Positions 1-64,000 are shown, numbered from the stretch's first letter. The stretch is DNA of 64,000 bases from an uncultured Gemmatimonadales bacterium (GCA_963701965.1 OY969695.1:96001-160000); one strand, 5' to 3'. Numbers and translations are program-made. The notes: generated by a model from the sequence alone, not told the origin.

Positions 1-112
1 GTTCAGGCGCAGCGCTTTGCGGTCGTAGTCAAAGATACCCCCGGAGGTCGACCGTGCGCTTCGTCAGGTCGGCCAGGCGGTTGCCGATGGCATTGATGTG
101 TTCGACGTCCAT
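1..112 (-). CDS. prfB: Peptide chain release factor 2, 5' part (runs off window), with programmed +1 frameshift
   Basis: Minus strand from ATG at 112 reads MDVEHINAIGNRLADLTKRTVDLRGYL*; after the +1 shift it reads DYDRKALRLN. Contains the canonical GGGGGTATCTTTGAC motif. Confidence 0.95.
28..42 (-). promoter_or_regulatory. prfB +1 ribosomal frameshift site (internal SD-like GGGGG, then CTT TGA C)
   Basis: Plus strand gtcaaagataccccc equals minus strand GGGGGTATCTTTGAC. Confidence 0.95.
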
Positions 113-124
113 GGTGTTGCTCGG

Positions 125-1076
125 TCAGGTCGCTGCGCGGAGGCGCGATTCTGACAGGAACGATTCGACCAGCGCCGCGATCTCCTCGGGCCGGTCATGG
201 TGCAGCATGTGGCCGGCCGGCGCGACGACGTGGCGGCGCACGTCGGCGACGAGGTCGAGCCGCTGGTGGAACTCGGCCTTGCTGTAGCGGTCGCCCCACC
301 AGATGCTCGGGTCGGAGCGGTCGCCCTCGACCCAGAGCAGCGGCGCCGTGATCCGCTTCCAGCATTCGAGCCATTCGTCGACCTGTGCCAGCAGCGGGCT
401 CATCCGCTTGTGATTGACGTCCGCGAGGAGGGCGCGCTCGCCGGCGGCGTCGCTGCCGGTCGGCCGCGACCAGTGCGCCGCCAGCCACTCGGCGCGGTCG
501 CCGCGCAGCAGCGGATTGGTCCTGCGCAGGCGCGCGGCGACGGCAGCGAGGTCGGGGTAGGGCTTGAGCTGCATCGGCGTCTTCAGCTGGTCGAGCCAGC
601 GCGCCGATCCGCGCCGGCGCCAACGTCGGCGGCGAGCGCGGCATGCCGAAGCCTTCGAGGTTGACCAGGCGGCGGATCTTGTCGGGACGCACGCCCGAAT
701 AGAGCATCGCGACGTTGCCGCCCATGCTGTGGCCGAGCAGGTCGATCGGACCGCGGTCGGCGCCGAAGAGCGCGTCCAGGACGAGCTCGAGGTCGCCGAG
801 GTACTCGGTGAAGTAGTAGGTGTCGACCGCCGGCGTGTCGCTTGCGCCGAAGCCGCGCCAGTCGAGCGCGAGCACGTGGCGGTCGTCGCGCAGGGCATCG
901 ACGACGAACTGGAACGACGCGGCGACGTCCATCCAGCCGTGCAGCATGACGAGCGTCGGCCGGTCGGCGCTCGCCATGGCCGGGTCGCCCCATTCGAGCA
1001 GATGCTGGCGCAGGCCGCGCGCGGCGACGTAGACGCTGCGCGCCGGCCGCCGCGGGCGATAGGGCTCTGCACTCAT
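125..1076 (-). CDS. Alpha/beta fold hydrolase (one frameshift near 600)
   Basis: MLHGWMD, DWRGFG, GHSMGG nucleophile elbow, C-terminal AGHMLHHD; split over ORFs 195..1151 and 125..1072. Confidence 0.9.
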
Positions 1077-1111
1077 CGCCTCACTGTAAGCGCGATGCCA
1101 GAATCGGCGCC

Positions 1112-1638
1112 ATGTCCGCCGTAGCCTCGCCCCCGCCGCCTTCGGGCGCAAGCTTCGCGATCCGTCCCGCCGCCCCCGGCGACGTCGCCGCGATCGTTCG
1201 CCTGATCCACGGGCTGGCCGAGTTCGAGCAGCTCAGCCACCTGGTCGAGGTCACCCCGGCCTCGCTTGCGCCGCATCTCTTCGGGCCGCGACCAGTCGCC
1301 GAGGCGATCGTCGCCGAGAGCGAAGGCCGGGTCGTCGCCTTCGCGCTCTTCTTCACCAACTTCTCGACCTTTCTCGCCCGGCCCGGCCTCTATCTCGAGG
1401 ACCTGTTCGTCGAGCCCGAGCAGCGCGGGCGTGGCATCGGCCAAGGCTTGCTCGCGCATCTCGCCCGGCTCGCCGCGACGCGCGGCTGCGGCCGCTTCGA
1501 GTGGAGCGTGCTCGACTGGAACGCCGGCGCGATCCGCTTCTACGAGCGCATGGGCGCGACGGTGATGCCGGACTGGCGCATCTGCCGCATCGCCGGCCGG
1601 CGCTCGGCCGCGTTCGCCGGACCGGCGCGCGTGGCTGA
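1112..1638 (+). CDS. GNAT family N-acetyltransferase (SSAT/diamine acetyltransferase-like)
   Basis: FALFFTNFSTFLARPGLYLEDLFV, RGRGIG acetyl-CoA motif, EWSVLDWN..AIRFYE. 3' end approximate. Confidence 0.88.
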
Positions 1639-3319
1639 GCGCGCGACGCGCTACGCCGAGGCTGCACGCCGGCTTTCGCTGGCACGTGCCGGCCGCTTCA
1701 ACATCGCCGAGGTCTGCTGCACGCGCTGGGCGCGCGAACGGCCCGACGCGGTCGCGATCCGCTTCGAGGACGAGCGCGGCGCGCGCAGCGACTTCAGCTA
1801 CGGCGAGCTCGATCGCGCCGCCGACCGGCTCGCGGCCGCGCTGCGCGGCCTCGGCGTCGGTCGCGGCGACCGCGTCGCGCTGGTCCTGCCGCAGCGCTTC
1901 GAGACCGCGGTCGCGCACATCGCGCTCTATCGCCTCGGCGCGGTCGCGATGCCGCTGTCGATGCTGTTCGGCCCCGACGCGCTCGAGTACCGCATCAACG
2001 ACAGCGAGGCGCGGCTGGCGATCGTCGACGAGAGCGGCATCGCCAACGTCGTCGCGGCGCGGCCGCTGCTGTCCGAAGCTCGCGACGGTGATCGCCGTCG
2101 GCAAGGCCGAAGGGCAGGGCGACGTCGACTGGTCGCGCGCGCTCGCCAGCGCGAGCGGCGGCGCTCGCTGCCGCGAAGACGCGCGCCGACGATGCCGCCG
2201 TGCTGATCTACACCAGCGGCACGACCGGCCCGCCGAAGGGCACGCTGATCCCGCACCGCGCGCTGATCGGCAACCTGCCCGGGTTCGTCTGCAGCCAGAA
2301 CTGGTTCTCCGCAGGACGACGCGCGTGTTCTGGTCGCCCGGCCGACTGGGCCTGGACCGGCGGGCTTGATGGATGCGCTCCTGCCGACGCTCTACTTCGG
2401 CCGCGAGATCGTCGCCCTGCAGCGCCGCTTCGCGCCCGAGCTCGCGTTCGAGGTGATGGCGCGCCACCGCGTCACCCACACCTTCCTCTTTCCGACCGCG
2501 CTGAAGGCGATGATGAAGGCGGTGCCGGCGCCGCGCGAGCGCTTCGACGCTTTCGCTGCGCGCGATCATGAGCGCCGGCGAGGCGGTCGGCGACGCCGTC
2601 TTCGCCTGGTGCCGCGACCAGCTCGGCATCGTCCCGAACGAGATGTTCGGCCAGACCGAGATCAACTACATCGTCGGCAACTGCGCCGTGCGCTGGCCGG
2701 CGCGCGCCGGCAGCATGGGCCGGCCCTACCCGGGCCACCGCGTCGCCGTGATCGACGACGACGGCCGCGAGTGCCCGCGCGGCACGCCCGGCGACGTCGC
2801 CCTGCACCGGCGCGACGTCCACGGCGACCGCGATCCGATCTTCTTCCTCGGCTACTGGAAGCGCGACGACGCGACCCGCGCCAAGTTCACCGGCGACCCC
2901 GACGACAGCTGGTGCCGCACCGGCGACACCGCGGTCATGGACGACGACGGCTACCTCTGGTACCAGGGCCGCAGCGACGACGTCTTCAAGGCCGCCGGCT
3001 ATCGCATCGGCCCGAGCGAGATCGAGAACTGCCTGGTCAAGCACGCGGCGGTCGCGAACGCCGCCGTCGTCCCCAAGCCCGATGCCGAGCGCGGCGCGCT
3101 GGTCAAGGCCTTCGTCGTCCTCGCGCCCGGGTTCGCGCGCGTCGCCCGAGCTCGCCGAGCGAGCTGCAGGCGCACGTGCGCGGCAAGCTCGCGCCCTACG
3201 AGTACCCGAAGGAGATCGAGTTCATCGACGCCTTGCCGATGACCACGACCGGCAAGGTGCAGCGGCGCGTGCTGCGCCTGCGCGAGGAGGAAAAAGCAAA
3301 GGCGCCGCGGTCGCTGTGA
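1631..3319 (+). CDS. Acyl-CoA synthetase / AMP-binding protein (several frameshifts)
   Basis: YTSGTTGPPKG, EMFGQTE, RTGD, GYRIGPSEIE, LPMTTTGK motifs distributed over successive frames. Confidence 0.9.
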
Positions 3320-3353
3320 CCGGCGGCGCCTCGGCGGGGCGAGGGCGGGCTGC

Positions 3354-3789
3354 TTACTTGACCTGGCCGCGGATCTCGCCGCCGGGGTTGGCCGCGGTGT
3401 GCAGGTTGATGTACCACATGCCCGACTTGAGCTGGTCGACCTGGGCCGAGGTCAGCGTCGCCGAGCCGATGATCGGGCTGGCGAGCGGGCCGGCGAACGG
3501 CACCACGACACCGGCGTTCGAGCCGGCCGGTGCCGGGCCGTGGAAGTGGCCGGCGGTGACCGGACCGGTCATTCCCGAATAGTTGACGGTCCACTTGACG
3601 ACGTTGCCGTCGAGCTCGACCTTGGCGCTGCCCGAGCCGGAGCTCGCGTTCGGCGGCACTTCGTTGCTCGGCCGAGAGCGGCACGGTCATCGCGCCGGCC
3701 ATCTTGTTGTCGGACATCATGCCGCAGCCGGCGAAGGCGAACGCAGCGGCGGCGGCAAGGGTACCCAAGGCGAAACGGCGAGCGATCAT
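3354..3789 (-). CDS. CHRD domain lipoprotein (one frameshift)
   Basis: Lipobox-like FAGC signal; AGHFHGPA and YINLHTAANPGGEIRGQ CHRD signature. Confidence 0.88.
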
Positions 3790-3893
3790 CGGTTGTCTCC
3801 TGATGTTGAGGCGGCCACGACGGCGCGAGATGGCGCCGTTCGTGTCCTGGCGGGCGATGATAGAGCGTTCTCCGCCGCTCCGCCTGCCACGCG

Positions 3894-4869
3894 ATGCCCT
3901 TCAACCTGTCGCAGCTCATCGGCCTCTTGCGCGCCGCCATCGGCAGCGTGGCTCGACGACTACGCGCCGAGCATGGGCGCGGCGCTCGCCTACTACACGC
4001 TGTTCTCGATCGCGCCGCTGCTGCTGATCGTCATCTCGATCGCCGGTCTCGTCTTCGGCCCCGACGCGGCGCGCGGCGAGATCTTCGCCGAGCTGCGCGA
4101 GCTGATGGGCGAAGCCGGCGCGGCGACCGTGCAGAGCCTGCTGCAGAACGTCAACAGGCCGGCCCAGGGCGTGCTCGGCACGGTCGTCGGCGGCGCGGTG
4201 CTGCTGATCGGCGCGATGTCGGTGTTCGGCGAGCTGCAGAACTCGCTCGACCGCATCTGGCGCGCGCCGCACCGCGCCGATCCCGGGCTCTGGGCGCTGG
4301 TCCGCTCGCGCCTGCTGTCGTTCGGGATGGTCCTGGGCGTCGGCTTCCTGCTGATCGTCTCGCTCGTCGCGAGCGCCGGCGTCGCGGCGCTGGCCAAGTT
4401 CACCGGCCATCTGATGGGGCCGTGGGCGCTCCTCGTCGAGCTCCTCAACTTCGGCGTCACGTTCGCCTTCGTCACCGCGACCTTCGCGATGATCTACAAG
4501 ATCATCCCGCACGTGCGCATCGGTTGGGCCGACGTCTGGCTCGGTGCCGGCGTGACGGCGCTGCTGTTCGCGGTCGGCAAGTCGCTGATCGGCCTGTACC
4601 TCGGCCGGAGCAGCTTCGCCTCGGGCTTCGGCGCCGCCGGATCGCTGATCCTGCTCTTGGTGTGGATGTACTACTCGGCGCAGATCTTCCTGCTCGGCGC
4701 GGAGTTCACGCGCGTCTATGCCCGCACCTTCGGCTCGCTGCGCGATTCGCCGCAGGGTCTCGCGGCGGCGCCCGGCGCCGACGCGCCCGCGGCAAGCGAA
4801 GCCGTCGAGCGTTCGCGCCACGTCCTCGCCGAGGCGCTGCGCCGGCGCCGCGGCGGCCGCCGCAAGTGA
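3894..4869 (+). CDS. YihY/virulence factor BrkB family membrane protein
   Basis: MGAALAYYTLFSIAP, ELQNSLDRIW, GAAGSLILLLVWMYYSAQIFLLGAEF; frameshift near the start. Confidence 0.9.
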
Positions 4870-4904
4870 TCGGTTGGCGCGGCGATGCGGATATCCTCGA
4901 GCGA

Positions 4905-6212
4905 ATGAAGCGGCCGAACATCGTCTTCATCGTCGCCGACGACCTCGGCTTCGCCGACCTCGGCTGCTACGGCGGCCGGGTGCCGGTCTCGCCGGTGCTC
5001 GACCGGCTCGCCGCGAGCGGCCTGCGCCTGACCCAGGGCTACGCCAATTCGCCGGTCTGCTCGCCGACCCGATTCGCGCTCATGACCGGGCGCTACCAGT
5101 ACCGCCTGCGCGGCGCCGCCGAGGAGCCGATCAACAGCAGGAGCCGCGGCAGCGCGACGCTCGGCCTGCCGCCCGATCATCCGACGCTGCCGTCGCTGCT
5201 CAAGGACGCCGGCTACCGCACCGCGCTCGCCGGCAAGTGGCACCTCGGCTATCCGCCCGCGTTCAGCCCGCTGCGCTCGGGCTACGACGAATTTTTCGGG
5301 CCGATGTCGGGCGGAGTCGACTACTTCAGCCACTGCGACTCGCGCGGCACACATGACCTCTGGCAGGGCGAGGCCGAGCACCGCGAGGACGGCTATCTCA
5401 CCGACCTGATCTCGCGTCGCGCGGTCGACTTCATCGAGCGCGCGGCGACGAAGAACGGCGCGCCGTTCTTCCTCAGCGTCCACTACACCGCGCCGCACTG
5501 GCCGTGGGAAACGCGCGACGACGCCGCGCTCGCCGCCGAGGTCAAGGACAACCTGTTCCACCTGCACGGCGGCAATATCCACACCTACCGCCGCATGATC
5601 GGCCAGATGGACGAAGGCATCGGCTGGATCATGGCGGCGCTCGTCGCCAAGGGCGTCGCCGACGACACGCTCGTCGTCTTCACGAGCGACAACGGCGGCG
5701 AGCGCTTCAGCGACAACTGGCCGCTGGTCGGCGGCAAGATGGATCTCACCGAGGGCGGGATCCGCGTGCCCTGGATCGCCCACTGGCCGGCGCGCATCGG
5801 CGCCGGCGCGACCAGCGAGCAGCTGTGCATGACGATGGACTGGACGACGACGATGCTCGACGCCGCCGGCGTCGCCGCCGATCCGGCGTATCCGCTCGAC
5901 GGCGTCTCGCTGATGCGAGTCCTCGCCGATCCGGGCGCGACTTTCGAGCGGCCGTTGCACTGGCGCATGAACCATCGCGGCCAGCGCGCGCTGCGCCGCG
6001 GCGCCTGGAAGTATCTGCGCGTCGACGAGCACGACTACCTCTTCGACCTGAGCGCCGACGAGCGCGAGCGCGCCAACCGCGGCGGTCGCGAGCCGGCGCG
6101 GCTGGCGGCGCTGCGCGCCGACTGGGAGACGTGGAACGCCACCATGCCGCCGATCCCGCCCGACGCGACCGTCAGTCTCGGCTACGGCGCCAAGGACATG
6201 CCGCAACGCTGA
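4905..6212 (+). CDS. Sulfatase (formylglycine-dependent, Cys type)
   Basis: PNIVFIVADDLG, CSPTR motif, GKWHLG, FTSDNGG, EGGIRVP. Confidence 0.93.
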   Translation: MKRPNIVFIVADDLGFADLGCYGGRVPVSPVLDRLAASGLRLTQGYANSPVCSPTRFALMTGRYQYRLRGAAEEPINSRSRGSATLGLPPDHPTLPSLLKDAGYRTALAGKWHLGYPPAFSPLRSGYDEFFGPMSGGVDYFSHCDSRGTHDLWQGEAEHREDGYLTDLISRRAVDFIERAATKNGAPFFLSVHYTAPHWPWETRDDAALAAEVKDNLFHLHGGNIHTYRRMIGQMDEGIGWIMAALVAKGVADDTLVVFTSDNGGERFSDNWPLVGGKMDLTEGGIRVPWIAHWPARIGAGATSEQLCMTMDWTTTMLDAAGVAADPAYPLDGVSLMRVLADPGATFERPLHWRMNHRGQRALRRGAWKYLRVDEHDYLFDLSADERERANRGGREPARLAALRADWETWNATMPPIPPDATVSLGYGAKDMPQR

Positions 6213-6224
6213 ACGGAAACGGCG

Positions 6225-6674
6225 ATGAGCGACGGGCAGGGCGATTCGGCCGATCCGCACGACCTGCAGCGCTTCGTCGAAGCGCAGGCGGCGGTCTACG
6301 CGCAGGCGCGCGACGAGCTCGCGCGCGGTCGGAAGCAAAGCCACTGGATGTGGTTCGTCTTTCCGCAGCTGAAGGAGCTCGGCCGCAGCGCGACGGCGCG
6401 CCGCTACGGCATCGCCTCGCGCGCCGAGGCCGTCGCCTACCTCGCCCACCCGCTGCTCGGCGCGCGCCTGGTCGAGTGCACGAGGCTGATGCTCGCGGTC
6501 GAGGGCCGGAGCGCGCTCGATGTCCTCGGCCCGCCCGACGATCTCAAGTTCTGCTCGTCGATGACCTTGTTCGCCGCCGTCGCCGGGCCGGCTTCGGTCT
6601 TCGTTCAGGCGCTCGAGCGATTCTTCGCTGGCGTCGCCGATGCCCGAACCCTGGCACTGCTCGCCGCGTCCTGA
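6225..6674 (+). CDS. DUF1810 domain protein
   Basis: DLQRFVEAQ, GRKQSHWMWFVFPQ, DDLKFCSSMTLF. Confidence 0.88.
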   Translation: MSDGQGDSADPHDLQRFVEAQAAVYAQARDELARGRKQSHWMWFVFPQLKELGRSATARRYGIASRAEAVAYLAHPLLGARLVECTRLMLAVEGRSALDVLGPPDDLKFCSSMTLFAAVAGPASVFVQALERFFAGVADARTLALLAAS

Positions 6675-6748
6675 TGCGGCGAGCGCCTACAGACGAACAA
6701 CCGGTCGGTGTCCATGCTGTCCGGCTTCGATCACGAAAAGGAAACGCC

Positions 6749-7267
6749 ATGGGACTCCTCGACATCCTCAAGCAGTACGCCGATCCGACCGGCGTCCAGC
6801 CCGATCGCGTCGGCGGGCACTTCGACGAGGTCGCGCAGCAGAGCAATCCGAACGACCTCGGCGACGGCGTCGCCGCCGCGTTCCGCTCCGACGCGACGCC
6901 GCCGTTCGGGCAGATGGTCGGCGACCTGTTCGGCCGCTCCGATCCGCAGCAGCGCGCGGGCATCCTGAACCAGATCCTGCAGTCGGTCGGCCCGAGCGTG
7001 CTCGCGGGACTCGGCGGCGGCGTGCTCGGCCGCGTCCTCGGCGGCGGCGCGGCTCCCGCCGGTGCGGCGCCGACGATCACGCCGGAACAGGCGTCGCAGG
7101 TCTCGCCCGCCGATGCCGCCGCGATTGCCGCGCACGCCGAGCAGCACGATGGCTCGATCGTCGACAAGGCGGGCGCGTTCTACGCCCAGCATCCGGCGCT
7201 GGTGAAGTCGCTCGGCGCGGCGGCGCTGGCGATCGTTCTCGGCCGCATGCACAGCGGCCCGCGCTGA
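6749..7267 (+). CDS. Hypothetical protein (Gly/Ala-rich)
   Basis: AAGGAA SD before MGLLDILKQYA; normal GC3-rich codon pattern. Confidence 0.75.
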   Translation: MGLLDILKQYADPTGVQPDRVGGHFDEVAQQSNPNDLGDGVAAAFRSDATPPFGQMVGDLFGRSDPQQRAGILNQILQSVGPSVLAGLGGGVLGRVLGGGAAPAGAAPTITPEQASQVSPADAAAIAAHAEQHDGSIVDKAGAFYAQHPALVKSLGAAALAIVLGRMHSGPR

Positions 7268-7290
7268 GGGCGGCCGCGCCGGCGCGCGGC

Positions 7291-8282
7291 TCAGGCGGTG
7301 CGCAGCATGCTGATGTGCTCGGTGCCGCTCTCCGGCAGCCAGACCTCGCCCGGGCGGCCGAGGATCTGGCGCACGCCGGCGGCCTCGTTGGCGAGCGCGA
7401 AGCGCTCGAAGGTCTCGCTGCCGGGATCGAAGCGGACGATCGCGTTGCTGCCCCAGTCGCTCAGCCACACCATGTCGCGCTCGTCGACGTAGACCGCGTA
7501 GGGACGCGGCGACGTGCCCGGCAGGCGCCAGGTGCGCCAGCTCGCCTTGGCCGGGTCGTACATCGAGACGTTGCCGCTCACCCATTCGCTCACCCAGACG
7601 CGCGACTTGCTGTCGCTCCAGACGCGACGCGCTCCCTGCTTGGGCGTCGGCGGCTCGACGATCGTCGAGTCGCCGCTGGCGCGATCGATCCGGGCGATGA
7701 ACGAGCCGGCGAGCGAGCACCACCAGACGTCGCCGCGCGGCGTCGTGCAGATGCCGTAGGGCCCGTTGCCGCGCGGCGCTTCCTTGACGCTGACCTGGCC
7801 GCTCCTGACGGCGAGCTTGCCGACGAAGCCGCACTGACCGGTGAACCAGAGGTCGCCGTCGCCATCGAAGGTCGCCGTGTTGAGGTTGGCCGAGCGCGCG
7901 CTCGCGGGCAGCGGGAAGGTTCTGCACCGTGCGGTCGGGCCAGCCGACGCGGACGATCGCGTTCAGGCCGCCGTCGGTCAGCCACGCCGCCTTGTCGGGT
8001 CCCTGGATCACGCCGTGCGGCGCCGAGCCGTTGCCGAGGGCGACCAGATCGACGCGTCCGGTCTGCGGATCGAACCAGCCGAGATGGCCGCTGCGCTGCG
8101 CCGTGAACCAGACGCCGCCGTCGGGGGCGGGTGCGACGTCGTGGATGCCGGTGAGCTGCGGCGTCGCCAGCGGCCAGCTGCGCAGGCGCGGCGGCTTCGC
8201 CGTGGCCGATGCCGGGCCAGCCCGCGGCGACGGCGCCCGAGGCGAGCAGCGCCAGCGCTTCGCGTCGCGATCGATTGCCCAT
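7291..8282 (-). CDS. Vgb (virginiamycin B lyase)-like beta-propeller protein with Tat-like signal (frameshifted)
   Basis: SRREALALL N-terminus; repeated propeller motifs (IHDVAPAPDGGVWF, PHGVIQGPD, GPYGIC, VWLSDWGSN, VWLPESG). Confidence 0.8.
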
Positions 8283-8381
8283 GACGTGCCTCCGCGAGTT
8301 TCGTGGCCGCGGCCACCGCCGGCACACTATATTCAACGCCGATGAAGCACGCTGTCTTCCGGCTCTTTTCGACACGAGCCC

Positions 8382-11250
8382 TTGCATGACCCGTTGGCGT
8401 CGCCGGTTCCCGGCGCCACGGTCGAGGTGAAGACCACCACGTGCTACATGTGCGCCTGCCGCTGCGGCATCCGCGTCCACCTGCGCGACGGCGAGCTGCG
8501 CTACATCGACGGCAACCCGAACCACCCGATCAACAAGGGCGTGATCTGCGCCAAGGGCGCCTCGGGAATCATGAAGCAGTCGTCGCCGGCGCGCCTGACG
8601 CGGCCGCTGCTGCGCAAGGCCGGCAGCGAGCGCGGCGCCGGCGAGTTCGAGCCGATCTCGTGGGAGCGCGCGTTCGAGATCCTCGAGACGCGCCTGGCGA
8701 AGATCCGCGCCAGCGATCCGAAGCGGTTCGCGCTCTTCACCGGGCCGCGACCAGATGCAGGCGCTGACGAGCATGTTCGCGCGCCAGTTCGGCACGCCGA
8801 ACTACGCCGCGCACGGCGGCTTCTGCTCGGTCAACATGGCCGCCGGAATGATCTACACGATCGGCGGCAGCTTCTGGGAATTCGGCGGCCCCGACCTCGA
8901 CCGCGCCAAGCTGTTCGTGATGATCGGCACCGCCGAGGACCACCACTCGAACCCGCTCAAGATCGCGATCGCCAAGTTCAAGCGCGGCGGCGGCCGCTTC
9001 ATCTCGATCAACCCGGTGCGCACCGGCTACTCGGCGATCGCCGACGAGTGGATCCCGATCCGGCCGGGCACCGACGGCGCGCTCTTCATGGCGCTGCTGC
9101 ACGAGCTGATCGCGAGCGACCTGATCGACCACGCGTTTCTGAAGCGCTACACCAACGCGCCGCAGCTCGTCGTGCTCGATCCCGGCGAGCGCGAGGGCAT
9201 GTTCGCCCACGATCCCGATCCCGCGAAGGGTCCGCCGGGCGACGGCCGCGAGCCGCACAACAAGCTCGTCTTCGACAGCGCGTCGGCGACGATCAAGGCG
9301 GCGTATCCCGAAGGCATCGCCGACGGCTGCGACCCGGCGCTCGAAGGCCGCTATCGGCTGGCCGACGGCACGAATGTCGCGCCCTCGTTCCAGCTCCTGC
9401 GCGAGCGCGTCCAGCCGTGCACGCCCGAGTGGGCGAGCGCGATCACCGGCATCGCGCCCGAGCGCATCCGAAAGCTCGCGCGCGAGCTCGGCACGACCGC
9501 GCTGCAGCAGGCGTTCGAGCTGCCGATCGCCTGGACCGACGCCTGGGGCAAGGAGCACGCGACGACCCAGGCGCGGCCGGTCGCGTTCCACGCCATGCGC
9601 GGCCTGGCGGCGCACTCGAACGGCTTTCAGACGGTGCGCGCGCTGGCGGTGCTGATGAGCGTTCTCGGCACGATCGACCGGCCCGGCGGCTTTCGCCACA
9701 AGGCGCCTTATCCGCGCCACATCGTGCCGAACTTCCGCGCCTTCAACTCGCCCGACATGATCAAGCCGAACACGCCGCTCAACGCGGCGCCGCTCGGCTT
9801 TCCGGCGAGCCCCGACGAGCTCGCGATCGAAAGCGACGGAACGCCGATGCGCATCGACCATGCGTTCTCGTGGCAGCACCCGCTCTCGGCGCACGGCCTG
9901 ATGCACACGGTGATCACCAACGCGACCCGAGGCGATCCGTACCGGCTCGACACGCTGCTGATCTTCATGTCGAACATGGCCTGGAACTCGACCATGAACA
10001 CGGTCGCGGTGCGCGAGATGCTGAACCGCAGGAACGCCGACGGCGAGCACGAGATCCCGTTCCTGGTCGTCTGCGACGCGTTCCAGAGCGAGACCGTCGC
10101 CTTCGCCGATCTCGTCCTGCCCGACACGACCTACCTCGAGCGCCACGACGTGATGAGCATGCTCGACCGGCCGATCTCCGAGTTCGACGGCCCGGCCGAT
10201 TCGGTCCGCGTGCCGGTGATCGCGCCCACCGGCGAGTGCAAGCCGTTCCAGGAGGTGCTGGTCGAGCTGGCGTCGCGCCTGAAGCTGCCGGCGTTCACCA
10301 CCGCCGAGGGAACGCGCAAGTTCAAGGACTACCCGGACTTCGTCGTCAACTACGAGCCGCAGCCGGGGATCGGCTTTCTCATGGGCTGGCGCGGCAAGGA
10401 CGGCGATCAGCACCTGCGTGGCGCGCCGAACCCGAAGCAGTGGGAGATGTACGCTAACAACGACTGCGTCTTCCACTACCCGCTGCCCGAGACGATGCAC
10501 TACATGCGCAACTGGAACCGCGCCTATCTCGATTTCGCCAAGGACAAGGGCTGGCGGCAGAAGAACGACGTCGTCCAGCTCGCGCTCTACAGCGACACGC
10601 TGCAGACCTTTCGCCTCGCCGCGCAGGGCAAGACGGCGGGCCGTCAGCCGCCGGCGCATCTGCGCGAGCGGATCGCGACCTACTTCGATCCGCTGCCGTT
10701 CTGGTATCCGCCGCTCGAGGACGCCGCGGTCGACCTGGCGCGCTTCCCGCTCAACGCGATCACGCAGCGGCCGATGGCGATGTACCACGCGTGGGACTCG
10801 CAGAACGCCTGGCTGCGCCAGATCCACAGCCACAACTACCTGCACGTCAATCCGCGCACGGCCGAAGCGGCCGGCATCGCCGACGGCGGCTGGTGCTGGG
10901 TCGAAAGCGAATGGGGGCAGGTGCGCTGCATGGTCCGCTACAGCGAGGCGGTCGAGCCGGGAACGGTGTGGACCTGGAACGCGATCGGCAAGGCCGACGG
11001 CGCGTGGCAGCTCGCGCCCGGCGCCGACGAAGCGAGGAAGGGCTTTCTCCTCAATCACCTGATCAGCGACGAGCTGCCCTATCGGCGCGGCGGAACGATC
11101 AGCAACTCCGATCCGATCACCGGCCAGGCCGGCTGGTACGACGTCCGCGTTCGCATCCGCCCCGCCGGCGCCGACGAAGCCGAAGCGACGGCGCCCGGGT
11201 TCGCGGCGACGCCGGCGGTGCCAGGCGTCTTTGGCGCGAGGCTCGCATGA
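8382..11250 (+). CDS. soeA: Sulfite:quinone oxidoreductase molybdopterin subunit SoeA (frameshift near 8745)
   Basis: TTTCYMCACRCGI 4Fe-4S motif, no Tat signal, FHAMRGLAAHSNGFQT, TQRPMAMYHAWDSQNAWLRQI, SNSDPITGQAGWYD. Confidence 0.88.
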
Positions 11251-11982
11251 TCGAGGCCTTGAAGGCGCTGTTTCGCGCCGGACGCCGCCGAGGAGCCGAC
11301 GCCGCCGGCGAAGCAGCTCGCGCTGGTCATCGACCTCAACGTCTGCGTCGGCTGCCATGCCTGCGTGACCTCGTGCAAGGAATGGAACACGTCGGGGTCG
11401 GCGGGTCCGCTCACCGACCAGAACGCCTACGGCGCGAACCCGACCGGCACCTTCTTCAACCGCGTCCAGACCTACGAAGCCGGCGTCTTTCCCGACACCG
11501 ACACGGTCCACTTCCCGAAGAGCTGCCTGCACTGCGAGGAGCCGCCGTGCGTTCCGGTCTGCCCGACCGGCGCGAGCTACAAGAGGAAGGAAGACGGCAT
11601 CGTCCTGGTCGACTACGACAAGTGCATCGGGTGCAAGTACTGCGCCTGGGCTTGCCCGTACGGCGCGCGCGAGATCGACGAAGAGCGCCAGGTGATGACC
11701 AAGTGCACGCTCTGCGTCGACCGCATCTACGACCCGCTGCTCGCTGCCGAAGACCGAAAGCCCGCCTGCGTCAAGGCGTGCCCGACCGGCGCACGCCTGT
11801 TCGGCGACGTCAAGGATCCCGACTCCGAAGTCTCGCGCGCGATCCGCGAGCGCGGCGGCTATTCGCTGATGCCCGAATGGCAGACGTCGCCCGCAAACCA
11901 GTACCTGCCGCGGCGCATCACCGCGGCGGCCGGCGAAGCCGCGCACGAGGCGCGCGAGCTCGGCGCCGGTCGCGCCGAGTGA
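11247..11982 (+). CDS. soeB: 4Fe-4S dicluster subunit SoeB
   Basis: IDLNVCVGCHAC, SCLHCEEPPCVPVCPTGA, CIGCKYCAWACPYGA, KCTLC; ATGA overlap with soeA. Confidence 0.88.
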
Positions 11983-12009
11983 TGCCCTTGTCGTCGGCGG
12001 CGGCAGACG

Positions 12010-12947
12010 ATGAACCCGGCGTTCTCGGTCGTCGCCTTCACGACGCTCGCCGGCGCCGCGCAGGGCCTGGTCGTCGCGCTCGCCCTCGCCGTGCTGGCGC
12101 GGCTGCCGATGGCGCCGGCGTTTCTCGCGCACGGTCTCGTCGTTGCAATCGTTCTGCTCGGTGCCGCGCTGGCGGCGTCGTTCCTGCACCTCGGCCGGCC
12201 GGAGCGCGCCTGGCGTGCGGCGACGATGTGGCGCACCTCGTGGCTGTCGCGCGAGGTGATCGTGCTGCCGACGTTCATCGCTCTCGTCGCGCTGTGGTGG
12301 CTGGTGCTGGCGCCGGCAGCGCCGCAGGCCGTGACCGACGCTGCTCCTGCCGCTCGCCGCGATCGCCGTCGCGATCCTGCTCTGGTACTGCACGGCGATG
12401 ATCTACGCCTGCCTGCGCTTCATCGAGGAATGGGCGCAGCCGCTCACCGTCGTCAACTTCGTCCTGCTCGGACTCGCGTCGGGTTTCGTTCTCGCCAGCG
12501 CGCTCGCCGCGCTCGCCGACGCGCGCGCGTTCCTCGCCGTGAGCGGGCCGGCGGCGGTCGTCGTGACGCTGGTCGCATGGGCGACGCGAATGGCGGCGTT
12601 GCGCCGCAATGCCGCGATCCGCCATCGCTCGACGCTGCAGAGCGCGACCGGCATCCGCGCGGCGCGGCTGGTGCAGACGTCGATGGGCATGTCGGCGGGA
12701 TCGTTCAACACGCGCGAGTTCTTCCACCGCGCATCGCTGCTGGCGATGCGGCGCGTCAGGCTGGCGGTGATCGTGCTCGCGTTCGCCGGGCCCGCTCGCG
12801 CTCATGCTGCTCGCCTGGACGACGGCATCGTCGTCGCTCTGGGTCGTCGCCGCGCTGCTGCAGGCGCCGGGGCTGCTCGCCGACCGCTGGTACTTCTTCG
12901 CCCAGGCGAAGCACCCGCAGAACCTGTACTACCAGGTCGTCTCGTAG
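12010..12947 (+). CDS. soeC: DmsC/NrfD-like membrane anchor SoeC (frameshifted)
   Basis: MNPAFSVVAFTT, HLGRPERAWRA..WRTSWLSRE, C-terminal RWYFFAQAKHPQNLYYQ. Confidence 0.85.
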
Positions 12948-13106
12948 ATCTTCGATGCTTCATGCCGGATCGTTGTCGGCGGCGACGACGTGCAATCCTA
13001 GCCGCGACGCGCGGCCGCGGCGGCTCCGGTCGATGGGATACTTCGGCGCCGTGATCCGCATTTTTTCCGGCTCGTTTCCTCATCCTTCGAACCTGGAGTT
13101 TCCCGA

Positions 13107-14329
13107 ATGACCGAACTTCTGCCCTCGCTCCGCAGACGTCAGCTTCTCGCCGGCAGTGCCGGCGCCCTGGCCGGCACCGGCCTGATCGGCCTCGCCGCGG
13201 ACGCCGCGGCGCAGGCGTCGGCACCTGCGGCGACGACGCCGCGGGCGCTTCCGGCCTATGTCGGCTGGAAGGATGGCGACGCGGTCATCGTCCACAACCC
13301 GAACGAGCTCGAGACCAAGCGAAGCGCGTTCGGCAGCAGCGCCATCACGTCGAGCGACCGTCTCTACGTGCGCAACAACGTCACCCCGCCCAATCCGTCG
13401 ATCCTCGCCGACCGCGAAGGCTGGCAGGTCGCGATCGACGGCGTTCGCAATCCGCGCACCTTCTCGGTCGCCGAATTGAAAACCATCGGCATCGAGACGA
13501 TCGCGACGGTCCTGCAATGTTCCGGCAACGGCCGCGCGTTCTTTCCGCACAAGCCGAGCGGCGCGAAGTGGACCGTCGGCGCATCGGGTTGCGTCATCTG
13601 GAGCGGCGTTCCGGTGCGCTATGTCGTCGAGGCGCTGGGCGGACGCTGCGCCGGGAATGCGCTACCTCACCGGCACCGGCGGCGAAACATTCCCCGCCGG
13701 CATCGACCCGCTGACGGTGATGGTCGAGCGCTCGCTGCCGATCGAAGTCTTGAACGACGCGGTCCTTGCCTGGGAGATGAACGGCGAGCCGATCTCGCTC
13801 GCCCACGGCGGCCCGCTGCGTCTCATCGTCCCGGGCTATCAGGGCGTCAACAACATCAAATACGTCAAGCACGTCGCACTGACCGCGGCCGAATCGTCGG
13901 CGGCGATCCAGAAGACGCGCTACCGGCTGAACGCGATCGGCACCGAAGCCTAGCCCGGCCGATCCGTCCGTGCTCGCCATGTCGGTGAAGTCGTTCGTCA
14001 CTTCGCCGAGCGGCGGCGAGCCGGTCAAGGCCGGCGTCGTGTACGTCACCGGCGTGGCGTTCTCGGGCGGCACGCCGATCAAGCGCGTCGAAGTGTCGAG
14101 CGATGGCGGCAAGAACTGGGTCGACGCTCCCTTCATCGGCCCCGACCTCGGCCGCTTCGCCTGGCGCCAGTTCGCGGTGCCGCTGCGCATGGCCGCGGGC
14201 AGCTACGTCGTGACCAGCCGGGCGACCGACGCCAGCGGCCGCGTCCAGCCCGAGCAGCGCAGCGAAAACGCCGGCGGCTACGCCAACACCAGCTGGGCCG
14301 ATCACGCCGTCAAGGTGATCGTCGCCTGA
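13107..14329 (+). CDS. Periplasmic sulfite dehydrogenase, sulfite-oxidase-family Mo subunit (SorT/SorA-like; frameshifted)
   Basis: Tat motif LRRRQLL; YVRNN, VLQCSGNGR (Mo-ligand Cys), HGGPLRLIVPG, dimerisation domain VEVSSDGGKNW..SRATD. Confidence 0.88.
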
Positions 14330-14330
14330 G

Positions 14331-14687
14331 GTGTGGCGCCTTCTCGTCCGCGCCGGCATCTGCGCCGCGGTCGCGGGCCTCGCCGGTCTTGCGCCGCTTT
14401 CCGCTGCCGCACAAGCGGCGGGCGGTGACGCGCAACTCGCCGAAGGCCGCGCCCTCTTCGTTGGCGGCGCGACGCCGGCATGCGCGATTTGCCATACCTT
14501 GAAGGACGCCGGCGCGACCGGCAGCGTCGGACCGGTGCTCGATGAGCTGCGGCCCGACGAAGACCGTGTCGCTGCCGCGGTCCGCGGCGGCATCGGCGCG
14601 ATGCCTTCCTTTTCGGCTTCCCTGACCGCGGCGCAGATCCGCGCGCTCGCACGCTACGTCGCGAAGGCGAGCGGAGGCGCTCGCTAG
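14331..14687 (+). CDS. Monoheme cytochrome c, SorU/SorB-like partner
   Basis: Signal peptide, CAICH heme motif, GAMPSF distal Met. Confidence 0.88.
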   Translation: MWRLLVRAGICAAVAGLAGLAPLSAAAQAAGGDAQLAEGRALFVGGATPACAICHTLKDAGATGSVGPVLDELRPDEDRVAAAVRGGIGAMPSFSASLTAAQIRALARYVAKASGGAR

Positions 14688-14742
14688 CCGAGCGACTCCG
14701 ACCTGGCCTCTGCGCCGCCGCACGCCGCGATAATCGCGACCA

Positions 14743-16562
14743 GTGAACCAGCTTGCCGCGCGCGTCTTCGGGCTCTGGGTTCGCCGCGTCGACCGGGCGA
14801 CGCTGCGCGCCGATGCCATCGCCGGGATGCTCGGCGCCTTGCTCGTCCTGCCGCAAGGCTTCGCCTTCGCCACCCTGGCCGGTCTGCCACCTGAGTACGG
14901 GCTCTACACGGCGATCGTTCCGTGCGTCGTCGCTGCGCTCTTCGGCTCGAGCTGGCACGTCGTCTCGGGACCGACCAACGCCAATTCGCTCGCCCTGTTC
15001 GCGACTCTCGCGCCGCTCGCCGTGGTCGGCTCGCCGGCCTACATCGCGCTCGCCCTCACGGTCACCGTGCTCGTCGGCGCGATGCAGCTCCTGATCGGCC
15101 TGCTGCGCCTCGGCTCGCTCGCCAACTTCATCTCGCCGGCAGCGCTGCGCGGCTTCACGAGCGGCGCCGCGGCGCTGATCGCGCTCTATTCGCTGCCCGA
15201 GCTGCTCGGGCTCGGCAGCGCCTTCGGCGCATCGGCTTGGCACCCTGGCGACGCATCTCGCTGCGAACATCGGCAGCACGCAATGGCCTGCGCTCGCGGT
15301 CGGCCTGTTCACGATCTTCGCCGCGCTGTTGCTCAAGCGACTGGCACCGCGCTCGCCGTCGATGCTGCTCGCGCTTGCCGCCGCCAGCGCGCTCGCGTTC
15401 GCGCTCGACCGCTGGTGGCTCGGTTCCGGCGAGCAGGTCAAGATCGTCGGGCCGATCCCGTCGATCTGGCCGCGCTTCGCGCTGCCCGCGGTCGACCTGC
15501 GCACGCTGCCCGATCTGGTCGGCATCGCCTTCGCGCTCACGATCGTCGCCCTGGGCCAGTCGATCTCGATCGCCAAGGCGATCGCCGAGCGCTCGGGCCA
15601 GCACATCGACGCCAACCGCGAGTTCCGCGGCCAGGGCCTGTCGAACATCGTCGGCGGCATGTTCTCGTCGTACGTCTCGTGCGGCTCGCTCAACCGCTCG
15701 CTGCCGAACCTCGAGGCCGGGGCACGAACGCCGCTCGCCGCCGTGTTCGCGTCGCTCTGGCTGCTCGCCCTGGCGGCGCTCAGCGCGCCGCTGCTGGCGC
15801 TGATTCCGCTGCCGGCGATCGCCGCCTTGCTGCTGCTGATCTCGTGGTCGCTGTTCGACCTCGCGAGCTGGCAGCGCCTCTGGCGCTTCAGCCGCCAGGA
15901 CTTCGCCGTCGCCGCCGCGACCTTCGTCGCGACGGTCTCGATCCGGCTCGAGGTGGCGATCCTGCTCGGCACGATCCTCTCGCTCGTGACCTACCTGCAT
16001 CGGACGTCGAAGCCGGCGATCCGGATCATGGGCTTCGACAGCGTCGCCGCGGCGCGGCCGTTCGTCGTCCGTGCCGACGTGCCCGACGCCGCTGCCCGAA
16101 TGTCCGCAACTGAAGATGATCCGGATGGAAGGCGAGGTCTACTTCGGCGCGGTCTCGCACGTCGGCGACCTGCTGCGCGACCTGCGCGCGCCGGCCGCCG
16201 CGCCCAGGCATCTGCTGGTGATGGCCAAGAGCATGAACTTCATCGACCTGGCCGCGGCCGAGATGTGGCGCGCCGAGCTGCTGACGCGGCGCGCCATCGG
16301 CGGCGACCTCTATTTCCACCGGCCGCGCGCGCCGGTGCTCGAGCTCTGGCAGCGGATCGGCTTCATGAACGAGCTCGGCGCGGACCACATCTTCCCGGCC
16401 AAGCGCGTCGCCATCGCCACCATCTTCGACCGCCTCGACCGCGGCATCTGCGCCCACTGCACGATCCGCGTCTTCGAAGAGTGCCAGGCGCTGCCGCCGC
16501 CGATCGACGACGCGGCAAGCGCTGCGTCGCCCGGGTCGCGCGCGCCCGTGCCGGCGCCCTGA
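14743..16562 (+). CDS. SulP family anion (sulfate) transporter with STAS domain (frameshifted)
   Basis: LPQGFAFATLAGLPPEYGLY, SGPT, DANREFRGQGLSN, STAS region EGEVYFGAV..MNFID. Confidence 0.9.
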
Positions 16563-16653
16563 GGGCCGCGAGAAATCCACAGTTTTGTGGGTGACGCGGC
16601 GTTCGCGCTGGCGTCTGATCGCTTGTCGCAGACAAGATCCGAAGGAGCCCGTC

Positions 16654-16914
16654 ATGGAAGCGAATTCACGTCGAACCTCAGAGTCGCGCCGGACCAGTGC
16701 CGCCGTCGCGATCGCGCTCGTTGCGGCGACGGTTACTGCCGGGGTCGCGTTCGGCCATCACCCGCAAGCCGGAATGGCGCTGCATAGCGCGGCCGCCGTC
16801 GTACCGGCGCCGGCGGCGGCCGATGCGCCGATCCACGATCCGTCGCTTCCGGATGCGGCGGAGATGCACGCAGATCCGCGTGCGACCGCGGAGGACTCGA
16901 CGCCGACGTTCTGA
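16654..16914 (+). CDS. Small hypothetical exported/membrane-anchored protein (86 aa)
   Basis: AAGGAG SD; hydrophobic stretch AAVAIALVAATVTAGVAF; ends DPSLPDA...TPTF. Confidence 0.6.
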   Translation: MEANSRRTSESRRTSAAVAIALVAATVTAGVAFGHHPQAGMALHSAAAVVPAPAAADAPIHDPSLPDAAEMHADPRATAEDSTPTF

Positions 16915-16920
16915 GACGTC

Positions 16921-16955
16921 GGCGCGCCGGATCGGCGCGACCGATCCGGCGCGCC
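16921..16955. terminator. Perfect 15-bp GC hairpin just downstream of the small gene (terminator or 3' stabiliser, no U-tract)
   Basis: ggcgcgccggatcgg-cgcga-ccgatccggcgcgcc. Confidence 0.55.
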
Positions 16956-16990
16956 CGGCATCTGCGCGGCAGAATCGCCGGCCAGAGGCC

Positions 16991-17479
16991 ATGGCGAAGA
17001 AGAACGCGCACGTCAGCGAGACCCCGGCGACGCAATCGCTGCGCCGCGCCGGCGTCGCCTTCAGCGAGCACATCTACGACTACGTCGCGCACGGCGGCAC
17101 GGCCGAGTCGGCGCGCCAGCTCGGCGTCGACGAGCACGCGGTGGTGAAGACGCTCGTCATGCAGAACGAGAAGGGCGAGCCGCTGATCGTGCTGATGCAC
17201 GGCGACAAGGAGGTGAGCACGAAGAGCCTGGCGCGCGCGATCGGCACCAAGAGCGTCGCGCCGTGCACGCCCGAGGCGGCCGAGCGCGCGAGCGGCTACC
17301 AGGTCGGCGGCACCTCGCCGTTCGCGACCCGCAAGGCGATGCCGGTGTATGTCGAGGCGACGATCCTCGAACTCGATCGGATCTGCATCAACGGCGGCCG
17401 GCGCGGCTATCTGATCGGCATCGCGCCGCGCGTCCTGACGGAGCAGTTGCGCGCGACGCCGGTGGCATGCGCGCTCTGA
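16991..17479 (+). CDS. ybaK: Cys-tRNA(Pro) deacylase YbaK/EbsC
   Basis: TPAT, VVKTLV, GYQVGGTSPF, INGGRRG. Confidence 0.9.
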   Translation: MAKKNAHVSETPATQSLRRAGVAFSEHIYDYVAHGGTAESARQLGVDEHAVVKTLVMQNEKGEPLIVLMHGDKEVSTKSLARAIGTKSVAPCTPEAAERASGYQVGGTSPFATRKAMPVYVEATILELDRICINGGRRGYLIGIAPRVLTEQLRATPVACAL

Positions 17480-17530
17480 GCCGGCCGGGCGCAGAATCGA
17501 TCGTCTTCGCCATCGGACCCGCATCGAACG

Positions 17531-18187
17531 ATGAACTATCTGCTGCCGCTCGTCGCCGTGGTCGCGAGCTACCTCGTCGGCTCGCTGTCGTTCGCCGTCA
17601 TCGTCAGCCGCCTGATGGGGCTGAGCGACCCGCGCACCTACGGCTCGGGCAACCCGGGCGCGACCAACGTGCTGCGCACGGGCAACAAGGCGGCGGCGAT
17701 CCTCACGCTCGTGCTCGATGCGCTCAAGGGCTGGCTGCCGGTGGCGCTGGTGGTTCGCTTCGGCCCCGCTTACGGCCTCGGCGAATGGACGATCGCCGGG
17801 GTCGCGCTCGCCGCCTTCCTCGGCCACCTCTGGCCGGTGTTCTTCAGGTTCAAGGGCGGCAAGGGCGTCGCCACGGCGGCCGGGGCGCTGTTCGGCATCG
17901 ACCCGCTGCTCGGCGCGGCGACGCTGGCGACCTGGCTCGTCATCGCCGCGTTCTTCCGCTACTCGTCGCTCGCCTCGATCGTCGCCGCGCTGTTCGCGCC
18001 GTTCTGGTACCTGCTCACCGAGGGCCCGGACGCGATCGCGATGGCGGTGTTCGTGATGGGCGTGCTCCTGGTCTGGCGCCACAGCGCCAACATCAAGCGA
18101 CTGTTCGCCGGCACCGAGAGCCGGCTCGGCAAGAAGGCCGGCGCCGCGCCGCTGCGCGCCAAGGGCCGCCGCGCCGCGCGCCACTGA
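17531..18187 (+). CDS. plsY: Glycerol-3-phosphate acyltransferase PlsY
   Basis: [39 protein letters not shown]. Confidence 0.96.
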
Positions 18188-18209
18188 GCGCGCGCCATCG
18201 CGCGCGGCT

Positions 18210-19468
18210 TTAGTAGGCGAGGCCCATCGCCTGGCGCACGTCCTTCATCGTCTCGCGCGCCACCGTTCGCGCCCGCTCGGTGCCGACCTCGACGATCCAG
18301 TGCACCCGCTTCGGGTTCGTCAGGTACGGCTCGGCGCGCTCGCGCCACGGCGCCTGCTCCTTCAGGATCGCCTCGATCACCGGCTGCTTGCAGTCGAGGC
18401 AGCCGATCGCCGCGGTAGTGCAGCCGTGCACGACCCAGGCCTTGGTCTCGGCGTCCGAGTAGACCTGGTGGAACTGCCAGACCGGGCACTTCTCGGGGTT
18501 GCCGGGATCGCTGCGGTGCACGCGCGCCGGGTCGGTCGGCATGCGCCGGATCTTCTTCGTGACCTCGGCCGGCTCCTCGCGCATCGCGATCGCGTTGCCG
18601 TAGCTCTTGCTCATCTTCTCGCCGTCGAGGCCGACCAGCTTCGAGGTCTCGGTCAGGAGCACCTCGGGCTCGACCAGGATCGTCTTGCCACTGCCGCGCA
18701 GATAGCCTTCGAGGTGCTCGCGATCGCTCGCGCTGAGCGCGCCGCTGGCCGCGACGATCGCCCGGCCGCGCTCGAGCAGCGCGACGTCGCCGCCCTCGCG
18801 GTAGGCGTGGCGCGCCGCCTCGAACTCGCGCGCGCGGTCCTTGCCCATCTTCTTCGCGGCGGCGCGCGCGCGCTCCTCGAAGTCGGGCTCGCGGCCGTAG
18901 AGATGGTTGAAGCGGCGCGCGACCTCGCGCGTGATCTCGACGTGCGGCGCCTGGTCGACGCCGACCGGAACGAACTGCGCGCGGTAGATCAGGATGTCGG
19001 CCGCCTGCAGCAGCGGGTAGCCGAGGAAGCCATAGGTCGCGAGGTCGCGTTCCTTGAGCTTTTCGATCTGGTCCTTGTAGGTCGGCATGCGCTCGAGCCA
19101 GCTGAGCGGCGTTCCCATCGCCAGCAGCGTGAACAGCTCGGCGTGCTCGGGCAGGCGGCTCTGGATGAAGAGCGTCACCTTGTCGGGGTCGATGCCGGCG
19201 GCGAGCCAGTCGGTCACCATCTCGTAGACCGAGGTCTCGATCACCTCGCGCTCTTCGTAGTGCGTCGTCAGCGCATGCCAGTCGGCGGCGAAGTAGAAGC
19301 ACTCGTACTGGTCCTGCAGGCGGACCCAGTTCTTGAGCGCGCCGTGCCAGTGGCCGATGTGCATCGCGCCGGTCGGGCGCATGCCGGAGAGAACGGGCGC
19401 GGGGCGTTGCGGCGGCGCTCGGCGCCGGCAGGCGCGGCGTCGCTCGGCGGGACGGGAAGATCGCTCAT
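18210..19468 (-). CDS. trpS: Tryptophan--tRNA ligase (frameshift near the N-terminus)
   Basis: VLSGMRPTG..HIGH, YPLLQAADIL, KMSKS. Confidence 0.96.
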
Positions 19469-19539
19469 CTGCGCGGGGCCGGCAAAAGGCGCTGATTGTA
19501 GGTTTGCGCCCGCTCGGCGCCGATACACTTCGGCCGCCG

Positions 19540-20184
19540 ATGAAGAACATCGTCATCCTCATCTCGGGCCGCGGCTCGAACATGGAAGCGATCGTGCGGG
19601 CGTGCACGAGCGAAGGCTGGGACGCGCGCGTCGCGGCGGTGGTGAGCAACCGCGGCGATGCTGCCGGTCTGGCATTCGCGCGCGAGCATGGCATCGCCAC
19701 CGAGGTGGTCGAGCACCGCGCCTTCGCGAGCCGCGACGCGTTCGACGCCGAGCTCGCGCGGCGGATCGAGGCGCATTCGGCCGACATCGTCGCGCTCGCC
19801 GGCTTCATGCGAATCGTCGGTGCCGACTTCGTGCGTCGCTTCGAAGGCCGGCTGGTCAACATCCATCCCTCGCTCCTGCCGGCGTTCCCGGGCCTCGAGA
19901 CGCACCGGCGCGCGCTCGCGGCCGGCTGCAAGGTGGCCGGCGCGAGCGTCCATTTCGTCACCACCGAGCTCGACCACGGACCGATCATCGGCCAGGCGAT
20001 CGTTCCGGTCCTGGCCGACGACAGCGAAGGATCGCTCGCCGAGCGCGTGCTCGCCGAGGAGCACCGGCTCTATCCGCTGGCGATCCGCTGGCTGGTCGAC
20101 GAACAACTGGTCTGTCGCGACGGCGTCGTTCACCACCTCGACGGCGAGCCGCAATTGCTGGCCGACGCCGGCCGCCGACGCTAG
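19540..20184 (+). CDS. purN: Phosphoribosylglycinamide formyltransferase
   Basis: ILISGRGSNM, LAGFMRI, NIHPSLLP, LDHGPII. Confidence 0.96.
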   Translation: MKNIVILISGRGSNMEAIVRACTSEGWDARVAAVVSNRGDAAGLAFAREHGIATEVVEHRAFASRDAFDAELARRIEAHSADIVALAGFMRIVGADFVRRFEGRLVNIHPSLLPAFPGLETHRRALAAGCKVAGASVHFVTTELDHGPIIGQAIVPVLADDSEGSLAERVLAEEHRLYPLAIRWLVDEQLVCRDGVVHHLDGEPQLLADAGRRR

Positions 20185-20834
20185 AGGAAGCTCGCGGCGG
20201 CGTTGATCGCGAACGCCAGGATCGTCGTGTTGAAGACGAACGACAGCACCGACTGGCCGAGCACGAGGCGGCGCATCGCGCGCGAGGTGACGCCGACGTC
20301 GGACGTCTGCGCCGTCACCGCGATGGTGAAGGAGAAGTAGAGAAAGTCGGTGTGGTCGGGCTCGAACTTCGGCGTCGCGCCGGGGAAGGCGAGACCGCAG
20401 TCGGGCTCGGCGCCGTAGTACGCGCTGGCGTAGGTCAGGCCGAACAGCATCGGCAGCAGCAGCCACGAGCCGATCACCGTGACGAAGCCGAAGACGGCGT
20501 GCGGCAGCATGTGCTGCGGTCCGGCGGCCTTGGCGCTGATCAGCTCGAAGATGACCGCCACCAGGCTCATCACGACGGCGACGACGACGATCGCGAGCAC
20601 GACCGGCGCGCTTTCGGCCTGGGCCAGCGCCAGGCGCTTGATGTGACCCGAATCGGCGAGCATCAGCGTGATCCCGACCCACACGAGGTAGACCCAGATC
20701 AAGGCGTTCCAGCCGAGCAGCGCGCGCGTCAGCAGCGAGTCGACGCCGGGCCATGCCATGGCGACGATGACGCCCACGATCGCACTGACCAGGAGACGCT
20801 GGTGCGCGAGCAGGTGGGTGGTTGGCATCGGCAT
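20181..20834 (-). CDS. DUF1345 domain membrane protein
   Basis: GLAFPG..PDHTDFLYFSFTIAVTAQTSDV, SVLSFVFNTTILA. Confidence 0.88.
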   Translation of the reverse strand: MPMPTTHLLAHQRLLVSAIVGVIVAMAWPGVDSLLTRALLGWNALIWVYLVWVGITLMLADSGHIKRLALAQAESAPVVLAIVVVAVVMSLVAVIFELISAKAAGPQHMLPHAVFGFVTVIGSWLLLPMLFGLTYASAYYGAEPDCGLAFPGATPKFEPDHTDFLYFSFTIAVTAQTSDVGVTSRAMRRLVLGQSVLSFVFNTTILAFAINAAASFL

Positions 20835-20920
20835 CGGCCTCGGTGCGGGACAGGGGGCGGGCAAGCGCTCGCGGCGCGTCGCCGGGATGGCGCGCCAATC
20901 CGCCTAGGATAATCGCGGCG

Positions 20921-22193
20921 ATGCCACCGACCGCCTTGCTCGAGGCCGCCACCGAGCTCGCGCACCGCGTGTTGCGCTTCGAGCATCCGGCCGACCGCGT
21001 CGTCGCCGATTTCTTTCGCGAGCAGCGCTCGCTCGGCTCGCGCGAGCGCCATGTGCTCACCGACGGCGTCTTCGCGCTGCTGCGCAAGCTCCCCTTGTTG
21101 CGCCATCTCGCGAACTCGGCCAACGGCGGCCGCGGCGAGATCGATCGGCGGCTGGCGATCCTTTCCTGGCAGGGCAACGCCGGCGTGCTGCGCGCTGCCC
21201 TCGACGAGCGCGAGCGTGCCTGGCTCGAGCGCTGCCAGGCGTTCGACCTCGAGGCGCTGCCCGAGCGCCTTCGCCACAACCTGCCCGACTGGCTCGCTGC
21301 AGCCGCTCGAGGCGCGTCTTGGCGCGGAGTTCTGGCCCTGGGTCACGGCGATCGACACGCCGGCGCCGCTCGACCTGCGCGTCAACGCGCTCAAGGCCGA
21401 CCGCGACGAGATCCTCGGCTCGGCTGCGCGAGGCAGGCATCGAGGCCGCGCCGACGCCGTACTCGCCGCTCGGCTTGCGCGTCGTCGGCAAGCCGGCACT
21501 GCAAAGGCTCGACATCTTCGCGCACGGCCTGGTCGAAGCGCAGGACGAAGGCAGCCAGCTCCTGGCCCTGATCACCGGTGCGAGGCGCGGCGAGATGGTG
21601 GTCGACTTCTGCGCCGGTGCCGGCGGCAAGACGCTCGCCCTCGGCGCGCAGATGCGAAATACCGGTCGCCTGTACGCGTTCGACATCTCCGGTCACCGGC
21701 TTGCGGCGCTGAAGCCGCGTCTGGCGCGCAGCGGCCTCGGCAATGTTCACCCGGCGCAGATCGCGCACGAGCGCGACGATCGCGTCAAGCGCCTGGCCGG
21801 CAAGGTCGACCGTGTCCTCGTCGACGCGCCGTGCAGCGGCACGGGCACGCTGCGGCGCCACCCCGACCTCAAGTGGCGCCAGTCAGCCGAGGGCGTCGCG
21901 GCCCTGGCGCCGAGCCAGCGCGCCATCCTGGGGGCCGCGGCAGCGGCTGGTGAAGCCCGGCGGGCGGCTGGTTTACGCCACCTGCAGCGTGCTCGATTCC
22001 GAAAACCAGGCGGTGGCCGGCGAGTTCGACGCGAGCCACGGCGCCGACTTCGTTCGCCTGCCCGCTTCTGCGGTCCTGGAGCGAGCCCATGTCGCGAACG
22101 CGGGGACGCTCGTCGCCGGCAACGACCTGCAACTGTGGAGTCATCGGCACGGAACGGACGGCTTCTTCGCCGCAGATCTGGGAGCGCCGTTGA
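20921..22193 (+). CDS. RsmB/NOP family SAM-dependent RNA m5C methyltransferase (frameshifted)
   Basis: QDEGSQL, DFCAGAGGKTL, VLVDAPCSGTG, VYATCS, HGTDGFF. Confidence 0.92.
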
Positions 22194-22314
22194 CCTGCCC
22201 CCTATCACGCCATATTTCGCTCCGGCGTGATATCCGTCGATTTCAAAGGGTATCTCCGGAGGCCGGTCGAATAGAATCGACGTCTTCTGTGTTACGAGTG
22301 CTAAAGGGCCCTGG

Positions 22315-23535
22315 ATGGACGTGCTGACCTCAGTTTTCAATGCGCTGCTCGACTGGCTGGGCCACGGCTTTTCGGGTTTTAGCGGCTGGGAGATCGTCGC
22401 CTACACGCTGGTCACGACTCACATCACGATCGCCGCGGTGACGATCTTCCTGCACCGCGCCCAGGCGCACCGCGCCCTCGATCTGCACGGCATTCCGGCG
22501 CATTTCTTCCGCTTCTGGCTCTGGCTCGGCTCGGGGATGGTCACCAAGGAATGGGTGGCGATTCACCGCAAGCATCACGCCAAGTGCGAGACCGAGGACG
22601 ATCCGCACAGCCCGCAGACGCGCGGCATCAAGACCGTCCTGCTGACCGGCAGCGAGCTCTATCGCACCGAAGCCAAGAACCAGCAAACCCTCGCCAAGTT
22701 CGGCCACGGCACGCCCGATGACTGGCTAGAGAGGAATCTCTACTCTCGCTATAGCTGGCAGGGCGTCGGCCTGATGCTGATTCTCGACGTGGCCCTGTTC
22801 GGTGCCATCGGCGCCACCGTTTGGGCGGTGCAGATGCTCTGGATCCCGATCACCGCCGCCGGCATCGTCAACGGCATCGGCCACTGGTGGGGCTATCGCA
22901 ACTTCGAGGCGCCCGATGCCAGCCGCAACGTCGTGCCCTGGGGCGTGATCATTGGCGGCGAAGAGCTGCACAACAACCACCACACCTATCCGACGTCGGC
23001 CAAGCTGTCGGTGAAGCCGTACGAGTTCGACATCGGCTGGGCCTACATCCGTGCCCTCGAGACGCTCGGCCTGGCGAAGGTCCGCAAGACGGCTCCCCAG
23101 CTCAAGCTCGGCGCCGTCCGTCCGGTCGCCGACGACAAGACGCTCGAGGCGTTGATCGCCAATCGCTACGAGGTGATGGCCAATTACGCGCGAAGCCTGC
23201 GCCGGGCCAGCCACGCCGAGGTGCAACGCCTGAAGGGCGAGGGCGAAGCGGCCAATCGGTTGGCCGAGATGCGGATCGCACGCCGCTGGCTGCACCGCGA
23301 CGACGACAAGATCCCGCACAGCGTCAAGGCGCAAATCGCCAGCGCGCTCGCGTCGAGCCCGTACCTCGCCAAGCTCGTAGCGATGCGCGAAGAGCTGCGA
23401 CTCCTGTGGACCCGTACCAACGTCTCGGCAGAGCAGCTGGTCGCAGACCTGCAGGCATGGCTGCGCAAGGCCGAGGAGAGCGGCATCGCCGCGCTGCAGG
23501 AATTCGCACTGCGCCTGCGAGCTGCCCACGCATAG
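22315..23535 (+). CDS. desA: Delta-9 fatty acid desaturase (DesA type)
   Basis: His boxes HRAQAH, HRKHH, HNNHH; helical C-terminal extension. Confidence 0.9.
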   Translation: MDVLTSVFNALLDWLGHGFSGFSGWEIVAYTLVTTHITIAAVTIFLHRAQAHRALDLHGIPAHFFRFWLWLGSGMVTKEWVAIHRKHHAKCETEDDPHSPQTRGIKTVLLTGSELYRTEAKNQQTLAKFGHGTPDDWLERNLYSRYSWQGVGLMLILDVALFGAIGATVWAVQMLWIPITAAGIVNGIGHWWGYRNFEAPDASRNVVPWGVIIGGEELHNNHHTYPTSAKLSVKPYEFDIGWAYIRALETLGLAKVRKTAPQLKLGAVRPVADDKTLEALIANRYEVMANYARSLRRASHAEVQRLKGEGEAANRLAEMRIARRWLHRDDDKIPHSVKAQIASALASSPYLAKLVAMREELRLLWTRTNVSAEQLVADLQAWLRKAEESGIAALQEFALRLRAAHA

Positions 23536-23553
23536 GGTCGGCCTCGCGGCAAA

Positions 23554-23582
23554 CAAAAAGGGTCGCCGTGGCGACCCTTTTG
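23554..23582. terminator. Bidirectional intrinsic terminator between convergent desA and rpmG
   Basis: caaaaagggtcgcc-gt-ggcgacccttttg: GC stem flanked by A and T tracts. Confidence 0.8.
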
Positions 23583-23644
23583 CGTTTGGCTGAATCAGAA
23601 GGGGTCGCACAGCGACCCCGCTTGAATTCAGCGAAGCGTCCCTG

Positions 23645-23812
23645 TTACTTCAGCTTCGTTTCCTTGTAGGTGACGTGCTTGCGCGCCACCGGATCGAACT
23701 TCATCAGCTCGATCTTTTCCGGCGTCGTCTTCTTGTTCTTGTCGGTCGTGTAGAAGTGACCGGTCCCGGCGCTCGATTCGAGCTTGATCTTCTCGCGTCC
23801 ACCCTTGGCCAT
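23645..23812 (-). CDS. rpmG: 50S ribosomal protein L33
   Basis: Read manually: [55 protein letters not shown]. Confidence 0.97.
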
Positions 23813-23824
23813 GGCTGGTGCTCC

Positions 23825-24058
23825 TTAGATTTCGCCGCGCGCGCGCAGATCGGCGACGACCTGCTCGATGCCGACCTTGTCGATCAGCCTGAGCGCAGCG
23901 TTGGTGATGCGCAGGCGAACCCAGCGGTTCTCGCCCTCGACCCAGAACCGGCGGTAGTGCAGGTTGGGCAGGAAGCGGCGCTTCGTTTTGTTGTTGGCGT
24001 GGGAAACGTTGTTCCCGACCATCGGGCGCTTGCCCGTTACCTGACAGACGCGTGCCAT
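23825..24058 (-). CDS. rpmB: 50S ribosomal protein L28
   Basis: [33 protein letters not shown]. Confidence 0.98.
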
Positions 24059-24163
24059 GACGCTTCTCCGTGACTAGCTGGGTGAGAGGGTGCCTGCGCG
24101 GCGCGAAGGCGCGGCGCGGCAAAGCCCGGCATTATAGCCGGCGGATCGGTCCGGCGCAGCCCG

Positions 24164-25192
<1,029 letters not shown>

Positions 25193-25296
25193 TCATGGCA
25201 TCAACGCGCGTAATGGTGACAATAGCCCCGTCCTGCGAGGCGTGCGTTTTTCCACGTCCCGTGGGCGTCGCGCCCGCAACCAGAAAGGCTTTACCG

Positions 25297-25962
25297 ATGG
25301 CGATGCTCTCGAACCTCGATCTCATCCGGCGAGTCCCGCTCTTTTCGTTGCTGACGAACGATCAGGCGCAAGGCATCGCCGACAGCGTCGTCAAGCGGCG
25401 CTTCAGGCGCGGCGAGATCGTCGTCGAACATGGCAAGAAGTCGAATGCCCTCTTCATCCTGCTGACCGGCCGGGCGCGCGTGCTGACCGCCGACTCGCGC
25501 GGCCGCGAGGTCATCCTCGCCGTGCTCCAGTCGGGCGACTACGTCGGCGAGATGAGCCTGATCGACAACGAGCCGCATTCGGCGACGGTGCGCGCCGAGG
25601 TCCAGACCGACATGCTGATCCTCGGCCGCGCCGAGTTCGCGCGCTGCCTGCCCGAGAACTCGAGCCTGTCGTACGCGATCATGCGCGGCCTGGTGCAGCG
25701 CCTGCGCAGCGCCGACCGGCAGATCGAGTCGCTCGCGCTGCTCGACGTCTACGGCCGGGTCGCGCGCACGCTGCTCGACATGTCGGAGATGGAAGGCGAG
25801 GTCAAGATCATCCGCAACAAGGTCTCGCGCCAGGACCTGGCCAAGGTCGTCGGCGCTTCGCGCGAGATGGTGAGCCGGGTGATGAAGGACCTCGAAGGCC
25901 GCGGCATGGTGCAGACGCAGGAGAACGGCTGGGTCATCATCAAGGAGCAGCTCACGGGCTGA
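25297..25962 (+). CDS. Crp/Fnr family transcriptional regulator
   Basis: cNMP-binding domain (VGEMSLID..PHSATV) and HTH (RQDLAKVVGASREMVSR). Confidence 0.93.
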   Translation: MAMLSNLDLIRRVPLFSLLTNDQAQGIADSVVKRRFRRGEIVVEHGKKSNALFILLTGRARVLTADSRGREVILAVLQSGDYVGEMSLIDNEPHSATVRAEVQTDMLILGRAEFARCLPENSSLSYAIMRGLVQRLRSADRQIESLALLDVYGRVARTLLDMSEMEGEVKIIRNKVSRQDLAKVVGASREMVSRVMKDLEGRGMVQTQENGWVIIKEQLTG

Positions 25963-25993
25963 GCGCGCTCTGCCGCTCGGCGACAATCGAGCG

Positions 25994-28334
25994 ATGACTT
26001 TTCCCCTTGGTTCGCTGCGCGGCGAAGGCGCTGAATCCGCGCCGCGCCACGGCCTCTCGCATGCCGCCGCGCCGAGCTGGCGCGAGCAGGTTCTGCTGCT
26101 CGTCGGCGCCGTCGCCTGGCTGCTCGCGGTGCTCGCGCTGGCGACGCACAACGCCGCCGACCCGGGCTTTTCGACCTCGGGCAGCGGCGCGCCGATCCAG
26201 AACCGGGTCGGCTCGCTCGGCGCGTGGCTCTCCGACGCCGCCTTCTTCCTGGTCGGCTACTCGGTCTGGTGGGCGGTGCTGGTCGGCGCGCGCGCCTGGC
26301 TCGGCGCGCTCGCCCATGCCCTGCGCAGCCACGACGCCGTCGCCGCCGACGGCATCGCCGCCAAGCCGCCGGCGTGGCCGATGTGGCTCGGCCTCGCGCT
26401 CCTGCTCGTCGCCAGCGCCTCGCTCGAGTGGACGCGCCTCTACCAATGGGAGGCGCAGGTCGCGGGCGGCAATGCCGGCGGCGTGCTCGGCGCCGTCCTC
26501 GGCAAGGCGAGCCAGAGCCTGCTCGGCTTCGCCGGCTCGGGCGTGCTCTGGATCGCCGTGCTGGTCGCCGCCGCGTCGATGGCGCTGCGCTTCTCCTGGC
26601 TGCGCGTTGCCGACGCGCTCGGCGCGGCGATCGAGTCGCTGCGCAATCGCCGCGTCGAGCGGATCGAGCGCGCCGAGGACGCGCGCCTCGGCGCCGCGGC
26701 CGTGCGCGAGCGCGACGAGGTGCTCGAAGTCGCGCACGAGCTGAGCGAGCAGCACCTGCCGCTGGTGATCGAGCCGACGCTGGTCGACGTGCCGAAGAGC
26801 ACGCGCGTCGTCAAGGAGCGGCAGAAGCCGCTCTTCAGCGAGCTGGTCGACACCAAGCTGCCGCAGGTCGACCTGCTCGACTCGGCGCCGCAGCGCGTCG
26901 AGAGCGTCAGCGCCGAATCGATCGAGATGACCTCGCGCCTGATCGAGAAGCGCCTCAAGGACTTCGGCGTCGAGGTGCGCGTCGTCGCCGCCTCGCCCGG
27001 GCCGGTGATCACGCGCTACGAGATCGAGCCGGCCGCTCGGCGTCAAGGGCGCGCAGGTCGTGAGCCTGGCCAAGGACCTGGCGCGCTCGCTCGGCCTGGT
27101 GTCGATCCGCGTCGTCGAGACGATTCCCGGCAAGACGACGATGGCGCTCGAGCTGCCGAACGCGAAGCGGCAGACGATCCGTCTTTCCGAGGTGCTCGGC
27201 TCGCAGGCCTATGCCGATTCCGGCTCGCAGCTCACGCTCGGCCTCGGCAAGGACATCGTCGGCCTGCCGGTCGTCGCCGACCTGCAGAAGATGCCGCACT
27301 GCCTGGTCGCCGGCACCACCGGCGCGGGCAAGTCGGTCGGCATCAACGCGATGATCCTGTCGCTGCTCTACAAGGCCGAGGCGCGCGACGTCCGGCTGAT
27401 CCTGATCGACCCGAAGATGCTCGAGATGAGCGTCTACGAAGGCATCCCGCATCTGCTCTGCCCGGTCGTCACCGACATGAAGCAGGCCGCCAACGCGCTC
27501 AGCTGGGGCGTCGGCGAGATGGAGCGGCGCTACAAGCTGATGAGCAGCCTCGGCGTTCGCAACCTCGCGAGCTACAACAAGAAGATCGCCGAGGCGGCCG
27601 CGAGCGGCACGCCGATCACCAATCCGTTCAGCCTCACGCCCGAGCAGCCCGAGCCGCTCGAGCGGCTGCCGTTCATCGTCATCGTCATCGACGAGCTCGC
27701 CGACCTGATGATGGTCGTCGGCAAGAAGATCGAGGAGCTGATCGCGCGCCTGGCGCAGAAGGCGCGCGCCTCGGGCGTGCACCTGATCCTGGCGACGCAG
27801 CGGCCGAGCGTCGACGTCATCACCGGCCTGATCAAGGCCAACATCCCGACCCGGCTCTCGTTCCAGGTCTCGAGCAAGATCGACTCGCGAACGATCCTCG
27901 ACCAGATGGGCGCCGAGGCGCTGCTCGGCATGGGCGACATGCTCTACCTGACCTCGGGCAGCGGCATGCCGGTGCGCGTGCACGGCGCCTTCGTCAGCGA
28001 CGACGAGGTGCATCGCGTCGTCGCCTACCTGAAGAGCCAGGGCGAGCCGAACTACATCGAGGGCATCCTCGAAGGCGGCACGCTCGACGGCGACGCGGGC
28101 GACGCCGAAGGCCCGGCCGGCGCCGGCAGCGGCGAGAGCGACCCGATGTACGACCAGGCGGTCGGCATCGTGCTGCAGCACCGCCGCGCCTCGATCTCGC
28201 TGGTGCAGCGCCACTTGCGCATCGGCTACAACCGCGCCGCGCGATTGCTGGAACAAATGGAGAAATCCGGGCTCGTATCGGGCATGGCGACCAACGGCAA
28301 CCGCGACATCCTCGTCCCGGCACGCGCGGAGTGA
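25994..28334 (+). CDS. ftsK: DNA translocase FtsK (frameshift near 27035)
   Basis: N-terminal TM domain, [34 protein letters not shown], gamma domain [10 protein letters not shown]. Confidence 0.96.
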
Positions 28335-28951
28335 AGCGTTCCCTCAGGCTCGGCCTGGCGCTCGCGGCCGCGCTCGCGGCACTGCCGCTTGCGCTCGCCG
28401 ATCCGGTCGAGACGCTGCGCGGCTTCGTCCGCGACGTGAAGAGCGGCCGCGCCACCTTCATCCAGACCGTCACTTCGCCCGACGGCGCCAAGAAGAAGAC
28501 CTCGTCGGGCAGCTTCGACTTCGCGCGCCCGAACCGCTTTCGCTTCGCCTACGCCAAGCCGTTCGAGCAGACCATCGTCGGCGACGGCGAGAAGGTCTGG
28601 ATCTACGACGCCGACCTGAACCAGGTGAGCGTGAGAAAGCTCGGCCAGGCGCTCGGCGCGACGCCGGCGGCACTGCTCGCCGGCGGCTCGCTCGAGCGCG
28701 ATTTCGATCTCGCGAACCTGCCGGCGCGCGACGGCCTCGATTGGGCCGAGGCGAAGCCGAAAGCCAAGGACGGCGCCTTCCAGGCGGTCCGCGTCGGCTT
28801 CAAGGGCAAGGACCTGGCGGCGCTCGAGATCATCGACAGCTTCGGCCAGAAGTCGCTGCTCCAGTTCAGCGGCTTCGCCGCCAACACGGCGATTGCGCCG
28901 GAGACTTTCCGCTTCGCGGTGCCGCCCGGCGCCGACGTGATCGAGCAGTAG
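28331..28951 (+). CDS. lolA: Outer membrane lipoprotein carrier LolA
   Basis: Signal peptide; [25 protein letters not shown]; position after ftsK. Confidence 0.93.
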
Positions 28952-28953
28952 AT

Positions 28954-30219
28954 TCAGGCGAGCGAGGCGACGAGCACGGCGTTGGTTCCGCCGAAGGCGA
29001 ACGAGTTCGACATCGCGTGGCGCAGGTCGGCGCGTGCCGCGCGCGGCGCCGATGACGAGATCGATCGCGAACGCCGGATCGGCGGCGCCCGTGTGGGCAG
29101 TCGGCGGCAGTCGGCCCGACGCCAGGGCGCGCAACGCCGCCAACAGCTCGATCGCGCCGCCGGCGCCGAGCAGGTGGCCGTGGATCGCCTTGGTCGAGCT
29201 GACCGGCACGCCGTGGGCGCCGAACACGGCGGCGATCGATTCGGCTTCGGCGGCATCGCCGGGAATCGTCGCCGTGCCGTGGGCATTGAGGTAGCCGACG
29301 GCGTCGGCTTCGAGCCCGGCGTCGGCGAGCGCGGCGCGCATCGCCCGCGCCTGACCGGCGCGCGTCGGGATTGGTGATGTGGACGCCATCGCAGTTGGTC
29401 GCGTAGCCGGTCAGTGCGAGCTGCGGCCGCACGCCGCGCGCGCGCGCATGCTCGGCCGACTCGAGAACGAACGCCGCCGCCGCTTCGCCGAGCGCGAAGC
29501 CGGCGCGGTCGGCGGCGAACGGCCGGCACGATGCCGCGACCGCCGCGGCGTCGCCGGCCGACGTGCCGAGCGGCACCAGCACGCGCATCGCCTGCCAGCT
29601 CGCGAGCACGCCCGGCGTCAGCATCGACTCGCTGCCGCCGGCGATGGCGACGTCGATCCAGCCGGCGCGGATGGCACGCATCGCCTCGCCGATCGCGACC
29701 GCCGACGAGGCGCAGGCGCAGGCATAGCCGAGCGCGGCGCCGCGGGCGCCGAAGAGGAGGGCGATCTCGGCCAGCGGCGCGTTCGGCATCGTCGTCACGA
29801 CGCTGGTGGGCCGCATCCGGCGGCGATCGGCATAGACCGTGCGGCAGGTGGCCTCGAAGGTCGCCGCGCCGGCCATGCCGCTGCCCCAGAAGATGCCGAG
29901 CCGGTCGCGATCGAAGTCGCCGGGGGCGAGACGCGCGGCCGCCGCGGCAGAGCGCGCTGCGGCGAGGGCCATCGCCGTCGGCGCGATCGAGCGGCACCCG
30001 CGACGGCGCGACCTCGGCGGCGGCATCGAAGTCAGCCGGCGCCACCGGCACCGGCGGCAGCTCGATGCCCGGCAGGTCGAGCGCCTGCGCGCGCACCGCC
30101 GAGCGGCCGGCGAAGAGCGCCGCATCGAACGCCGCGAGCGTGTTGCCGAGCGGGCTGATGACGCCGGCGCCCGAGACGACGACCGGCGCGCCGGCCCGGG
30201 CGCTAGGCGGCCGCGGCAT
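28954..30219 (-). CDS. Beta-ketoacyl-ACP synthase, FabF/NodE-like (frameshifted)
   Basis: ACASS (catalytic Cys), NAHGTAT, GHLLGA (Cys-His-His), SWQAMRVL..CRPFAADRAGFALGE, SNSFAFGGTNA. Confidence 0.9.
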   Translation of the reverse strand: MPRPPSARAGAPVVVSGAGVISPLGNTLAAFDAALFAGRSAVRAQALDLPGIELPPVPVAPADFDAAAEVAPSRVPLDRADGDGPRRSALCRGGRASRPRRLRSRPARHLLGQRHGRRGDLRGHLPHGLCRSPPDAAHQRRDDDAERAAGRDRPPLRRPRRRARLCLRLRLVGGRDRRGDACHPRRLDRRRHRRRQRVDADAGRARELAGDARAGAARHVGRRRRGGRGIVPAVRRRPRRLRARRSGGGVRSRVGRACARARRAAAARTDRLRDQLRWRPHHQSRRAPVRRGRCAPRSPTPGSKPTPSATSMPTARRRFPAMPPKPNRSPPCSAPTACRSARPRRSTATCSAPAARSSCWRRCAPWRRADCRRLPTRAPPIRRSRSISSSAPRAARADLRHAMSNSFAFGGTNAVLVASLA

Positions 30220-30478
30220 CGCGCGACGGCTTCGCCGCGACCGCCTCGTCGAGCAGCAGCGCCAGATGCTCGAGCGTGACGCCGGCCTGGCGCGGGTCGA
30301 GCCGGTCCTCGGGGATGCGCACGTCGAAGCGATCCTCGACCGCGAACACGAACTCCATCAGCGCGAGCGAATCGAGGCCGAGCTGGTCGAGCGTGGCCTG
30401 CGGCCGGACCGCATCCGCGTCGACGTGGAACTGCTCGACCAGCACGGAGGTGAGGGTGGCGAAGGTCGACGATGTCAT
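30203..30478 (-). CDS. Acyl carrier protein
   Basis: LGLDSLALMEFVFAVEDRF phosphopantetheine motif. Confidence 0.92.
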   Translation of the reverse strand: MTSSTFATLTSVLVEQFHVDADAVRPQATLDQLGLDSLALMEFVFAVEDRFDVRIPEDRLDPRQAGVTLEHLALLLDEAVAAKPSRDAAAA

Positions 30479-30606
30479 GGAGCGGGCAGCGGCCGATGGC
30501 TGACGATGGCGCGATCTTATGTCCCGTCTCCGATGCCCCGCCTCGCCGGGCGCCGACGGCGACGCGGCAGAATCGGCTCGCGCCGCGCCGGCGCCCGCCT
30601 TGACCC

Positions 30607-31923
30607 GTGCCCCAAACCTCGCTCGAGCTCGGCTTCGCCGACCCCGCCGCCGCGCCGCTCGCCGAACGGCTGCGGCCGAAGACGCTCGACGAGGTGATCG
30701 GCCAGCGCCACCTGCTCGGTCCCGGCAAGCCGCTGCGCGCCGCCTTCGAGTCTGGGCGGCTGCACTCGATGATCCTCTGGGGTCCGCCCGGCACCGGCAA
30801 GACGACGCTGGCGCGCCTGATGGCCGACGCCTTCGACGCCCAGTTCATCGCCATGTCGGCGGTGCTCGGCGGCGTCAAGGACATCCGCGAGGCGGTCGAG
30901 CGGGCACAGGCGGCGCGAAGTTCGGGTCGGGCGACGGTCATCTTCGTCGACGAGGTGCACCGCTTCAACAAGAGCCAGCAGGATGCCTTCCTGCCGCATG
31001 TCGAGTCGGGCCTCTTGACCTTCATCGGCGCGACCACGGAGAACCCGTCGTTCGAGGTCAACTCCGCGCTGCTGTCGCGCGCGACGGTGCACGTGCTGAA
31101 GCCGCTCGACGACGACGACCTGAAGACGCTGCTCGATCGCGCCCATGCGCTGCTCGAGGCTCCACCGCTGGCCGAAGCGGCGAGGACACGGCTCATCGGC
31201 TATGCCGACGGCGATGCGCGGCGGCTGCTCAACGCCTACGAGAACCTGGTCGCGACGGTCGCGTCGCAGCATCCGGCGGTCATCGACGAGGCGATGCTGG
31301 AGCACGCGCTCGGCGAGCAGCTGCGCCGCTACGACAAGGGCGGCGAGCAGTTCTACGACACGATCTCGGCGCTGCACAAGGCGGTGCGCGGCAGCGACCC
31401 CGACGCCTCGCTGTACTGGTTCGTGCGCATGGTCGACGGCGGCGTCGATCCGCGCTATGCGGCGCGCCGGCTGGTGCGGATGGCGAGCGAGGACATCGGC
31501 CTGGCCGATCCGCGCGCGCTCCGGATCGCCCTCGACGCCGCCGAGACCTACGAGCGGCTCGGCTCGCCCGAGGGCGAGCTGGCGCTGGCCGAGGCGGTCG
31601 TCTACCTCGCCATGGCGCCCAAGAGCAACGCCGTCTACAGCGCCTACAACGCGGCGCGCGCCTATATCAAGGCCGATCGGACCCGGCCGGTGCCGCTGCG
31701 CCTGCGCAACGCGCCGACGCCGCTGATGAAGGGCCTCGACTACGGCAAGGGCTATCGCTACGCCCACGACGAAGCGGGCGCGTTCGCCGCCGGCGAGCGC
31801 TACTGGCCCGACGACATGGAAGCGCAGAGCTTCTATCGCCCGGTCGAGCGCGGCCTCGAGATCTCGATCGGCGAGCGCCTCGCCGAGTTGCGGCGCCTGA
31901 ACGACGAAGCCAAGGATCAGTAG
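30607..31923 (+). CDS. rarA: Replication-associated recombination protein A
   Basis: PLAERLRP, WGPPGTGKTT, DEVHRFNKSQQD, ATTENPSF, SEDIGLADP. Confidence 0.96.
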   Translation: MPQTSLELGFADPAAAPLAERLRPKTLDEVIGQRHLLGPGKPLRAAFESGRLHSMILWGPPGTGKTTLARLMADAFDAQFIAMSAVLGGVKDIREAVERAQAARSSGRATVIFVDEVHRFNKSQQDAFLPHVESGLLTFIGATTENPSFEVNSALLSRATVHVLKPLDDDDLKTLLDRAHALLEAPPLAEAARTRLIGYADGDARRLLNAYENLVATVASQHPAVIDEAMLEHALGEQLRRYDKGGEQFYDTISALHKAVRGSDPDASLYWFVRMVDGGVDPRYAARRLVRMASEDIGLADPRALRIALDAAETYERLGSPEGELALAEAVVYLAMAPKSNAVYSAYNAARAYIKADRTRPVPLRLRNAPTPLMKGLDYGKGYRYAHDEAGAFAAGERYWPDDMEAQSFYRPVERGLEISIGERLAELRRLNDEAKDQ

Positions 31924-32783
31924 CCGCGCTTGAGCCGCGTCGGCGTGCGCTTCAGCACCGCATCGGGGATGAAGAAGTCGGCCTGCAGCGGCTTGTCGCC
32001 GGCACCCGGCGCATAGGCGGAAAAATCGGTCATCCCCTCCTCGCGCAGCACCTCCTCGTCGATGAAGAAGTTGCCGCTGCACGTGCTGGCTGGCCGGGCG
32101 AGGATCGCGTAGGCGGCGTCGGCCATGATCTCGGCGCTGCGGCAGTCGGCGGCCATCGCGTCGCCGCCGAGGGCGAAGCGGACTGCGGCGGTGTCGATCG
32201 CGGTCAGCGGCCAGAGCGAGTTGACGCCGACCTTGCCCTTGAACTCCGCCGCCATGCCGAGCGTGCACAGGCTCATGCCGAACTTGGCCATCGTGTAGGC
32301 GACGTGCGGCGCGAACCACTTCGGATCCATGTCGAGCGGCGGCGCGAGGTTGAGGATGTGCGGGTTGGCCGCCTCGAGCAGGTGCGGCAGGGTCAGCTTC
32401 GAGCACAGGAACGTGCCACGCGCGTTGACCTGGCTCATCAGGTCGTAGCGCTTCATGTCGGTCACGAGCGTGCCGGTGAGCGAGATCGCGCTGGCGTTGT
32501 TGACGCAGACGTCGATGCCGCCGAACGCCGCAACGCCCTGGGCGACGGCCGCCTTGACCTGCTCCTCGTCGCGGATGTCGCAGACCACCGGCAGCGCCTT
32601 GCCGCCGGCGGCCTCGACCGCGGCGGCCGCGCTGTAGATCGTTCCCGGCAGCTTCGGATGCGGCTCGGCCGTCTTGGCAGCGAGGATGATGCGGGCGCCG
32701 TCCTTCGCCAGCCGGCAGGCGATGGCCAGGCCGATGCCGCGGCTAGCGCCCGAGATGAAGATCGTCTTCCCCTGGAGTGTCAT
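31917..32783 (-). CDS. SDR oxidoreductase (HSDL2-like)
   Basis: SGASRGIG, KTAEPHPKLPGTI, NNASAI, YTMAK. Confidence 0.9.
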   Translation of the reverse strand: MTLQGKTIFISGASRGIGLAIACRLAKDGARIILAAKTAEPHPKLPGTIYSAAAAVEAAGGKALPVVCDIRDEEQVKAAVAQGVAAFGGIDVCVNNASAISLTGTLVTDMKRYDLMSQVNARGTFLCSKLTLPHLLEAANPHILNLAPPLDMDPKWFAPHVAYTMAKFGMSLCTLGMAAEFKGKVGVNSLWPLTAIDTAAVRFALGGDAMAADCRSAEIMADAAYAILARPASTCSGNFFIDEEVLREEGMTDFSAYAPGAGDKPLQADFFIPDAVLKRTPTRLKRGY

Positions 32784-32911
32784 CGCCGTCTCCCCCGGTC
32801 GCTCGGCGCCGAGCGTTGTCCAGTTCGCCGCCAAAGTCAACTCGGCGCGGCGCCGTCCATCGGGCCAGTCCCTAGGCAATGGCAGGGGAATTGCTAATAG
32901 AGTCGGCGCGC

Positions 32912-33835
32912 ATGGAGACCTTCGTCCAGCAGATCATCAACGGCCTGGTGCTGGGCAGCGTCTACGCGCTGGTGGCGCTCGGCTACACGATGGTCTACGG
33001 GATCATCAACCTGATCAACTTCGCCCACGGCGAGGTGCTGATGGTCGGTGCGCTGACGAGCTGGACCGTCGTCACCGCGCTCGCCGACTTCGGCCTGCCG
33101 GGCTGGGCGCTGCTCCTGATCGGCCTGGTGGCCGCGGTGATCGTCTGCTCGGTGCTCAACTTCACGATCGAGAAGATCGCCTACCGGCCACTGCGGAACG
33201 CGCCGCGCCTGGCGCCCCTGATCACCGCGATGGGGATGAGTCTCCTGCTGCAGACGCTGGCGATGATCATCTGGAAGCCGAACTACAAGTCGTTCCCGAT
33301 CCTGCTTCCCGGCGATCCGCACGTGGTCTTCGGCGCGGTCATCAACAACGTCCAGATCCTGATCCTGGTGATGACGGTCGTGACCCTGAGCGGGCTGATG
33401 TACCTGGTCAACCGCACCAAGCTCGGCCGGGCGATGCGCGCCACCGCCGAGAACCCGCGCGTCGCCGCGCTCATGGGCGTCAAGCCCGACACCGTCATCT
33501 CGGCCACGTTCGTCATCGGCGCCGCGCTCGCCGCGCTCGCCGGCGTCATGTACGCGGCGAACTACGGCTCGGTGCAGCACACGATGGGCTTCCTGCCAGG
33601 CCTGAAGGCGTTCACGGCGGCGGTCTTCGGCGGCATCGGCAACCTTGCCGGGGCGATGGTCGGCGGCGTCCTGCTCGGCCTGATCGAATCGCTCGGCGCC
33701 GGCTACATCGGCGCCCTGACCGGCGGCGTCCTCGGCAGTCACTACCAGGACATCTTCGCTTTCATCGTCCTGATCCTCGTGCTCACGCTGCGTCCGCAAG
33801 GGTTGCTCGGCGAGCGGGTGGCCGATCGCGCATGA
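32912..33835 (+). CDS. livH: Branched-chain amino acid ABC transporter permease
   Basis: YALVALGYTMVYGIINLINFAHG, GLKAFTAAVFGGIG. Confidence 0.93.
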   Translation: METFVQQIINGLVLGSVYALVALGYTMVYGIINLINFAHGEVLMVGALTSWTVVTALADFGLPGWALLLIGLVAAVIVCSVLNFTIEKIAYRPLRNAPRLAPLITAMGMSLLLQTLAMIIWKPNYKSFPILLPGDPHVVFGAVINNVQILILVMTVVTLSGLMYLVNRTKLGRAMRATAENPRVAALMGVKPDTVISATFVIGAALAALAGVMYAANYGSVQHTMGFLPGLKAFTAAVFGGIGNLAGAMVGGVLLGLIESLGAGYIGALTGGVLGSHYQDIFAFIVLILVLTLRPQGLLGERVADRA

Positions 33836-33845
33836 GGTCCCCCGC

Positions 33846-35059
33846 ATGACTCGATTCAGCGAAGCGACCCGTCAACAGAAGCTGGTGCGTCCTGATCGGC
33901 GCCGCGGTGCTGCTGTGCATCCTGCCGTTCGTGGTGCAGACGGCCGGCAACGCCTGGGTGCGGATCATCGACATCGCGCTCCTCTACGTGCTGCTCGCGC
34001 TCGGCCTGAACATCGTCGTCGGCTACGCCGGCCTGCTCGACCTCGGCTACGTCGCCTTCTACGCGGTCGGCGCCTACATGCTGGGCCTGCTCGCCTCGCC
34101 GCAGCTCACCGACACCTTCGCGACCTTCAAGGACGCCTTCCAGAACGGCCTGCACACGCCGTGGTGGGTCGTGATTCCGCTCGGCGCGCTGGTCGCCGGC
34201 GGGGCCGGCGTTCTGCTCGGCGCGCCGACGCTGAAGCTGCGCGGCGACTACCTCGCGATCGTCACGCTCGGCTTCGGCGAGATCGTGCGCGTCTTCCTGA
34301 ACAACCTCGACGCGCCGGTCAACATCACCAACGGTCCGAAGGGCATCACCGGCATCGACGAGATCTCGATCTTCGGCGTCTCGCTCGGCAAGACGCAGCA
34401 CTTCTTCGGCCTCGAATGGCCCAAGGTCACCAACTACTACTTCCTGTTCCTGCTCCTGGTCCTGTTCGCAGTGCTCATCTGCTATCGCCTCGAGCGCAGC
34501 CGGATCGGCCGCGCCTGGATGGCGATCCGCGAGGACGAGGTCGCGGCCAAGGCGATGGGCATCAACACGCGCAACCTGAAGCTGCTCGCGTTCGGCATGG
34601 GCGCCACCTTCGGCGGCGTCTCGGGGACGATGTTCGCGAGCTTCCAGGGCTTCATCTCGCCCGAGTCGTTCAGCCTGCAGGAGTCGATCATGATCGTGGC
34701 GATGGTCGTCCTCGGCGGCATCGGCCACCTGCCCGGCGTCATCGTCGGTTCCCTGTTGCTCGCCGCGCTGCCCGAGGTGCTGCGCTACGTCGCCGGGCCG
34801 CTGCAGCAGATGACCGACGGCCGGCTCGACGCGTCGATCCTGCGCCAGCTGCTGGTCGCGCTGGCGATGATCGGCATCATGCTGTCGCGGCCGCGCGGCC
34901 TCTGGCCTTCGCCCGAGCACGGCCGGATGCGCACCGGCGCCGACACGCCGGCGCCGCTGGCCTCGGTGGGCGAGCTGCCGGTCAAGCTGCCGCACGACCA
35001 GCCGCCGTCGACGCAGATCCCGCCGACTCACCGGCCACATCGTGCCGACCGATCGATGA
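33846..35059 (+). CDS. livM: Branched-chain amino acid ABC transporter permease (ends approximate, frameshifts)
   Basis: LGLNIVVGYAGLLDLG, RGDYLAIVTLGFGEI, AIREDEVAA. Confidence 0.92.
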
Positions 35060-35833
35060 GCGAGCCGATCCTGCGCGTGAGCGGCGTGTCGAAGCGATTC
35101 GGCGGCCTGCAGGCGCTCTCCGACGTCGGCATCACGATCGACGCCGGGCCAGGTCTACGGCCTGATCGGCCCGAACGGCGCCGGCAAGACGACCTTCTTC
35201 AACGTCCTCACCGGCCTCTACATGCCCGACTCGGGCAGCTTCGAGCTCGGCGGCAAGCCCTACCAGCCGAGCGCGGTGCACGAGGTCGCCAAGGCCGGCA
35301 TCGCGCGCACGTTCCAGAACATCCGCCTGTTCGCCGACATGACGGCGCTCGAGAACGTCATGGTCGGCCGCCACGTGCGCACGCATTCGGGCCTGGTCGG
35401 CGCGGTCTTTCGCACGCCGAAGTTCAAGGCCGAGGAAGCGGCGATCGCGGCGCGCGCGCAGGAGCTGCTCGACTACGTCGGCATCGGCGGCTTCGCCGAG
35501 TACAAGGCGCGCACGCTCAGCTATGGCGACCAGCGCCGGCTCGAGGTGGCGCGCGCGCTCGCCACCGACCCGAAGCTGATCGCCCTCGACGAGCCGGCGG
35601 CCGGCATGAACACGACCGAGAAGGTGACGCTGCGCGAGCTGATCGACCGCATCCGGAACGACGGCCGCACGATCCTGCTGATCGAGCACGACGTGAAGCT
35701 GGTGATGGGCCTGTGCGACCGCGTCACCGTGCTCGACTACGGCAAGCAGATCGCCGAAGGCACGCCGGCCGAGGTGCAGCGCAACGCCAAGGTGATCGAG
35801 GCCTATCTCGGAGCCGACCATGTCACCCACTGA
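35056..35833 (+). CDS. livG: Branched-chain amino acid ABC transporter ATPase (frameshift near 35150)
   Basis: KRFGGL, GPNGAGKT, RTFQNIRLF, LSYGDQRR, LDEPAAG. Confidence 0.93.
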
Positions 35834-36587
35834 GGCCGGATCGGCGGTCACGCCGGCGGCGGCCGCGCCGGGCATGAAGACGCTCCTGCGCGTCAGCGCG
35901 CTGAAGGTCGCGTACGGCGGCATCCAGGCGGTCAAGGGCGTCTCGTTCGAGGTCCACGAGGGCGAGCTGGTCAGCCTGATCGGCGCCAACGGCGCCGGCA
36001 AGACGACGACGCTGAAGGCGATCACCGGCACCCAGGCGGCGGCCAGCGGCGAGATCGAGTTCATGGGCCGGAGCATCCGCGGCCAGGGGCCGTGGGAGCT
36101 GGTCAAGCAGGGCCTGGTGATGGTTCCCGAGGGCCGCGGCGTGTTCGCGCGCATGACGATCGTCGAGAACCTGCAGATGGGCGCCTTCGTGCGCGACGAC
36201 ATCAAGGAGATCGCGAGCGACATCGAGCGCGTGTTCACGATCTTTCCGCGCCTGAAGGAGCGCCGCAACCAGCTCGCCGGGACGATGAGCGGCGGCGAGC
36301 AGCAGATGCTCGCCATGGGTCGGGCGCTGATGGCGCGGCCGAAGGTGCTGCTGATGGACGAGCCGTCGATGGGCCTGTCGCCGATCATGGTCGACAAGAT
36401 CTTCGAGGTCGTGAGCGAGATCCACGGCCAGGGGACGACGATCCTGCTGGTCGAGCAGAACGCGAGCCGCGCCTTGCAGCTCGCCTCGCGCGGCTACGTC
36501 ATGGACAGCGGCGAGGTGACGATGAGCGGCGACGCGAAGGCGCTGCTCGCCGATCCGAAGGTTCGCGCCGCCTACCTCGGCGAGTGA
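35820..36587 (+). CDS. livF: Branched-chain amino acid ABC transporter ATPase
   Basis: GANGAGKTT, VPEGRGVF, MSGGEQQM, LVEQN. Confidence 0.95.
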   Translation: MSPTEAGSAVTPAAAAPGMKTLLRVSALKVAYGGIQAVKGVSFEVHEGELVSLIGANGAGKTTTLKAITGTQAAASGEIEFMGRSIRGQGPWELVKQGLVMVPEGRGVFARMTIVENLQMGAFVRDDIKEIASDIERVFTIFPRLKERRNQLAGTMSGGEQQMLAMGRALMARPKVLLMDEPSMGLSPIMVDKIFEVVSEIHGQGTTILLVEQNASRALQLASRGYVMDSGEVTMSGDAKALLADPKVRAAYLGE

Positions 36588-36689
36588 GTCCGCTCCGGCG
36601 CCGCCTTTAGAATCGCGCCCGCTCCAGCAGCCGCGGCGAGTCGAGATCGGCACTTCGCGCAGACGAGCGCCGACTGGAGAATCCGGCCC

Positions 36690-38031
36690 GTGCAGCCCGC
36701 TACAACCCGCGCCGACTCTGTCATCGCCGACGCCGCACGCGAGTGCGACGTGCTCGTCGTCGGCGGCGGCCCGGCCGGCTCGACCATCGCCACGCTGCTG
36801 GCCGAGCGCGGCAAGGATGTCGTCCTGCTCGAGAAGGCGCACCACCCGCGCTTTCACATCGGCGAGTCGCTCCTGCCGGCCAATGCCGCGCTGTTCGACC
36901 GGCTCGGCCTGCGCGAGCAGGTCGAGGCGATCGGGATGCAGAAGTACGGGGTCGAGTTCGTCTCGCCCGATCACGACAGGCGCCAGTTCATCGAGTTCGC
37001 CGAGGCCTGGGACAAATCGATGCCCTACGCCTGGCAGGTGCGGCGCTCGCAGCTCGACGAGCTGCTCTTTCGCCACGCCGGCTGCTCGCGGCGCGCGCAT
37101 CTTCGAAGGCCAGCGCGTGCGCGAGATCGCGTTCGACGACGACGGCGCGACGGCACAGGCAGAGCTCGACGACGGCACCCGGCGCAGCTGGCGCGCCCGC
37201 TTCGTCGTCGACGCGTCGGGCCGGGACACGCTGCTCGCCAACCAGCTGCGCTGCAAGGAGAAGAACCCGCGCCACAACAGCTCGGCGCTCTACGGCCACT
37301 TCACCGGCGCCGAGCGCCTGCCCGGCAAGCTCGAGGGCAACATCACCATCTTCTGGTTCGAGCACGGCTGGTTCTGGTTCATCCCGCTGGTCGACGGCTC
37401 GACCAGCATCGGCGCGGTCTGCTGGCCGTACTACCTGAAGTCGCGCACCAAGCCCTTGCCCGAGTTCTTCCGCGACACGATCGCGCTCTGTCCTGACCTC
37501 GAGGCGCGCCTGGCCGGCGCGACGCTGATCGACGAGCGCGTCTACGCCACCGGCAACTACTCGTACACGAGCGCGAAGAGCAGCGGCGATCGCTACCTGA
37601 TGATCGGTGACGCCTACGCCTTCGTCGATCCGGTGTTCTCGTCGGGCGTCTACCTGGCGATGCAGAGCGCGTTCGACGGCGCCGAGGTCGTCGCCGCCGT
37701 GCTCGAGCGGCGTCGCGATGCGAAGGCGCTCCGGCGCGCGTTCGACCGCAGCATCCAGCATGGCCCGCGCGAGTTCTCGTGGTTCATCTTCCGCGTCACC
37801 AATCCGACGATGCGCGAGTTCTTCATGGCGCCGCAGAACCCGTTCCGGGTCAAGGAAGCGCTGATCTCGCTGCTCGCCGGCGACATCTACGGGCGGACAC
37901 CGATCTGGCGTTCGATCTTGATCCTGAAGACGCTCTATTACCTGGTCTCGATCGGCAATCTCGGCCGCACGGTGCGCGCCTGGCGGCGCCGGCGAGTCAA
38001 CATCCGCGACGTCGAGGTCCAGGCATCGTGA
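36690..38031 (+). CDS. FAD-dependent oxidoreductase, flavin-dependent halogenase-like (frameshift near 37085)
   Basis: GGGPAG FAD motif, HPRFHIGESLLP, VDASGR, WFWFIP (WxWxIP), GDAYAFVDPVFSSGV. Confidence 0.85.
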
Positions 38032-38943
38032 GGCGCCTCGCCGGCCGGCGGCGGGGCCTGGTCCTGTCGCTCGCTCTGCTCGGCGCGCTGACGTTCGCCA
38101 CGCGCGCGCGCGCCGACGAGCTGCCGACGCCCGGGCCGGTGGTCGAGGGACCGGTGACGCCGGCCGCGCCGGACGCCGTCGGCACCGAGCCGCTCTGGGA
38201 GCTCGGCGTCGGCGTCGGCGGCATTCCGCTTCGACGACTATCGCGGCTCGGACCACACCAACACCTATGTCTTGCCGCTGCCGTTCTTCGCCTACCGCGG
38301 CCCGATCCTGCGCGCCGACCGCGACGGCGCGCGCGCCGTGCTGTTCGAAGGGCGCCGGTTCACCGTCGACGTCAGTCTGGGCGCATCGGTCCCGACCAAG
38401 AGCAAGGACGACGAGGCGCGTCACGGCATGCCCGACCTGGCCGGCACCTTCGAGATCGGTCCCAACCTCGTCGCCGAGCTCTGGCAGTCGAGCGATCGCA
38501 AGCTGAAGCTCGAGCTGCGCATGCCGGTGCGCGAGGCGATCACGCTCGAGCGCTCGCCACAGGCGATCGGGCTCACGTTCTCGCCCAACCTGAACCTCGA
38601 CATCAGCGGCCTGCCCGGCAAAGGGAACCTGGGGCTGCTCGCCGGCCCGCTGTTCGCCGACCACCGGTACCACCAGTACTTCTACAGCGTCTCGCCGGAG
38701 TTCGCGACCGCAACGCGGCCGGCCTATGACGCGCCGGGCGGCTACGCGGGCTGGCGCGCCACGGCCGCCTTCTCGCGCCGCTTCGGCAATGCCTGGCTGG
38801 GCGCATTCGTCCGCTACGACGACCTGCATGGCGCGACGTTTGCCCCGAGTCCTCTCGTGCGCAAGGAAACCACCGTTACGGCGGGCTTCGGCATCTCATG
38901 GATCTTCGCGACTTCGAGTCAGCGCGTGCGGACCGACGACTGA
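38028..38943 (+). CDS. MipA/OmpV family outer membrane protein (frameshift near 38230)
   Basis: Signal peptide; PLWELGVG, DYRGS, GMPDLAGTFEIGP, YFYSV, SPLV..GFGISWIF. Confidence 0.82.
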
Positions 38944-39686
38944 GCGACGACGCCGAGCTGGCGCCGTCGCTCCGTCATCGCCTCCTGTTCGCGGCGGTCA
39001 TCGTCCAGCTGGGCGCGATGTCGCTCGTCTGGGCCCTGCTCGCGCCGCTGCTGGCGCTGCTGCTGCCGCGTCAGGCCGCCGGGCGCCTCGGCCGCTCGGC
39101 GGTGTCGTTTCTCTACCGCTGCTGCTGGGCCAGCGCGGAGCGGCTCGGCCTGATGAGCGTCGACTCGAGCGCGCTCGACGCGCTGCGCGACGAGCCGGGC
39201 GGTCTGATCGTCGCCGCCAACCATCCGACCATGCTCGATGCCTTGCTCGTGGTGGCGCGGCTGCCGCGCGGCGTCTGCGTCATGAAGGCCGAGCTGATGC
39301 ACAACATCTTCCTCGGCGGCGGTGCGCGCCTGGCGCAGTACATCAGGAACGACGTCGGCCGCGGCATGGTGCGCGATGCCGTGACGACCCTGCGCGAAGG
39401 CAACCAGCTGATCCTCTTTCCCGAGGGCACGCGCACCGTCGGCGCGACGGTCAACGCCTTCAAGCCCGGCATCACGCTGATCGCCCAGCTGGCGCAGGTG
39501 CCGATCCAGACGGTGGTGGTCGAGTCGTTCTCGCCCTACCTCACCAAGGGCTGGCCGCTGCTCAAGGCGCCGCCGGTGCCGGTCCGGATCCGGCTCACGC
39601 TCGGCCCGCGCTTCGCGCCCGATGCCGACCACCGCGCCCAGCTGCGCCGTCTCGAGATCTACTTCGCCGAGGCGCTGCGCCGGTGA
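38940..39686 (+). CDS. Lysophospholipid acyltransferase family protein (start uncertain)
   Basis: ANHPTMLD (HX4D) and FPEGTR motifs. Confidence 0.9.
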   Translation: MSDDAELAPSLRHRLLFAAVIVQLGAMSLVWALLAPLLALLLPRQAAGRLGRSAVSFLYRCCWASAERLGLMSVDSSALDALRDEPGGLIVAANHPTMLDALLVVARLPRGVCVMKAELMHNIFLGGGARLAQYIRNDVGRGMVRDAVTTLREGNQLILFPEGTRTVGATVNAFKPGITLIAQLAQVPIQTVVVESFSPYLTKGWPLLKAPPVPVRIRLTLGPRFAPDADHRAQLRRLEIYFAEALRR

Positions 39687-40477
39687 GCGCCGCCGCGGGC
39701 GTGGCCGCGTCGACCAGCCACGTGGTCGTCATCCCGAGCTACGACAGCGGCGCGCTGGTCTACGCGACGGTGCGCGCGGCGCGCGCCGTCTGGGCGCCCG
39801 TGTGGGTGGTCGTCGACGGCAGCGGCGACGGCACCGCCGCCGGACTGCGCGAGCTGGCTGCCGGCGACCCGCAGCTGCGGGTCGAGGTGCTCGCGCGCAA
39901 CCGGGGCAAGGGCGCGGCGGTCCTGCATGCGCTCGAGCTGGCGCAGGCGGCCGGCTTCACGCATGCGCTGACGATGGACGCCGACGGCCAGCATCCGGCC
40001 GATCTGATCCCGACCTTCATGGCGGCGTCGGCGCGAAACGCCGAGGCGATGATCCTCGGCCGACCGGTGTTCGACGCCTCGGCGCCGCTGCTGCGCGTGC
40101 GCGGCCGGCAGATCTCGAACGGCCTGGCCCGGCTCGAGACGCTCGGTGCCGGCATCGACGATGCGCTCTACGGCTTTCGCGTCTATCCGATCGCGCCGCT
40201 GGTCGCGGTGATGCGCGGCCAGGCCTGGATGCGCCGCTTCGACTTCGACCCCGAGGCGGTGGTTCGCCTCGCCTGGCGCGGCGTGGCGCCGATCAACATC
40301 GCCGCGCCGGTCAAGTACCTGCGCGCCGAAGACGGCGGCGTCTCCCACTTCCGCTACGGACGCGACAACGTGCTGCTCACCTGGATGAACCTGCGCCTGC
40401 TGCTCGGCTTCGTCGTGCGCTTGCCGATGCTGCTGCTGCGCCGGGCGCGGCGCCGACCGCCGTTCGGCCGCGCCTGA
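39683..40477 (+). CDS. Glycosyltransferase family 2
   Basis: VVIPSY, VVDGSGD, NRGKG, MDADGQH, GFRVYP, VSHFRY. Confidence 0.9.
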   Translation: MSAAAGVAASTSHVVVIPSYDSGALVYATVRAARAVWAPVWVVVDGSGDGTAAGLRELAAGDPQLRVEVLARNRGKGAAVLHALELAQAAGFTHALTMDADGQHPADLIPTFMAASARNAEAMILGRPVFDASAPLLRVRGRQISNGLARLETLGAGIDDALYGFRVYPIAPLVAVMRGQAWMRRFDFDPEAVVRLAWRGVAPINIAAPVKYLRAEDGGVSHFRYGRDNVLLTWMNLRLLLGFVVRLPMLLLRRARRRPPFGRA

Positions 40478-40496
40478 CAGCGCGGCGCCGTGCCGC

Positions 40497-41236
40497 TCAG
40501 ATCATCGCGCCGTTGATCGACACGATCTGGCCGCTGATGTAGGCGGCCTCGTCGGAGGCGAGGAAGGCGACCAGCGCCGCGACCTCGTCGGCGGTGCCGG
40601 CGCGCTTCATCGGCACGAGCTTGTCGATCGTCGCGCGGTCGAACACGCTGCCGCCATGCCGGCGTCGATGATTCCCGGCGCGACCGCGTTGACGGTGATG
40701 CCGCGGCTCGCCAGCTCGAGCGCGAGCGCCTTGGTCGCGCTGTTGAGCGCGCCCTTGGCGGCGGCGTAGTTGACCTGGCCGCGGTTGCCGGTGAGCGCCG
40801 CGATCGACGAGACGTTGACGATCCGGCCCCAGCGGGTGCGGATCATCGCCATCACCAGCGGCTGGGTGACGTTGAAGAAGCCGCCGACCGAGACGTCGAT
40901 GACGCGCTGCCACTGCTCGCGCCGCATCGCCGGAAAGACCGCGTCGTCGTGGACGCCGGCGTTGTTGACGATCACCTGGACCGCGCCGCCGGCGAGCATG
41001 CGCGCGCACGCCGCGTCGGTGCTCGCGCCATCGGTGACGTCGAAGGCGATCGCCTCGCCGCTGCCGCCGGCGGCGACGATGCGCTCGACCACGGCCGCGG
41101 CCGATTCGATCCGGCCGTTGGCATGGGCGATCACGTGCAGGCCGGCGCGGCCGAGGCGCTCGGCGATCGCCGCGCCGATGCCGCCGCTCGCGCCGGTGAC
41201 GAGGGCGCGCCGGCGCGCGTTCGGGGCGTCGTTCAT
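40497..41236 (-). CDS. 3-oxoacyl-ACP reductase (FabG-like, pigment-cluster type; frameshift near 40655)
   Basis: TGASGGIG, NNAG, GNRGQVNYAAAK, VNAVAPGII. Confidence 0.92.
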
Positions 41237-41705
41237 GGCGCGCGCGCCAGGACGCGTGTCGAGCACGACCGCGACCCGGCCCGAGGCGAGCTCGCGGCCG
41301 CCGTGATGGAGGCGAAAGGTGCAGAGCAGCCGCGTCGCGTCGGCAGCCTGGCGCTCGCTCGTCACGACCAGCTCGTCAGGCGTCGTCCGGCGGCAGGTCG
41401 TCGAGGCGCCAGCGCGCGAGGCGGACGTCGCGCGCGCTGGCGAGAAAGCCCGGCGCCGCGCTCGCTCCGGCAGCGTCGGCGCAGAGCGCGCCGTGCACCG
41501 CCATCGCCTGCGCCGCGTACTCGATCGCCGTGCTCGCCAGCAGGCCGCTCGCGCTGCGCAGCGGGTGGCGCGGGTCGCGGTGGTTGACGGCGACGCACTC
41601 GATCCGCGTCGCGTCCCAGGCGACGACCCGATCGAGCAGGCACATCGGCCCCTGATGCGGGATCAACGCGGCGATCGCGGCGTGGTCAAGCGTCGCCGGC
41701 GCCAT
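41233..41705 (-). CDS. Hotdog-fold 3-hydroxyacyl-ACP dehydratase partner (ApeP-like; frameshifted)
   Basis: LIPHQGPMCLLDRV, IEYAAQAMAVHG, GFLASARDV. Confidence 0.85.
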
Positions 41706-42456
41706 CGGGGGCTCGCGGTTCAGGACCCGGCGCGCGCACGACGGTGCCGACGAGGAGGACGTTCGCGAACGGCGTGCCGCGGTGCATCGGCTCGCTCGCG
41801 ACCGCGAAGCCGAGCTCGTCCAGGCGCGCCATCCAGGCCGCGAGCGTGCGAGTGGCGGCGTGATCGACGCGCTGGCCGCGCGCGAAGCTGACGATGCGAT
41901 CGACCCAGCGGGTCGCCGTGGAGCGGTGCCGCGAGGCGGCATCGCCGACGCGCAGGACCAGCCGGCCGCCGTCGGGCAGCGCGGCGCGGACCCGCGCCAG
42001 CACGGCGTCCTGCTCGACGATGCTGACGTAGTGCAGGACATCGAGGATGACCACCGTGTCGACCGCGGCGAAGGCGGTGGTTCGCATGTCGGCGCAGACG
42101 AAGTCGGCGCTGTCGCCGAGGGCGTCGCGGGCGCGCGCGACGTCGCGCGCGCGCAGGTCGATGCCGCTGACGTGGGCGTCGACCGGCGCCTCGGCCCAGG
42201 CGCTCGGCCACCGGCCCTGGCGCGCCGCCTGGCCGGCGGCGCGAACCAGGCTGGCGAGCAGCCCCTGGCCGCAGCCGATGTCGAGCACGCGCGTTCGCGG
42301 CGCGATCAATCCGTGGGCGAGCAGATGGCCGAAGACCGGATCCCAGCGCAGCTTGCCGCGTGCGAAGTGCCAGGCGAAGCGGCCGGCGCGCTGGTAGGGC
42401 GCGCTCGCCGTCTCGACCAGCGAGCGCCAGGCGAGCGCCGGCGTGGCCGTGCTCAT
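41686..42456 (-). CDS. Class I SAM-dependent methyltransferase
   Basis: FARGKLRWDPVF, VLDIGCGQG, ILDVLHY, TPFANVLL. Confidence 0.88.
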   Translation of the reverse strand: MSTATPALAWRSLVETASAPYQRAGRFAWHFARGKLRWDPVFGHLLAHGLIAPRTRVLDIGCGQGLLASLVRAAGQAARQGRWPSAWAEAPVDAHVSGIDLRARDVARARDALGDSADFVCADMRTTAFAAVDTVVILDVLHYVSIVEQDAVLARVRAALPDGGRLVLRVGDAASRHRSTATRWVDRIVSFARGQRVDHAATRTLAAWMARLDELGFAVASEPMHRGTPFANVLLVGTVVRAPGPEPRAPDGAGDA

Positions 42457-43325
42457 GCCGCTGCCGCGATCGTGTCCGCTGCGGCCAGCAAGGTCACCGG
42501 ACGAAGGCGCGCTGCCCGCACCCGCTCGAGCAGCGCCGGCAGGACGACGAGCGCGAGGGCACGGCCCTCGGCGTCGCGCGCGGCATGGCCGTCGTGGAGC
42601 AGCAGGATGTCGCCGCCGCCGAGGCGCCGGACGAGGCGCGCCAGGACCGCGCCGGCGTCGCTGCCGACGGTGTCGAAGCCGCGCCGGGTCCAGCTGACGA
42701 GCTGCAGGTCGAGGCGTTGCAGCACCGGCGCCAGGAACGGGTTGCGCAACCCGGCCGGAGCGCGAAAGAAACGCGGCGCGGTTCCCGTGATCTCGGCCAG
42801 GCTCGCCTGCGCCGCCGCGACCTCGCGCGCCATCGCCCGCGGTCCGAGCAGCGAGAAGCGATGCGAGTGGCGATCGCTGTGGTTCTGGACGCTGTGCCCG
42901 CGCGCGACGATCGCGCGGCAGAGCGCGGGATGCGCGCGTGCCCGCTCGGCGATGCAGAAGAACGTCGCCTGCACGCCGTGCCGGTCGAGCAGGTCGAGGA
43001 CCGCAGGAGTCACCTCGGGATCGGGGCCGTCGTCGATCGTGATCGCGATCTCGCCGCGTGCGGCCGCCGCCCGCCGGCAAGCTGCGTCCAGTTGCTGCCG
43101 AGCCAGCGCGAGCGCGGCCAGAGGCCGCCGGCGGTGAGGACAAGATGATTGGCGGCGACCGCACCCAGTGCCCACGGCCAGCTCGAGGGCACGAGCGCGG
43201 CGCCGGCGCCCGCCGCCAGGTGCCAGGCGAGGCTCGCCTTGGCATAGGCCGGCCACGCCGTCGCAGCCGCAGCCGGGCGGCGTGCCGGAGGCCGGGAGCA
43301 GGCCCTCGCCGGGAGTTGTCGTCAC
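42453..43325 (-). CDS. Polysaccharide deacetylase (CE4/NodB) with N-terminal membrane segment (frameshifted)
   Basis: ITIDDGP, NHSDRH, FFRAPAG, DILLLHD. Confidence 0.88.
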   Translation of the reverse strand: MTTTPGEGLLPASGTPPGCGCDGVAGLCQGEPRLAPGGGRRRRARALELAVGTGCGRRQSSCPHRRRPLAALALARQQLDAACRRAAAARGEIAITIDDGPDPEVTPAVLDLLDRHGVQATFFCIAERARAHPALCRAIVARGHSVQNHSDRHSHRFSLLGPRAMAREVAAAQASLAEITGTAPRFFRAPAGLRNPFLAPVLQRLDLQLVSWTRRGFDTVGSDAGAVLARLVRRLGGGDILLLHDGHAARDAEGRALALVVLPALLERVRAARLRPVTLLAAADTIAAAA

Positions 43326-45748
43326 GCGGCGATTTTCCCATGCGTCCCGGTGGCCTGATCGCGCTCGCGCCGGCCGAGCCATGCCGCCGAAAAGACGCAG
43401 GCAGAGCAACGCTCCCGGCGCGACCACGATGCCGACCGCCTGAAGCACCGGAATGGGCGACGTGGCGAGCAGCGCGAACGACGCGACCGTCGTCAGATTG
43501 GCGAGCAGCAGCGAAGCGAGCGTGTCTTCGTCGACCGCTCGCTGCGTGCGCAGGTGATCGAAGAAGAGGGCGTAGTTCGAGCCGATCGCGACCGTCAGCA
43601 GCAGGCCGACCAGGTGCAGGATGCCGAGGGCGACGCCGGTCAGCGCCAGCGCCGCGAGCACGAGCAGCGTCGCCGCGGCGATCGGCAGCGCGACGGCGAC
43701 GAGGCGCGAGAAGCGCCTCAGCCGCAGCGCGAGCAAGCCGAGGACCGCGAGCGCGCCGAGCGCCGCCTGCCACTCGGCGGCGCCGAGGAAGCGCGCGTAG
43801 ATCGCATCGAGCTCGGCCTTGATGGCGACGACGCGGGCACCTGGAACGTCGGCGACCGCGTGGCGGATGGCTTCGGCGTCGAGCGGCCGGCCGCTCGCCC
43901 GGCTGCAGGTTGATGAGCGCGCGCCAGGGCCGGGTCGCGTCGCCCGTGACGCGCAGGGCATCGACGGCGACGCCGAGCGCGCTGCCGTCGAGGTCGCGGC
44001 GTTCGATCGGCGGCTCGCTTCGCGCGGCTGCGACATCGGCGATGAAGGGTGCTAGCCGCGCCGCGGGCAGCGGTCCGTCGACGGTCGCCTCGGCGAGCCG
44101 GCCGCGCAGGCTCTCGGCTGTCGGGCAGCGCGTCGCGCCGTCGCATCTGCGTCGCGATGCTCGGCAGGAGCCGCGCCGGCGAGTCGTAGCCTTGCAGGGC
44201 GCCGGCTGGCGACGAGCGTGTCGAGGCGTGTGCCGACGGCCTCGGCGGCCGCCAGCGCGCCTTGCTCGCTCGCCGCCGAGACGGCGACCAGCGTTCCCGC
44301 GTCGGCGGCGCCGAGGTCGGCACGCAGGGCCGCGTCGAGCGCGAGATCGGCGGCCGGAACCGGGCTGAGCGACGCCAGCTCGCCGCGCCAGGGCGAGGGC
44401 ACGACGGCGAGCGCGCCGACCGCCAGCGCTGCGAGCAGGACCACGGCGACCCGAGCGCGCGGCAGCAGCGCCGCGGCCGCGGCCATGAAGCGGCCGAGCT
44501 GGCGGCGAAAGCCGGCGCCCGGCGCGCCGTTCGGCGCGATCACCGGGAAGACGAAGCGCGTCGTCGCCGCCGCAGCGGCGAGGCCGGCGATCGAGAACAC
44601 GCCGAGCTGCGCCAGCCCGGGAAAGCCGGTGAAGAGGAGCGCGGCGAAGCCGATCAGCGAGGTGAAGAGGCCGAGCCGAACGGTCGGCCAGCTCTCGCGG
44701 CGCCAGCGCTCGCTCGAATCCCGGGCCGCCGCGCGCCTGGACCAGGAAGTAGATCGCGTAGTCGACCGCCTCGCCGATCAGCGTCGTGCCGAAGCCGAGC
44801 GTCATGCCGTGCACCTGGTCGAACGCCAGGCTGACCGCGGCGATGCCGGCGACGACCCCGGTCGCGACCGGCACCAGCGCGACCAGCAGTGCGCGCAGCG
44901 ACGCGAAGGCGAGCAGCAACAGAACGACGATGACCACCGAGCCGAGGAGGGCGAGCCGCTCGACCTCGGCCTTGATGCGCTCGCGCGATTCGACGGCGAA
45001 GCGGCCCGCGCCCGAGACCCGCAGGCGCAGGCCGGGCGAAGCGACCGCATCGAATGTCGAGCGGATCGCCGCCAGGGCGCGCTGCTGGCCGTCGAGGTCG
45101 GCGCCGTCGGCGCGGGTCGTCGCGAGCAGCAGCGCGCGCGGCGTCGTTCGCGCGACCCAGACGCCGTTCTCGATCTTCGGCGCGCGCGCCGGCGTCAGCG
45201 CCTCGGCGATGCGCACCGTCTCGCCGGTCGGGTCGCGAAAGAGGATCGGCTTGAGCAGCGAGCCTGCCGGCGTGCCGAGCAGCGCCACGGTCTCGTCGAT
45301 CGCAGCGCGCAGGCCGGTGACGCTGAAGCGCGCCGCGTCGACCGCCGGGCTCAGCAGATAACGGTGCTCGAACACGAAGTTGCCGGCGTCGGCCCAGGCG
45401 GCGCGCTCGCCGTTCTCGACCGAGGCGAACAGCCCGCTGGCGCGCAGCGCGGCGGCAAGCCGGCGCGATGTGTCGGCGCGCGCGGGAGCGGCGCCGCATC
45501 GCGTCGCCGTTCACGTCGGCGTTTGCCGGCGCGCCATCGATCGCGATCAGGATCAGGCGCGCGGTCGCGCCGTTCTTCAGCTGATCGAGCAGCACGGCCT
45601 GCTCGGGAGTAGGCGCGGCGGGGAGAAAGGCGGAGAGATCGGCGACGTAGTGGGCGCGCCAGGCGATCGCCAGACCGGCGACGAGCGCGCCGAGCCAGAG
45701 CGCCAGCGTCAGCGCGGCGCGCCGGCCGATCGGGGACGGCGCGGCCAT
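43322..45748 (-). CDS. MMPL/RND-like exporter of aryl-polyene/xanthomonadin-type clusters (several frameshifts)
   Basis: YVADLSAFLP, GMTLGFGTTLIGEAVDY, LLTVAIGSNYALFF, ANLTTVASF. Confidence 0.85.
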
Positions 45749-45752
45749 CGGC

Positions 45753-46390
45753 TCAGGGCGTGCCGGTGACCGGACTCGATCGTCATCACCGAGCGATCGC
45801 CGTCGGCGAGCAGGACCTGGACCTCGCGCACCGTCGCCTCGCGCCCGGAGAGTCGCAGCGACTGGACCTGGCCGCGCAGACGCAGGTCGCGCGGCACGAG
45901 CTCGAGCGTCCAGCGCTCGGGCGTGCCCGAGACCGTCGCCTCGAACAGGCGCTCGAGCGTGCCGCGGTTGCCGGTGAGCGTGCCGCGCACCGCCTCGACG
46001 ATCACCGACGCTTCGGGCGACGCGTCGAGCTGCATCGTCCGGCTGCGCTCGCCGAGCGTCATCGTCATGCGTGTTGCCGTCGACGGCGAGCTTCTCGTGG
46101 CGCGGCTTCAGCGTCTCGCGGATGAACGTGGTCGGGGGCGCGAAACGACAGTCGCCCCGACGACATCAGCGTCCGGTCGAGCATCTCGACGCGGCGTGTT
46201 TCGGTGAAGGTGGCCTCGCCGGATCGCGCCTGGCCGAGCAGCGCCATCAGCGCGCCGAGATCGAGCCCGGGCGCGGCAGCGGTCGCGCCGGCGAGCGCCA
46301 GCGTCGCGCCGGCGATCAGCCAGGCGCGGCGCAGGGCGCCGCGGCGCCGCTCAGGCCGGCCCTGGCAGGAGCTCGCGGGCGCTTCGGCAT
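45753..46390 (-). CDS. LolA-like lipid/lipoprotein carrier (cluster-specific; frameshifted, ends approximate)
   Basis: ATFTETR..LMSSGRLSFRAPD, WTLELVP, DGDRSVMTI. Confidence 0.78.
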
Positions 46391-47326
46391 CGGCCCAGAA
46401 GTCGTAGAAGTTGAACCAGTTGTAGGGCGCCTCGCGGCACAGGCCTTCGAGCGTCGCGACGTAGCGCTCGAGCGCGGCCCGGATCGCGAGGTCGCGCGCC
46501 GCCGGCGGCGGACGCTTGCGTCTCGGCCGCGACGCCGAAGTCGGCGATCTCGATGAAGCGCAGGTCGTAGTCACGGCCGCCGCGATAGAGGCCGGCCATG
46601 AACACGACCTTCTGGCGCAGCATCGCCGCGAGCCGGAACGGGCCGTCGGAGAAGACCGCCGGCGCGCCGAGGAACGGCAGCGCGACCGACTTCGAGCGCT
46701 GCGAGTTGCCCGGCAGGGTGCGATCGGCGAGCAGGCCGGCGATGCCGCCGTCGTCGAGCCAGCGCCGGATCGCGAGCATGGCGTCGACGCGTCCGAGGCC
46801 GATCGTGTGCAGCTTGGCGCGCGGCGCCAGCGCCGCCAGCGTCTCGTTGATCAGGCGCGCGTTGTCTTCGTACATGATCATCGCCACCGCCAGGCCGCGC
46901 TCGTGGCCGATCATGCGCAGCGCCTCGAAGCTGCCGAGGTGGGCGCCGAAGGCGAGCACGCCGCGGCCCTCGGCCAGGCGCCGGTGCATCGCCTCGACGC
47001 CGCTGGCCGTGAAGGTGAACTCGTCGAAGCGCTCCTGCAGCAGGTAGACGCGATCGAGCACCATCGCGGCGAAGGTGAAGAGGTGGGTGTAGACGTCGCC
47101 CCAGGTCGCGGCTGCGGCCGAGCGCGCGCGAGAGATAGCGCGCCGAGTGATGCCGGGTCGACCGGTCGAGGCAGAAGAAGCAGACGATCGGATGAAGCAT
47201 CAGCCGCGCCGCGCGCCGCCCGGCGGTGACCGCGATCCAGCGCATGAGGCGCAGCTGCCACAGGCTGCTGCGCTCGCGCTGGCGCGCCCACGCGGTCGGC
47301 GGCGCGGTGCCGCTGCCGGCCTTCAC
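46351..47326 (-). CDS. LpxL/LpxP-like acyltransferase (frameshifted)
   Basis: WARQRERS, AHLGSFE, GLLADR, PYNWFNFYDFW. Confidence 0.85.
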
Positions 47327-47656
47327 GATGCGCTCCTCGGTGACGTCGGCGCGTGCGATCTCGCCGCTCGCGACAACGCGACCGGCCTCGTCGACGCGCC
47401 AGGCGAGCGAGCGAGCGCCGACGACGAACTCGAGCGCGAGCGTCGCGCCCGGACGGACGGCGCCGCTGAACTTGACCACCGACAGGCGTGGCGCATCGCC
47501 GAGCGACGCGCACAGAACCGGCTCGACACGCGCCGCTTCGAGCACTTCGGCGAGAAGGGCGACGCCGGGCAGGATCGGCTGCCCGGGGAAATGGCCGGCG
47601 AATGCCGGATGGTCGGGCGCGACCACGAACGTTCGCCGGAACGCCGCACCGTTCAT
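47323..47656 (-). CDS. FabZ-like dehydratase (ApeI-like)
   Basis: DHPAFAGHFPGQPILPGVALL, VKFSGAVRPG. Confidence 0.85.
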
Positions 47657-49012
47657 CGCCGGATCGCGCCGCTCTGCTGCGCCAGCTCGGCAAGGCGCGC
47701 CGCCGTCAGCTTGCCGGTGGTCTCGCGCGGCAGGGCCGGCGACGCGGACGATCCGGCGCGGCAGGAACGCGGCGTCGACGCGCTCGCGCAGCGCGGCGCC
47801 GATCTGCTCGTTCGACAGGCCCGGCGCGACGACGAAAGCCACCAGGCGGACGATGCCGAGCGCGTCGCCGCTCGTCTCGGGCGGCATCCAGAACGCGCCG
47901 TCGACGACGCCGTCGATCGAGTTGAGCTGGAAGTCGAGATGGCCGATCGAGCTGCGCTTGCCGGCGATGTTGATCAGGTCGTGGGTCCGGCCGAGCAGGC
48001 GGAAGGTATCGCCGCCGGTGACCTCGAGCACGTCGGCGAGCAGCGTCGGCTGCGGCACGTGGCCGCCGCTCACCGTGACCGCGTCGCCGTCGCCGGCGAG
48101 GCGGACGCCGTCGAGGGTCTGCCACTCGGCCCGGCAGTGGTTCGCCGCGACGCCACCTGGCCGGCCTCGGTGCAGCCGTAGATCTCGAGCAGCGGCGCGC
48201 CGAGGCGCGCCTCGGCCTCGGCCGCGAGCTGCGGCGCAAGCGGCGCGGTCGCGCACAGCACCAGCGTCAGCGGCGGCAGCGCCAGCTTCGCGTCGAGCAC
48301 CGTCCTGAGGTGAAACGGCGTCGTCACCAGCATGCGCGGCGCCGGCACGCGGCGCAGCGCCGCGGCGATGTCGGCGGGGAAGAACGGCCGGCTGGCGTCG
48401 AGGACGGCGCCGCCGTGAAGGGCGAGCAGCACGCTCGACTCGAAGCCGTACATGTGCTGCGGCGGCACGGTCGCGACCAGCGAGATGCCGGCCACGTCGG
48501 CGCGGCCCAGCGCCTCGGCCAGGCGACGCGCTTCGCTGCGGGCGTTGCTGGATCAGGAGGCCCCAGGGCTTGGCATGCGGCACCGGATCGCCGGTCGAGC
48601 CCGAGGTCAGCACATAGGCGGCGACGAAGTCGGGATCGATCTCGGGGATGGTGTCGATGCCGGCAACCTCGCCGTCGCGGTCGGCGTGCGTCACCGTCGT
48701 CAGGCCGTGACCGTCGTCGCCGTCCTCGACCAGCGCATAGACGCCGGCAAAGCGCGCGCGCAGGCGCGTCACCGTGTCGGCAACGTGGTTCGGCGGCAGC
48801 AGGCTGGTGTGGCCGCGCAGCAGCGCCGCGGCGAATCCGACCGCGAAGCGGTAGCGGTCGCTCGAGAGATTGAGCATCGCGCCGCTGGCGGGCAGCCGCT
48901 CGGCGAGCGCAACGGCGTCGGCAAGGAAGCGCCGGCGCGAGATCGCCCGTCCGGCACGGGTCGCGAACGCGGCGTCGAGGTCGCCCTCGGCGATGAGCGC
49001 GCTTTCAGTCAT
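47653..49012 (-). CDS. AMP-ligase / acyl-ACP synthetase (XanA2/ApeH-like starter-unit ligase; frameshifted)
   Basis: LTSGSTGDP, TVPPQHMYGFESS, EIYGCTEAG, INIAGKRSS. Confidence 0.87.
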
Positions 49013-49634
49013 GGGGCACGCCGCGGTCGGCATAGGCGCGCAACGCCTGGCTCAGCGTCGCCCGCTCGAACTCCGGGTGCAGTCGATAGCGCAGCAGGTA
49101 TTCGCCGACGAAGAGGGCGAGCATCGCCAGCGGCGTCGCCAGGTTCGCGAACGCCGCCCAGGTGGCGAAAGGCGCGAGCGCATAGAGGGCGAGCGACAGC
49201 GCGCCCATGGCGACGAAGTAGACCGTCCAGACGACGGTGACCTTGCGCGAATAGGCCGCCATCGCCGGCGTCAGCCCGCCGTGGACGCGGCGCGCCAGCG
49301 CGGTGATGAGCGACTCGCGGCCGCCGACCAGCGTCAGGCCGAACACGAACGCCAGCAGGACATGGATCGCGACGTGCTGGGCGACGAAGACCGTGCCCGG
49401 CGCAAGGCCGCCGCCTTGCCAAGCTTGCCACGCCAGCGCTGCCACCGCGAGGGCGGCCAGCGTCGCGAGCGGTCGCTGGCCGCGTTGCCAGGCGAGGAAG
49501 GCGGCCAGCGCCAGCATCGGCCCGACGATCGCGAGCGCGCTCCACGACGAGGTCGGCGCCCGCGTCATCAGCCAGTGCGAGGCGAGCACGTAGGCGATGC
49601 CTGCCGCTCCCGCTGCGAGGAGGCGGATGCGCAT
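49005..49634 (-). CDS. Membrane protein typical of aryl-polyene clusters
   Basis: Multi-TM; FGLTL..SLITALARRVH, YSRKVTVVW, GEYLLRYRLHP. Confidence 0.8.
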   Translation of the reverse strand: MRIRLLAAGAAGIAYVLASHWLMTRAPTSSWSALAIVGPMLALAAFLAWQRGQRPLATLAALAVAALAWQAWQGGGLAPGTVFVAQHVAIHVLLAFVFGLTLVGGRESLITALARRVHGGLTPAMAAYSRKVTVVWTVYFVAMGALSLALYALAPFATWAAFANLATPLAMLALFVGEYLLRYRLHPEFERATLSQALRAYADRGVPHD

Positions 49635-49640
49635 GGGCAG

Positions 49641-49910
49641 CTACCCCTGTCGGTTCGCGGCGATGTGGTCGGTCAGGCTCGCCAGCGACTTGAAGATGCG
49701 CACGTTGTCTTGGTCGTCCGAGCGAAGCTGGAAGCCGTAGCGCTGCGAGACGACGAGCGCGACCTCGAGGATGTCGATCGAGTCGAGGCCGAGGCCTTCG
49801 CCGTAGAGCGGCGCGTCGGGGTCGATCGATTCGGGAGCGATGTCGAGGTTGAGGGCCTCGACCAGGAGCGCGGCGATCTCGCTCTGCAGGGCGGTGTGGA
49901 CGGAGGTCAT
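49641..49910 (-). CDS. Acyl carrier protein (XanC/ApeE-like)
   Basis: PLYGEGLGLDSIDILE, IFKSLASL. Confidence 0.92.
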   Translation of the reverse strand: MTSVHTALQSEIAALLVEALNLDIAPESIDPDAPLYGEGLGLDSIDILEVALVVSQRYGFQLRSDDQDNVRIFKSLASLTDHIAANRQG

Positions 49911-49996
49911 GTCGGAGCGACGGGAAGCGGGAAGGCGGCGCGGAAAAGCCGGTCGAGTCTAGCAAACGGCCCTCGGCGCAGGCCTGCGCCGCCTAC

Positions 49997-50990
49997 TCAT
50001 TCGACGCGTGCGCCGGAGGCCTTCACGAGTGGCTCGTACTTGGCGTGCTCGCCCTTGACGAAAGCGGCGAAGCGCTCGGGCGACATCGGCATCGCCTCGG
50101 CGTAGAGGCCCGCCAGGCGGGCGCGCAGCTCGGCCGAGGCGAGGGCGTCGACGAACGCCTTGTTGAGCCGCGCCGTCGCCTCGGCTGGCAGGTGCGCCGG
50201 GGCGAAGATGCCGAACCAGGTGTCGATGTCGAACCGCGCCAGGCCGAGCCTGGCGCCGGCTTCGGCGATCGTCGGCACGTCGGGCATCGCGCTCGAGCGC
50301 TTGGCGGTCGTCACCGCCAGCGCCTTCAGCTTGCCGGCCTTGATGTTGGCCGATGCCGCGGCCAGGTTGTCGAAGTTGAGATCGACCTGGCCGGCGAGCA
50401 GCGCCAGCTGCGCCGGGTTGCCGCCGCCGTACGGGATGTGGACCATGTAGACCCCGGCCTGGGCCTTGAACATCTCGCCGGCGAGGTGGCCCGCGCTGCC
50501 GTTGCCGCCCGAGCCGTAGTTGAGCTTGCCCGGGTTCTTCTTCGCGTAGGCGACCAGGTCGGCGACGCTGGCGACGCCCAGCCGTCTCGCCGTCTCGGGG
50601 CTCATCACGAGCACGTTCGGGACGCGGGCGACGCCGGTGATCGGCGTGAAGTCGCGCAGCGGGTCGTAGGGCAGCTTCGCGTACAGCCAGGGGTTGATCG
50701 CGTGCGTCGCGACCGCGCCCATGACGATCGTCGTGCCGTCGGGCGCGGCCTTGGCGACGATGTCGGCACCGAGGTTGCCGCCCGCGCCGGCGCGGTTGTC
50801 GACGATGACGACGCCGAGGCTGTCCTTGACGCGCTCGGCCAGCGCCCGGGCGACGATGTCGAGCGGGCCGCCGGGCGGATACGGGACGACGAAGCGGATC
50901 GGCCTGCGCCTGCGCCCAGGCCGGCATGAGCGCGCCGAGCGTGGCCGCGGCGATCGTGCCGAGCGCACCGCGCCGCCCCGAGGCGCTCAG
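49997..50990 (-). CDS. Bug/TTT family periplasmic substrate-binding protein (start uncertain)
   Basis: IRFVVPYPPGGPLD, NRAGAGG, YGSGGNGS, DVPTIAE. Confidence 0.92.
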
Positions 50991-51472
50991 AACTTCGGCT
51001 CCGGCACGCTGTCGTTGTCGCTCGGCGTGCAGTGCATCTTGAGGCGTCCGATCGAGCGATCGTTCACGTCCCGCATGTCGCCATCGAGCAAGGCCGTCTG
51101 CCGGTCGACCGAAATCCGCACCGTCTGCAGCTCGCGCAGGCCAGGACCCCAGACCAGGAGTGAGCCTCTGAGCCAATCGTAGTAGACGGCGCTGTTGGGC
51201 AGCGGCGCATGAAAGACCATCGAATAGAGCGCAGGCGTGATCTCCAGCTTCATCTTGTCGCCGACCGGCAAGATGTCGGAGCGCTGGATCAGCGCGAGCG
51301 AGCTGTTGCGCCGCAGGGCCAGATCGAGCTTGGCGTTCTTCGATTTGCCGCCGGCCTGGACCTGGCCGCTGCAATTCAGGTACACGCCGTACTCCTGCGC
51401 CACACCCGGCGCGACCACCAGCGCGGCCGTCGCGAAGACGGCCAGCCGGACAGACGCGGGAAGCACCTTCAC
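50987..51472 (-). CDS. Hypothetical exported protein
   Basis: GTG start 10 nt after the upstream stop; signal peptide (..APGVAQ); one Cys near each end. Confidence 0.7.
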   Translation of the reverse strand: MKVLPASVRLAVFATAALVVAPGVAQEYGVYLNCSGQVQAGGKSKNAKLDLALRRNSSLALIQRSDILPVGDKMKLEITPALYSMVFHAPLPNSAVYYDWLRGSLLVWGPGLRELQTVRISVDRQTALLDGDMRDVNDRSIGRLKMHCTPSDNDSVPEPKF

Positions 51473-51482
51473 TGCGAACGGC

Positions 51483-52295
51483 CTACTTTCCGACCTTCTT
51501 CGACGCAGCGGTTGTTCCGCCCTGCACCCCGAGCCCGCCACCCTCGCCGAGGCCGCCCTCGACGGTCTGCGCCTTGTACTGGCGCACCGCGATGACCAGC
51601 TTGTTGTAGGCGTCGAAGAAGGCGGCGCTGGCGAGCTTGCCTTCATCGGTGGTGGTGTAGGCGCTGCCGGCGAGCGCGCCGCTGCTGCCCAGGCCGATGC
51701 CGCCGAAGCCAAAGCTCGTGTTCTTCGAGTAGCCCTCGGCCGCGGCGAGTCGTACGGTCGATCGGATGTCGACCAGGGTCAGCACTGTGCCGACCTCGCT
51801 CGACTTCACGTTCAGGTTGCCGAGGACCGCGCCGGCCTTGCCGAACAGGCTACCGAGGCCCGCGCCACCCATCCGCGCCCCCTCGTTGTCCTTGTTCGCC
51901 ATCACTATCTCGGGCTTGAGCAGATAGTCGGCGACCACCTGCTGACCCTTGCCGCGCGTTCCGCTCTCGCGCGCCTCGTCGCTGCGGGCGCGCCGCGTCT
52001 CGTCGTTCAGGCTTTGCTCACCGGTTCCGCGCTCGACGACGACGAAGCAGTTGGACTGCAGGATCATCATGCTGAGCAGCGGGGCGCTCGAGCCGAGTCG
52101 GGGCCCGTAGTAGCGATACCACGGAGCCGTCGTGTCTTCCTGGATGCGCAACACGCCGAGCGTCTTGTTGCAGTGTTCCAGCGTGTCGCTGGCGCCTCCG
52201 CTGGCAGTGCCGGCCTGGCCGAAGGCGGCGGTCGTCGTGCCGAGGCAAAGGGTCAGGACGGCCGCGATCGAACCTCTGGATGCGTTCTTCCTCAT
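51483..52295 (-). CDS. CsgG/HfaB family protein
   Basis: GGGAGA SD; signal peptide; QSNCFVVVERG, ADYLLKPEI, LTLVDIRS..LAAAEG, AAFFDAYNKLV. Confidence 0.75.
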   Translation of the reverse strand: MRKNASRGSIAAVLTLCLGTTTAAFGQAGTASGGASDTLEHCNKTLGVLRIQEDTTAPWYRYYGPRLGSSAPLLSMMILQSNCFVVVERGTGEQSLNDETRRARSDEARESGTRGKGQQVVADYLLKPEIVMANKDNEGARMGGAGLGSLFGKAGAVLGNLNVKSSEVGTVLTLVDIRSTVRLAAAEGYSKNTSFGFGGIGLGSSGALAGSAYTTTDEGKLASAAFFDAYNKLVIAVRQYKAQTVEGGLGEGGGLGVQGGTTAASKKVGK

Positions 52296-52417
52296 GGCGG
52301 GTCTCCCAGGAATCGCTCCATGTGGGGCCCAACGATGTTGCCAGAGAAGCCCTGCCAAAGCCATCTTTTGCCGCTTGCAAACTGGCGCTCTTCCGGGGGA
52401 GCGACGCTGCTCGGGTG

Positions 52418-53464
52418 CTAGCCCAACGGTCCGTGCTTGTCGGCCTCGGAGGTGAACGAATCGGCATAGAACTCGTCGTCCGGCAGGCCGCAACGGGCGA
52501 CGAAGTCGCGCTGCGCCGATTCGATCATGATCGGCGCGCCGCAGGCATAGACCTGGTGCTCCATCAGGCTCGGCAGGTCGTGCATCACCGCCTGGTGGAC
52601 CAGGCCGGTGCGACCATGCCAGTCGTCCTCGGCCTTGGGCTCGGAGAGCACCGGGATGTAGCGCAGGTGCGCCATGCGCTTGGTCGCTTCCTCGGCCCAC
52701 TCGTTCATGTAGAGATCGGCCCTGCTCCGGCAGCCCCAGTACAGGACGGCCTTTTTCTCGCTGCCCTTCCAGATCATGTGCTCGATGATTGCCTTGATCG
52801 GCGCGAAGCCGGTGCCCGACGCGAGCAGGACGATCGGCTTGGCGGAGTCCTCGTCGCGCAGGAAGAAGCTGCCGAACGGACCCTCGACGCGCAGGATGTC
52901 CTTTTCCTTCATCGCCGTGAAGACGTGGTCGGTGAACTTGCCGCCGGGCAGATGGCGCAGGTGCAGCTCGATCTGCGGCTTGTCGACGATCGTGTGCGGC
53001 GCGTTGGCCATCGAGTAGCTGCGCCGCGCGCCGTCGCGCAGGATGAACTCGACGTACTGGCCGGCGCGGTACTGGAACAGGTCGTTCGCCGGCAGCTGCA
53101 GCCGGAGCACGGCGACGTCGGGCGCGGGCTTGTCGATCGAGATGACGCGGCTCGGCAGCTTCCTGATCGCAAACTCGCCGGCGCCAGGCACAGTTCGCGC
53201 CTCGAGCACGACGTCGCTCTGCGGCGCCGCCTGGCAGCAGAGGATCAGGCCGGCGACTTCTTCCTCGTGGCTGAGCGCCTTCTGCTGATGTGCGCCATGG
53301 ATGACGCGGCCTTCGAGCATCCGGCACTTGCACGAGCCGCAGGCGCCGTCGCGGCAGCCATAGGGCAGGCCGATGCCCTGGCGGATCGCGGCGTGCAGGA
53401 TCGGCTCGTCGCGGTCGACGGTGAAGGTCTTGCCGCTCGGCTGGACGGTGACGGTGAAAGGCAT
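52418..53464 (-). CDS. 2Fe-2S/FAD/NAD oxidoreductase (CDP-6-deoxy-delta-3,4-glucoseen reductase-like)
   Basis: GCRDGACGSCKC, RSYSMAN, ASGTGFAP, YACGAP. Confidence 0.9.
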   Translation of the reverse strand: MPFTVTVQPSGKTFTVDRDEPILHAAIRQGIGLPYGCRDGACGSCKCRMLEGRVIHGAHQQKALSHEEEVAGLILCCQAAPQSDVVLEARTVPGAGEFAIRKLPSRVISIDKPAPDVAVLRLQLPANDLFQYRAGQYVEFILRDGARRSYSMANAPHTIVDKPQIELHLRHLPGGKFTDHVFTAMKEKDILRVEGPFGSFFLRDEDSAKPIVLLASGTGFAPIKAIIEHMIWKGSEKKAVLYWGCRSRADLYMNEWAEEATKRMAHLRYIPVLSEPKAEDDWHGRTGLVHQAVMHDLPSLMEHQVYACGAPIMIESAQRDFVARCGLPDDEFYADSFTSEADKHGPLG

Positions 53465-53583
53465 GGGGGTCGGGACGAGGGCGTCGCGGGGCGCGTCGCC
53501 TAGACTCGGCCCGCGATTTTGCCCCGCGCCGGCGCCGACACGACCGGCGTGTCATTCGCAGCCGAGATTCACCCCGCTTCGCC

Positions 53584-54492
53584 GTGCCCGATCGATCGAC
53601 CCGAGCCAAGAGACCGGTGCTGCTGATCGTCGGCTGCGGCGACGTCGGCCTGCGCGTCGCGCGCCTCGTCGTCGGCCGCTGGCGCGTGCTCGCGCTGACG
53701 TCGAGCCCGGCGCGCGTCGCCGCGCTTCGCGGCCGCGGGGATCGTGCCGCTGCTGGGCGACCTCGACCGGCCGGCGACGCTGGCGCGGCTGGCCGATCTC
53801 GCCGACGCCGTGCTCCATCTCGCACCGCCGGCGCCCGCAGGCGACGCCGATCGGCGCACCGCCCACCTTCTCGCCGCGCTCGCCCGCTCGGCGCGGGTTC
53901 GCCGTGTCGTCTACGGCTCGACCAGCGGCGTCTATGGCGATTGCGCCGGCGCCCGCGTCGACGAGACGCGCACGCTCGCGCCGTCGACCGCGCGCGCGCG
54001 CCGACGCGCCGACGCCGAAGCCCGCGTGCGCGTCTTCGGCCGAAGCAGCGGCGTCGCGCGTGACGATCTTGCGCATCCCCGGCATCTATGCGCTCGACCG
54101 CAAGGGCGGCGACCCGCGCGAGCGCTTGGCGCGCGGCAGCCCGGTCCTTGCCGCCGGCGACGACGTCTATACCAGCCACATCCACGCCGATGACCTCGCG
54201 CGCGCGTGCGTTGCGGCGCTGCTGCGCGGCGGGCGCCAGCGCGTGCTCAACGTCGCCGACGACAGCGCGCTTCTGATGGGCGACTACTTCGACCTTGTCG
54301 CCGATCGCTTCGCCCTGGCGCGGCCGCAGCGCGTCACGCGGAGCGAGGCGGCGGCGCTGCTCTCGCCGACGCAGCTGAGCTTTCTCGGCGAGTCGCGCCG
54401 GCTCGTCAACACGCGAATGAAGCGCGAGCTCCGTGTCGCGCTGCGTTATCCGACCGTCGCCGACGGGATCCATGCGCCGGACCGACCGGTGA
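53584..54492 (+). CDS. NAD-dependent epimerase/dehydratase-type SDR (frameshifted, ends approximate)
   Basis: IVGCGDVG, STSGVYGD, LRIPGIY, HIHADDLA, ESRRLVN. Confidence 0.87.
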
Positions 54493-54530
54493 CAATCGGC
54501 CCGCCATCGATTCCCTCGGAGGAGACTCGA

Positions 54531-55512
54531 ATGATTCGCAAGTCGATGCTGGTCGCCGCCGCCGTTGCGCTCGGTGCCGGCGGGCCGTTCGGTGCCGCGG
54601 CGCAGAGTGCCGCCTGGCCGGCCAAGCCGATCCGCGCTGGTTTCGCCGTTCAATCCCGGCGGCGCGATCGACGTCCTCAACCGGATCATTGCCGAGAAGC
54701 TCGCGCAGCGCCTCGGCCAGCCGGTCATCGTCGACGCGATCCCGGGCGCCAACACGATCAAGGGCGCCGACGTCGTCGCCAAGGCGCCTGCCGACGGCTA
54801 CACGTTCATGATCACGACGATGTCGACGCACGTGAACAACACCGTGCTGTTCGCCAAGCTGCCGTTCGATCCGGTCAAGGACTTCGCGCCGATCACGCAG
54901 GTGTCGCTCGGCAGCGTGCTGCTGACCGCGCCGGGCAACGCGCCGTATTCGGACCTGAAGGGCTTCCTCGCCTGGGCCAAGGCGCAGAACCGGCCGATCA
55001 GCTACGGCTCGTGGGGCGTCGGCTCGTCGGCCAACGTCTACGGCGAGATCCTGGCCAAGGACTATGGCGTCAGCCTCACCCACGTGCCCTACAAGGGCGA
55101 GCAGCCGGCGATCACCGACGTCATCGGCGGCAGCCTCGACGTCACCTTCGCCAGCCCGGTCGGCGCCAAGCCGCAGGTGCAGGCAGGCAAGCTCAAGGCG
55201 CTCGGCATGACCGGCCCGGCGCGCTCGGCGGCGATGCCCGACGTGCCGACCTTCGCCGAGCAGGGAATGAAAGGCTTCGAGCTGCCGATCTGGGTCGCCG
55301 CGTATGCGCCGGCGGGGACGCCGAAGGCGATCGTCGATCGCCTGCAGAAGGAGATCGCCGCCGTGATCCGCCTTCCCGACGTGCTGCCGAAGATGGTCGA
55401 CCAGGGCCAGACGCCGCTCGGCAACACGCCCGAGGAATTCGCGGCGGCGTTCGCGAAGGACGCGCCGACGTGGATCGACTACATCAAGGCCTCCGGAGCG
55501 AAGCCGCAATGA
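54531..55512 (+). CDS. Bug/TTT family substrate-binding protein (one frameshift)
   Basis: GGAGA SD; WPAKPIR..PFNPGG, HVPYKG, DVPTFAE. Confidence 0.92.
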
Positions 55513-56681
55513 GCGTGGATCAAGGCACCGCCTACGGCCTCGCGCCGGCGACGCACGACCGCGAGCTCACCGAGGTCGGCGCCGGCACGCCGATGGGCGA
55601 GCTGCTGCGTCGCTACTGGCATCCGATCGGGCTCACGGCCGACGCCGGCGGCGTGCCGCGCCAGGTGCGCGTGCTCGGCGAGGACCTGATCCTCTTTCGC
55701 GACGGCCAGGGCCGCGCCGGGCTGGTCCATCCGCGCTGCGCCCATCGCGGCGCCTCGCTCTACTACGGTCGCGTCGAGCACGAAGGAATCCGCTGCTGCT
55801 ATCACGGCTGGATGTTCTCGGTCGACGGCCACTGCCTCGATCAGCCGTGCGAGCCCGAGGGCGGTGCGCTCAAGGGCAACGTCCGCCAGCCATGGTATCC
55901 GCTCGAGGAGCGATACGGCCTGGTCTTCGCGTACCTCGGCCCGCCCGATCGGAAGCCGCTCCTGCCGCGCATCGACGTGCTCGACGATCTCGCTCTCGGC
56001 GAGACGCTCGAGGCCGACGACTCGAGCGTCGGCGGCGGCGGGCCGCAGATCATTCCATGCAACTGGCTGCAGCACTTCGAGAATGTCGTCGACAGCTTGC
56101 ATGTGCCGATCCTGCACGGCGTGTTTTCGGGCCACCAGTTCGTGCCGGCGATGGCGCAGATGCCGAAGGTCGAGTGGAGCGCGACCGAGCGCGGCGTCCG
56201 GGTCGAGAGCTGGCGCGACCTCGACGACGGACAAAAGCTCCGCCGCGTCACCGAGGCGGCGATGCCGACGCTGCGCGTCGTGCCGAGCCCGCGCCTCGGC
56301 AAGAGCGGCCCGGTCGAATCGATCGGCTGGGTGCTGCCGATCGACGACGGCCACTTTCGCATCTACGTCGCCGGCCGGGTCGAGCAGCCGGGCGACATCG
56401 GCCGCATGCGCTCGAAGATGAACGGCAAGCTCTGGTGGGAGCTGAGCGAGGCCGAGCATCGCGAATTTCCGGGCGACTACGAAGCGCAGGTCAGCCAGGG
56501 CAGGATCGCCGCCCATTCGGCCGAGCACCTGCGAACGAGCGACCGCGGCGTGGCGCTGCTGCGCCGCTTCCTGCGCGAGCAGCTGCGTGTCGTCGCCGAA
56601 GGCGGCGACCCGGCGTGCGTCGTCCGCAGCGAAGGTGATGCGACCTTGTGCTTCGCCAACTGCGGCAACTTCATGGCATGA
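55509..56681 (+). CDS. Rieske non-heme iron aromatic oxygenase alpha subunit (phthalate 4,5-/PobA/LigX-like group)
   Basis: GTPMGELLRRYWHP, CAH..CCYH Rieske motif, ENVVDSLHVPILH mononuclear Fe motif. Confidence 0.9.
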   Translation: MSVDQGTAYGLAPATHDRELTEVGAGTPMGELLRRYWHPIGLTADAGGVPRQVRVLGEDLILFRDGQGRAGLVHPRCAHRGASLYYGRVEHEGIRCCYHGWMFSVDGHCLDQPCEPEGGALKGNVRQPWYPLEERYGLVFAYLGPPDRKPLLPRIDVLDDLALGETLEADDSSVGGGGPQIIPCNWLQHFENVVDSLHVPILHGVFSGHQFVPAMAQMPKVEWSATERGVRVESWRDLDDGQKLRRVTEAAMPTLRVVPSPRLGKSGPVESIGWVLPIDDGHFRIYVAGRVEQPGDIGRMRSKMNGKLWWELSEAEHREFPGDYEAQVSQGRIAAHSAEHLRTSDRGVALLRRFLREQLRVVAEGGDPACVVRSEGDATLCFANCGNFMA

Positions 56682-57577
56682 AGGTCCTGCTCGTCACCCA
56701 GCCGATGCCGGCGGCGGTGTTCATCGCTGCGATCCGTGCCCGCGCGCCCGAGCTCGAGCTGGTCGAGTACCGCTCGGCGTTGAGCGATGCCGAGCTGGCC
56801 GATGTCGACGTCGTCCTCGGCTGGCAGATGCCGCCCGGCCTGCCGGCGCGCCTGCCGCGCGTCGACTGGGTCTGCTCGATCGCGGCCGGGGTCGAGAAGC
56901 TGCTTGCTCCGGATCTCGCGCCGCACGTTCGCGTCTCGCGCATCGTCGACCGCGAGCAGGCCGCCGGAATCGCCCAGTTCGTGGTCGCGATGGCGCTCCG
57001 TCACGCGCGCGACCTCGAGCGCTACGAGGCGCAGCAGCGCGCACGCGACTGGTCGCGTCAGCCCGTGCCGATGGCGCGCCACTCGGTCGGCGTGCTCGGC
57101 ACCGGTGCCATGGGCGGCGAGATCGCGGCCTGGCTCGAGCGCTGCGGCCTGCTCGTTCGCGGCTGGAACCGGCGCTCGGGCGAAAGCTTCGAGGCCGTTC
57201 TCGGCGCGAGCGAGATCGTCGTCTGCGCGCTGCCCCTCACGGCCGAGACCGAAGGCATCCTCGACGCGCGCGCGTTCGCACTGATGCCGCGCGGCGCCTA
57301 TGTCATCAACGTCGCCCGTGGCGCGCACGTCGTCGAGCCCGATCTGATCGCCGCCGTGCGCTCGGGCCATCTGAGCGGCGCCGCGCTCGACGTGCAGCGC
57401 AAGGAGCCACTGCCGGCCGACGATCCGCTCTGGAGCGTCCCCGGCATCACGATCACGCCGCACATCGCGGCCCAGCCATCGACCGAGACCATCGCCGATC
57501 AGTTCGTCGCCAGCGTTCGCGCGCTCGAGCGCAGCGAGGCGTTGCCGAACCAGATCGATCGCAGCCGCGGCTACTGA
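56678..57577 (+). CDS. D-2-hydroxyacid dehydrogenase (GhrA-like)
   Basis: GTGAMG, INVARG, LDVQRKEPL, TPHIAA. Confidence 0.9.
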   Translation: MKVLLVTQPMPAAVFIAAIRARAPELELVEYRSALSDAELADVDVVLGWQMPPGLPARLPRVDWVCSIAAGVEKLLAPDLAPHVRVSRIVDREQAAGIAQFVVAMALRHARDLERYEAQQRARDWSRQPVPMARHSVGVLGTGAMGGEIAAWLERCGLLVRGWNRRSGESFEAVLGASEIVVCALPLTAETEGILDARAFALMPRGAYVINVARGAHVVEPDLIAAVRSGHLSGAALDVQRKEPLPADDPLWSVPGITITPHIAAQPSTETIADQFVASVRALERSEALPNQIDRSRGY

Positions 57578-57598
57578 GGCCGCGGCGTAGCGCTCCGG

Positions 57599-58675
57599 TC
57601 AGACGCCCTGCGGCCGGCTCAGCGTCTGCATCCGGTCGATCGCATGCACCGGCAGGCGCATGGTCATGCCGTCGCGCTGGATCTCGAGGATGACGTCGCG
57701 TTCCGGACGCTCGCCGCGCCAGAGTACGCGGTAGAACGACGCCAGGTCCTTGACCGCCGTGCCATCGACCGCGACCACGACGTCGCCGGGCATCAGGCCC
57801 GCGGCTTCGGCCGGGCTTTCCGGCGAGAAGCGCATCACGCGCAACCGACCGTCGATCTCGACGCAATTGAGGCCGAGCCAAGCGCGGCGGCTGTCGCTCG
57901 AGCTGCCGCGCGCCTTCAGCTCGGGCAGGATCGGCTTGAGCAGATCGACCGGGACGAACATGTTGCCGCGCAGCGCCGGGCCTTCGCCACGGGCGTTGCC
58001 GACGACCAGCGAGCCGACGCCGACGAGCTCGCCGTCGGCGTTGAAGAGAGCCGCGCCGCTGTGGTCGGTGCGCGCCGGCACGGTGAAGAGCGCGCCCTCG
58101 ATGTGGTATTCCCAGTAGCCGGAAAAGGCACGCCGCGAGACCATCCGGGCGATGCTGAGATCGGCGTCGTCGCCACCGCTTGCGATCAGAAGCGGCTCGT
58201 CGTCGGCGATCGCCGCGGAGACGCCGAGACGCACCGGCGCCAGACCGAGCGGTGCAAGCGCCTGGACCAGGCCGAAGCCAGACGCCAGGTCGTAGGCGAC
58301 GACGCGTGCCGGCACGTGCCGCCCGGGCGAGGGCACGAGATCGACGTGATCGGCCTCGAGGATCAGGTAGCCGATCGTCAGGACCAGGCCGTCGTCGCCG
58401 ATCAGGACGCCTGAACCCTGTCGCTCGCGCCCGAGCGTGGCGATCGAGCGCGCGTCTTCGATCGCCGTGACCTCGACGCCGACGACCGCGGCGTTGGCGC
58501 GTGCCAGCGCCTCCTTGTGGGCCTCGATGCGCTCGGCGACCGAGCGCAGGGTCGCCGGCATCGCCGGCGGCGGCTCGGCCGCCGCGGCGGCAACGCAGAG
58601 AACGAGGCAGGCGGCGAGGCCGAGCATCCAGCTCAGCCGGCGCGAGCCGAAGCGGCGCGAAGGACGGTGCGCCAT
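57599..58675 (-). CDS. S1C/HtrA-like protease homologue with PDZ domain (start uncertain)
   Basis: GSGVLI, LTIGYLI, DHSGAALFN, SPAEAAGL PDZ. Confidence 0.85.
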   Translation of the reverse strand: MAHRPSRRFGSRRLSWMLGLAACLVLCVAAAAAEPPPAMPATLRSVAERIEAHKEALARANAAVVGVEVTAIEDARSIATLGRERQGSGVLIGDDGLVLTIGYLILEADHVDLVPSPGRHVPARVVAYDLASGFGLVQALAPLGLAPVRLGVSAAIADDEPLLIASGGDDADLSIARMVSRRAFSGYWEYHIEGALFTVPARTDHSGAALFNADGELVGVGSLVVGNARGEGPALRGNMFVPVDLLKPILPELKARGSSSDSRRAWLGLNCVEIDGRLRVMRFSPESPAEAAGLMPGDVVVAVDGTAVKDLASFYRVLWRGERPERDVILEIQRDGMTMRLPVHAIDRMQTLSRPQGV

Positions 58676-58787
58676 GCGCCGAGCGAACGACGGCTGGACC
58701 ATACGAGCTCCCACGATCTGGGCATCAAGCATGAGCGCTCACCGACGCCGTGCGCGCCGCAGGGGCTTTATGCGGACGATCGGGCGG

Positions 58788-59375
58788 TCAGCGCCGCCCG
58801 AACGGCGCCTGGCCGCGCCAGTAGCGGATCGTCAGCAGGCCGCCGAGCATTCCGCCGAGATGCGCGAAGTGGGCGACGCCCGAGTTCATCACGTAGACCC
58901 CTTGATAGAGCTCGATCAGCCCGTACAGCGCGACCAGGTACTTCGCCTTCATCGGAATGACGAAGAAGAGCAGGATGATCCGGTTCGGAAAGATCATCGC
59001 GAACGCCAGCAGCAGGCCGAAGAGGCCGCCCGAAGCGCCGATCGTCGGCGCCTGCGCGCCGAGCACGTAGTTGACGATCAGCTGGCTCAGCGCCGCGGCG
59101 ACGACGCTCGCGGTGTAGAACTGGATAAAGCGCTTCTGGCCCCAGACCTGCTCGAGCTCGCCGCCGAACATCCACAGGCCCAGCATGTTGAAGAACAGAT
59201 GGTTGAAGTCGAAGTGCAGAAATGAATAGGTGACGATCTGCCAGGGCCAGAAGCCGCCGCCGATCGGCCACAGCGCGAACAGCTGCACGAGGCTGTGGCC
59301 GAGCAGCTGGTCGAGAAAGAAGATCGCGACGTTGGCGAGAAGAAGCGCCTGCGTGACAGGTGGAAGCGGCAACAT
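58788..59375 (-). CDS. Rhomboid family intramembrane serine protease
   Basis: HLFFNM, GASG, AHFAHLGG. Confidence 0.93.
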   Translation of the reverse strand: MLPLPPVTQALLLANVAIFFLDQLLGHSLVQLFALWPIGGGFWPWQIVTYSFLHFDFNHLFFNMLGLWMFGGELEQVWGQKRFIQFYTASVVAAALSQLIVNYVLGAQAPTIGASGGLFGLLLAFAMIFPNRIILLFFVIPMKAKYLVALYGLIELYQGVYVMNSGVAHFAHLGGMLGGLLTIRYWRGQAPFGRR

Positions 59376-59451
59376 GCAAGCGTCCGGCGAGTGAAGGTTG
59401 GCAGCTAGTCTACGGCCCGTGTGGCAAACTGACTGTCTGCTGCAAGCACCG

Positions 59452-59536
59452 GCCTCGGTGGCGAAATTGGTAGACGCGCGGGACTCAAAATCCCGTTCCG
59501 CGAGGAGTGTCGGTTCGATTCCGACCCGAGGCACCA
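59452..59536 (+). tRNA. tRNA-Leu (anticodon CAA)
   Basis: GCCTCGG acceptor pairs with CCGAGGC-ACCA; D-loop TTGGTAGAC; anticodon arm cggga-ctCAAaa-tcccg; long variable arm; GGTTCGATTCC; 85 nt. Confidence 0.97.
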
Positions 59537-59555
59537 GGCGCGGCGGCAACCTTCC

Positions 59556-60473
59556 ATGAGCGACTTCCCGCCGACCTATCCCACGATCGAAGACGTGATC
59601 GGCGCCACGCCGATGGTCCGCCTGGTGCGCTTGCCGGGCGCCGACAATGCGGCGCGCGGCAACGTCATTCTCGGCAAGCTCGAGGGCAACAATCCCGCCG
59701 GCTCGGTCAAGGACCGGCCCGCGATCAGCATGATCCGGCGCGCCGAGGAGCGCGGCACGATCAAGCCCGGCGACACCCTGATCGAGGCGACCTCGGGCAA
59801 CACCGGCATCGCCCTGGCGATGGCGGCGGCGATCCGCGGCTATCGCATGCTGCTGGTCATGCCCGAAGACCTGAGCGTCGAACGCGCGCAGACGATGAAG
59901 GCATTCGGCGCCGAGCTGATCCTGACGCCGCGTTCCGGTGGAATGGAATACGCGCGCGACCTGGCGACGCAGATGGAAAAGGACGGGAAGGGGCGCGTCC
60001 TCGACCAGTTCGCCAACGCCGACAACCCACGCATCCACTACGAGACGACCGGGCCCGAGATCTGGAAAGACACCGGCGGGCGGATCACCCATTTCGTCAG
60101 CGCGATGGGAACCACCGGAACGATCACCGGCGTGTCGCGCTTCCTGCGCGAGAAGAATCCCGCGGTCCGGATCATCGGCGCGCAGCCGAGCGAGGGCTCG
60201 CGCATCCCCGGCATCCGCAAGTGGCCGCAGGAATACCTGCCCAAGATCTACGACCCCAAGGCGGTCGACGAGCTGGTGCTGGTGAGCCAGAGCGACGCCG
60301 AGGAGGTGACCCGGCGGCTCGCGCGCGAAGAGGGCATCTTCGCCGGCATCTCCGCCGCGGGCGCGTGCTGGGTCGCGCTGCAGATCGCCGCGAACGTCGA
60401 GAACGCGACGATCGTTTTCGTCGTCTGCGATCGCGGCGACCGCTATCTCTCGACCGGCGTCTTCCCCGCATGA
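59556..60473 (+). CDS. cysM: Cysteine synthase B
   Basis: KLEGNNPAGSVKDR, EATSGNTG, SAMGTTGT, CDRGDRYLS. Confidence 0.95.
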   Translation: MSDFPPTYPTIEDVIGATPMVRLVRLPGADNAARGNVILGKLEGNNPAGSVKDRPAISMIRRAEERGTIKPGDTLIEATSGNTGIALAMAAAIRGYRMLLVMPEDLSVERAQTMKAFGAELILTPRSGGMEYARDLATQMEKDGKGRVLDQFANADNPRIHYETTGPEIWKDTGGRITHFVSAMGTTGTITGVSRFLREKNPAVRIIGAQPSEGSRIPGIRKWPQEYLPKIYDPKAVDELVLVSQSDAEEVTRRLAREEGIFAGISAAGACWVALQIAANVENATIVFVVCDRGDRYLSTGVFPA

Positions 60474-61034
60474 CGCTTCGAGACCCGGTTCTGCGTCAAT
60501 TGCGCGACCGCGCTGGCGCCGGTCGCGACCCTGGAAGACGGCGGCACCAAGACCCGGCTGCGCTGCCCGGCATGCGGCTGGACGCACTGGAACAACCCGA
60601 CGCCGGTGCTTGCCGCGGTGATCGAGCTGCTCGACCGCGACGGCCAGGTGCTGCTCGCCCGCAACGCCGCCTGGCCGGGCAAGTTCTACGGCCTGATCAC
60701 CGGCTTCATGGAAGCGGGCGAGACGCCCGAGGAAGGGATCGCGCGCGAGGTCGCGGAAGAGACTTCGCTCACGGTCGAATCGCTGTCGCTGATCGGCGTC
60801 TACGAGTTCTTGCGCATGAATCAGGTCATCATTGCCTACCATGCGGCAGCGCGCGGCGAGATCGTGCTCTCGCCCGAGCTCGTCGCCTACCGCTTGTTCG
60901 CGCCGGCCGAGATCCAATGCTGGCCGGCGGGCACCGGGCGCGCGGTCGCCGACTGGCTGCGCTCGCGCGGCATCGAGCCGCGCTGGATGGAACTGCCGCC
61001 CGGCAAGCGGGCAACCGAAGTCGATGTGGATTGA
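60470..61034 (+). CDS. NUDIX hydrolase with N-terminal zinc ribbon (frameshift near start)
   Basis: FCVNC..CPAC..HWNNPTPV, GFMEAGETPEEGIAREVAEET. Confidence 0.88.
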
Positions 61035-61043
61035 GGCCTGACG

Positions 61044-61271
61044 ATGGAAGCGCAAAAGGAAATCGATACCCGCGGCTTGAACTGCCCTTTGCCGATCCTG
61101 AAGGCGAAGAAGGCGCTCGCCGACATGTCGAGCGGCGACGTACTCAAGGTCGTCGCCACCGATCCCGGCTCGGTGCGCGACTTCCAGGCGTTCGCGCGCC
61201 AGACCGGCAACGAGCTGCTCGAGCAATCGAGCGCCAACGACGAATTCGTCCACTATCTGCGGCGCAGGTAG
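61044..61271 (+). CDS. TusA family sulfurtransferase
   Basis: DTRGLNCPLPIL, TDPGSVRDF. Confidence 0.92.
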   Translation: MEAQKEIDTRGLNCPLPILKAKKALADMSSGDVLKVVATDPGSVRDFQAFARQTGNELLEQSSANDEFVHYLRRR

Positions 61272-61286
61272 CGACGACGCGCGCTT

Positions 61287-61639
61287 CAGCGCGCAGTTCG
61301 TGATGGCGCACCATATGGACCTCTTGCGCCCCCGAATTGCCCGGCGTGCCGCCGCCCGGATCGTTGCTGTCGGACAGGAGCACGTCGACGTTGAAGAAGT
61401 TGCCGCCTACTTGTAGCCGCTTGCGCGGGTCAGGCCGAAGATCTTCTTCTTGATGTCGATCGCCGAGCCGTCGGGATTGTTGTCGCAGGGCTCGTGGAAT
61501 TTCGTTCCGTAGCGAACGCTGAGCGAGGAGTCGCTCCAGTCGGCGCCATGGCGAGCGGCGCGGCCGCCAGACCGAGGAGAAGACCGAGCGCCGGAACGGG
61601 CGTGCGCGAACCCGCCTTGCGGCGAACCCTACCTGCCAT
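61287..61639 (-). pseudogene. Truncated remnant of a Tsx-like/outer envelope channel protein
   Basis: Signal peptide, then (across two indels) ADWSDSSLSVRYGTKFHEP..KIFGLTRASGYK/GGNFFNVDVLLSDSNDP..GAQEV; similarity ends there. Family recognised from memory. Confidence 0.6.
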
Positions 61640-61673
61640 GCCTGCCCCTGTTTGTAATTGCGGGGGGACGTTC

Positions 61674-61690
61674 AGCACGATCTATGCCAA
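61674..61690 (-). promoter_or_regulatory. Sigma54-type (-24/-12) promoter
   Basis: Minus strand TTGGCATAGATCGTGCT is GG-N10-GC, about 35 nt upstream of the remnant's ATG. Confidence 0.6.
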
Positions 61691-61727
61691 ATCGATGGCA
61701 CCTGCAGCGCGCGTTCCGCGCGCGTTG

Positions 61728-62595
<868 letters not shown>

Positions 62596-62668
62596 TTATT
62601 TACAATGCCCAAAAAGTCGCCACGATTCTTGCACGCAGGATCGCATCGGCAGGGAAAGGAACGCTTCC

Positions 62669-63664
62669 GTGGACCTGCTCGTCATCGATCCGATCGACGC
62701 CGACGTGATGCGTTGGCTCGGGTCCCGGCATCAGCTCCGCTTCGCGCCCGAGCTCGCGTTCGCTCCGCGCGACTTTCGCCGTGCGCTCTACAACGTCAGG
62801 GCAGTCATCGTGCCGGCGTCGGTCGGCATCGACGCCGAGACACTCGACTTCGCGCCGGTGCTGCGCGCCGTCGGCCGGGTCAGCGCCGGCTCGGAGAACA
62901 TCGACCTGGAAGCGTGCGAGAAACGCAAGGTCGAGGTCGTTCGCAGCCTGACGGCGAGCGCCCGCGCCGAGGCCGAATTCGTGGTCGGCGCGATGCTCGC
63001 CCTGTTCCGACGTGTGCCGGTGCGCGCCTCCGACGGCTCGATCGCCGGCCGCGAGCTCGGCGGCGCGACCATCGGCCTGGTCGGCATGCCGCCGGCGGCG
63101 CGAATGATCGTCCAGCTGCTCGCCGGATTCGGCGTCCGCATCCTCGGCTACGACCCGGCGCTGCACGCGCGCGATCCGTCGTGGGTGCATTGGCAGGTCG
63201 CGCACGCCGGCCTGCGCGAGCTGGTCGAGCGCGCCGACGTCCTCTGCGTCCAGCTCGACTACTTCAGCCGCTACCACGGCCTGCTCGGCGAGCGGTTCCT
63301 GCCGCACAGCAAGATCAACCAGGTGGTCGTGAGCACGGCGCATTCGGGTCTGTTCGACGAGCATGCGCTGGCGACGGCGCTGAGGAGCGGCCGGATCGCC
63401 GCCGCCTGGCTCGACAGCGTCGAGCCTGGCGCCCTCGACCCGCACCGCCCGCTGCACGGCATCGAGACGCTGCAGGTGACGCCGCGGGTCGCGGCAACGA
63501 CGCGCGAGTCGCGTCAGCGCAGCGTCTGGGCGGTGGCGCGCCGGATCGACGAGCTGCTGCTCGAGACGGCGACGACCGTGCCGGGCGAGTTCACCCTGAC
63601 GACGCCCGGAGAGCTCAACCCGACGTCGACTCCAGGCGAGCTCGCTGGTCTCGAAGCCGAGTGA
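62669..63664 (+). CDS. D-isomer-specific 2-hydroxyacid dehydrogenase (SerA-like) homologue with degenerate motifs
   Basis: ENIDLEAC, AEAEFVVG, GRELGGATIGLVG, ILGYDP, GRIAAAWLD, TPRVA. Confidence 0.8.
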   Translation: MDLLVIDPIDADVMRWLGSRHQLRFAPELAFAPRDFRRALYNVRAVIVPASVGIDAETLDFAPVLRAVGRVSAGSENIDLEACEKRKVEVVRSLTASARAEAEFVVGAMLALFRRVPVRASDGSIAGRELGGATIGLVGMPPAARMIVQLLAGFGVRILGYDPALHARDPSWVHWQVAHAGLRELVERADVLCVQLDYFSRYHGLLGERFLPHSKINQVVVSTAHSGLFDEHALATALRSGRIAAAWLDSVEPGALDPHRPLHGIETLQVTPRVAATTRESRQRSVWAVARRIDELLLETATTVPGEFTLTTPGELNPTSTPGELAGLEAE

Positions 63665-64000
63665 CCGTCGCCGTGAAGTCGGCGACGCGCTTCCTCTCCT
63701 GATCGACGACCGCGGCCGGGGCACGGCCGACGAAGCTCTCGTTGCCGAGCTTGGCGTTGGCCTTGCCGATCTCGCCGCCGAGGCGATCGATCTCCTTGGC
63801 CAGGCGCGCGATCTCGGCGCCCCGGTCGATCTTGACGTGCAGGGCGATCCGGGTCGCGCCGATCACCGCGACCGGCGAGTCGCGCGAGGCATCGGCGAAG
63901 CCTGAGTCGTCGTCGAAGATCGTCACCTCGGAGAGGCGCGCCAGCGACTTGAGCAGCGGCGTCGCGCCGCGCACGAAGTCGGCGTCGCCGATCGTGTTCA
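63615..64000 (-). CDS. valS: Valine--tRNA ligase, C-terminal part (runs off window)
   Basis: EIARLAKEIDRL..KLGNESFVGRAPAAVVDQERKR coiled-coil tRNA-binding arm. Confidence 0.93.
   Translation of the reverse strand, partial: NTIGDADFVRGATPLLKSLARLSEVTIFDDDSGFADASRDSPVAVIGATRIALHVKIDRGAEIARLAKEIDRLGGEIGKANAKLGNESFVGRAPAAVVDQERKRVADFTATVTRLRDQRARLESTSG

Follow-up and report, generated by a model that had tools for sequence, protein, structure and literature searches.

The gene cluster at positions 36690..49910 of the window (the whole 64,000-nucleotide stretch that was analysed) very probably comes from a Caldimonas/Rhizobacter-like betaproteobacterium and forms the main part of a split cluster of the xanthomonadin/arcuflavin type. 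Its ketosynthase and chain-length factor (KS-CLF) likely lie in a satellite locus outside a chimeric assembly, and it likely makes an ordinary aryl-polyene lipid with an elongated chain. A cluster of this kind without its own KS is an ordinary case: an unlinked KS-CLF satellite, with or without a halogenase-like gene, was present in 17/17 searchable genomes that carry the same KS-less junction.

Gene content of the cluster

Pfam searches and tblastn mapping to relatives agreed with the first-pass annotation, in gene content and in order, on two convergent operons. The genes are listed below in the order of each operon, the minus strand first.

49641..49910 (-), acyl carrier protein (ACP; ArcV/XanC-like), PF00550; 60% to the L047 ACP
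49005..49634 (-), membrane protein (ArcU-like), 34% to L047 and 74% to L283
47656..49012 (-), aryl-acid AMP ligase (ArcT/XanA2-like), frameshifted in the assembly, 3' end approximate; 3-4 tblastn pieces, 70-80% to L283; PF00501 matched by the L047 orthologue
47339..47659 (-), ApeI/FabA-like dehydratase (ArcS-like), ends approximate; PF07977 weak (the L047 orthologue matches PF07977 and PF22818)
46351..47329 (-), LpxL-like acyltransferase (ArcR-like), PF03279; frameshifted, ends approximate; 67-85% to L283/L037 in 3 tblastn pieces
45745..46300 (-), LolA-like carrier (ArcQ-like), PF19574; frameshifted, ends approximate
43322..45748 (-), MMPL exporter (ArcP-like), PF03176; frameshifted, 3' end approximate; 5-6 pieces against orthologues, which are intact in relatives
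42453..43325 (-), polysaccharide deacetylase (ArcN-like), PF01522; frameshifted
41686..42456 (-), SAM methyltransferase (ArcM-like), intact, 256 aa; PF13649 and related families; homologues up to 94% identical
41686..41705 (-), overlap of methyltransferase and hotdog genes, the position of KS-CLF in related clusters
41233..41705 (-), hotdog dehydratase (ArcI/XCC4004-like by position), frameshifted, 3' end approximate; 51% to L047, 70-76% to L283/L037
40497..41236 (-), FabG-like ketoreductase (ArcH/XanH-like), PF00106 and PF13561; frameshift near 40648
36690..38031 (+), flavin-dependent halogenase-like enzyme (ArcA/XCC4013 type), PF04820; frameshift near 37075; GxGxxG and WxWxIP motifs; 58-66% to L047, 81-85% to L037
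38227..38943, matched part (+), MipA outer-membrane protein (ArcC-like), PF06629, E 1e-33; N-terminus in a different frame from the matched part
38898..39686 (+), PlsC-like acyltransferase (ArcD-like), PF01553
39683..40477 (+), GT2 glycosyltransferase (ArcE-like), PF00535

The ligase, a dedicated ACP, the ketoreductase and two dehydratases were all present, and the lipid attachment and export set (LpxL-like and PlsC-like acyltransferases, GT2, LolA-like protein and MMPL) was complete. Because the L047 orthologue of the hotdog dehydratase had no Pfam match, this label was assigned from synteny and homology together with PMC3949708 Table 1.

The reported lack of a KS was borne out, as none of the tblastn queries (one in-cluster KS, two satellite KS, three CLF, XanB2) matched 36690-49910 at E ≤ 0.05; the XanB2 chorismatase likewise had no match in the ~328 kb available. 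The reported overlap at the methyltransferase-hotdog junction is also real (stop at 41688-41686, hotdog ATG at 41705, 20 nt shared), and the C-terminal tail that it produces is shared by homologues P0001-P0003 (86-94% identical). The same KS-less junction occurred at 12/44 genome loci and 24/80 metagenome loci; with loci L081-L115 excluded (35 weak methyltransferase matches, E 5e-8 or worse), the hotdog gene stood directly at the junction in 36/124 related loci and a KS in 62/124.

Comparison with known systems

The closest layout in print is that of Variovorax paradoxus S110, for which a split cluster is tabulated as vapar_2669-2682 plus vapar_0260-0264 (PMC3949708 Table S2). S110 has the same order from ACP to methyltransferase, followed by a dehydratase and a reductase with no KS/CLF between and then by GT2 and acyltransferase genes, and its KS-CLF-FAD monooxygenase lies at a separate locus that matches Xanthomonas XCC3998/3999/4001 at 62/53/55% (PMC3949708 Tables S2, S4). 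Unlike S110, the window has MipA and an ArcA-type halogenase in place and lacks XanB2; S110 also has a DAR locus, the proxy marker for which was found in 0/5 genomes of the window's lineage, in a search that had no positive control. A plasmid search also turned up a Variovorax replicon KS at 70%, known from annotation.

For each gene of the cluster, annotation and order point to an Arc counterpart in the arcuflavin loci of Azoarcus sp. BH72 (arcA-L plus arcM-X), both of which are essential for pigment (PMC3949708). There too the split falls between methyltransferase and KS, but in Azoarcus the dehydratase and reductase genes remain together with KS-CLF, ArcB (XanB2) is encoded, and the product is an ester with a dialkylresorcinol. 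The Xanthomonas campestris pig locus (XCC3998-4015) and the Lysobacter enzymogenes OH11 yellow locus share with the window the ACP, ligase, ketoreductase, dehydratases, exporter, LolA-like protein and acyltransferases; in the BLAST table of PMC3949708, similarity links the satellite to XCC3998/3999/4001 and the ArcA-type halogenase to XCC4013. Both are single contiguous loci with KS-CLF and XanB2, whereas the window has neither, and no methyltransferase, deacetylase or MipA is listed for the Xanthomonas locus (PMC3949708 Table S4). The ape clusters of E. coli and Xenorhabdus (ApeA-R; PMC8253772) share the type II PKS-like aryl-polyene principle, with a KS-CLF heterodimer and genes that attach the product to a lipid and export it, but have two ACPs and three KS-fold proteins, whereas the cluster at 36690..49910 has a single ACP, no KS and neither tandem ACPs nor ApeO/ApeC/ApeR; the ape CLF is of a different subtype and matches PF13723 over its full length (E < 1e-45), in contrast to the partial matches of the window's cluster family.

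The window lies on a chimeric contig

The window's assembly (G000) is a single contig with scores of 95% completeness and 4% contamination, yet it combines DNA from two phyla. Approximately 328 kb of Caldimonas/Rhizobacter-like Burkholderiales DNA was joined mid-gene to ~4.8 Mb of Gemmatimonadaceae DNA at about C1:328,370, where the ClpC reading frame continues into a headless DppB-type permease. The contig holds two valS copies that are 39.6% identical to each other, and the ileS at 607 kb matches Gemmatimonadaceae. Window DNA was collinear with G151 and G152 at 81-92%, versus short pieces only (66-74%) in the nominal congeners of G000. An assembly gap as the reason for the missing satellite neighbourhood was considered and rejected, since most of G152 does not map to G000 (3/20 control tiles above 50% cover, all near the window); leuS and purB in G000 came from another lineage, which led to the chimera reading.

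Only ~7% of a 4.3-4.6 Mb genome is therefore represented, and the absence from G000 of a CLF and of an NF006618-type KS is uninformative because the contig is chimeric and holds ~328 kb of the organism. A search of the nominal family of G000 (CLF in 1/151 genomes, methyltransferase matches weak only) was aimed at the wrong taxon, that of the Gemmatimonad part, and nothing stated here draws on it or on two unpublished genomes it included, G007 and G034. The other KS-family genes of G000 (3.57, 3.95 and 5.03 Mb) lie within that part, and LpxL/KS/FAD matches near 3.93-3.95 Mb were rejected as an aryl-polyene cluster. Given that G000 is a cross-phylum chimera, no finding in the first 328 kb can safely be backed by 'absent from genome' arguments.

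An unlinked KS-CLF satellite in relatives

CLF (PF13723) was found in 12/12 genomes whose cluster has the methyltransferase-hotdog junction, always directly after a KS, and 9/12 carried a second halogenase-like gene after the satellite CLF. In an evenly drawn second sample of 251 family genomes, CLF was present in 40/41 genomes with the methyltransferase (the one exception had no ligase, and no other cluster gene nearby) and the satellite in 7/7 with a KS-less junction. The two sets share two genomes, which gives the 17 distinct genomes; as these fall into just 2-3 lineages, they are not 17 independent tests. In the backbone tree, G151 and G411 were closest to the window's organism, and both have the satellite. 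Four sequencing runs aligned to a relative's satellite yielded only short pieces ~85% alike, unassignable to the satellite.

The single satellite KS scanned passed NF006618 (499 vs. a cut-off of 407), the ACSSS motif was kept in 8/8 satellite KS checked, and all four satellite CLFs whose motif was captured had Ser and Gln at a distance of 46 residues, as between S120 and Q166 in Lysobacter (PMC3691225). In a quick tree the satellite KS formed a clade (clade B, SH-aLRT 98) that is paralogous to the in-cluster KS rather than a relocated copy of it. In L048, L055, L188 and G233, the same KS-CLF-halogenase module is found within the main cluster or next to it.

Several genomes (G168, G170, G178, G186, G233, G348 and G420) carry both KS-CLF pairs, so clade B may have a job of its own. 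Second CLF copies, untyped, were also seen in G249, G306, G414, G418 and G378. That the satellite makes another product while the main cluster borrows housekeeping FAS enzymes would fit a distinct paralogue standing beside clade A in at least seven genomes; it is nevertheless highly unlikely, since nothing in the satellites matched the cluster references for ACP, reductase or dehydratase, the satellite is nearly always together with the main cluster, and a dedicated KS is essential for pigment in Lysobacter and Azoarcus (in Lysobacter the CLF too). The satellite rarely occurs without the main cluster: among 14 genomes with a CLF and no methyltransferase, 13 had a complete cluster that included its own KS. 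One possible case of a satellite lacking a cluster is G376, where it lies on a 1.7-kb contig and no ligase was found.

The orphan KS and the suggested non-elongated product

Elongation in trans, as first proposed, stands in outline, in that relatives use an unlinked xanthomonadin-type KS-CLF (17/17); the orphan KS at 28954, its suggested supplier, is probably not the enzyme, because it is of FabF type and only 4/8 KS-less genomes have a close orthologue (58% or more). The orphan ACP-KS pair (window 30478-28954) does lie 6 kb from the cluster, has a KS with Cys-His-His and is kept at the same site in G151 and G152; a close orthologue of the KS occurred in 11 genomes, 7/11 of them with the cluster, and related KS (44-45% identical to it) lie inside the cluster in L043, L044, L054, L145, L147 and L151. 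Against a role in elongation, the intact G151 orthologue scored 226 on NF006618 (cut-off 407), there is no CLF partner, orthologues also occurred in four genomes with neither methyltransferase nor CLF, and the relatives in L043, L044, L145, L147 and L151 stand beside a normal in-cluster KS-CLF. This pair is a very improbable supplier. The window's own copy was omitted from the KS tree (frameshifted pieces too short), and the G151 orthologue was classified by HMM.

The earlier suggestion of a non-elongated lipid found no support, because no searched genome with a KS-less junction lacks a KS-CLF pair. An organism truly without KS-CLF, whose cluster transfers to a lipid a halogenated aroyl group that is not elongated, would agree with the lack of KS/CLF in the cluster and the available 328 kb, with the absence of XanB2 from the lineage and with the several benzoates that ArcT takes in vitro (PMC3949708). 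We consider it most unlikely, as the satellite is present in both closest relatives, FabG and both dehydratases, which act only post-condensation, are under purifying selection, and the assembly holds so little of the genome. The further possibility that the lineage lost both KS-CLF and XanB2, and that the ligase, ACP, methyltransferase, halogenase and acyltransferases left to it attach an unextended aroyl group, scavenged and halogenated, to a lipid of the outer membrane, is equally unlikely, though ~93% of the organism's genome lies outside the assembly; if true, an aryl-polyene scaffold would here yield a new class of product.

Starter supply is a residual oddity, in that the window's lineage lacks the XanB2 chorismatase (0/3 close relatives, control G153 positive), the enzyme that supplies 3-hydroxybenzoate for xanthomonadin. 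UbiC was found in 0/5 genomes searched. PF14399, a BtrH proxy for the DAR locus used with no known DAR-positive control, was also found in 0/5.

Frameshifts, selection and the junction

Many window genes are frameshifted, which would fit a decaying cluster; neither these frameshifts nor the lack of XanB2 had been noted in the first-pass annotation. The frameshifts look like sequencing errors: the flanking housekeeping genes ftsK and rarA are likewise frameshifted, orthologues are single intact pieces in short-read relatives, the sequencing runs carry an extra base at 40645-40651 that restores the FabG frame, and the assembly differs from the runs at the deacetylase indels (~43068-43276). The cluster genes are under purifying selection (dN/dS 0.12-0.49 for each gene tested), and the junction is common to several genera, so that decay after loss of KS/CLF is extremely unlikely.

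KS/CLF are truly missing from the cluster, and the junction is no collapse. Loss by misassembly at 41.7 kb, a concern in an assembly rich in errors and misjoined elsewhere, has next to no probability, since short-read contigs from 3/4 runs bridge the junction with 0-1 gap (X1, 41412-42108; X2, 41542-42618; X3, 41274-41858; no listed piece of X4 spans it) and 36 further loci show the same junction.

Proposed route and implications

The split-cluster reading would place a KS/CLF pair elsewhere in the genome, named in the first-pass annotation as grounds against its own proposal, and such a pair was found in relatives. We infer that the satellite is also present in the window's own organism and that its KS-CLF elongates on the main-cluster ACP. 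Following the Azoarcus, Lysobacter and Xanthomonas papers, hydroxybenzoate would be loaded on the ACP by the AMP-ligase and extended with malonyl units by the satellite KS-CLF, FabG and the two dehydratases would form the conjugated polyene, and the methyltransferase and halogenase-like enzymes would tailor the ring. The acyltransferases, GT2, MMPL, LolA-like protein and MipA would then serve lipid attachment and outer-membrane delivery. The predicted polyene would probably act as a photo-oxidative or antioxidant pigment.

The finding carries little weight as a discovery, the split layout being already in print for V. paradoxus S110, and no test of a Variovorax satellite mutant was found in the literature examined. 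In at least two Burkholderiales lineages, the in-cluster pair seems to have given way to a paralogous KS-CLF-halogenase module of Xanthomonas-like type; no statement of such a replacement was found in the literature searched, with most subscription papers outside reach. Such a replacement predicts that split clusters may differ from intact ones in chain length or in halogenation.

Gene content and integrity of the cluster

Gene content was determined by ORF calling and Pfam searches, followed by tblastn with intact references from Noviherbaspirillum (L047) and Parazoarcus (L063). The two convergent operons described in the first-pass annotation were confirmed, with the methyltransferase gene (42456-41686) overlapping the hotdog gene (ATG at 41705) by 20 nt. 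The reported lack of a ketosynthase (KS) was likewise borne out, as tblastn queries for KS, chain-length factor (CLF), and XanB2, the chorismatase for the hydroxybenzoate starter, returned no match in 36690-49910 at E ≤ 0.05.

Many window genes carry frameshifts, including the flanking ftsK and rarA. Given that the cluster orthologues are single intact pieces in the short-read relatives L037 and L283, and that the extra base at the FabG break is present in public runs, these frameshifts are best read as long-read errors, in a pattern typical of an unpolished long-read assembly. Single-base indels are dense across 25994-49910, where most genes are broken (ftsK, rarA, the KS, and cluster genes), and some of the listed indels conflict with short-read contigs. 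The suggestion that the cluster is decaying is countered by dN/dS values of 0.12-0.49 across all computable cluster genes and pairs.

The KS-less junction

The methyltransferase gene directly adjoins the hotdog dehydratase gene at the site where related clusters carry KS-CLF. Collapsed assembly at this position, an earlier concern, was dismissed after contigs bridged the junction at ~95% identity in three of four independent metagenome runs (soil or unlabelled). The KS-less junction is real and common. Among true methyltransferase homologues (35 weak matches were excluded beforehand), the next gene in 44 genome loci was KS in 27, hotdog in 12, and another gene in 3, with the locus ending in 2; the corresponding counts for 80 metagenome loci were 35, 24, 4, and 17. 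Cultured Variovorax strains are among the carriers of the KS-less junction (L049, L053, L065, and L075). In a FastTree phylogeny of four concatenated proteins, the KS-less loci fell into a clade of Variovorax type, a clade resembling Caldimonas/Rhizobacter that includes the window, and an additional branch, requiring three parsimony changes, so the loss of the in-cluster KS is ancient and has probably occurred repeatedly. A rearranged cluster variant was seen in L043, L284, L045, and L290, where a second ACP directly precedes the deacetylase-methyltransferase pair, accompanied in L043 and L284 by a divergent partial KS.

Unlinked KS-CLF modules in related genomes

PF13723, the Pfam family matching CLF, was matched in 28/28 genomes picked from methyltransferase loci, including all 12 with a KS-less junction. 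In each of these 12, CLF directly follows KS at an unlinked site (hereafter the satellite), and in nine a second halogenase-like gene comes after CLF (~545 aa, ~25% identical to the cluster halogenase). Across 251 genomes drawn evenly from the host family, CLF was present in 71 (54 of the partial-match xanthomonadin type and 17 of the full-length type) and the methyltransferase in 41, 40 of which also had CLF. The sole exception, G259, has no ligase and no other cluster genes within 12 kb. Every sampled genome with a KS-less junction (7/7) carried the satellite, as did G214, whose operon ends at the methyltransferase. Thirteen of the 14 CLF-positive, methyltransferase-negative genomes had a complete cluster that includes its own KS; the remaining one (G376) had a satellite-type pair alone, on a 1.7-kb contig.

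In a quick IQ-TREE analysis, satellite KS formed clade B (SH-aLRT 98) and in-cluster KS clade A (90); clade B also took in the second KS copies that L048, L055, and L188 carry within their clusters. This separate placement argues that the satellite is a paralogue standing in for the in-cluster pair, not a relocated gene. The satellite KS of G151 passes the KS family model NF006618, and ACSSS is kept in 8/8 satellite KS checked. The Ser-to-Gln spacing of Lysobacter S120/Q166 is kept in four satellite CLFs caught by motif search, a match made by spacing only; Q166 is reported to be essential in Lysobacter (PMC3691225).

The clade B module of KS, CLF, and halogenase-like gene was located at L196-L208, L271-L281, and L296, but two Variovorax satellites (L203 and L207) lack the halogenase-like gene. 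An esterase-like gene precedes the module in L048, L055, L188, L208, L274, and L296. In some intact clusters (L157, L159, L167, L169, and L179), this halogenase-like gene follows the FabG or hotdog gene.

In V. paradoxus S110, methyltransferase vapar_2676 adjoins dehydratase vapar_2677 and reductase vapar_2678. KS, CLF, and FAD monooxygenase are encoded separately, by vapar_0262-0260, next to genes for a muropeptide transporter and an M48 peptidase (PMC3949708 Table S2). The Variovorax satellites examined here have neighbours matching those of vapar_0262-0260, whereas in G151 and G152 the satellite lies close to pepP and an MFS gene. Since the S110 satellite is nearer to Xanthomonas XCC3998/3999/4001 (62/53/55%) than are Azoarcus ArcK/ArcJ/ArcA (53/46/26%; PMC3949708 Table S4), clade B is likely the xanthomonadin-type module. 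The Azoarcus pigment is reported to need two unlinked loci (PMC3949708).

The orphan ACP-KS pair

Elongation in trans, as raised in the first-pass annotation, is supported by the satellites of the KS-less genomes, but not with the supplier proposed there, which was the KS of the following pair:

28954-30478, minus strand: stand-alone ACP and FabF-like KS, between lolA and rarA

This orphan KS has its own ACP at 30478-30203, contains Cys-His-His, and is kept at the same site in G151 and G152. An intact orthologue is FabF-like, scoring 226 against the NF006618 cut-off of 407, and its nearest solved structures are FabF. Close orthologues occur in 11/251 genomes: 4 of the 8 KS-less genomes, 3 whose cluster contains KS, and 4 that have no cluster marker. 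The KS-less state therefore neither depends on the orphan KS nor is the only setting in which it occurs. Related KS (44-53% identical) are inserted in the aryl-polyene clusters of L043, L044, L054, L145, L147, and L151, with a small ACP alongside in L043, and on account of these distant relatives a putative accessory role is possible, such as acyl chain supply for a lipid anchor. The pair presumably resembles NodE/NodF.

Chimeric assembly

The PF13723 search of the window's own assembly (G000) gave no match, and the usual satellite neighbours were also missing from it, because G000 consists of two organisms. Over many kb, the window runs collinear with G151 and G152 (81-92%), but its matches to the nominal congeners of G000 (G062 and G120) are confined to short pieces at 66-74%; a locus at 3.57 Mb has the opposite pattern. 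Two valS genes are present (39.6% identical), the distal copy being 78% identical to that of G120. Named relatives are Gemmatimonadaceae for ileS at 607 kb and Caldimonas and Rhizobacter for the window methyltransferase. Tetranucleotide composition changes near 330 kb, and Fur was not found in G000. At ~C1:328,370 (L299, on the window's contig), a ClpC AAA domain continues in frame into a DppB-type permease without its first residues, which is a mid-gene join. We favour a misjoin here, which is far more probable than a natural transfer in which 328 kb including valS, ftsK, and tRNAs arrived and broke a gene at the join. Given that only ~328 kb of a host genome of probably 4.3-4.6 Mb is present, the genome-wide absence of CLF from G000 is uninformative.

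The join lies outside the window and connects ~328 kb of Burkholderiales DNA, whole window included, to ~4.8 Mb of Gemmatimonadaceae DNA; this cross-phylum chimera scores 95% complete and 4% contaminated. A small operon of the Gemmatimonad part, at C1:3949394-3953520 (FAD-dependent oxidoreductase, methyltransferase-like gene, short ORF, and KS), is not an aryl-polyene cluster.

Starter unit and predicted product

XanB2 is absent from the window cluster and, genome-wide, from 3/3 close relatives (G151, G152, and G411; positive control G153). In many relatives its place is between the halogenase and MipA or acyltransferase genes, a site at 38031-38227 in the window. UbiC was not found in 5/5 genomes, and the DAR locus was not detected in a test without a positive control. 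ArcT is reported to activate 3-hydroxybenzoate and other benzoates (PMC3949708). The window lineage may scavenge its hydroxybenzoate starter or use a different enzyme to make it; a polyene product and halogenation are predicted. The window cluster is a real, conserved split architecture that has already been described, and it looks stranger here owing to the chimeric, unpolished assembly.
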